A DNA stretch of 31,338 nucleotides from Acidimicrobiia bacterium (GTDB taxonomy: Bacteria; Actinomycetota; Acidimicrobiia; Acidimicrobiales; Aldehydirespiratoraceae). Below, piece after piece: positions 1 through 31,338 of this stretch. Below the pieces are notes generated by a model. The model was not told where the DNA came from, made no database searches, and worked only from the letters and a program-made list of their open reading frames with translations. The stretch's first letter is position 1. Each line of letters begins with the position of its first letter. A program made the position numbers and the translations under genes. The stretch is taken from contig JAJDZO010000028.1 of the NCBI GenBank assembly GCA_022824605.1, forward strand, positions 1 through 31,338. The letters run 5' to 3'.

Positions 1-161
1 CCGTCGATGAGTCTTTCGATCCCGGCTTCCACGAGGCGGTGATGCGCGAAGAGTCCACCGACGACAGCCAGGACGCCCAGATCGTGTCGGAGGTGTTGCG
101 CACCGGCTACGCCTGGAACGGCCAGGTGCTGCGACCGGCCATGGTGAAGGTGCGCGGATAA
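1..161 (+). CDS. grpE: GrpE nucleotide exchange factor, 3' end (partial)
   Basis: Frame from nt 3 reads VDESFDPGFHEAVMREE...SEVLRTGYAWNGQVLRPAMVKVRG* (FDP..HEA, GY, LRPAMV C-terminal motifs); directly upstream of dnaJ. Confidence 0.93.
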   Translation, partial: VDESFDPGFHEAVMREESTDDSQDAQIVSEVLRTGYAWNGQVLRPAMVKVRG

Positions 162-168
162 GGCGGAG

Positions 169-1275
169 GTGATTGTGGAGCCCCAGCGGGAGTGGTTCGA
201 GAAGGACTACTACAAGACCCTCGGCGTGGCTGAGGACGCCTCGGCCTCTGACATCGCCAAGGCCTATCGCAAGCTGGCCAAGAAGCTGCACCCCGACGCC
301 AACGGCGGCGACTCCGCGGTCGAGGAGCGCTTCAAGGAGGTGGCATCGGCCTACGACGTGCTCGGCGACGCCTCCAAACGCAAGTCCTACGACGAGGTGC
401 GCCGCCTCGGTCCAATGGCCGGGGCGTTCGGACCCGGCCGGGCGGGCCCCGGCGGCGGGTTCAACGTGAACTTCGATCAGATGGGCGATCTCGGAGACCT
501 CTTCGGCAACATGTTCGGCCGTCGCCGCAACACGGCCGCTCAGCGGGGCGCCGACATCGAGACCGAGGTGAAGCTCGACTTCGCCGATGCCGTGTCGGGA
601 ACCACCATCGCGGTGCCCGTCACCGGTGAGGCCCGATGCCGCAAGTGCGAGGGTCTCGGAGCCGAGCCCCCGGCCAAGCCTCGCTCGTGCGGCGCCTGTG
701 CGGGCACCGGAGTGAACGACGAGAATCAGGGGCTGTTCTCCTTCAGCCGGCCCTGCGGCGCCTGCGCCGGACGCGGCAATGTCATCGACGATCCCTGCAG
801 AGCCTGCCGAGGCCGGGGAGTGGAGAACCGGCGCCGTGAGGTGAAGGCCCGCATACCCGCCGGGGTCAAAGACGGACAGAGGATCAAGCTGTCGGGCCGG
901 GGCGCCGCCGGTCACAGCATCGGCGCCAAGCCTGGTGACCTGTACGTGAGGGTCCACGTCAAGCCGCACCGGACGTTCGGACGAGACGGCAAGAACCTCA
1001 CGCTGAGCGTGCCGGTGACATTCTCGGAGGCGGCGCTGGGTGCCCAGATCCCGGTGCCGACCCTGGACGGATCGACGGTCACCATCCGCATCCCGCCCGG
1101 CACCGAGACGGGACGGCGCCTTCGCATCCCGGCGAGCCCCGCCACCGGCGGCGCCGACCTGATCGTCGAAGTCGAAGTGGTGGTGCCCCAGAACCTGTCC
1201 GATGAGCAACGGGCAGCGCTGGAGGCCTTGGCGGCCGCCGGAGGCGAGGACCCGCGGGCTCACCTGAAGACATGA
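169..1275 (+). CDS. dnaJ: Chaperone DnaJ
   Basis: J domain with HPD (KLHPDAN), G/F region, four CxxCxGxG zinc-finger repeats; GGAG before GTG. Confidence 0.97.
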   Translation: MIVEPQREWFEKDYYKTLGVAEDASASDIAKAYRKLAKKLHPDANGGDSAVEERFKEVASAYDVLGDASKRKSYDEVRRLGPMAGAFGPGRAGPGGGFNVNFDQMGDLGDLFGNMFGRRRNTAAQRGADIETEVKLDFADAVSGTTIAVPVTGEARCRKCEGLGAEPPAKPRSCGACAGTGVNDENQGLFSFSRPCGACAGRGNVIDDPCRACRGRGVENRRREVKARIPAGVKDGQRIKLSGRGAAGHSIGAKPGDLYVRVHVKPHRTFGRDGKNLTLSVPVTFSEAALGAQIPVPTLDGSTVTIRIPPGTETGRRLRIPASPATGGADLIVEVEVVVPQNLSDEQRAALEALAAAGGEDPRAHLKT

Positions 1276-1304
1276 ACGCAACCTTTCAACGACATGGAGA
1301 ATGA
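1272..1304 (+). CDS. Putative bridging micro-ORF MNATFQRHGE (10 aa)
   Basis: ATG overlaps dnaJ TGA (ATGA 1272-1275); TGA overlaps hspR ATG (ATGA 1301-1304); translation unproven. Confidence 0.4.
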   Translation: MNATFQRHGE

Positions 1305-1731
1305 CGATGACCGATGACCGCTTCCACCGAGCCGTGTATGTGATATCGGTGGCCGCCGAGTTGGCCGGGGTCCATCCCCAGACGCTTCGCATCTACGAGC
1401 GCAAGGGCCTGCTCGCGCCGGCTCGCACCGCCGGGGGCAGCCGCCGCTACAGCGACGCCGACCTGGCGCAACTGGAGCGCATCGCCGAGCTCACCGACGA
1501 GGGTCTCAACCTTGCTGGAGTGCAGCGAGTCCTGGAACTGGAGCGAACCGTCGCCGAGTTGCGGGCCCAACTCGACGATGCCCGCCGGGCCCAGGAGCGC
1601 CGAATAGCCGAGTTGACCGCTCGGGGCTTCAACCCCGACGGCCTCGTTCCGGCTGTGCCCACCACTCGGGCGGTGACCATCTTCCGAGCGACCCGAGCAC
1701 CGGCCTCGGTGGTTGAACCGATCACGAGGCG

Positions 1732-1735
<4 letters not shown>
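1301..1735 (+). CDS. hspR: Heat-shock repressor HspR (MerR family)
   Basis: YVISVAAELAGVHPQTLRIYERKGLL..RTAGGSRRYS..GLNLAGV; located after dnaJ. Confidence 0.95.
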
Positions 1736-4230
<2,495 letters not shown>

Positions 4231-4247
4231 CCGCAGGCCGAGCCTGA

Positions 4248-5627
<1,380 letters not shown>

Positions 5628-5629
5628 CG

Positions 5630-5668
5630 GTGGGGCGCCACGTTCTCGACGATCAGAAAGCGCCCTGA
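5630..5668 (+). CDS. Putative bridging micro-ORF (M)GRHVLDDQKAP (12 aa)
   Basis: GTG 2 nt after purA TGA; TGA 4 nt before purB GTG; lies between degenerate repeats of the purA stop region. Confidence 0.3.
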   Translation: MGRHVLDDQKAP

Positions 5669-5672
5669 CGGC

Positions 5673-7103
5673 GTGGGCGTCGGGGTCACCCCGAACGTGC
5701 TGGCGAGCCGCTACGCCAGCGAACGGATGCGGGCGCTGTGGTCGGCGGAGCGCCGTGTGGTGCTGGAGCGTCGACTGTGGCTGGCGGTGCTGCAGGCTCA
5801 GCGCCGACTCGGCCTCGAGGTCGAACAGTCCGTCGTCGATGCCTACGAAGCGGTGGTGGAGGTGGTCGACCTTGAGTCGATCGCGGCTCGTGAGGCCGTC
5901 ACCCGCCACGACGTGAAGGCCCGGATCGACGAGTTCTGCGCTCTCGCGGGCCATGAGTCCATTCACTTGGGCATGACGTCTCGCGACGTCACCGAGAACA
6001 CCGAACAGCTCGTGATCCACGATTCGCTCAAGGTGATCCGCGACGACCTCGTGGCCGTGATCGCCCGGCTGGCCGACCTCGCCGAAGCCCACGCCTCGAC
6101 GGTGATGGTGGCGCGCACCCACAACGTGGCCGCGCAGGCCACGACTCTGGGGAAGCGCTTCGCGGATGCGGCCGCGGAGACGATGCTCGGACACACCCGG
6201 ATCTGCGAGCTGCTCGACCGGTACCCGCTGCGCGGCATCAAGGGGGCGGTCGGGACTCGCCTCGATCAGTTCGACCTGCTCGGCTCGCCCGAAGCAGTCG
6301 ATGAGTTGGAGCGCCTCGTCGCCGAGCATCTCGGTGTCGGCGGCGTGCTCGACGCCTCAGGGCAGATCTACCCCCGCTCGCTGGACCTCGATGTGGTGGC
6401 CGCGTTGGTGCAGGCCACGTCACCGCCGGCGTCGCTGGCGACGACACTGCGGCTCATGGCCGGCCACGGCCTCGTGTCGGAAGGGTTCCGTGAAGGCCAG
6501 GTCGGCTCGTCGGCCATGCCGCACAAGGCCAACGCCCGCTCCTCGGAGCGCATCGGCGCGCTCAGCGCCGTGCTCGACGGGCATCTCACCATGGCGGCCT
6601 CGTTGGCTGGGCGCCAGTGGAACGAAGGCGACGTGAGCTGTTCCGCCGCCCGGCGAGTGATGCTTCCCGATGCCTTCAGTGCAGCCGACGGCCTGTTCCA
6701 CACCGCGCTGGAGGTGCTCGAGGAGCTGCACGTCGACGATGACGCGTTGGCTGCCGAGTTCGAGCGTTACCGGCCGCTGCTGGCCACCAGCCGGCTGCTC
6801 AGCGCTCTGGTTCGCGCCGGTGTGGGACGCGAGACCGCCCATGCAGTGCTGGCCGAACCCACTCGCCGCGCCGCCCAGCAAGCCGGCGGCCACGAAGTAG
6901 TCGACCTCGACAAGCTGCTCGATCAGCTGTCAGCCGATGAGCGGGTGCCGCTGGACCGTGCCGACCTGGCCCGCCTGATGGCAAGCCCCGAACGCTTCGC
7001 GGGAACGGCACCAGAACAGACCGCACGCGTGGTCGCGGCGGCCCGGGGCGTGGTGGCCCGTCACCCGCGGGCGGCAGCCCAGAGAGCCGAAGTTCGACTA
7101 TGA
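5673..7103 (+). CDS. purB: Adenylosuccinate lyase
   Basis: TRHDVKA, HLGMTSRD, ARTHNVAAQ, GSSAMPHK fumarase/ASL signature; follows purA; exact start uncertain. Confidence 0.94.
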   Translation: MGVGVTPNVLASRYASERMRALWSAERRVVLERRLWLAVLQAQRRLGLEVEQSVVDAYEAVVEVVDLESIAAREAVTRHDVKARIDEFCALAGHESIHLGMTSRDVTENTEQLVIHDSLKVIRDDLVAVIARLADLAEAHASTVMVARTHNVAAQATTLGKRFADAAAETMLGHTRICELLDRYPLRGIKGAVGTRLDQFDLLGSPEAVDELERLVAEHLGVGGVLDASGQIYPRSLDLDVVAALVQATSPPASLATTLRLMAGHGLVSEGFREGQVGSSAMPHKANARSSERIGALSAVLDGHLTMAASLAGRQWNEGDVSCSAARRVMLPDAFSAADGLFHTALEVLEELHVDDDALAAEFERYRPLLATSRLLSALVRAGVGRETAHAVLAEPTRRAAQQAGGHEVVDLDKLLDQLSADERVPLDRADLARLMASPERFAGTAPEQTARVVAAARGVVARHPRAAAQRAEVRL

Positions 7104-7116
7104 AGCTGTAGACGGT

Positions 7117-7153
7117 CGGTGGTCTTGTCGCCTTATCGGTGACAGGACCACCG
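7117..7153. terminator. Hairpin between convergent genes, probable bidirectional terminator
   Basis: 16-bp stem CGGTGGTCTTGTCGCC / GGTGACAGGACCACCG (two G-U pairs), 5-nt loop; no U-tract. Confidence 0.6.
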
Positions 7154-7168
7154 CCAAAACACAGGTTG

Positions 7169-7570
7169 TCAGCCGCCGCCGCGGGAGATGCCGGCGCGTT
7201 TCAGAGCCGCAGCAGGAACGCCCACCTCTCGCCATGCCGCGTATGTGATTCCCTTTCGGCCGCTGTAGGACACCGCAACGTCCACGAAAGCGTCTTCAAG
7301 CGCACTCATGTCGACTGTTTCCGCGGGCGTGCTGAGGGCACGCTCAAGGTCGATGCGTTCTTGGACCAGCTGGACCCGTCGTATCGGTGTGGCCGACTCC
7401 AGAGCTTCGCCGATTGCTTCCATCCGCTTCTGGATGGACTCGGCAGTGCGCCTGCGGCCCGGGCGTGGACGATTGGATTCCAAACCATCGAGATACGCGG
7501 CCACCGCGCGGTTCTCGTCACGGGCCTTGGCATTTGCAGCCTTATGCTCATCTGTCATTTGACGTACCAC
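7169..7570 (-). CDS. Small basic, helical hypothetical protein
   Basis: Probable start GTG 7570 or ATG 7558 after AAAGGA; MTDEHKAANAKARDENRAVAAYLDGLESNRPRPGRRRTAESIQKR...SYSGRKGITYAAWREVGVPAAALKRAGI; the longer 7702 start looks like non-coding extension. Confidence 0.75.
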   Translation of the reverse strand: MVRQMTDEHKAANAKARDENRAVAAYLDGLESNRPRPGRRRTAESIQKRMEAIGEALESATPIRRVQLVQERIDLERALSTPAETVDMSALEDAFVDVAVSYSGRKGITYAAWREVGVPAAALKRAGISRGGG

Positions 7571-7714
7571 TACTCCGCTTCCTTTCAACGGTTCAAGGTT
7601 CGACGGCGAACGATAGTGACGCTGAGCGTCAGTCACAACAACAGAATCGATCAAGATCGATGCCGTGTGATTCACCGATAAAATCCCGGCGATGTCCGGC
7701 ATCCGTCGCCTGAG

Positions 7715-7725
7715 TTGTCAGACAA
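7715..7725. promoter_or_regulatory. Palindrome TTGTC-A-GACAA, possible GntR/FadR-type operator
   Basis: Perfect inverted repeat in a lower-GC divergent intergenic region, 53 bp upstream of the malic enzyme ORF. Confidence 0.35.
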
Positions 7726-7778
7726 TAGAGGGCGTCGCCGCTCGAATGAGTGTTCACTGAATTTGAGAGGTAGTTGAC

Positions 7779-9203
7779 TTGGGAACACCGACTCCGGCCT
7801 ACTCCATCACGATCAAGGTGTCGCTGGGCAACCGTCCCGGAACACTGGGCCGTTTCGCCACCGCTATCGGTGACGCGGGAGGCAACATCGCCGCGATCCC
7901 CGGCTTCGAGGCCAAGGGTCCGGTCATCATGCGCGAGATCGACGTGCTCGCCGAGTCTGTCGACCACGCCCGTCACATAGTTGCCGCTGTCAGCGACCTC
8001 GACGGCGTCACCGTGCTCGACTGGTGGGACCGCACGTTCCGGCTTCATGAGGGCGGAAAGATTGAGGTCAACGCCCTGTGCTCGGTCGGTGACGCCCACG
8101 ATCTGGCCATGGCGTACACGCCCGGGGTGGCTCGCGTGTGCAACGCGATCCATCGGGAGCCGATGCTGCGGCACACCCACACGATGGTCAAGAACATCGT
8201 GGCCATAGTCACCGACGGCACGGCCGTTCTCGGGCTCGGAGACATCGGTCCGGCCGCCGCCCTGCCCGTCATGGAAGGCAAGGCCCTGCTGTTCAAGGAG
8301 TTCGGAGGGGTCGACGCTTTCCCGGTCTGCCTCGACGTGGCCACTCCCGACGAACTGGTCGAGACCGTCGTGCGGATGTCGCCGTCGTTCGGTGGCATCA
8401 ACCTCGAGGACATAGCTGCGCCCGCGGCTTTCGAGATCGAAGAGAGGCTCATCGAGGCGCTCGACATTCCGGTCTTTCACGACGACCAGCACGGCACGGC
8501 CATCGTCACCACGGCTGCACTCTGGAATGCTCTCAAGATCGTCGACAAACGGATCGATGACATCTCGGTTGTCGTTTCGGGCACCGGCGCGGCCGGTCTG
8601 GCGGTGGCAAAGATGCTTCACGCCGCGGGTGTAGCGGAGATTGTCGGCGTTGACCGAGTCGGTGCCATCCATGCCGGTCGAGATGATCTGAACTCTGCCA
8701 AGCAGTGGTTCGTTCACAACGCCAACGCAGGAGGCAAGACTGGATCGCTCTCAGAAGTGATGAGCGGCGCGGATGCATTCGTCGGCCTTTCGGCGCCTGG
8801 ACTGCTGAGCGCCGATGATGTGCGGTCCATGGCCCGTGACCCGATCGTGTTTGCAATGGCCAACCCCGATCCGGAGATACGTCCCGAGGAGGTCGACGGC
8901 CTCGCGGCGGTAATGGCCACCGGAAGGTCCGACTTTCCCAACCAGATCAACAACGTCTTGGCCTTCCCAGGCGTGTTCCGCGGGGCGCTCGATGCCGGTG
9001 CGACCTGCATTACTGAACGGATGAAGGCCGTGGCCGCGGAAGCCATCGCCGAAGTGATCGACGACGAGGATCTCGATCCCAGCTACATCGTGCCATCGGT
9101 GTTCGACAGAAGGGTCGCCTCCCGGGTGGCGAGCGCGGTGGCGGCCTGCGCCGTCGCTGAGGGCTGCGTGCGTCCCGACGCCCCGCCGATCCGCTCCGAC
9201 TGA
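7779..9203 (+). CDS. NAD(P)-dependent malic enzyme with N-terminal ACT domain
   Basis: ACT-like N-terminus (NRPGTLGRF); AYTPGVA, VTDGTAVLGLGDIG, NLEDI, FHDDQHGT, GTGAAG, GRSDFPNQINN. Confidence 0.93.
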   Translation: MGTPTPAYSITIKVSLGNRPGTLGRFATAIGDAGGNIAAIPGFEAKGPVIMREIDVLAESVDHARHIVAAVSDLDGVTVLDWWDRTFRLHEGGKIEVNALCSVGDAHDLAMAYTPGVARVCNAIHREPMLRHTHTMVKNIVAIVTDGTAVLGLGDIGPAAALPVMEGKALLFKEFGGVDAFPVCLDVATPDELVETVVRMSPSFGGINLEDIAAPAAFEIEERLIEALDIPVFHDDQHGTAIVTTAALWNALKIVDKRIDDISVVVSGTGAAGLAVAKMLHAAGVAEIVGVDRVGAIHAGRDDLNSAKQWFVHNANAGGKTGSLSEVMSGADAFVGLSAPGLLSADDVRSMARDPIVFAMANPDPEIRPEEVDGLAAVMATGRSDFPNQINNVLAFPGVFRGALDAGATCITERMKAVAAEAIAEVIDDEDLDPSYIVPSVFDRRVASRVASAVAACAVAEGCVRPDAPPIRSD

Positions 9204-9253
9204 TCCCGACGCGCCTTGCGACCCGGTCTCAGGCGGCGTCGAGTTCGGCTGCG

Positions 9254-11107
9254 CTACTGCTGAAGCCGGTCGACGTCGCGCACTGCACCCTTGTCGGCCG
9301 AGGTGGCCATGGCGGCATAGGCCCGCAACGCGGCTGACACCTGGCGGCGGCGGGTCCGTGGCCGCCAGCCGCCGGCGCGCCCGTCCTCGTCGGCCCGGCG
9401 CTGCTCGAGTTCGGCCTCGTCCACCCTCAGATTCACCGTGCGTGCACCGATGTCGATGTCGATCATGTCGCCCTCGCGGATCAGCGCGATCGCGCCGCCT
9501 TCGGCTGCCTCGGGCGACGCGTGGCCGATCGACAGGCCCGACGTCCCGCCCGAGAACCGGCCGTCGGTGAACAACGCGCAATCCTTTCCCAGCCCGCGGG
9601 ACTTGATGTACGAGGTGGGATAGAGCATCTCCTGCATGCCGGGACCGCCTCGGGGACCCTCGTACCGCACGATCACCACATCGCCGGGCTGAATCCCGTG
9701 CTCCTCGTCGAGGATCCCGTCGCAGGCCTCCTCCTGGCTCTCGAACACCCTGGCCGGTCCCGAGAACACCAGAATCGACTCGTCGACGCCGGCGGTCTTG
9801 AGAATGCAGCCGTCAATGGCGATGTTGCCGTAGAGCACGGCCAATCCACCGTCGGCGTTGTACGGGTTGGCCACCGAGCGGATGCAGCCGCCGTCACGGT
9901 CAACGTCGAGCGTCGGCCAGCGGGTGGACTGGCTGAACGCTTCCTGCGTGGGGATGCCGGCCGGTCCGGCTCGGAAGAACTCGACGACATCGCTGGAGGG
10001 ATCGCGCATCACATCCCACACTTCGAGAGCGTCAGCCAGAGTGTCGGAGTGGATCGTGGGCACCGACGTGTCGAGCAGGCCGCCCCGGTCGAGTTCGCCG
10101 AGGATGCCCATGATCCCCCCAGCCCGGTGCACATCCTCGACGTGGTACTCCGCGGTGGACGGTGCCACCTTGCAGATATTGGGGGTGCTGCGGCTGAGCC
10201 GGTCGATGTCGGCCATCGTGAAGTCCACCTCGCCCTCCCGGGCAGCCGCCAGGATGTGCAGCACGGTGTTGGTGGAACCGCCCATGGCGATGTCGAGGCG
10301 CATGGCGTTCTCGAAGGCGGTCTTGGAGGCGATCGAGCGCGGCAGGACCGAATCGTCGTCCTTCTCGTAGCAGCGCCGGGCCAGGTCGACCACCCGACGG
10401 CCCGCCTCGCAGAACAGCTCCCGACGGTCCGAATGGGTGGCCAGCACCGTGCCGTTGCCCGGAAGCGACAGACCGAGCGCCTCGGTGAGGCAGTTCATGG
10501 AGTTGGCGGTGAACATGCCCGAACACGATCCGCAGGTGGGACAGGCCGAGCGCTCCATCTCCAACAGATCCTCGTCGCTCACCGACGAGTCCCCCGCGGA
10601 GATCATCGGGTTGATCAGGTCCAGCTTGACGCTGACCCCGGCCAGTTTCGTCTTGCCTGCCTCCATCGGCCCGCCCGACACGAACACGGTCGGAACATTG
10701 AGCCGCATGGCGGCGATCAGCATCCCCGGCGTGATCTTGTCGCAGTTCGAGATGCACACCAGCGCGTCGGCGCAATGCGCGTTCACCATGTACTCCACCG
10801 AGTCGGCGATCAGATCCCGGCTGGGAAGGCTGTAGAGCATCCCGTCGTGGCCCATGGCAATGCCGTCGTCCACCGCGATCGTGTTGAACTCCTTGGCCAC
10901 ACCGCCCGCAGCCGCGATCTCCTCGGCTACCAGCTTGCCAAGATTGCGTAGATGGACGTGGCCGGGGACGAACTGCGTGAAGGAGTTGGCGATCGCGACT
11001 ATCGGCTTGTCGAAGTCGTCGTCGGTCATGCCGGTGGCTCGCCACAGGGCTCTTGCTCCGGCCATGTTGCGGCCTTGGGTGGTGGTGTGCGATCTGAGGT
11101 TCGCCAT
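9254..11107 (-). CDS. ilvD: Dihydroxy-acid dehydratase
   Basis: [64 protein letters not shown]. Confidence 0.98.
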
Positions 11108-11140
11108 GGATCAACCCTACCGCTCCCGTGTCGGCTCGTT

Positions 11141-11443
11141 CCCGCTGGTGCTTTGTCCCGGTGGGTGCTCTGTCCTGGTGGGTGCTTTGTCCCGGTGGGC
11201 GCTGCGGGTGTCCGCTTGCTCGCACGGGCTTCGCCCTATTTGCTCGCAAGTCGTACCCCCGCATCGCCCGCCTGGGGGGTCGCCCGCCCCGGCGGGTGCT
11301 TTGTCCCGCTGGTGCTTTGTCCCGGTGGGCGCTGCGGGTGTCCGCTTGCTCGCACGGGCTTCGCCCTATTTGCTCGCAAGTCGTACCCCCGTATCGCCCG
11401 CCTGGGGGGTTGCTCCGCGTAGGGGGTTGCTCCGCCTGGGGGG
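11141..11443. repeat. Composite array: 16-17-bp units (GGTGCTTTGTCCCGGTG) plus two copies of a ~83-87-bp element
   Basis: Short units at 11147, 11164, 11181, 11295, 11311; long element at 11198-11284 and 11328-11410; 11181-11280 equals 11311-11410 with one mismatch; G-run tail to 11443. Confidence 0.95.
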
Positions 11444-11472
11444 TCACGCTGCCGCTGGCGAGGGGTTTCCCT

Positions 11473-12840
11473 CTAATGCTGGGTTGGGGTTTTCTTGGTG
11501 GGGGTGAAGTCTGCTGGTAGGTGCTTTATTCCGTGGATGAAGGCTGAGGCTAGGAGTTCGGGGTCGCCGGTGGCTTGGATGTCGGGGATGCGGGTGAAGA
11601 GTTCTTGGAACATCACTTTGATCTGGCGGCGGGCTAGGTGGGCGCCTAGGCAGTAGTGGGGGCCGGGGCCGCCGAAGCCGATGTGGGGGTTCGGGTCGCG
11701 GCGCACGTCGAAGGTCAGCGGATCGTCGAACACCGACTCGTCGCGGTTGGCGCACAGGTAGTTCATCGTCACCATGTCGCCCTCTTGGATCGGCTGGCCC
11801 TCCAGCACGGTGTCGCATTGGGCGGTTCGGCGCATGTATACGACCGGGCTCGCGATGCGCACGATCTCCTCTACCGCGCTGGTGCCCACGGTTTCGAAGT
11901 CGTCGGTCCAGATGCGGCGCTGGTCGGGATGGTCGGTGAGGTACACCAGCCCCCAGCTGATCGAGTTGCGGGTGGTCTCGTTGCCGGCCACCACCAGCAG
12001 GATGAAGAAGCTGGCCAGCTCGGCCCGGGTCAGCCGCTCGCCGTCGACTTCCGCGTTGACGAGGATGCTGGTCAGGTCCTCGGACTCCACGCCGACCTTG
12101 GACTCGGCCACATCGTCCATGAGCTGGGTCAGGGCCTCGCCGGCGGTGAGGATGGCGGTGATCAGGTCGCCGAAGGCAGGCACATACTCCTCGTCGGCTG
12201 CGCCGAGGATGGTGTTCGACTGGTCGAACACGAAATCGTGGTACGACCCCGGGATTCCCATCAGGTCGCAGACGATGCGCAGCGGGAGGCGGGCGGCCAC
12301 GTCGGTCACGAAGTCGCATTCGCCCCGCTCGCAGACCTCGTCCATGATCATCGCGGCCTGGTCGCGGATCGAGTCCTCGAGCCGGGCCAGCATCCGAGGG
12401 GTGAAACCCGCCGACACCAGCCGTCGCAGCCGGGCGTGGCGGGGGTCGTCCATGGCGATGATCGAGTTGAAGTACTCGTTGAACTCGGGCGGGAAGTCGT
12501 TGATGGTGACTCCCCGGGCCGACGAGTAGATCTCAGGCTTGCGAGACACCTCCAGAATGGGCGCGTGACGGGTGATGACCCAGGCGCCCGGCGTCTGAAT
12601 GCTCGACAACTCGCCCGACAACTGGAAGCCGGGAAAGAACGTGAGCGGCTCCGAGCGCAGCCGTGTCAGATCCTCTTCGATGACGCTTCGGTGGCGTCTC
12701 CAGAAGACGTTGTGGATCGGGTTGTGCGGATCCGGCTCGGTGGCAGGAGCCGGCCTGGCGGTCGCTTCCGGCGGGCGCTGCGGGTGTCCGCTTGCTCGCA
12801 CGGGCTTCGCCCTATTCGCTCGCAAGTCGTACCCCTGCAT
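11473..12840 (-). CDS. Cytochrome P450, CYP124/CYP125-like
   Basis: ITIND-like segment and EYF..IIAMDDPRHARLR, AGNETT, EEIVR, FGGPGPHYCLG heme Cys; only in-frame starts (ATG 12840, GTG 12879) lie inside the repeats. Confidence 0.9.
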   Translation of the reverse strand: MQGYDLRANRAKPVRASGHPQRPPEATARPAPATEPDPHNPIHNVFWRRHRSVIEEDLTRLRSEPLTFFPGFQLSGELSSIQTPGAWVITRHAPILEVSRKPEIYSSARGVTINDFPPEFNEYFNSIIAMDDPRHARLRRLVSAGFTPRMLARLEDSIRDQAAMIMDEVCERGECDFVTDVAARLPLRIVCDLMGIPGSYHDFVFDQSNTILGAADEEYVPAFGDLITAILTAGEALTQLMDDVAESKVGVESEDLTSILVNAEVDGERLTRAELASFFILLVVAGNETTRNSISWGLVYLTDHPDQRRIWTDDFETVGTSAVEEIVRIASPVVYMRRTAQCDTVLEGQPIQEGDMVTMNYLCANRDESVFDDPLTFDVRRDPNPHIGFGGPGPHYCLGAHLARRQIKVMFQELFTRIPDIQATGDPELLASAFIHGIKHLPADFTPTKKTPTQH

Positions 12841-12930
12841 CGACCGCCTGGGGGGTCGCCGTTGTTCGCTGGGTTGCACGGGCGTTGCCCTGTCTCGCTC
12901 GCAAGTCGAATTCCCGCATCGCCCGCCTGG
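12774..12930. repeat. Third copy (12774-12860) and degenerate fourth copy (12876-12930) of the 87-bp element
   Basis: Same orientation as 11198-11284 with few substitutions. Confidence 0.95.
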
Positions 12931-12948
12931 CCTGTGGCGTTGTCAGAG

Positions 12949-13024
12949 TGGTGGTCGGGCGCGGCGTCGATCCGCGGACCTTCCGCTTTTCAGGCGGACG
13001 CTCTGCCAACTGAGCTACCCGACC
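12949..13024 (-). tRNA. tRNA-Phe(GAA)
   Basis: Reverse complement GGTCGGGTAGCTCAGTTGGCAGAGCGTCCGCCTGAAAAGCGGAAGG...CCCGACCACCA; CCA encoded. Confidence 0.96.
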
Positions 13025-13056
13025 GGGGTAGTCGCCGGCCCCGGAGGGCGACAACG

Positions 13057-13131
13057 CGGTCCTGACGGGATTTGAACCCGCGGCCTCCACCTTGACAGGG
13101 TGGCGATCACTCCAGACTGATCTACAGGACC
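13057..13131 (-). tRNA. tRNA-Asp(GTC)
   Basis: GGTCCTG acceptor stem, anticodon loop CTGTCAA, T-loop TTCAAAT; CCA not encoded. Confidence 0.96.
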
Positions 13132-13186
13132 GTTCGCACGCTGGGCGTGCGGAAACAGAAACGCTAGCGATCAGCGCGACTGCTCG

Positions 13187-13259
13187 CACCCCCAACGGGA
13201 TTCGAACCCGTGTTACCGGCGTGAAAGGCCGGCGTCCTAGGCCGCTGGACGATGGGGGC
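13187..13259 (-). tRNA. tRNA-Glu(TTC)
   Basis: GCCCCCA acceptor stem, anticodon loop CTTTCAC, T-loop TTCGAAT. Confidence 0.96.
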
Positions 13260-13359
13260 CCGCCGGTGTTCGCCGACGGCACCAGCCTACCGCGCTGACA
13301 GCCCGGCCCAGAACGTGCGCTATCGGCCTCAGACCTCTGGGCGGGCGGCCTTCGGGGTT

Positions 13360-13845
13360 CTAGTCGTCGGTGCCGGGAGGCAGGGTTCCGGCTGCGGTGC
13401 TCACCAGTTGATCGAGCAGGCCGCCCAGCCATTCGTAGAGCATGTAGCGGGCCGCTTCATGAGGCTGCTCGCCCGGTCGTGGCGGATCGAACGTGGCCGC
13501 TCCGACCTCGAGCGTGTTGCCCAGGTAGAGGCGCAGGCTGTTGAGGGTCTGAATCCAGGCGGACACCGCCTCGTCGTCCAATGCGGCCCCGGCCAGTCCG
13601 GCCTCGACCACATCAAGGGACTCCAACCGGTGCCGCAGCAGGGGTCCAGCGGCCATCTCCCAGAACTCGTCGGAGGCCCTGGGGTCGTGGATGTGTACCG
13701 GCGGCTGGAAGCGCAGCATCGACGCGTCGGTGCCCTCCAGGAGCAACTGCCGGAACTGCTCGAGCACCGCGGCCAGGCCCGAGCGCTCTTCGTCGCGCAG
13801 GTTCACCCGGATGCCGTCGGGGCCGACCCGGAATCGGCGTGCCAT
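13360..13845 (-). CDS. DUF2017-like protein (typical clpS neighbour in actinobacteria)
   Basis: LLRFQPP..DPRASDEFWEM...W..TLNSLRLYLG..L...Y.WLG.LLDQLV pattern; downstream of clpS. Confidence 0.8.
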   Translation of the reverse strand: MARRFRVGPDGIRVNLRDEERSGLAAVLEQFRQLLLEGTDASMLRFQPPVHIHDPRASDEFWEMAAGPLLRHRLESLDVVEAGLAGAALDDEAVSAWIQTLNSLRLYLGNTLEVGAATFDPPRPGEQPHEAARYMLYEWLGGLLDQLVSTAAGTLPPGTDD

Positions 13846-13874
13846 CAGCGACCAGCTCCGGGCACCGCGAGCAT
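13845..13874 (-). CDS. Putative bridging micro-[12 protein letters not shown] (9 aa)
   Basis: TGATG overlap with clpS stop and TGATG overlap with DUF2017 start. Confidence 0.4.
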   Translation of the reverse strand: MLAVPGAGR

Positions 13875-14245
13875 CAGTCCTGCTCGAGGATGGCCCACAG
13901 GCCGTGTTCGTGGAGCCGGTACACGTCGAATTCGGCCTTCTCGCGCTGTCCCGACGCCACCACCGCCCTGCCCTCGGTGTGGACCTGCATCATCAGCCGG
14001 TGAGCCTTCTGCTGCGAATAGCCGAACAGTTTGCGGAACACGTAGGTGACATACGACATCAGGTTGACCGGATCGTCGAGCACGATCACTTTCCACGGTG
14101 AGTCGGGCCTCCGATCGGCAACGTCCACCGGATCCTTCACCGGCGACGTGACCGGTGCAGAGGCCGAGCTTGCGAGACCGTGGGCAGCGGCGCTGTGACT
14201 TGGGCGGCCCGTGAGCGAAGCGAACAAGAGCGGGCGTGACCTCAT
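13874..14245 (-). CDS. clpS: Clp protease adaptor ClpS
   Basis: [46 protein letters not shown]; ATG overlaps ctaA TGA; start could be a later GTG. Confidence 0.92.
14204..14234. repeat. 31-bp REP-like element
   Basis: GCGGCCCGTGAGCGAAGCGAACAAGAGCGGG; 30/31 identical to 23728-23758. Confidence 0.85.
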
Positions 14246-15186
14246 GGCGCCGCCGCCGCACCCACGTTGGCGGCTGAGTTGAGCCGCGGCGAGCTTGCCG
14301 CGGTGACCGCCGGATCGTGGGCGGCCTTGACTATCGCTATCCAGGTGATCGACGCCAGGGTCACATGCACTCCCACCAGCAGCACGGGCACGCCGGTGAA
14401 GTACTGCGTGTAGCCGACGACGCCCTGCACGACGAGCAGCATCGCGATCCGGCCCATCCGAACGTGCCCAGCCGAGTCCGCGGCCCGCAACCGCCACCAC
14501 GTCCACACCACCATCCCTAGCAGCGCCAGCGCGACGATGCTGTGGATGCGGGTGACCTCGCGCACCAGCAACGGAAGTCGCTCGGCCCGGGTGTCGCCGG
14601 CATGGGGCCCCGCCCCGGTGACCAGGGTGCCGGTGACCAGCAGCACCCCGCCGACCGCGAGCACGGCCCACGGCATCAGCCGGGCCATGGCGTCGCCTCG
14701 CCTTTCAGCGGGGGTCGAGCCGTCGGGACTGCCGGTGGTGCCGGGGGCCTCGATGTCGTGGCGGGCTCTGACGTCCAGCACTGCCGCGTTCCACAGCAGC
14801 ACCATCGACAACAGGAAGTGCCCCATGGTGAAGCGGGGATCGAGTTCCGTCTTGACCAGCAGCGCTCCCAGCCCGACCTGGGCCAGCACCCCCGCAACCA
14901 GGCCGAGCGACAGCGCGATGAGGTCGACGCGCCGCGGCCGGCGCCGCCACGAGCCCAGCACCGCCGCTATCACCGCTACGGCCACGACCCCGGTGAAGAG
15001 GCGGTTCACGAACTCCACCATCGCGTGGTACTCGAGGTCGGCGACGAAGCGGTCCTCCGAGCAGGTGGGCCAGTCCTCACAGCCCAGACCCGAACCGGTG
15101 AGGCGCACCGACACGCCGGTCACGACGATGGCCGCGAGCGCCCACAAAGCGAACCGGGTGAGCCGGGTGTAGGCCGACGGTGCCAC
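14242..15186 (-). CDS. ctaA: Heme A synthase (COX15/CtaA)
   Basis: [47 protein letters not shown]; start taken at GTG 15186. Confidence 0.92.
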
Positions 15187-15271
15187 AGGTCGAGGGTAGA
15201 GCGAAATCGGCGGCACGAGATTCCGCACCAAGCCTGTCCTATGGGCGGTCAAATGTCCTAGCCTTCCCGGC

Positions 15272-16180
15272 GTGACCGGAACCGTGACCGGCGAGGTACG
15301 CGCCCCTCGCCGAGCCCGTGCCGTGGCCTTCGTGGCCCTCACCAAGCCCCGGATTGTTGAACTGCTGCTGGTCACCACCGTCCCGTCGATGATCCTGGCC
15401 GAAGGGGGCCTGCCGTCGGTGTGGCTGATCGCGGCCACCTTGGTCGGCGGAGCGATGTCGGCCGGCGGCGCCAACGCATTGAACATGTACGTCGACCGAG
15501 ACATCGACCGGCTCATGCACCGCACCCGCAACCGACCTCTGGTCACCGGAGCCGTTCGCGACACCGAGGCGATCGTGTTCGCGACGACCCTCACGGCCGG
15601 CTCCTTCGTGTGGCTGTGGGCCTTCGTGAACCTGCTCTCGGCGGCGCTGGCCACGGCCGCGGCTGCGTTCTACGTGTTCGTCTATTCGCTGTGGCTCAAA
15701 CGCACCTCCATCCGCAACATCGTGATCGGCGGCGCGGCCGGGGCTGTGCCGACGCTGGTGGGCTGGACCGCGGTCACCGGTTCGCTCGACTGGCCTCCGG
15801 TAGTGCTGTTCGCGGTGATCTTCTACTGGACTCCGCCCCACTTCTGGGCTCTGGCGATCCGCTACCGCAGCGACTATCAGGCCGCCGACGTCCCCATGCT
15901 TCCGGCGGTGTCAGGACTGCGGCCCACCGCTCGCCGCATCTTCGCCTACACGGTGGTGCTGGTGGCGTTCACGTTCCTGCTGGTGCCGGTGGCCGCAATG
16001 GGCGCCTTCTATCTGGTGGCCGCGGCCGTCAGCGGGGCCGGCTTCGTGGGCCTGGCACTCGACGTGCTGCGCCGGCCCGACGCCACCCGGGCGATGCGGT
16101 TGTTCGGCTGGTCCAACGCTTACGTGACGCTGCTGTTCGGCGCAGTCGCGGCCGACGTGCTCCTCCGTAACGGGTTCTAG
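15272..16180 (+). CDS. ctaB: Protoheme IX farnesyltransferase (heme O synthase)
   Basis: LTKPRIV, DRDIDRLMHRTRNRPL, NIVIGGAAG, WTPPHFWAL, DYQAADVPMLP. Confidence 0.96.
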   Translation: MTGTVTGEVRAPRRARAVAFVALTKPRIVELLLVTTVPSMILAEGGLPSVWLIAATLVGGAMSAGGANALNMYVDRDIDRLMHRTRNRPLVTGAVRDTEAIVFATTLTAGSFVWLWAFVNLLSAALATAAAAFYVFVYSLWLKRTSIRNIVIGGAAGAVPTLVGWTAVTGSLDWPPVVLFAVIFYWTPPHFWALAIRYRSDYQAADVPMLPAVSGLRPTARRIFAYTVVLVAFTFLLVPVAAMGAFYLVAAAVSGAGFVGLALDVLRRPDATRAMRLFGWSNAYVTLLFGAVAADVLLRNGF

Positions 16181-16296
16181 GGACGACCGATAACCGAAAT
16201 GCCCGTATGTCCGACCTCGCAGGGCCACGACCCTCAACGATGCCGCCTGCGGCGGTTGTCGGCGGCCATGCCTGTGATGTGTAGCATCGCCTCCCG

Positions 16297-17844
16297 ATGA
16301 CGCTGACCGAACCGGCCATCGCGGACTCCGAGGCCTCCCTCGCGGCCGGCGGCGCTGACGCGCCGTCGGCGTCGACGCAACCGGTGGCGACCCACCCGGT
16401 TTTGGCCCAGCCCTTCGTCACCAGCGATGCGACGACGGTCGGCCGTCTGTTCGTGGTGGCCTCGCTGCTGCTGGCCCTGGGCACTTCGGTGATCGGTGCG
16501 CTGCTCTCGTTCGGACGCACCGAGGCGGTCGACCCGGCGGACATGTTCGGCGGCCTCAACGCCTATTTCCGCATGTGGACCCTGTACCGGGTGTCGTTCA
16601 TGCTGCTGGTGGTGCTGCCCCTGCTGCTCGGCGTGGCCATGGCGGTCGTGCCCTCGCAGGTGGGGGCGGGCAACCTCGCTTTCCCCCGGGCTGCGCTGGC
16701 GTCGTTCTGGACGTGGAAGATCGGTGCGCTGATCGTCGTGGTGTCGGTGTTCGCCGGCGGGGGCTGGGGCGCCGTCGACGGCGTGACCGGCAACGAGAAC
16801 GACGCCATCGCGCTCACGCTGCTCGGCACCGCCATGGTGATCGTGGCGCTGCTCGTCGGCGCAGTGTGTGTGGCCACCACCGTGATCTCGCTGCGCCAGA
16901 CAGGCATGAGCCTGCTGAACGTTCCGCCCTTCGCGTGGTCGATGCTGGTGTCTGCCGCGGTGTGGCTGTTCACGCTGCCCGTCGCCATCGCCAACATCGT
17001 GGTGATCTACGCCGACCTGCGGGGCCGGCCCGCGATCGCCTTCGGCCGCGCCGAGGGCCCCGACATCTGGCAGCAACTCGACTGGCTGGTGGAGCAGCCG
17101 GCCGTCTACCTCATGGCCGTGCCGGTGCTCGGCATAGTCTTCGAGTCCGTCGGTGCCGCGGTCGGAGGTCGAACGAGTCGTCCCGAGATTTTCGCCGTCG
17201 TCGTGGGCCTGTTCGGACTGCTGGCCGTGGGCGGTTGGGCCCAGGACTACTTCACCGCTCCCCAGGACCTGCGAGACGGTCTGGTTTATGTGGCCTTCGG
17301 GCTGGCTGCGGTGCTTCCGATAGTGGCGCTGGCCGGCGGCGCCGGCGAACTGGTGCTGCGGGGCACAGCCACGCCGGAGCGGCTCCTCGACGCCCGCACG
17401 GTTGGTGCAGGCTCGGCTCTCAAGCTTCTCGGCGCGGCCGCGCTGGTGGGCGCCCTGCGCGTTGTCGAGCCCTTTGATCTGCTTGAGACGGCGGCCACTT
17501 GGGCTGTCTTCCACGGGGTGGTCGTCGCAGGCCTCGTGGCCGGGGTGACTGCGCACCTGACTTGGCCGGACAGGCTGCTGACCGGCTCAATCTCGCAGAT
17601 CCTCGGTCGGGGCACCGTCGTGCTTCTGATGGTGGGCGGCGGACTGCTCGTGGTCACCGATCTGATCTCGGGGTTCGCGTCCGACGATCAGGACCTGATG
17701 GCCCTCGCGCTGGACGTCAACGTGACGTTCAACGTGATCAACCTCATCGGATCGGTTCTGGTAGTGGCCGGTCTGGCTGCGGCTCTGGCTGCGATGGCAA
17801 CCGCTCGGCGAACCGCCACCGTGACGGGGCGTAGAGCGTCATGA
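16297..17844 (+). CDS. Degenerate cytochrome c oxidase subunit I paralog lacking most metal ligands
   Basis: Aligns by eye with CtaD (TLYRV/TMHGV, GNLAFPR/RDVAFPR, WLVEQPAVY/WIFGHPEVY, GWAQDYF/VWAHHMF, WAVFH/VAHFH); intact 515-aa ORF. Confidence 0.85.
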   Translation: MTLTEPAIADSEASLAAGGADAPSASTQPVATHPVLAQPFVTSDATTVGRLFVVASLLLALGTSVIGALLSFGRTEAVDPADMFGGLNAYFRMWTLYRVSFMLLVVLPLLLGVAMAVVPSQVGAGNLAFPRAALASFWTWKIGALIVVVSVFAGGGWGAVDGVTGNENDAIALTLLGTAMVIVALLVGAVCVATTVISLRQTGMSLLNVPPFAWSMLVSAAVWLFTLPVAIANIVVIYADLRGRPAIAFGRAEGPDIWQQLDWLVEQPAVYLMAVPVLGIVFESVGAAVGGRTSRPEIFAVVVGLFGLLAVGGWAQDYFTAPQDLRDGLVYVAFGLAAVLPIVALAGGAGELVLRGTATPERLLDARTVGAGSALKLLGAAALVGALRVVEPFDLLETAATWAVFHGVVVAGLVAGVTAHLTWPDRLLTGSISQILGRGTVVLLMVGGGLLVVTDLISGFASDDQDLMALALDVNVTFNVINLIGSVLVVAGLAAALAAMATARRTATVTGRRAS

Positions 17845-17891
17845 TCGCATCCGCCTGCCCAGCCGCCGTGACGGGGCGTAGAGCGTCGTGA
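17841..17891 (+). CDS. Putative bridging micro-ORF MIASACPAAVTGRRAS (16 aa)
   Basis: Between 22-bp direct repeats at 17819 and 17866; ATGA overlap upstream, GTGA overlap downstream. Confidence 0.4.
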   Translation: MIASACPAAVTGRRAS

Positions 17892-18472
17892 GAACGACCG
17901 CTTTGCCGGTGCCCGAGGCGACTCGGCCCCGTACGGTCGTGGTCGGTGCCCTGCTGGGCGCCGCCGCCGCATTCATCGTCTTCGCCGGCCTCGTGTCGGT
18001 GTACGTCCAGCAGCGTCAGGCCGCTCGGGCCGCGGGCACCGAATGGTTCCCGGAGGGCAGCGTCGAACTCGGTCCGGCCGGGATGATGATGATGACGCTG
18101 GCGCTGTCGATGGTGACCGTGCAGTGGGCGGTTCAGGCCGCCCGCACCGAGGATCGGCCCCACGGGTTCATCGCGCTGGGAGTCACCCTGCTGTTCGGCG
18201 CGTCGGTCGTCAACCAGTTCTGGTTCGTGTACGCCGACACCGGCTTCGCCATCGACGGCGGGCGGGCCGAGCTGTTGTTCTACGCGGTGACCGGCTCGTT
18301 CGTCGCCATGCTGATCATCGGCATGGCCATGATGGTGGTCGCCACCGTGCGTTCGCTGATGGGGCCCTTCGGGCGAGAACTGGCCCACGGCGTGCAAGCG
18401 GCCGCCGCCTACTGGCACATGTGCGTGCTGAGCTACTTCATCGTCTGGTACGTCGTGTTCATCACCAAGTAG
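17888..18472 (+). CDS. Divergent cytochrome c oxidase subunit III-like protein
   Basis: Five hydrophobic segments colinear with CtaE; YWHMCV vs YWHFVD; the SE and GFHGxH motifs are absent. Confidence 0.8.
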   Translation: MRTTALPVPEATRPRTVVVGALLGAAAAFIVFAGLVSVYVQQRQAARAAGTEWFPEGSVELGPAGMMMMTLALSMVTVQWAVQAARTEDRPHGFIALGVTLLFGASVVNQFWFVYADTGFAIDGGRAELLFYAVTGSFVAMLIIGMAMMVVATVRSLMGPFGRELAHGVQAAAAYWHMCVLSYFIVWYVVFITK

Positions 18473-18479
18473 GAAGCTC

Positions 18480-19277
18480 GTGTTCACCACCGGATTCAAG
18501 TTCTTCTTCGGACTGTTCGCAGCGTTCTGCGTGGCCGCGCTCGCCTACGGCTACACCACCGGCGGCAACCATGTCGGGCCGCTCTCGCTGGGCTGGAAGG
18601 GCGGCGTCGGCGACCACATCGGTTACGGCGTGCTCGTGGCGCTGGCCGCGGCCTCGTTGACGGTCAGCTTGGTGCTGGTGTCGTTCCGCGACGCCGACGC
18701 GGCCGCTCAGGCCCATCTGCAGAACCTGGCCGAAGTGATGACCGACCAACCGGTGACCCCCAGCTTCTGGCCGGTGGTGGCCTCCTTCGGTGTGGGAGCG
18801 ACCGCGGTGGGGCTGGTGCTGCACCCCATGGTGTTCGTGCTCGGGCTGACCCTCGTCACGCTGGCGCTGGTGGAGTGGACCATGGACGCCTGGGCTGATC
18901 GTGCCACCGGCGACATCGAGGCCAACCGGGAACTGCGCAACCGGATCATGGCCCCCATCGAGATCCCCGTGGTCGGAGCGCTCGCCGTCGGCGTGGTGGT
19001 GCTGGCGGCCTCGCGGATCCTGCTGACCGTGTCACAGCTCGAGGCGGTGACCGTTGCCGGTGTGGTGTCCGCCCTCATCCTGGGCGGCGCCTGGGTGTAC
19101 GCAACCCGGCCCGGACTCGGCCGCCGGCTGATGCGAACCCTGGGGGTGGTCGGCGCGTTGCTGCTGCTGATCGGCGGAGTGCTGGCCGCGGTCGCAGGCG
19201 AGCGAGACTTCGCACACCATGAACACGAGACGCACGAAGAACACGGCGAGCCGACCGGTGGTGATCACGGTGGCTGA
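18480..19277 (+). CDS. Membrane protein resembling actinobacterial oxidase subunit CtaF, with C-terminal extension
   Basis: N-terminal F..F.....YG helix and PSFWP motif followed by two helices, similar from memory to mycobacterial CtaF (SPHSWWP); His-rich tail. Confidence 0.55.
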   Translation: MFTTGFKFFFGLFAAFCVAALAYGYTTGGNHVGPLSLGWKGGVGDHIGYGVLVALAAASLTVSLVLVSFRDADAAAQAHLQNLAEVMTDQPVTPSFWPVVASFGVGATAVGLVLHPMVFVLGLTLVTLALVEWTMDAWADRATGDIEANRELRNRIMAPIEIPVVGALAVGVVVLAASRILLTVSQLEAVTVAGVVSALILGGAWVYATRPGLGRRLMRTLGVVGALLLLIGGVLAAVAGERDFAHHEHETHEEHGEPTGGDHGG

Positions 19278-19278
19278 T

Positions 19279-20505
19279 ATGCGAAGGACCGCCGGGCGAC
19301 TCCTGGCCGCTGCGCTGACGCTGGCCGGCGTGGCCGTGGCCACCGGATGCGCATCCGACGCCGAACTCGACACGTTCGCTCCTCAGGGCCCGATCGCCAA
19401 AGAACTACACAGCCGCGGCGTGCTGCCGGTGTTCTGGATCGCGGCGGTGGTGTTCGTGGGCATCACCATCGCCATGGTCTGGCTCATCTGGAAGAACCGG
19501 GTCCGCAACTACGACGGCGACGACGAATGGCCTGCGCAGACCCACGGCCATGTGCCGCTGGAGGTGGGCTGGACCGTGGGGTTCCTGCTCACCATGATCG
19601 CGGTGGCGGGCATCATGCTGTGGTCGCTGCCCACCGTGGACGCCACCGAGGACAACACCATGGTCGTCAGCATCGACGACCGCAGCGTCACCTGGGAACC
19701 GACCGTCGTGGTGGTGGGCAACCAGTGGTGGTGGGAGTTCCGCTACTACTTCTCGGACCAGGTGGACCTCGCCGACCTGCGGGCCCACGGCGACGCCAAG
19801 ACCCTGCCCCCCGCCGACATCGTGACCTCCGGTCAGATGGTGATCCCAACCGGCGAGGAGGTCGAGCTGATCATCACGTCGCGTGACGTGATCCACTCGT
19901 TCTGGATCCCGGCGCTCAACGGCAAGCGCGACGCGGTTCCCAATCGCTTCTCACCATGGAAGATCGAGGCCTCCGATCCGGGCTTCTACTTCGGGCAGTG
20001 CACCGAGTTCTGCGGCCTGTCACACTCGCGCATGAGGATGCAGGCGGTGGCGCTGACCCCGGCCGACTTCCAGACGTGGGTGGACCGCACCAGCGCCGAC
20101 GCGGTGGAGCCGACCGATCCCGAGGCGCTGGCGGGCATGGAGGTGTTCGCGGGCATCTGCACCTCGTGCCATGTGGTGGAAGGAGTCAACGACGATGTGT
20201 TCGAGAGAGCGGATCAGGCCTCCGGGGCCGCTCCCAACCTGACCCACTTCGCCAACCGCAGCACCTTCGCGGGCGGGATCCTCAACACCTACAACGCCGA
20301 CGGGTCGCTCAACCGCACCGACCTCGAGGCGTGGCTGCGAGACCCCGGCGCCCTCAAGGAGAACTACACGGTGCCCGGCGAGCAGTACCGGGGCATGCCC
20401 GACCTCGACCTGAGCGAACAGCAGATCGACGATCTCGTGGCCTACCTTTCAGGCCTGGGCGCCAAGCCCGCCGGCTGGATAATCGAAGCGACCCAGGTGG
20501 AGTGA
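19279..20505 (+). CDS. ctaC: Cytochrome c oxidase subunit II with fused cytochrome c (caa3 type), lipoprotein
   Basis: Lipobox VATGC; CuA ligands DVIHSFW and CTEFCGLSHSRM; CTSCH heme c motif and GMP axial Met. Confidence 0.96.
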   Translation: MRRTAGRLLAAALTLAGVAVATGCASDAELDTFAPQGPIAKELHSRGVLPVFWIAAVVFVGITIAMVWLIWKNRVRNYDGDDEWPAQTHGHVPLEVGWTVGFLLTMIAVAGIMLWSLPTVDATEDNTMVVSIDDRSVTWEPTVVVVGNQWWWEFRYYFSDQVDLADLRAHGDAKTLPPADIVTSGQMVIPTGEEVELIITSRDVIHSFWIPALNGKRDAVPNRFSPWKIEASDPGFYFGQCTEFCGLSHSRMRMQAVALTPADFQTWVDRTSADAVEPTDPEALAGMEVFAGICTSCHVVEGVNDDVFERADQASGAAPNLTHFANRSTFAGGILNTYNADGSLNRTDLEAWLRDPGALKENYTVPGEQYRGMPDLDLSEQQIDDLVAYLSGLGAKPAGWIIEATQVE

Positions 20506-20506
20506 A

Positions 20507-22498
20507 ATGGCCATAACTGAGCAGCCACCGCTCGAACTAGGCCCCGGCGACGCCGTCCGCTACGCCGAGAAGCCTCTCGGCGTGTTCACCCGTCCCCAAC
20601 AGGGTCGGGGATGGCGCGACTGGCTCAGCACGGTCGACCACAAGCGCATCGGCATCCTGTACGGCGCCTCGGCCATGTTCTTCTTCCTCGTCGGTGGCAT
20701 CGAAGCGCTGCTGATCCGCCTTCAGTTGGCCGCCCCCGAGGGCTCGGTGCTCAGCGCCGACGTCTACAACCAGGTGTACACGATGCACGGCGTCACCATG
20801 GTGTTCCTGTTCATCATGCCGCTGGCCGCCGCTTTCGCGAACTACTTCATCCCGCTGCAGATCGGCGCCCGAGACGTGGCCTTCCCCCGCCTCAACGCGC
20901 TTTCGTTCTGGATCTGGCTGTCGGGCGCCATCTTCTTGAACACGTCGTGGATCGTGGGCGGCGGCGGGGCCGACTGCGGCTGGTTCTGCTACTCCACCAA
21001 CAGCGGTGTGGCCTTCTCGCCCAGCCACGGCGTGGACTTCTACGCCATCGGCCTGCAGATACTGGGCATCGCCTCGCTGGTGTCGTCGGTGAACCTGATC
21101 GTGACCTGCCTGAACATGCGAGCGCCCGGCATGACGCTGATGCGGATGCCGGTGCTCACCTGGATGCTGCTGATCACCCAGTTCCTGTTGCTGTTCGCGC
21201 TGCCGGTGATCACCGTGGCGTTGTTCCTGCTGATGTTCGACCGGCTCTTCGACGCCCAGTTCTTCAATCCTGACGCGGGCGCCGATCCGCTGCTGTGGCA
21301 GCACTTATTCTGGATATTCGGCCATCCCGAGGTGTACATCATCATCCTGCCCGCGTTCGGGGTGGTGTCGGAGATCATCCCCACCTTCAGCCGCAAGCCG
21401 CTGTTCGGCTACGAGTTCATGGTGTTCTCGGGCATAGCCATCGGCTTCATGGGCTGGGGGGTGTGGGCCCACCACATGTTCGTGTCGGGCATAGGCCCCA
21501 TCTCGGTGGCCGCCTTCTCGTTGTCGACCATGTTCATCGCAGTGCCGACGGGGGTGAAGGTTCTCAATTGGCTTGCCACGATGTGGGGCGGGAAGTTGAG
21601 ATTCACGGTGGCCATGAAGTTCGCGGTGGCCACGGTGGCCATGTTCACCATCGGCGGTCTGTCCGGCGTGACCCACTCGGTGGCCCCGGCCGACACCCAG
21701 CAGACCGACACCTACTACATCGTGGCCCACTTCCACTATGTGATCTTCGGTGGCGGCGTGCTCGGCCTGTTCGCGGGCATGTACTTCTGGTGGCCGAAGA
21801 TCTGGGGGCACTTCCTCAACGAGCGGATCGGCAACTGGCATTTCTGGATCATGCTGGTGGGCTTCAACCTCACCTTCGGACCGATGCACATTCTGGGCCT
21901 GCAGGGCATGTCGCGCCGGATCGACACCTACGCGCGGGGATACGGCTTCGAGTTCTGGAACATGGCGGCCACGGTCGGATCGCTGCTGATCGCGGTGGCG
22001 GTGCTGCTGTTCATCTGGAACGTGGTCAAGTCCAAACGCGACGCCCCCCATCTGCCGCTGCCGGGGCCGGACCCGTGGGACAGCCGCTCCCTCGAATGGT
22101 CGATCCCGTCGCCGGTGCCGGTCCACAACTTCGACACCGTGCCGCAGGTCCACAGCCGCGACGACTGGTGGCACACCAAGTACGCCGAGAACGACGAGGG
22201 CAAGGTGGTGCGGGTGGCCACCGCCGAAGAGGCCGCCCAGACCGGCGAGGCGACCGGCGTACATCTGCCGTCGCCGTCGTTCTGGCCGTTGGCGGTGGCC
22301 GTGGGCCTGCCGTTGATCGGCTACGGCCTGATCTTCAGCCTCTGGTTGGCGCTGATAGGCGCGCTGGTGACGATCGCGTCGCTCTACTCGTGGGCCATGG
22401 AACCAGTAGACGACCCCGACGCCACCCACGACCACCACGACGAAGACCACGAAGACGACAAGAACGAGGACGACCAAGCCGGAGGTCACGACTCATGA
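20507..22498 (+). CDS. ctaD: Cytochrome c oxidase subunit I, A1 type
   Basis: All six His ligands (TMHG, GHPEVY, WAHHM, AHFHY), D-channel DVAFPRLN, K-channel PTGVK; two extra C-terminal helices (PSPSFWP). Confidence 0.98.
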   Translation: MAITEQPPLELGPGDAVRYAEKPLGVFTRPQQGRGWRDWLSTVDHKRIGILYGASAMFFFLVGGIEALLIRLQLAAPEGSVLSADVYNQVYTMHGVTMVFLFIMPLAAAFANYFIPLQIGARDVAFPRLNALSFWIWLSGAIFLNTSWIVGGGGADCGWFCYSTNSGVAFSPSHGVDFYAIGLQILGIASLVSSVNLIVTCLNMRAPGMTLMRMPVLTWMLLITQFLLLFALPVITVALFLLMFDRLFDAQFFNPDAGADPLLWQHLFWIFGHPEVYIIILPAFGVVSEIIPTFSRKPLFGYEFMVFSGIAIGFMGWGVWAHHMFVSGIGPISVAAFSLSTMFIAVPTGVKVLNWLATMWGGKLRFTVAMKFAVATVAMFTIGGLSGVTHSVAPADTQQTDTYYIVAHFHYVIFGGGVLGLFAGMYFWWPKIWGHFLNERIGNWHFWIMLVGFNLTFGPMHILGLQGMSRRIDTYARGYGFEFWNMAATVGSLLIAVAVLLFIWNVVKSKRDAPHLPLPGPDPWDSRSLEWSIPSPVPVHNFDTVPQVHSRDDWWHTKYAENDEGKVVRVATAEEAAQTGEATGVHLPSPSFWPLAVAVGLPLIGYGLIFSLWLALIGALVTIASLYSWAMEPVDDPDATHDHHDEDHEDDKNEDDQAGGHDS

Positions 22499-22596
22499 AC
22501 GCCGCCGCACTGACCGCACCCCGCGGCGAAAGGGGCGGCGCCGAGTGGCGGCGACCGGCGAGCAGGGCGAAGCGCGTGCGGGGGATCCAGCCATGA
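22495..22596 (+). CDS. Putative bridging micro-ORF (33 aa) containing a repeat-family fragment
   Basis: MNAAALTAPRGERGGAEWRRPASRAKRVRGIQP*; CATGA at both 22494 and 22592. Confidence 0.4.
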   Translation: MNAAALTAPRGERGGAEWRRPASRAKRVRGIQP

Positions 22597-23231
22597 GCGC
22601 GGAACCCCTGATGGCTGAGGTCGACCACGCAGTCGACGCCGACGGTCACGATCACGATCCTCACGCCACTACCACCGGCCTGTCGCACACCAAGCTGGCC
22701 ATGTGGGTGTTCCTGGGTTCGGAATGCCTGCTCTTCGGCGGGCTGATCTCCACCTACCTGCTGTACAAGACCCGCGGCAACGGCCGCACGCTGCCCACCG
22801 ACGTGTTCGACATCCCGTTCACGTCGGTGAGCTCGTTCGTGTTGCTGATGAGTTCGCTCACCATGGTTCTGGCCCTCTCAGCGGTGTCGCGCGGCGAACC
22901 GGAGGCCGGCCGCACCTGGCTGTTGGCCACGGCCCTGTTGGGCGGCGTGTTCGTCGGCGGGCAGGTATACGAGTTCACCGCATTCGTGCGTGAGGGGGTG
23001 GCCTTCACCACCAACCCGGCCAGCAGCGCCTTCTTCACCCTCACCGGCTTCCACGGCGTGCATGTGAGCCTCGGCATCGTGATGCTGATGTCGTTGTTCG
23101 TCGCCTCGCTGAAGGGCAAGCTCACTCAACGCAACTCCGAGACGGTTGAGATCGTCGGCCTCTACTGGCACTTCGTGGACATCGTGTGGATCTTCATCTT
23201 CACGGTGATCTACCTGATTCCCGCCGACTGA
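22593..23231 (+). CDS. ctaE: Cytochrome c oxidase subunit III
   Basis: WVFLGSECLLF, LTGFHGVHV, GLYWHFVDIVW. Confidence 0.96.
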   Translation: MSAEPLMAEVDHAVDADGHDHDPHATTTGLSHTKLAMWVFLGSECLLFGGLISTYLLYKTRGNGRTLPTDVFDIPFTSVSSFVLLMSSLTMVLALSAVSRGEPEAGRTWLLATALLGGVFVGGQVYEFTAFVREGVAFTTNPASSAFFTLTGFHGVHVSLGIVMLMSLFVASLKGKLTQRNSETVEIVGLYWHFVDIVWIFIFTVIYLIPAD

Positions 23232-23235
23232 CCCC

Positions 23236-23322
23236 ATGAGCAATACCCTCACATGACCGACACGATCCGATGACCGACCCCATTGCCATGAGCGACCCGA
23301 TCCGATGACCGACACCGTTGCC
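23236..23322 (+). repeat. Five degenerate 17-18-bp ATGA-initial tandem units encoding three chained micro-ORFs
   Basis: Units at 23236, 23253, 23270, 23288, 23305; ORFs MSNTLT*, MTDTIR*, MTDPIAMSDPIR*. Confidence 0.85.
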
Positions 23323-23658
23323 TACGATCATTCCGAAGCGGCTGCCACCGCCGGCGAGCACCATGACGAGGAGGGCCATTCCCACCCGTCGGACTGGGCC
23401 TACGTCAAGATCGCCATCGCTCTCGCCGTCATCACCGCGCTCGAGGTGTTCACCTACTTCGAGACGGTTCTCGACTGGGGCGTGGCGCTGGTGCCGTCGC
23501 TGATCTTCATGATGATCGTCAAGTTCTATTTGGTGGCCACCTGGTTCATGCACCTGCGCTTCGACAGCAAGCTGTTCGGCCGGATGTTCAGCGCCGGTCT
23601 GATCCTGGCTGTCGGCGTGTATCTGGTGACCCTGACGGTCTTCGAATTCTGGGTGTAG
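23305..23658 (+). CDS. Cytochrome c oxidase subunit IV (caa3/QoxD-like)
   Basis: Three helices; YVKIAIALAVITALE, K..LVA.WFMHLRFD motif. Confidence 0.9.
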   Translation: MTDTVAYDHSEAAATAGEHHDEEGHSHPSDWAYVKIAIALAVITALEVFTYFETVLDWGVALVPSLIFMMIVKFYLVATWFMHLRFDSKLFGRMFSAGLILAVGVYLVTLTVFEFWV

Positions 23659-23727
23659 CCCAGAGGCCGAGCGGGTGAACAGCATCCATGCGAGTCTCGC
23701 GACGAGTTCAGCGAGGCCGTGGCCCGA

Positions 23728-23758
23728 GCGGCCCGTGAGCGCAGCGAACAAGAGCGGG
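23728..23758. repeat. 31-bp REP-like element
   Basis: 30/31 identical to 14204-14234; ends 2 nt before ctaG ATG. Confidence 0.85.
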
Positions 23759-23760
23759 AC

Positions 23761-24669
23761 ATGGTGAGCGCGCTGGCCGCGACCGACGCCTGGCGCTTCC
23801 AGTTCCACCCGGAGGTGTGGCTGATGGTGGCCGCGGTGGTCGGCCTCGGCTTCTACGTGGTCCGTGTGGTGGCCCCGGTCGCCGCTCCGGCCGCAACGGA
23901 GGCCGTTGGTAGGCGCCAGCGGCTGTGCTTCGTCGCCGGTGTTGTGCTGCTTTGGGTGTCGGCGGACTGGCCCATGCACGACATCGCCGAGGAGTACCTC
24001 TACTCGGTGCACATGGTGCAGCACCTGCTCATCAGCTTCGTGGTGCCGCCGCTGCTGCTGATGGCTGTGCCTGAATGGCTGGCCCGGCTGATCCTGGTCG
24101 AGGATTCCCGCACGGCGAGGGTCATTCGCCGTCTGGTGCATCCGCTGGTGGCCGGGGTGGTCTTCAACGCGCTGCAGGGGTTGATGCACTGGAGCACTCT
24201 GGTGGAGTATTCGGTGCGCAGCGGCCCCTTCCACTACGCCATGCACCTGCTGATGTTCGCCAGCGCGCTGGCCATGTGGATGCCCGTGGTCGGACCGCTG
24301 CGGGAGCTGCACCTCTCGGAGCCGATGAAGATGGTGTACCTGTTCGCCATGTCGATCGTGCCGACCGTGCCGGCCGCCTGGCTCACCTTCGCGGAGGGCT
24401 CGGTCTACCCCGTCTACGACCACGCCCAACGGCTGTGGGGCATCTCGGTGACGGCCGATCAGCAGGCGGCCGGCGCGGTGATGAAGGTGCTGGGCGGCCT
24501 CTACCTGTGGACTCTCATAGCCATCCGGTTCTTCCGCTACTCGACCGCGCAGCGCCACGCCGACGCGGCCGAGCGACGCCGGCGCCTCGCGGCCGACACC
24601 ATCACCACCGCCGATGTGGAGGCCGAGTTCGAGCGACTGGGACCCCCGCCCACCGAACCCCGTCTCTAG
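23761..24669 (+). CDS. ctaG: caa3-type oxidase assembly factor CtaG
   Basis: WPMHDIAEEYLYSVHMVQHLL..PPLLL, HLLMF..A..MW.PV, DQQAAG..MK. Confidence 0.92.
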   Translation: MVSALAATDAWRFQFHPEVWLMVAAVVGLGFYVVRVVAPVAAPAATEAVGRRQRLCFVAGVVLLWVSADWPMHDIAEEYLYSVHMVQHLLISFVVPPLLLMAVPEWLARLILVEDSRTARVIRRLVHPLVAGVVFNALQGLMHWSTLVEYSVRSGPFHYAMHLLMFASALAMWMPVVGPLRELHLSEPMKMVYLFAMSIVPTVPAAWLTFAEGSVYPVYDHAQRLWGISVTADQQAAGAVMKVLGGLYLWTLIAIRFFRYSTAQRHADAAERRRRLAADTITTADVEAEFERLGPPPTEPRL

Positions 24670-24844
24670 CGCGGCCGAGCGACGCCGCAGCCCCGGTCCG
24701 TCGAATCGGGTAAAAGTTGATCGGATTTGTCGGGTTTCGGCGTGGAAACCTCTACAGTGCGTTGTCACCGGCGCGACCGAGGCGCGCAGCCCCGAGGTCG
24801 TGCCGGCCATTTCCCGCCACCGACTAGAGGAGACGACCAACACC

Positions 24845-25411
24845 ATGACCACTGCAACCGCAACCGCAACCGTCGACAACGGCGTCAACGTCCAACACCT
24901 GTTGGGGGCTCGTGAAGCCCTCTCCGAGGCACGCGACGCGGCCCAGTTCACCTGGAAGGCCACCAACGAGTGGATCAACGGCACCCACAGCCGATCCTCG
25001 GTGGACAGCTACCACGGGCTCGGCGCCGAGCACCAGCATCGTTCCGCTTTCAGCTTCGAGGCCGATCACCCCCTGGTGTTCGGCGCGGAGGACAACGCAG
25101 CCACTCCCGTCGAGCTGGTACTGGCCGGGCTGGCCAGCTGCCTCACCGCCGGCGTGGCCGCCGTGGCCCAGAACCGTGAGATCCAACTGCGGTCGGTGAA
25201 GGCCACCCTCGAGGGCAGCATGGACATCCTGGGAATCCTCGGCGGCGACCCCGACGTCCGCAACGGGTTCAACGACGTGAAGGTCTCCTACGACATCGAC
25301 GCCGACGCCACGCCCGACGAGATCCGGGCGCTGGTGGCGCAGTCCCAGAAGCGGTCGGCGGTGTACGACATCATCACCAACCCGACCAACGTCAGCGTCG
25401 AGGTCAACTGA
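24845..25411 (+). CDS. OsmC/Ohr-fold protein with a single cysteine
   Basis: AGGAGA RBS; ADHP..FG..NA.TPVE..LAGLASCLTAG, GILG.DPDVRNGF, SQKRSAV. Confidence 0.88.
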   Translation: MTTATATATVDNGVNVQHLLGAREALSEARDAAQFTWKATNEWINGTHSRSSVDSYHGLGAEHQHRSAFSFEADHPLVFGAEDNAATPVELVLAGLASCLTAGVAAVAQNREIQLRSVKATLEGSMDILGILGGDPDVRNGFNDVKVSYDIDADATPDEIRALVAQSQKRSAVYDIITNPTNVSVEVN

Positions 25412-25454
25412 TCACGGGCCTGCGCCTGCACCGTCGAGGCAGTCCGGTGGCTGC

Positions 25455-26705
25455 ATGAGGACCACGACTGTCGTGGTGGGGGCCGGGCACTCCGGCCTGG
25501 CTGTGAGCCGGCGCCTCACCGAACGCTCGATCGACCATGTGGTGATCGAGCGCGGTGAGGTGGCCAACTCGTGGCGCACTCAGCGGTGGGACTCGCTGCG
25601 GCTGCTCACACCCAACTGGCAGACCCGACTGCCCGGCTATTCCTACGGACGCTGCGGCGGTGATGATCCCGACGGCTTCATGTCGATGCCTGAGGTCATC
25701 GGCTTCATGTCGGACTACGCCCGGTTCATCGACGCTCCGGTCCGTGGTGGCACGACGGTCACGTCCGTGCGGCGCCGCGGCGGCGGCTACATCGTCGACA
25801 CCGACCGGGGCCGCTGGGAATGCGACACCGTGGTGCTGGCCTCGGGCGGGTTCAACACGGCCAAGGTTCCCAGCTTGGGCGGTGCGTTGCCTGCGTCCAT
25901 TACCGCTCTCGGCGCGTTCCAGTACCGCAATCCCGACGGTCTGGCCCCCGGTGGCGTGCTGGTGGTGGGCGCCTCGGCCACCGGAGTGCAGATCGCCGAT
26001 GAGATCCACCGCTCGGGCCGCCCCGTCACCGTGGCCGTCGGCGAGCATGTGCGCATGCCCCGGCTGTACCGGGGCCGCGACATCCTGTGGTGGATGGAGC
26101 GCTCCGGCCTCAATGACGAGCGCTACGACGAAGTCGACGATGTGGTGCGGGTGCGGCGCACCCCGTCGCCGCAGCTGGTGGGCACACCCGAACGGGCCAC
26201 CCTCGACCTCAACGCCCTCACCGACACCGGCGTGCGCCTTGTAGGGCGGCTTGAGGCGGTGCGGGGCAGCGAGGCCCTGCTGTCGGGATCGCTGGCCAAC
26301 AAGTGCGAGCTGGCTGACCTGAAGCAGGGCCGCCTGCTGGACACATTCGACGAGTGGGCTGCCGAGGGCGGCCTCGACGAGGTCGGGCCGCCGGAGCGGT
26401 TCGAGCCCACCCGGGTTCCGTCTTCGCCGCCTCTGAAGCTGGATCTGGCCGGCGGGGAGATCCGAACCATCGTGTGGGCCACCGGGTTCAAGCCCGACTA
26501 TTCGTGGCTGCATGTGCCCGTGCTCGACCACAAGGGCCAGATCCGCCACGACGGTGGCGTGGTGCGCGAGTCCGCAGGCCTGTACGTCCTAGGACTCAAC
26601 TTCCTGCGCAAGCGCAAGTCGAGCTTCATCCACGGCGCCGCCGACGACAGCCGCGACCTGGTCGACCACCTAGCCACCCACCTCGACTCACTCGTCGCCG
26701 CCTGA
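25455..26705 (+). CDS. FAD/NAD(P)-dependent oxidoreductase (flavin monooxygenase-like)
   Basis: VVGAGHSG, WDSLRLLTPNW, YRNP, VVGASATGVQIA, VWATGF. Confidence 0.9.
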   Translation: MRTTTVVVGAGHSGLAVSRRLTERSIDHVVIERGEVANSWRTQRWDSLRLLTPNWQTRLPGYSYGRCGGDDPDGFMSMPEVIGFMSDYARFIDAPVRGGTTVTSVRRRGGGYIVDTDRGRWECDTVVLASGGFNTAKVPSLGGALPASITALGAFQYRNPDGLAPGGVLVVGASATGVQIADEIHRSGRPVTVAVGEHVRMPRLYRGRDILWWMERSGLNDERYDEVDDVVRVRRTPSPQLVGTPERATLDLNALTDTGVRLVGRLEAVRGSEALLSGSLANKCELADLKQGRLLDTFDEWAAEGGLDEVGPPERFEPTRVPSSPPLKLDLAGGEIRTIVWATGFKPDYSWLHVPVLDHKGQIRHDGGVVRESAGLYVLGLNFLRKRKSSFIHGAADDSRDLVDHLATHLDSLVAA

Positions 26706-26760
26706 CCGATCCAACCGGCGCGAGACTGCGGCGTGTTGCGGAGGCGGGGGTTTGCCCGGG

Positions 26761-28317
26761 CTAGCGCTTGGGCTGGGGGGCGGTTCGGTGCTTGTGGATC
26801 TCCTCGTCGCGGTGGCGGTCCGCCGGGGTGCGCCGAGGTGGGATGGTGGGCGAGGGTGCTGAGCCGTTCCTGGAGGTGTCGGCGACGGGTCCGGGGCGGC
26901 GGTAGTAGTCGAACAGGCCGGCCTCGTCGAGAATCACCCGGTCGGTGTAGTCGTCGAACCACAGCGCCTCGGGGTTGCGTCCCACGATGGCCACCTTGCC
27001 CCGCTGGGCTGCGTCGCCAGGGCTGCGCAGCACCTTGAAGATCACGACTCCGTTCTCGGCGCCCGGCAATCCGGGGATCGGCTCGTCGGTGACGGCGGCG
27101 ACCTCGGTCTTGCCCTTGAAGTGCACGCAGGCGAGCCGGGCGTGGGCCTCCACCCCGGACAGCCCGCGCTGTGACTCGTTGAGGAGCCGCCAGGTTGTCT
27201 CGATGGGCACGTTGAAGGACTTGTAGGCCACGATGTTGCGCCCGCCGAAGAAGTAGTGGTTCTCGATGCCGGCTGACTTGAGGGTCCGCTGAAGGAGGCG
27301 CAGGGCGTCGGCGTCGTCGTTGACCCCCCGGATGATCGGCGACTGGTTCTCGACGCTGATCCATCCCCGCGACACCACCGCGTCTACGGCCCGACGCGTG
27401 CGGGGGTTCCACCGGAAGCGGCCCTGACCGTCGCAGGCGTAGCTGCCGTCGGGGCCCTTGGCTAGCAGTTCGTCGGGATGGTTGAAGTGCACCATCAGCC
27501 GCAGGGCCACATCGGGGTAGACCTCATGGAACCGGTCGATCATCGACAGGAACGCCGCGTCGAAGCGATCGGGATGGAAGGCCAGCTCCTTGGTCCCCAC
27601 CCGGATGGCCTCCGCGCCTGTCTCGGCCAGCGCGGCGAACCAGCCGGCCAGCTTGGAGTTGGGCAGCACCATCGGATCGCCGCCCGACAGCAGGATCTCT
27701 CGCAGCTTCGGCCGGCCCGTCTCGGGGTGGCGGCCGCCGTTGGCCTCCACCGCGACGTTGTGGGCCCGGATGTAGTCGGTCACCTCGGCCAGGTTGGCGA
27801 GGCCCTTCTTCTTGACGGTGCCGTCGGACCGTTCGATGTCCTTGCGGGCGATCAGCTCCTCGCGGTAGCAGAACCGGCAGTGGGCCGAGCATGTCGAGAT
27901 CACATACAGCAGGGCCATCTCGTACTTGTGCAGCAGCCCTTCCACCGGGCTGTAGTCGAGCTGGCCGCCCGGGTCCTCCTCGCCGTCGAGGTTCACGGTC
28001 TCGTCCGGCGACGCCTTCACCAGCTTCTGGAGTGCATCGCTGTGGCGGGCCATCTCGAAGTAGTGGCGGGTGATCTTGACCGGCATCCGGTCTTCGACGT
28101 CGCGACTGGTCCCCTTGAGCCGCTTCAGATCGGTGAGTTCGACCGGGGTGTAGAAGCCGCCCATGCCTTCGGGCGCGTTCCCCTGCATAAACGGGTCGAG
28201 GCCGTTGACGATCTGGCGGTCATAGCGCGGGTTCTCGACCTGATCGAGGACTGATCGCTCTCGATCGCTGGGTTCGTACTTCGGTCGGCGGGTGTTGGCG
28301 CGTGCTGTGGGTGTCAT
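26761..28317 (-). CDS. KamA-family radical SAM 2,3-aminomutase-like protein
   Basis: CSAHCRFCYR, LLSGGDP, IRVGTK, HFNHP, NQSPIIRGVND; AAGGGA RBS before ATG 28317; substrate unknown. Confidence 0.88.
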   Translation of the reverse strand: MTPTARANTRRPKYEPSDRERSVLDQVENPRYDRQIVNGLDPFMQGNAPEGMGGFYTPVELTDLKRLKGTSRDVEDRMPVKITRHYFEMARHSDALQKLVKASPDETVNLDGEEDPGGQLDYSPVEGLLHKYEMALLYVISTCSAHCRFCYREELIARKDIERSDGTVKKKGLANLAEVTDYIRAHNVAVEANGGRHPETGRPKLREILLSGGDPMVLPNSKLAGWFAALAETGAEAIRVGTKELAFHPDRFDAAFLSMIDRFHEVYPDVALRLMVHFNHPDELLAKGPDGSYACDGQGRFRWNPRTRRAVDAVVSRGWISVENQSPIIRGVNDDADALRLLQRTLKSAGIENHYFFGGRNIVAYKSFNVPIETTWRLLNESQRGLSGVEAHARLACVHFKGKTEVAAVTDEPIPGLPGAENGVVIFKVLRSPGDAAQRGKVAIVGRNPEALWFDDYTDRVILDEAGLFDYYRRPGPVADTSRNGSAPSPTIPPRRTPADRHRDEEIHKHRTAPQPKR

Positions 28318-28440
28318 GATTGTTGTGTCGTCCCTTGAGCGAGCGCCGGGGCCGTCCACCATGCGAGCCGGCTCCTCAGCACGGCCGCAGGTGTCGGTGC
28401 CGTCGTCGGCGCCGAATCGGGGACACGCCATCTTGGCACC

Positions 28441-28460
28441 TAATCCACAGCTGTGCAAAA
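28441..28460. promoter_or_regulatory. Inverted pair of DnaA-box-like 9-mers
   Basis: TAATCCACA (one mismatch to TTWTNCACA) and TGTGCAAAA (reverse complement TTTTGCACA, full match). Confidence 0.35.
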
Positions 28461-28532
28461 CGCGGCAGGCCGCGACCCGGCAAACACCGGGTGAAGTTCT
28501 TGTGAAACCGTTGAGCCGGTACCGTCTCCTCC

Positions 28533-29825
28533 GTGCTCGACCTGCGCCAGCTGAGGGCTGAACCCGACGCCGTCAAGGCCGGTGTCGCCCGCAGGGGCGA
28601 GCCCACCGCGCCCCTCGATGAGGTCATAGCCCACGACGAACGTCGCCGCCGCGTGGTGAGCGAGGCCGACGAGCTGCGGGCGGAGGTCAAGCGCATCTCG
28701 GCATCGGTGGGCGCACTGTTTCGTGACGGCCGAGCCGCTGAGGCTGAGGAGTTGCGGGCTCGCAGCCGCGAGCTGGGCGACCGCATCGACGAATTGGCTG
28801 CCGAGGCCGACCAACTGTCGGAGTGGATTCGCCGGATCCTGCTGTTCGTGCCCAACCTCCCGGCGGAGGACTGTCCAGACGGATCCGGCCCCGACGACAA
28901 CGTCGTGGTGCGAACCGTCGGCTACGACCCGGACGCGTACAGCGAGCATCAGCGGGTGCCGCACTGGGATGTCGGCACCGAACTCGGCATCCTCGACGTG
29001 GATCGGGCGGTGCGCATGTCGGGCGCCATGTTCGCCATGTACCGCGGGCTGGGTGCTCGGCTGGTGCGGGCCCTCATCGACTACGGGCTCGACCGCAACC
29101 GCGACGCCTACGAGGAGATCCGTCCGCCGACGCTGGTGCGCACCGAGACGATGACCAGCACCGGCCATCTGCCCAAGTTCTCCGACGATGCCTACCACCT
29201 TGAGCGCGACGGGCTGTGGGCCATCCCCACCGCCGAGGTTCCGCTCACGTCGCTGCTGTCGGGTGAGATCGTCGACGAGGAGGCCCTGCCGATCCGGTTG
29301 ATGGGCCACACGTCGTGTTTCCGGCGTGAGGCGGGATCGGCTGGTCGAGACACCCGCGGGCTGTTGCGGCTGCACGAGTTCGACAAGGTGGAGCTGTACG
29401 GGTTCTGCACGCCCGAGCAGGCTCACGACCTGCACGCCGAGATCCTCGAACGGGCCGAGGGAGCCATAGCCGATCTGGGATTGGCCCACCGGGTGCTTGA
29501 TCTGTGCGCCGCCGATCTGGGCGGTGCCTCGGCGCGCACCTTCGACATCGAGGTGTATGCGCCGGGAGCGGCGCGCTGGCTGGAGGTGTCGAGCGTGTCG
29601 TGGTGCCGCGACTACCAGACTCGCCGTGCCGACGTGCGCTATCGCCCGGCTGAGGGCGGACGCACGAAGATGATGCACAGCCTCAACGGTTCGGGGCTGG
29701 CCGTGCCCCGGGTGTGGGCCGCGCTGGTGGAGACCTACCGACAGCCCGACGGCTCGATCGCGGTCCCTGAGGCGCTGCAGCCCTACATGGGCGGTCTCAC
29801 GTCCATCGAACCCCGCGTGGCATGA
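28533..29825 (+). CDS. serS: Seryl-tRNA synthetase
   Basis: MLD N-terminus with coiled coil, PTAEVPL, CFRREAGSAGRDTRGL.R.HEF.KVE, E.SS.S.C.DYQ.RR, LNGSGLAVPR. Confidence 0.98.
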   Translation: MLDLRQLRAEPDAVKAGVARRGEPTAPLDEVIAHDERRRRVVSEADELRAEVKRISASVGALFRDGRAAEAEELRARSRELGDRIDELAAEADQLSEWIRRILLFVPNLPAEDCPDGSGPDDNVVVRTVGYDPDAYSEHQRVPHWDVGTELGILDVDRAVRMSGAMFAMYRGLGARLVRALIDYGLDRNRDAYEEIRPPTLVRTETMTSTGHLPKFSDDAYHLERDGLWAIPTAEVPLTSLLSGEIVDEEALPIRLMGHTSCFRREAGSAGRDTRGLLRLHEFDKVELYGFCTPEQAHDLHAEILERAEGAIADLGLAHRVLDLCAADLGGASARTFDIEVYAPGAARWLEVSSVSWCRDYQTRRADVRYRPAEGGRTKMMHSLNGSGLAVPRVWAALVETYRQPDGSIAVPEALQPYMGGLTSIEPRVA

Positions 29826-29946
29826 CGATCGCTACCGCCGACGACCGGGCCTGCAGGGTCCGTCTCGCGTCCATCGAATCCCGCTGACATGATGACCGCT
29901 ACCAACGGCCGGCGCTGCATGGGCACCGTCGCACCCCGCTGACATG
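29794..29946 (+). repeat. Degenerate triplication of the serS stop/next-start junction encoding two chained micro-ORFs
   Basis: 29794-29825 resembles 29862-29892; CCCCGCTGACATG recurs at 29934; ORFs 29822-29887 and 29889-29942. Confidence 0.8.
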
Positions 29947-30603
29947 GCCGGAGCGATCGCCTGGCTCGATCCCGTGCGTGAGGTGATCGAACCGGCACGA
30001 TTCGGTTCGGACCATCCGATGCGCACGGTCACCCGCCAGATCGGTGGCGGCGACGGCTGGTCGCCGCAGCGAGCGTCGTTCGTGGCCGGTGTATTCGATG
30101 AACTGAGCGTCGGTTGGCACGCCGATCACAGCAGCGACGTGAGGCTGGCCCCCTTGGAGGATGCGCTGGACCGGGGCGGCCTCGGCGAGGGCTGTCTGGT
30201 GGAGATCGGCTGCGGAACCGGTGCCGCTACGGAGCGCATCGCGGCTCGCCGCCCGGTGGCTGCGGCGATGGACCTGTCCCCGAAGATGCTGGCTCTTGCC
30301 GATCCGACGTTGGCGCCCTTCGTGCGAGCCGATGCTGGCGTGTTGCCGTTGGCATCGGCTTCGGTGGATGTGATGGTGCTGGTGAACATGTTCATGTTCG
30401 CGGCCGAATACGACCGGGTGCTGGCGTCCGATGGCCGGTTCGTGTGGATCAGCACCATGGGTGACGAGACCCCCATCTACCTGCCCCCCGACGAGGTGAT
30501 CGACCACCTGCCCGGCCGCTGGACCGCCACCGGCAGCCAAGCCGGCACCGGCCTCTGGCTAGTAGCCCGCCGGAACCTTGGGTCGCCCGGCGCACGAGGC
30601 TGA
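29944..30603 (+). CDS. Class I SAM-dependent methyltransferase
   Basis: VEIGCGTG, MDLSPKML, RADAGVLPLASASVD. Confidence 0.88.
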   Translation: MAGAIAWLDPVREVIEPARFGSDHPMRTVTRQIGGGDGWSPQRASFVAGVFDELSVGWHADHSSDVRLAPLEDALDRGGLGEGCLVEIGCGTGAATERIAARRPVAAAMDLSPKMLALADPTLAPFVRADAGVLPLASASVDVMVLVNMFMFAAEYDRVLASDGRFVWISTMGDETPIYLPPDEVIDHLPGRWTATGSQAGTGLWLVARRNLGSPGARG

Positions 30604-30675
30604 GCGGTCGAAGCTGAAGCTCGGCTCACATCGTGCCGGGCCGCATCAATCTCCGCACCGCTAAGGTTCGTCTCA

Positions 30676-31020
30676 GTGGTCACACCCTCGATCGAGCGCA
30701 GCACCACGGTTGACGCCACCGTCGGCACCGCAGTTCAACAAATCGTGCGCTGTTTCGCGCCCCTTCGAATCATTCTGTTCGGATCGAGGGCGCGCGGCGA
30801 AGCAGACACCGGCAGCGACATCGACCTCCTCGTCGTGATGCCGGAGGCTGCCGACAAGCACCGGGTCGCGGTGGCGATCCGGCGCGAGTTGCGGGACCTG
30901 CCCGCCAGCAAGGACATAGTTGTGGCCACTCCCGCCGAGATCGAACGCCGCGGCGACATTTCCGGGACGGTGCTGCACGAAGCACTTCAAACAGGAACAA
31001 CCGTCTATGGGCAACGATGA
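30676..31020 (+). CDS. Minimal nucleotidyltransferase (MNT), putative antitoxin
   Basis: IILFGSRARG...SDIDLLVV, KDIVV; overlaps HEPN gene by 14 nt. Confidence 0.92.
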   Translation: MVTPSIERSTTVDATVGTAVQQIVRCFAPLRIILFGSRARGEADTGSDIDLLVVMPEAADKHRVAVAIRRELRDLPASKDIVVATPAEIERRGDISGTVLHEALQTGTTVYGQR

Positions 31021-31338
31021 GCGGGCCGCCGAAGCGCGTCGCTGGCTCCACTATGCGTCTGAAGACCTGGAGGTCGGGCAGCGGCTTCTCTCCCACTCTC
31101 CTCCGGCTCCGCGGCACGCCTGCTACCTGTTCCAGCAATCAGCGGAGAAGTCGCTGAAGGCCGCCCTGATATTGGACGGTGCTCGGATCCCGTTCACCCA
31201 CGACCTGGACGCCCTGCATGCCCTATGCCCGGCCCACTGGCGGATCCCAGAAGAGGCGGCAAGTCTCGCCGAACTGACCCAGTGGGAGGAGGGAGATCGC
31301 GGCGGATGGCGCAGGGAGCGGGGTGCGCTACGGAGCGA
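31007..31338 (+). CDS. HEPN-domain protein (partial, runs off window)
   Basis: W..YA.EDL, ACY..QQSAEKSLKA, PFTHDL; not in the supplied ORF track because no stop is reached. Confidence 0.88.
   Translation, partial: MGNDERAAEARRWLHYASEDLEVGQRLLSHSPPAPRHACYLFQQSAEKSLKAALILDGARIPFTHDLDALHALCPAHWRIPEEAASLAELTQWEEGDRGGWRRERGALRS

What the first reader, a model, noticed from the sequence alone, without database searches (positions are those of the whole stretch)
16297..17844. Catalytically dead subunit I paralog kept intact beside a normal ctaD
Seen: a full 515-aa COX1-fold ORF in which, against CtaD in this window, the heme a His in TMHG is Tyr, the CuB His in GHPEVY is Gln, the CuB pair HH is QD, and the heme a3 His in HFH is Val; only the second His of HFH remains. 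D-channel Asp (to Asn), Asn (to Ala) and the HPEVY Glu (to Ala) are also lost. Established: these six His are invariant in heme-copper oxidases. Inference: it cannot reduce O2 or NO, yet has no stop or frameshift, so it may be a pseudoenzyme with a structural, assembly or regulatory role.
Basis: partly seen in the sequence, partly recalled or inferred. Interest (0 to 1): 0.85.

Follow-up and report, generated by a model that had tools for sequence, protein, structure and literature searches.

The report
Ligand-less shadow oxidase subunit I
This intact gene encodes a copy of the catalytic subunit of cytochrome c oxidase that has lost its haem and copper ligands; with the next two genes it forms a conserved, non-catalytic 'shadow' oxidase core that most Acidimicrobiales keep between the haem O synthase gene and their real oxidase genes, and I found no published account of its function.

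Summary
ORF 16297-17844 is a full-length, 12-helix COX1-fold protein (Pfam PF00115; AF2 pLDDT 92.8).

It is not a decaying duplicate. It belongs to a monophyletic family of more than 130 clusters at 50% identity. The ORF is intact in 109 of 111 loci, and dN/dS is about 0.28 against 0.12 for ctaD.

It always sits in the same operon slot: ctaB, cox1', cox3', X (CtaF-like), ctaC, ctaD, ctaE, ctaF, ctaG. A profile of X finds the module in 85 of 109 sampled genomes of the order, including Ilumatobacteraceae.

No alternative ligand set is conserved. The one surviving His (H406) is not kept across the family, so O2 or NO reduction is excluded.

The most likely role is a non-redox membrane subcomplex (I'-III'-IV') that partners the caa3 oxidase. 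The main rival is a biogenesis scaffold acting with CtaB, CtaA and CtaC. The sequence data cannot separate the two.

This scan has already reported the same trio on at least six other genomes. The nearest published thing is a ligand-less COX1-like gene beside ctaB in Acetobacter. I found no paper describing the Acidimicrobiales module.

The parts
14242..15200 (-). ctaA (haem A synthase), divergent from the operon; the upstream end is approximate because the longest ORF (to 15654) overlaps ctaB
   Evidence: PF02628 COX15-CtaA, E 2.5e-19; same position in relatives
15272..16180 (+). ctaB (haem O synthase), first gene of the + strand operon
   Evidence: PF01040, and NF003349 haem o synthase at 396 bits
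16297..17844 (+). cox1': the ligand-less paralogue of oxidase subunit I (the finding)
   Evidence: PF00115 full length; ligand substitutions; AF2 pLDDT 92.8; Foldseek TM 0.75-0.79 to A-type COX1
17888..18472 (+). cox3': divergent subunit III-like protein (194 aa)
   Evidence: PF00510, E 4.5e-11; NF050119 aa3_CtaE_Actin at 43 bits, far below its cut-off; co-conserved in every locus; dN/dS 0.18
18480..19277 (+). X: 7-helix membrane protein. The N-terminal 4 TM are CtaF (actinobacterial subunit IV)-like. The C-terminal 3 TM are homologous to the anchor of a membrane-bound cupredoxin found in caa3 operons of other Acidimicrobiia orders. It has an acidic, His-rich tail.
   Evidence: No Pfam hit itself. 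An orthologue hits PF12270 at E 0.01. hhalign 93%, E 2.8e-7 to the CtaF-like tail of CtaD. Foldseek top hits are 7q21_F and 8hcr_H, both weak. Profile hits to cupredoxin anchors. dN/dS 0.23.
19219..20505 (+). ctaC: genuine subunit II with a fused cytochrome c domain (caa3 type). The true start is probably downstream of the overlap with X.
   Evidence: PF00116, PF00034, TIGR02866 above cut-off
20507..22498 (+). ctaD: genuine subunit I with all six His, fused to a CtaF-like C-terminal domain
   Evidence: PF00115 at 510 bits, TIGR02891 at 681 bits (above cut-off), PF12270 at residues 575-632
22545..23231 (+). ctaE: genuine subunit III
   Evidence: PF00510, E 1.2e-18
23305..23658 (+). Bacillus-type subunit IV (COX4_pro)
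   Evidence: PF03626, E 2.7e-8
23719..24669 (+). ctaG (Caa3_CtaG copper-insertion assembly factor)
   Evidence: PF09678, E 6.6e-41

Best explanation
cox1' is a haem- and copper-free paralogue of oxidase subunit I. With cox3' and X (CtaF-like) it is made from the same operon as the real caa3 oxidase, and the three assemble into a non-redox copy of the oxidase membrane core (I'-III'-IV', with no subunit II of its own). This shadow core does no chemistry and pumps no protons through the classical channels. It most likely acts as a stable structural partner of the real caa3 oxidase, as the inactive half of a pseudo-dimer or as a docking or spacer element of a respiratory supercomplex. Shown: the fold, the loss of ligands and channels, purifying selection, fixed synteny, monophyly, and the absence of any new conserved polar site. 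Inferred: that the three proteins bind each other, and that they bind the real oxidase.
For: The fold is kept with high confidence (pLDDT 92.8, TM about 0.78 to A-type COX1). All catalytic features are lost family-wide. 53 of the 75 best-conserved columns carry the same residue as CtaD, that is, fold and interface motifs such as AFPR, R200, W263 and the N-terminal DHK. The family-specific conserved residues form no ligand-like cluster, which is what a purely structural protein would show. All three shadow genes are under purifying selection (dN/dS 0.28, 0.18, 0.23). The ORF is intact in 109 of 111 loci. The trio mirrors the real core: I, III and a CtaF-like element. The slot directly in front of ctaC-ctaD-ctaE is invariant in more than 85 loci, down to 25-34% identity, often with overlapping stop and start codons. 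No intergenic terminator is predicted. Residual branch rates of cox1' co-vary with cox3' and X (rho 0.39 each). The module does not substitute for Surf1, which is present in every module-bearing family sampled.
Against: There is no direct evidence of protein, complex or stoichiometry. Other Acidimicrobiia orders run an orthologous caa3 operon without the module, so it is not needed for oxidase function as such. cox1' rates co-vary with ctaB and ctaC (0.34, 0.33) but not with ctaD or ctaE (0.08, -0.01), which fits an assembly role at least as well; gene adjacency confounds this test. cox1' is the fastest-evolving gene of the operon, and its C-terminal half (TM8-12) is weakly conserved. One family member lies outside any cta operon, next to a narG-like gene.
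Confidence: 0.5

Rival explanations
1. Biogenesis scaffold. The shadow core is an apo-oxidase mimic that docks haem O synthase CtaB (and CtaA) and/or subunit II. It stabilises them or templates cofactor hand-over to nascent CtaD, and it is not part of the mature enzyme.
For: cox1' always directly follows ctaB, with ctaA divergent. In module-less orders no ctaB or ctaA was found within about 8 kb of the caa3 operon. cox1' residual rates co-vary with ctaB (0.34) and ctaC (0.33) but not with ctaD or ctaE. Published precedent: Acetobacter keeps a ligand-less COX1-like gene in a cluster with ctaB, and the authors propose that it stabilises CtaB (PMC10715153, citing Matsutani 2014). Earlier scan notes report ligand-less COX1 joined to haem O synthase genes in other phyla (not re-tested here).
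Against: The canonical factors Surf1, Caa3_CtaG, CtaA and CtaB are all present alongside the module. The rate co-variation is confounded by gene adjacency and possible recombination blocks. A chaperone would not obviously need its own III' and IV' subunits.
Confidence: 0.27
2. Residual one-haem protein. In this clade Tyr97 and His406 occupy the two axial positions of the former low-spin haem a site. They could bind a single haem with His/Tyr ligation, as in hemophores, giving a haem-carrier or redox-sensing role.
For: Tyr97 and His406 align with the two haem a ligands. About 80 close relatives share the Y...H pattern. 15 of 116 cluster representatives keep His at both positions, and 24 of 116 have His or Tyr at both.
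Against: 53 of 116 representatives have neither ligand. Close sister clades have Asn at the second site. The Arg pair that holds the haem propionates is deleted. So haem binding cannot be the family's conserved function.
Confidence: 0.07
3. Neofunctionalised membrane module that is independent of the oxidase, for example a channel, transporter or sensor built on the COX1 scaffold.
For: The fold keeps three pore-like helix bundles. One member sits beside ScdA/hemerythrin and a narG-like gene, outside a cta operon.
Against: The D- and K-channel polar residues are replaced by Ala, Pro or Gln. No new conserved polar chain or charged intramembrane cluster appears. The operon linkage to cta genes is almost universal.
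Confidence: 0.08
4. Non-functional relic (pseudogene in slow decay).
For: It is the fastest-evolving gene of the operon (39-82% identity against 75-96% for ctaD). One frameshifted copy was seen in L139, a long-read MAG.
Against: dN/dS is 0.28, far below 1. The full-length ORF is intact in 109 of 111 loci spanning divergence down to 25% identity. The N-terminus and structural motifs are conserved. The AF2 model is confident.
Confidence: 0.02

Closest known systems
A-family haem-copper oxidase subunit I (CtaD/CoxA), e.g. M. smegmatis 6ADQ/6HWH, C. glutamicum 7Q21, bovine 1OCC, P. denitrificans 1AR1
   Same: The 12-TM fold (Foldseek TM 0.75-0.79). Best sequence hits are actinobacterial CtaD at E about 1e-23. 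It keeps structural motifs (N-terminal DHK in most members, AFPR, the NMR-PGM-type loop, W/P/G positions). It is accompanied by subunit III-like and CtaF-like partners.
   Different: No conserved haem a, haem a3 or CuB ligands. D-channel Asp, Asn and Glu and K-channel Lys are lost. The propionate-binding Arg pair is deleted. It has no subunit II of its own. It scores 136 bits against the 671-bit cut-off of TIGR02891.
Ligand-less 'deranged' COX1-like protein retained next to ctaB in Acetobacter (Matsutani et al. 2014, BBA 1837:1810, as described in Degli Esposti et al. 2023, PMC10715153)
   Same: A COX1 homologue lacking the metal-binding residues, kept intact and clustered with the haem O synthase gene. 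The authors propose a structural (CtaB-stabilising) role.
   Different: It is in a different phylum and probably arose independently; common descent was not tested here. Acetobacter has lost the real cytochrome c oxidase, whereas here the shadow gene sits in the same operon as a complete caa3 oxidase and comes with its own III' and IV'-like partners.
The same 'shadow/ghost oxidase' trio noted earlier in this scan on other Acidimicrobiia genomes (e1-2640373, e1-4924308, e1-2630064, e1-4906929, e1-4989889, e1-2983544)
   Same: Same three genes, same operon slot, same conclusion that they are ligand-less and under selection. I re-derived this independently here.
   Different: Those are AI notes on other DNA, not publications. 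New here, to my knowledge: the X-anchor/cupredoxin link, the Surf1 test, the rate co-variation and the phylogeny.
Degenerate paralogous subunits of other respiratory complexes (CydB or CydA' of cytochrome bd, cf. bioRxiv 10.1101/2021.01.16.426971; ActF versus ActC of alternative complex III; the latter from my own knowledge)
   Same: A duplicated core subunit that has lost cofactor sites but is retained as a structural half of the complex. This is the working analogy for the best explanation.
   Different: In those cases the degenerate copy is a proven stoichiometric subunit. Here association with the real oxidase is only inferred.

Membership tests
Haem-copper oxidoreductase superfamily, subunit I (PF00115 fold) | 12-TM COX1 fold and sequence homology | tested here: met
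   PF00115 at 106 bits, full length. AF2 pLDDT 92.8. Foldseek E 6.5e-15, TM 0.78 to 8d4t_N and 1ar1_A.
Catalytically active haem-copper oxidase / NO reductase | Six invariant His: two for the low-spin haem, one for the high-spin haem, three for CuB/FeB | tested here: not met
   The pattern here is Y,Q,Q,D,V,H. Among 232 family members none has more than 3 of the 6, and 101 have none.
Catalytically active haem-copper oxidase / NO reductase | Proton pathways (D-channel Asp/Asn/Glu, K-channel Lys) or equivalents | tested here: not met
   Asp -> Asn/Thr/Ser/Ala; Asn -> Ala (211/232); Glu -> Ala/Gln; Lys -> Pro (193/232).
Catalytically active haem-copper oxidase / NO reductase | A cognate subunit II (CuA or quinol site) encoded with it | tested here: not met
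   The module is I'-III'-X only. The single ctaC belongs to the real oxidase. The own genome has only two PF00115 genes.
NCBIfam equivalog CtaD_CoxA (TIGR02891) / cyt_aa3_Actin (NF050116) | Score above the curated cut-off | tested here: not met
   135.8 against 670.75 bits; 106 against 880 bits.
Pseudoenzyme (dead paralogue retained by selection) | Homologue of an enzyme with its catalytic residues lost | tested here: met
Pseudoenzyme (dead paralogue retained by selection) | Purifying selection and long-term retention | tested here: met
   dN/dS median 0.28 (IQR 0.24-0.40) over 793 pairs. 109 of 111 ORFs intact. Monophyletic family with UFBoot 100. More than 130 clusters at 50% identity with E < 1e-30.
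Pseudoenzyme (dead paralogue retained by selection) | The protein is actually made | tested here: inconclusive
   Metatranscriptome contigs of 85-95% identical relatives cover parts of cox1', X and the X-ctaC junction. DNA carry-over cannot be excluded, and no proteomics is available.
Acetobacter-type ligand-less COX1-like gene linked to ctaB | Ligand-less COX1 homologue adjacent to the haem O synthase gene | tested here: met
   cox1' starts 117 nt after the ctaB stop; the same holds in every locus examined.
Acetobacter-type ligand-less COX1-like gene linked to ctaB | Common descent with the Acetobacter protein | not tested
   No Acetobacter sequence was fetched. The shadow clade branches among actinobacterial CtaD, so an independent origin is likely.

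The most novel reading that the evidence does not exclude
The I'-III'-X shadow core is a dedicated, cofactor-free mimic of the oxidase core with a specific mechanistic job. One option is that it is the obligatory inactive half of a heterodimeric caa3 oxidase or supercomplex. The other is that it is a docking platform that holds CtaB/CtaA and apo-subunit II, so that haem A and copper are handed to nascent CtaD. Either would be a new principle of respiratory-complex architecture or biogenesis, and it would be conserved across most of an order that includes cultured Ilumatobacter relatives.
Probability: 0.25. Interest if true: 0.85.

Novelty: new variant of a known kind. Interest (0 to 1): 0.62.

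Why it matters
Haem-copper oxidases are among the best-studied membrane enzymes, and their six metal-ligand histidines are treated as defining. Here a whole cofactor-less copy of the oxidase core (I', III', IV'-like) has been kept under selection in the oxidase operon across most Acidimicrobiales. These bacteria are abundant in seawater, sponges, soil and activated sludge.

There are practical consequences. Genome annotation calls these genes 'cytochrome c oxidase subunit I' or 'cbb3-type oxidase subunit I', which inflates counts of terminal oxidases in metabolic reconstructions.

There are also conceptual ones. If the shadow core is a structural half of the enzyme or an assembly template, it gives a natural system for asking what the protein scaffold of an oxidase does apart from its chemistry. 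Independent ligand-less COX1 genes beside ctaB occur in Acetobacter, which suggests a recurrent solution and not an oddity.

Tried and rejected
1. Survey with P0001 at E <= 1e-40. It gave 16 of 201 genomes and wrongly suggested absence from Ilumatobacteraceae. A search with CtaD showed the divergent trio there, so I replaced the survey with an X-profile search.

2. RNA evidence. Only assembled metatranscriptome contigs of relatives at 85-95% identity were available. They are patchy, and DNA carry-over is not excluded, so this is at best a hint of transcription.

3. Surf1 complementarity. Surf1 is present in every module-bearing family, so the idea that the module replaces Surf1 is rejected.

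4. Evolutionary rate co-variation. cox1' co-varies with cox3', X, ctaB and ctaC but not with ctaD or ctaE. Gene adjacency and possible recombination blocks confound this. The positive control is weak (ctaD-ctaE 0.16). I treat the result as exploratory.

5. Fold of X. The model is mediocre (pLDDT 69.7). The Foldseek hits to CtaF chains are top-ranked but weak (E 0.14-0.39), so they are supportive only together with hhalign and the Pfam hit on an orthologue.

6. ESM Atlas. It returned only generic COX1 clusters.

7. Literature. I found no description of the Acidimicrobiia module, only the Acetobacter precedent.

8. Complex prediction of I'+III'+X with or without CtaC/CtaD was not possible with the single-chain tool.

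Full report
**Observation**

ORF 16297-17844 (+) is open for 515 codons. It matches Pfam PF00115 (COX1) over the whole profile (2-435 of 436, 106 bits). It falls far below the curated cut-offs of every NCBIfam subunit I equivalog, for example 136 against 671 bits for TIGR02891.

The genuine CtaD lies in the same window at 20507-22498. It scores 510 bits on PF00115 and is above the TIGR02891 cut-off. BLASTP between the two gives 24% identity and E 3e-29.
- Haem a His -> Tyr97.
- CuB His -> Gln267.
- The HPEVY Glu -> Ala269.
- The CuB His pair -> Gln316 and Asp317.
- Haem a3 His -> Val.
- The second His of HFH is kept as His406.
- D-channel Asp -> Asn and Asn -> Ala.

A 232-sequence MAFFT alignment gives the same columns. 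It adds K-channel Lys -> Pro and deletion of the Arg pair that binds the haem propionates.

**Real protein, not a relic**

A word-indexed search found 187 relatives, nearly all 510-590 aa. An exhaustive HMMER scan of 1.84 billion cluster representatives found 136 clusters with E < 1e-30, at 25-53% identity.

The AF2 model built on 134 family sequences is confident (pLDDT 92.8, pTM 0.93). Its best structural matches are all A-type subunit I chains, with TM 0.75-0.79.

In 111 loci from genomes and metagenomes the gene is an intact single-frame ORF of at least 470 aa in 109. One exception is cut by a contig end. The other is frameshifted, in a long-read MAG.

Pairwise Nei-Gojobori dN/dS was computed over 43 loci, using pairs with dS between 0.2 and 1.5:

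| Gene | dN/dS |
|---|---|
| cox1' | 0.28 (IQR 0.24-0.40) |
| cox3' | 0.18 |
| X | 0.23 |
| ctaD | 0.12 |
| ctaE | 0.11 |
| ctaC | 0.21 |
| ctaB | 0.15 |

cox1' is the fastest-evolving gene of the operon, at 39-82% identity to the window's protein where ctaD is 75-96%. It is nevertheless clearly under purifying selection.

**No alternative metal site**

Across the 232 members none has more than three of the six His, and 101 have none. I then took the 116 representatives of 50% clusters:
- 53 have neither haem a axial ligand.
- 15 keep His at both positions.
- 24 have His or Tyr at both.
- The window's protein has only 3 His in total, against 23 in CtaD.

75 columns are at least 75% conserved in these representatives. 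53 of them carry the same residue as CtaD: the AFPR loop, R200, W138, W263, W423, Q121 and the N-terminal D-H-K. The 22 family-specific ones are mostly hydrophobic or Gly/Pro. The only polar ones are R50, S215, R292 and Gln316, which sits at the former CuB site.

So there is no new ligand-like cluster and no replacement polar channel. TM1-7 are better conserved than TM8-12. His406, the 'remaining' His, is specific to the window's clade; sister clades have Asn, Ser, Ala or Gly.

**Context: a three-gene shadow core**

The + strand operon reads as follows:

| Gene | Coordinates | Identity |
|---|---|---|
| ctaB | 15272-16180 | haem O synthase |
| cox1' | 16297-17844 | the finding |
| cox3' | 17888-18472 | PF00510, E 4.5e-11 |
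| X | 18480-19277 | no Pfam hit |
| ctaC | 19219-20505 | subunit II with cytochrome c domain |
| ctaD | 20507-22498 | fused to a CtaF-like tail |
| ctaE | 22545-23231 | subunit III |
| COX4_pro | 23305-23658 | Bacillus-type subunit IV |
| ctaG | 23719-24669 | Caa3_CtaG |

ctaA lies divergently upstream. No intergenic terminator is predicted.

X has seven predicted helices. Three lines of evidence make its first half CtaF-like:
- Its TM3-4 align with the PF12270-positive tail of CtaD by profile-profile comparison (93% probability, E 2.8e-7).
- An orthologue hits PF12270 directly, at E 0.01.
- The two top Foldseek hits of its model are a 143-residue and a 139-residue chain of the C. glutamicum (7q21_F) and M. 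tuberculosis (8hcr_H) bcc-aa3 supercomplex structures. I take these to be CtaF; the tool gave only the entry titles. The hits are weak and the model is mediocre.

The trio therefore copies subunits I, III and the actinobacterial IV of the oxidase, without a subunit II. The own genome has only two PF00115 genes, the real one and the shadow one.

**Distribution and synteny**

All 80 genome loci found with the family alignment show the identical gene order wherever the contig allows. They come from Candidatus Aldehydirespirator and other Acidimicrobiales MAGs, many from sponges and seawater. The order also holds for members at only 25-34% identity to P0001, often with overlapping stop and start codons.

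A first survey at E <= 1e-40 undercounted (16 of 201). Ilumatobacteraceae genomes carry a very divergent trio in the same slot.

A profile of X then found full-length X in 85 of 109 sampled genomes of the window's order, in 21 of 27 families. It was not found in one family sampled 17 times. The overall tally of that call (160 of 401) includes one unpublished genome, G275, among the partial matches in other orders.

Other orders of the class have an orthologous ctaC-ctaD-ctaE-COX4_pro-ctaG operon without the module. No ctaB or ctaA was found within about 8 kb of it.

**Origin**

I built an ML tree (LG+F+G4, 507 columns, 77 sequences). Loci from three unpublished genomes (L148, L149, L160) were excluded.

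The 33 shadow sequences form one clade with UFBoot 100 on a long stem. This includes the Ilumatobacter-type member and the narG-adjacent member. The clade is sister to a large clade of genuine actinobacterial CtaD and is not nested inside the Acidimicrobiales ctaD clade. That indicates a single, old origin. Long-branch effects make the exact attachment uncertain.

**How it most likely works**

- **Shown:** it cannot bind the binuclear centre or conduct protons by the D or K routes. It keeps the scaffold motifs of COX1. It is co-conserved and co-encoded with III' and IV'-like partners in the caa3 operon.
- **Inferred (best, about 0.5):** the three form a non-redox membrane subcomplex that is a stable structural partner of the caa3 oxidase or its supercomplex. 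This would be analogous to degenerate duplicated subunits of other respiratory complexes.
- **Main rival (about 0.27):** a biogenesis scaffold working with CtaB, CtaA and CtaC.

The rival has real support. The gene is invariably adjacent to ctaB. An exploratory rate co-variation analysis shows cox1' tracking cox3' (rho 0.39), X (0.39), ctaB (0.34) and ctaC (0.33), but not ctaD (0.08) or ctaE (-0.01). Gene adjacency confounds that result. There is also a published Acetobacter case of a ligand-less COX1-like gene retained with ctaB, for which the authors propose a role in stabilising CtaB (PMC10715153, citing Matsutani 2014).

Against a simple chaperone substitution, Surf1 is present in every module-bearing family sampled, including this genome.

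Minor rivals:
- A single His/Tyr-ligated haem in this clade (0.07).
- An oxidase-independent membrane function (0.08).
- A relic (0.02).

**Expression**

Assembled contigs from two metatranscriptomes, from 85-95% identical relatives, cover parts of cox1', cox3' and X. One contig bridges X and ctaC. DNA carry-over cannot be excluded, so this is only a hint.

**Novelty**

The held literature contains no description of this Acidimicrobiales module. Databases name these proteins 'cytochrome c oxidase subunit I', 'cbb3-type cytochrome c oxidase subunit I' or 'hypothetical'.

The general phenomenon of a ligand-less COX1-like gene next to ctaB is published for Acetobacter. This scan has already reported the same trio on at least six other genomes; I re-derived the core claims independently.

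I rate it a new variant of a known kind. It is interesting to bioenergeticists, but for this scan it is a repeat finding.

Noticed in passing
window 18900-19277 (C-terminal half of X); L109:8156-8944 (-), L112:~8100-9235 (+): The last three helices of X (motif NRELRNR..P.E.P...SRILL) are homologous to the membrane anchor of a plastocyanin/sulfocyanin-like cupredoxin protein. That protein is encoded right after ctaG (once before ctaC) in caa3 operons of other Acidimicrobiia orders (about 70 genomes, E 1e-9 to 1e-16 per genome). X itself has no cupredoxin domain, so X looks like a CtaF-like module fused to a cupredoxin anchor that has lost its copper domain.
   Followed up: partly
L114:6737-7864 (+) and other Ilumatobacteraceae loci (L106-L108): In Ilumatobacteraceae X is about 375 aa long. 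It carries a C-terminal extension of about 110-130 aa after the last helix, starting with a conserved Cys, and this extension has no Pfam match. Its nature is unknown.
   Followed up: no
L018:923-2590 (Logan contig SRR22388045_438223): A member of the ligand-less family (pattern G,P,Q,-,L,G at the six His sites) lies outside any cta operon. It sits between a ScdA/hemerythrin gene and a gene whose N-terminus looks like Tat-exported NarG. The contig is only 3.8 kb.
   Followed up: partly
window 20507-22498; L142:11415-13465: The genuine CtaD is fused to an actinobacterial CtaF-like (PF12270) C-terminal domain. In one relative (L142) the two parts are called as separate, overlapping genes. The operon also encodes a Bacillus-type subunit IV (COX4_pro), so the real enzyme has two different 'subunit IV' elements.
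   Followed up: no
L143:10338-10904: In one divergent relative a thioredoxin/AhpC-TSA-like gene is inserted between X and ctaC. It may be a TlpA/Sco-type CuA maturation factor.
   Followed up: no
L139:3001-4683: This is the only locus where cox1' matches in three reading frames. It is either a real frameshifted copy or indel errors of a long-read MAG assembly.
   Followed up: no
window 16297-17844 versus family alignment A2: The window's clade has lost the C-terminal DPWxGxTLEWATxSPP..NF tail after TM12. 75-88% of family representatives, and genuine CtaD, keep it.
   Followed up: partly
loci L001, L017, L141-L143 upstream of ctaA: ClpS and a DUF2017 gene lie directly downstream of ctaA on the minus strand in several distant relatives. 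This is a conserved neighbourhood of unknown relevance.
   Followed up: no

What the first reader, a model, noticed from the sequence alone, without database searches (positions are those of the whole stretch)
16297..23658. Three-gene pseudo-oxidase module (I', III', CtaF-like) in front of a complete caa3 operon
Seen: degenerate subunit I, degenerate subunit III (no SE, no GFHGxH) and a CtaF-like PSFWP protein precede ctaC(+heme c)-ctaD-ctaE-IV on one strand with very short spacers. Established: actinomycete aa3 oxidases use CtaD/E/F and dock to QcrABC, whereas c-fused subunit II, C-terminally extended subunit I, QoxD-like IV and CtaG typify Bacillus-style caa3. Inference: the first three genes may be a cofactor-less second membrane core, acting as pseudo-dimer partner or adaptor between caa3 and the quinol-oxidising complex. 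This is my best candidate for an undescribed system.
Basis: partly seen in the sequence, partly recalled or inferred. Interest (0 to 1): 0.85.

Follow-up and report, generated by a model that had tools for sequence, protein, structure and literature searches.

The report
Cofactor-less ghost oxidase beside caa3
Between the heme O synthase gene and a normal caa3 cytochrome c oxidase operon, this Acidimicrobiales bacterium keeps three selected genes that copy an oxidase membrane core but have lost the heme and copper ligands, so they cannot reduce oxygen and probably act as a non-catalytic partner of the real enzyme; I found no paper describing them.

Summary
The window carries ctaB, then I' (16297-17844), III' (17888-18472) and X (18480-19277), then ctaC(+cyt c)-ctaD-ctaE-IV-ctaG, all on one strand with spacers of 1-73 nt.

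- **I'** has the COX1 fold but lacks five of the six metal-binding His and the D- and K-channel residues. The sixth His is not conserved in its family.
- **III'** is a 5-helix subunit III copy without GFHGxH.
- **X** is composite: a CtaF-like four-helix half (hhalign 93.6%, E 2e-7), three more helices, and a His-rich tail. Those three helices are homologous to the membrane anchor of a blue-copper protein encoded after ctaG in other Acidimicrobiia orders.

The order ctaB-I'-III'-X-cta held in all 83 related loci, except that one locus appeared to lack ctaC. The module was found in 58 of 75 sampled genomes of the order. dN/dS is 0.14-0.31.

Early-branching I' lineages still keep the heme His, so the ligands were lost stepwise. 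Families of the order without the module have the classical bcc-aa3 genes; the three with a single COX1 hit have no caa3.

What the module does is inferred, not shown. Most likely it is a non-catalytic structural partner of caa3. The adaptor idea is untested.

This scan has found the same module many times before on other DNA. I found no published description.

The parts
15272..16180 (+). ctaB, heme O synthase. It is the conserved upstream neighbour of the module.
   Evidence: NF003349 395.8 bits and PF01040. ctaB precedes I' in every locus whose contig reaches that far.
16297..17844 (+). I': a ligand-less paralogue of heme-copper oxidase subunit I (12-helix COX1 fold, 515 aa).
   Evidence: PF00115 106 bits, against 510 for the real CtaD. 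Ligand pattern is Y/Q/Y/Q/D/V/H where the real CtaD has H/H/Y/H/H/H/H. The family alignment has no invariant His. dN/dS is 0.19-0.31.
17888..18472 (+). III': a divergent five-helix paralogue of subunit III (194 aa).
   Evidence: PF00510 43.5 bits. The best NCBIfam model is aa3_CtaE_Actin, also in 18 of 21 family members. GFHGxH is lost, while family-specific motifs are conserved. dN/dS is 0.17-0.24.
18480..18890 (+). X, residues 1-137: a CtaF-like four-helix domain. Its helices 3-4 carry the PSFWP hairpin, which corresponds to helices 1-2 of a seven-helix subunit III.
   Evidence: hhalign against a CtaF profile gives 93.6%, E 2e-7, over residues 6-137 vs 5-124 of 130. PF12270 gives E 0.03 with full-length coverage but is below its cut-off. 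PDB profile hits fall on the N-terminus of COX3 chains 7jro_c and 1m56_C.
18915..19199 (+). X, residues about 146-240: a three-helix domain with the motif ANRxLRNRIMAPIEIP. It is homologous to the membrane anchor of a cupredoxin protein encoded after ctaG in other Acidimicrobiia orders.
   Evidence: Partial HMM matches (profile positions about 142-255, E 1e-15 to 1e-6) occur in other orders. BLASTP against L013 8851-9570 gives E 2e-11. That protein carries PF00127/PF13473.
19200..19277 (+). X, residues 241-265 and the stop codon: a His/Glu-rich tail (GERDFxHH...), predicted to lie outside the cell. It replaces the cupredoxin-like domain of the long-form X found in sister families.
   Evidence: Alignment A1. 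The long form (370-420 aa) occurs in family f3. Its C-terminal domain folds as a cupredoxin, pLDDT 84.7, and all top PDB matches are cupredoxins. The topology is inferred.
19279..20505 (+). ctaC: the real subunit II with a fused cytochrome c domain. It probably starts at ATG 19279 and has a lipobox-like signal (LAGVAVATGC).
   Evidence: PF00116, PF00034 and TIGR02866 149 bits. Sequence at the junction.
20507..22498 (+). ctaD: the real subunit I, with all ligands and a C-terminal two-helix PSFWP extension.
   Evidence: PF00115 510 bits, TIGR02891 680.7 bits (above cut-off), and PF12270 on residues 575-632.
22545..23231 (+). ctaE: the real five-helix subunit III.
   Evidence: PF00510 68.4 bits and CyoC/QoxC models about 148 bits. 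GFHGVHV is present.
23305..23658 (+). Subunit IV of caa3 (COX4_pro type).
   Evidence: PF03626 34.5 bits and TIGR02229 30.9 bits.
23719..24669 (+). ctaG: caa3-type assembly factor.
   Evidence: PF09678 140.7 bits.

Best explanation
I', III' and X form a non-catalytic 'ghost' copy of an aa3-type oxidase membrane core. The parts are a subunit I without heme or copper sites, a five-helix subunit III, and a CtaF-like subunit fused to a three-helix anchor.

The module is transcribed with the caa3 oxidase genes and kept by purifying selection.

Most likely the three proteins assemble with one another the way CtaD, CtaE and CtaF do in actinobacterial aa3 oxidase. The assembly then sits in the membrane as a structural partner of the working caa3 enzyme. 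The link would be the second half of X, which in other Acidimicrobiia anchors an operon-encoded blue-copper protein beside the oxidase.

Shown here: loss of the catalytic residues, homology of each part, conservation, synteny and selection.

Inferred: that the three proteins form one complex, that this complex binds caa3, and that its role is structural (stability, packing or supercomplex architecture).
For: Loss of catalysis:
- Five of six metal-binding His and the D/K-channel residues are absent in I'.
- No His column is invariant across the I' family.

Not a relic:
- dN/dS is 0.19-0.31 for I', 0.17-0.24 for III' and 0.14-0.28 for X. ctaD gives 0.07-0.12 and subunit IV 0.12-0.36.
- The I' family has at least 150 clusters at 50% identity, nearly all of full length.
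- X has 51 invariant columns among 25 sequences.

Tie to caa3:
- The order ctaB-I'-III'-X-ctaC-ctaD-ctaE-IV-ctaG holds in the 83 loci checked, with 1-4 nt overlaps in relatives.
- Three sampled genomes of module-free families of the order (G029, G143, G231) show only an aa3-type COX1 hit, and G029 carries the classical bcc-aa3 genes.

The parts match the aa3 core:
- I' is a 12-helix protein, III' matches the aa3_CtaE_Actin model best, and X residues 6-137 match CtaF.
- In M. smegmatis, CtaE and CtaF together form subunit III (PMC8361435).

The second half of X:
- It is homologous to the anchor of a type-1-copper cupredoxin encoded after ctaG in other orders.
- Long-form X proteins still end in a cupredoxin fold.

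Conservation pattern: helices 2-7 of I' are much better conserved than helices 8-12, which carry the lost heme ligands.

Expression: contigs of relatives' I', III' and X occur in three metatranscriptome runs at depths of the same order as ctaC and ctaD.
Against:
- X folded alone gave pLDDT 57, which is not usable.
- caa3 operons in other Acidimicrobiia orders work without the module, so it is not a general requirement of this oxidase type.
- Early-branching I' lineages keep both heme-a His, and a few keep the heme-a3 His. Some members may therefore still bind heme and do something redox-related.
- The RNA runs may contain DNA, and their contigs come from relatives about 84-95% identical, not from this organism.
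Confidence: 0.5

Rival explanations
1. The module is a biogenesis factor. It would be a transient scaffold or chaperone for assembling caa3. For example, it could hold CtaC or CtaE, or hand over heme A or copper, before the mature CtaD takes its place. It would not be part of the finished enzyme.
For: - The genes lie between the heme O synthase gene and the structural genes, with ctaA divergent upstream in relatives and ctaG downstream.
- X ends in a His/Glu-rich tail predicted to lie outside the cell, and in sister families in a cupredoxin-like domain. Both could handle copper.
- A dead copy of subunit I is a plausible mould for its partner subunits.
Against: - I' has no conserved His, Cys or Met cluster that could hold heme or copper.
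- The cupredoxin-like domain of long-form X lacks the H..C..H..M ligand set.
- Other orders assemble the same type of caa3 without the module.
- A three-protein, roughly 24-helix assembly is large for a chaperone.
Confidence: 0.2
2. The ghost core would bridge caa3 to the quinol-oxidising complex III, using the CtaE'/CtaF' surfaces that dock aa3 oxidase to QcrB in actinobacterial supercomplexes.
For: - In M. smegmatis the main III2-IV contacts run through CtaE and CtaF to QcrB. In the Flavobacterium ACIII-oxidase supercomplex they run through subunit III (PMC8361435).
- The module keeps exactly those two subunit types.
- The own genome holds a cytochrome b gene. A genome of the window's own family has a split b6-type complex III with Rieske protein and a cytochrome c.
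Against: - That complex III is the split b6/subunit-IV type, not the long QcrB of the mycobacterial supercomplex.
- The same split type occurs in other orders that have caa3 but no module.
- The sampled module-free genome with the classical ctaE-qcrCAB genes (G029) has no module.
- The module is never next to complex III genes in the loci examined.
Confidence: 0.12
3. The module has an independent membrane function that reuses the oxidase fold, such as a channel, a sensor or a lipid- or quinone-binding module. Its link to caa3 would be regulatory only.
For: - The former CuB positions carry conserved polar residues (Gln, Gln, Asp in this clade). An invariant Arg sits next to the former heme-a ligand. 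This suggests a new, selected interior rather than random fill.
- Early lineages keep the heme His.
Against: - Both proton-channel signatures are gone.
- The strict operon position inside the cta genes in 83 loci, and the absence of the module from the three sampled genomes that show no caa3, argue for a function tied to that enzyme.
Confidence: 0.1
4. The genes are decaying remnants of a duplicated oxidase and have no function.
For: - The ligands were lost stepwise across the family.
- I' evolves faster than the real ctaD: 39-48% against 77-82% identity at the same distance.
Against: - The reading frames are intact in all loci.
- dN/dS is well below 1.
- The family has at least 150 clusters at 50% identity.
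- X is more conserved than CtaC over the same distances.
Confidence: 0.03

Closest known systems
Actinobacterial aa3 cytochrome c oxidase core CtaD/CtaE/CtaF of the bcc-aa3 supercomplex (M. smegmatis, PDB 6HWH; C. glutamicum)
   Same: The subunit set and architecture are the same: a 12-helix subunit I, a five-helix CtaE, and a four-helix CtaF whose last two helices replace helices 1-2 of subunit III (PMC8361435). Module-free families of the same order carry this classical system as ctaC-ctaD-ctaF plus ctaE-qcrCAB.
   Different: - There is no subunit II partner.
- All CuB ligands are lost, and in this clade the heme ligands too, along with the D- and K-channel residues.
- CtaF' is fused to three further helices.
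- I' does not branch inside the aa3 clade.
- The scores lie far below the NCBIfam cut-offs.
The neighbouring Bacillus-style caa3 oxidase (CtaC with cytochrome c, 14-helix CtaD, CtaE, COX4_pro subunit IV, CtaG)
   Same: It shares the operon, the superfamily and the PSFWP hairpin motif.
   Different: - I' is only 24% identical to the real CtaD.
- A tree that forces I' together with the order's own caa3 CtaD is worse by 67 log-likelihood units, p-AU 0.013. So I' is not a recent copy of its neighbour.
- I' lacks the two-helix extension.
Membrane-anchored type-1-copper cupredoxin encoded after ctaG in caa3 operons of other Acidimicrobiia orders (L013 8851-9570, L014 8111-9235)
   Same: It has the same three-helix anchor with the NRI(L/M)xP(I/L)xIP motif as X residues 146-240, and it sits in a caa3 operon. 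Long-form X proteins still end in a cupredoxin fold.
   Different: - In X the anchor is fused behind a CtaF-like domain.
- The window's X has no cupredoxin domain, only a His-rich tail.
- The long forms examined lack the copper ligands.
Pseudoenzyme subunits of respiratory complexes, for example the catalytically inactive peptidase-like core proteins of mitochondrial complex III, and the stand-alone subunit-III-like NorE. Both are cited from my own knowledge and were not tested here.
   Same: In each case a paralogue that has lost its chemistry is kept as a structural or accessory subunit of a respiratory enzyme.
   Different: No case is known to me, and none turned up in the searched papers, in which the catalytic subunit I of a heme-copper oxidase has itself become cofactor-free.

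Membership tests
Catalytic heme-copper oxidase subunit I (CtaD/CoxA, A family) | COX1 12-helix fold recognised by PF00115 | tested here: met
   106.3 bits against a cut-off of 34.8, covering profile positions 2-435 of 436.
Catalytic heme-copper oxidase subunit I (CtaD/CoxA, A family) | Six His ligands for the low-spin heme, the high-spin heme and CuB | tested here: not met
   The window's I' reads Y, Q, Q, D, V, H at the six positions. Only the last is His, and it is Asn, Ala or Leu in most relatives.
Catalytic heme-copper oxidase subunit I (CtaD/CoxA, A family) | D-channel Asp and Glu, and K-channel Lys | tested here: not met
   Asp becomes Asn, Glu becomes Ala, and Lys is replaced by a hydrophobic residue.
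Catalytic heme-copper oxidase subunit I (CtaD/CoxA, A family) | Score above the curated equivalog cut-off (TIGR02891) | tested here: not met
   135.8 bits against a cut-off of 670.75. The real CtaD scores 680.7.
Cytochrome oxidase subunit III (COX3/CtaE) | PF00510 above its cut-off, five-helix C-terminal core | tested here: met
   43.5 bits against a cut-off of 23.8, profile positions 78-254 of 258.
Cytochrome oxidase subunit III (COX3/CtaE) | Conserved GFHGxH motif and the curated aa3_CtaE_Actin cut-off | tested here: not met
   The motif reads GSFVAM. The score is 43.2 bits against a cut-off of 190.
Actinobacterial oxidase subunit CtaF (PF12270) | Recognised by the family profile | tested here: inconclusive
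   Pfam gives 14.8 bits, E 0.03, below the cut-off of 26.9, though it covers positions 8-125 of 132. A profile-profile comparison with ten CtaF sequences gives 93.6% probability, E 2e-7.
Actinobacterial oxidase subunit CtaF (PF12270) | Stand-alone four-helix protein of about 130-140 aa | tested here: not met
   X has 265 aa with three further helices and a tail.
bcc-aa3-type respiratory supercomplex subunit | Physical contact of CtaE/CtaF with cytochrome b | not testable with these tools
   No multimer prediction or experimental data were available. The known contact is taken from PMC8361435.
Blue-copper (type 1) cupredoxin | Cupredoxin domain with His-Cys-His-Met ligands | tested here: not met
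   The window's X has no such domain. Long-form relatives have the fold but not the ligand set. The homologous anchor protein of other orders has both.

The most novel reading that the evidence does not exclude
A heme-copper oxidase core has been turned into a cofactor-free membrane subunit. I', III' and X would form a 'ghost oxidase' that docks side by side with the working caa3 enzyme through the anchor half of X, giving a heterodimer of a live and a dead oxidase. This would be the first pseudoenzyme form of the catalytic subunit of this enzyme superfamily. Extant lineages would record its stepwise loss of CuB, then heme a3, then heme a.
Probability: 0.4. Interest if true: 0.85.

Novelty: new variant of a known kind. 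Interest (0 to 1): 0.75.

Why it matters
Heme-copper oxidases are among the best-studied membrane enzymes, and their subunit I is regarded as defined by its heme and copper sites. A large family of subunit I proteins that has shed those sites while staying under selection inside an oxidase operon would be a new kind of respiratory accessory module.

- **Natural experiment.** The family (at least 150 clusters at 50% identity) offers a series of lineages from heme-ligand-keeping to fully ligand-less. That series bears on what the oxidase scaffold does apart from catalysis, such as packing, lipid binding or supercomplex formation.
- **Annotation.** Public records name I' 'cytochrome c oxidase subunit I' or 'cbb3-type subunit I'. 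Genome-based counts of terminal oxidases in Acidimicrobiia are therefore inflated, including the abundant marine, sponge-associated and activated-sludge lineages.

Tried and rejected
- **Structure of X alone.** AlphaFold2 with 25 sequences gave pLDDT 57.1, pTM 0.37. That is too poor for a fold search, so none was run on it.
- **Pfam and NCBIfam on X.** Nothing scored above threshold.
- **PDB profile search with the X family.** It gave only weak hits (E 0.027-0.26) to the N-terminal hairpin of seven-helix COX3 chains. This helped interpret the PSFWP motif but proves nothing on its own.
- **Origin of I' by phylogeny.**
  - I' is one clade on a long stem that joins where the 12-helix aa3 and 14-helix caa3 clades meet.
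  - Without a root, and with that branch length, I cannot say which clade is its sister.
  - Only the recent-duplication reading was rejected. That group was named after I had seen the first tree.
  - Three rows added (L149, L151, L153) were wrong reading frames and should be ignored.
- **C-terminal part of long-form X as a degenerate subunit II.** No COX2 chain is among the 50 best structural matches, which are amicyanin, nitrite reductase and laccase cupredoxins. That reading is not supported.
- **Link to complex III type.** The split b6-type complex also occurs with caa3 in orders that lack the module, so it does not discriminate.
- **Transcription.** The three RNA runs held only contigs of relatives and may contain DNA. 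They are compatible with expression but do not prove it.
- **Literature.** Seven full-text searches and three papers read turned up no description of the module.


Full report
**Observation**

The + strand of the window carries, in order:
- ctaB (15272-16180, heme O synthase)
- a 515-aa COX1-like gene, I' (16297-17844)
- a 194-aa COX3-like gene, III' (17888-18472)
- a 265-aa gene with no family match, X (18480-19277)
- ctaC with a cytochrome c domain
- ctaD (20507-22498)
- ctaE (22545-23231)
- a COX4_pro subunit IV (23305-23658)
- ctaG (23719-24669)

The stop codon of X is followed after one base by ATG 19279. That ATG opens a lipobox-like signal peptide of CtaC, so the 59-nt overlap of the longer ctaC ORF is probably not real. 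No terminator-like site separates the genes. The assembly is 85.7% complete in 410 contigs and holds only these two COX1-like and two COX3-like genes.

**What the three proteins are**

*I'.*
- It aligns with the real CtaD over its whole length at 24% identity.
- The TM2 heme-a His is Tyr, the CuB His residues are Gln, Gln and Asp, and the heme-a3 His is lost.
- The D-channel Asp and Glu are Asn and Ala, and the K-channel Lys is gone.
- The only His left at a ligand position is Asn, Ala or Leu in most relatives. No His column is invariant among 30 family members.
- Helices 2-7 are much better conserved than helices 8-12.

*III'.* It is a five-helix COX3 homologue at 26% identity to the real CtaE. 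It has lost GFHGxH and has its own conserved motifs.

*X.* It is composite.
- Residues 6-137 match a profile of ten actinobacterial CtaF proteins over nearly its full length (hhalign 93.6%, E 2e-7).
- Their PSFWP hairpin resembles the first two helices of seven-helix subunit III and the C-terminal extension of the real CtaD.
- This fits the published view that mycobacterial CtaE plus CtaF together equal subunit III (PMC8361435).
- Residues about 146-240 are three more helices. They are homologous to the N-terminal anchor of a type-1-copper cupredoxin protein encoded directly after ctaG in caa3 operons of other Acidimicrobiia orders.
- The last 25 residues are a His/Glu-rich tail.

**Long-form X in sister families**

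In 22 genomes of the order examined, 19 of them from family f3, X is 344-418 aa long. In 19 of these it ends in a domain with a conserved ...VPGV...VVP terminus. That domain was modelled with pLDDT 84.7, and all top PDB matches are cupredoxins such as amicyanin, copper nitrite reductase and laccase. It lacks the copper ligand set. The window's X is therefore a short form in which this domain has been replaced by the tail.

**Distribution and selection**

- Names given to homologues and related contigs place the window in Acidimicrobiales. The nearest records are labelled Candidatus Aldehydirespirator or Aldehydirespiratoraceae, and many are sponge-associated MAGs.
- Full-length X was found in 58 of 75 sampled genomes of the order. 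It was found in none of the sampled genomes of other orders of the class, which show only the anchor part.
- I' follows the same pattern.
- A profile search of 1.84 billion representatives returned at least 150 clusters at 50% identity scoring above 196 bits, nearly all 500-600 aa.
- In all 83 related loci the order ctaB-I'-III'-X-ctaC-ctaD-ctaE-IV-ctaG holds as far as each contig reaches, with 1-4 nt overlaps in several. One exception is L114, where no ctaC was called.
- At distances where the real CtaD stays 77-82% identical, I' is 39-48%, III' 44-53%, X 50-59% and CtaC 48-58% identical.

Against twelve close loci, dN/dS was as follows:

| Gene | dN/dS |
|---|---|
| I' | 0.19-0.31 |
| III' | 0.17-0.24 |
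| X | 0.14-0.28 |
| ctaD | 0.07-0.12 |
| subunit IV | 0.12-0.36 |

The genes are therefore selected, and I' is under looser constraint than the real enzyme.

**Evolution**

- I' is one clade (support 100) on a long stem. It lies outside both the 12-helix aa3 clade and the 14-helix caa3 clade of Actinomycetota.
- Forcing I' together with the order's own caa3 CtaD costs 67 log-likelihood units (p-AU 0.013). So I' is not a recent copy of its neighbour. The group was defined after I had seen the tree, and long branches are involved.
- Architecture points to an aa3-type ancestor: a 12-helix I', a separate CtaF-like part, and III' best matched by the aa3_CtaE_Actin model in 18 of 21 members. The tree cannot confirm this.
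- Module-free families of the order (f4, f5, f10, f16) lack I'. In G029 (f4) the classical actinobacterial genes are present: ctaC without cytochrome c, 12-helix ctaD and ctaF in one cluster, and ctaE-qcrC-qcrA-qcrB in another. G029, G143 and G231 show a single COX1 hit and so no caa3.
- Some genomes (G267, G083) hold the ghost, caa3 and aa3 together.
- Nine early-branching I' lineages in the tree keep the TM2 and TM10 heme-a His. Three of them (P0329, P0287, P0318) also keep the heme-a3 His. The CuB His are gone almost everywhere.
- The ligands were thus lost stepwise while the genes stayed. The selected function therefore does not need heme in the window's clade.

**Expression**

Three metatranscriptome runs (coral, marine, sponge) hold contigs that lie on I', III' and X at about 84-95% identity. 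Their depths are of the same order as those on ctaC and ctaD. One contig spans the X-ctaC junction. These contigs come from relatives, contigs carry no strand information, and DNA carry-over cannot be excluded. So this is compatible with co-expression but is not proof.

**How it most likely works**

Shown: the module cannot catalyse oxygen reduction, it is selected, and it is genetically locked to caa3.

Inferred: I', III' and the CtaF-like half of X assemble as CtaD/E/F do. The anchor half of X, which elsewhere holds a blue-copper protein at a caa3 operon's end, ties this ghost core to the working oxidase. I give this structural-partner reading about 0.5.

- **Biogenesis scaffold, about 0.2.** It fits the position between ctaB and ctaC and the His-rich or cupredoxin-like outer end of X. 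Against it, I' has no conserved metal- or heme-binding residues.
- **Adaptor to complex III, about 0.12.** It rests on the known CtaE/CtaF-QcrB contact in mycobacteria. Against it, complex III in G271, a genome of the window's own family, is a split b6 type. That type also accompanies caa3 in orders without the module.
- **Independent function, about 0.1.**
- **Decay, about 0.03.**

**Comparison with what is known**

The nearest described system is the actinobacterial aa3 core CtaD/CtaE/CtaF. The module shares its subunit set but fails the defining catalytic features and every curated cut-off. I found no paper that describes it. Public names are 'hypothetical protein' or oxidase subunit I.

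Earlier notes of this scan report the same module on many other genomes with the same reading. They are not independent evidence. Two of their leads were checked here and hold: a cupredoxin-like end of X, and heme ligands kept in sister lineages.

**Caveats**

- Genomes G345 and G301 (tree rows L120 and L121) and G275 (one genome in the tally) are flagged unpublished. No conclusion depends on them.
- The counts are samples of the groups, and related genomes are not independent.
- The topology of X (N-terminus inside, tail outside) is inferred from homology to subunit III helices 1-2 and to the cupredoxin anchor. It was not predicted by a dedicated tool.

Noticed in passing
window 23442-23758 (mainly the spacer 23659-23718 between subunit IV and ctaG): Contig depth in two metatranscriptome runs jumps to about 3,500 and 13,000, against about 30-150 elsewhere. 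There are many loose ends and small indels.
   Followed up: no
window 22400-22495 (CtaD C-terminus), 22545-22670 (CtaE N-terminus), 19200-19274 (X tail): Three oxidase-related proteins end or begin in His/Asp/Glu-rich tails: THDHHDEDHEDD, DHAVDADGHDHDPH and HHEHETHEEH. The aa3-type CtaD of a sister family (L145) has a similar N-terminal tail. They may be metal-binding. By inferred topology the X tail lies outside the cell and the other two inside.
   Followed up: partly
L013 8851-9570 and L014 8111-9235 (other Acidimicrobiia orders): A three-helix membrane-anchored cupredoxin with a type-1 copper motif (HNV...YYCSIPGHAATM) is encoded right after ctaG in caa3 operons. It may be a dedicated electron donor or partner of caa3 in those lineages.
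   Followed up: partly
L013 4886-7038: In genome G244 the real ctaD is split into two overlapping ORFs (PF00115 positions 1-306 and 308-436). This could be a frameshift, an assembly error or a genuinely split subunit I.
   Followed up: no
L114 10325-14121: In this distant module-bearing locus no ctaC is called between X and ctaD, and no subunit IV or ctaG follows ctaE.
   Followed up: no
window 24614-25411: The ORF after ctaG has an OsmC-like domain only in residues about 142-264. Its first 140 residues match nothing and overlap the end of ctaG, so the true start is probably later.
   Followed up: no
L111 4977-9345 (G271, same family as the window): Complex III genes are of the split type: cytochrome b6-like, a subunit-IV-like protein, Rieske protein and a 439-aa cytochrome c. 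A 4Fe-4S ferredoxin-like gene precedes them and nuoA follows.
   Followed up: partly
G286:C50:9601-10230 and G003:C1:2314738-2315139: In-frame TAG codons lie inside an X match (one) and a cytochrome b match (two) in two other genomes. The cause could be sequencing errors, pseudogenes or recoding.
   Followed up: no
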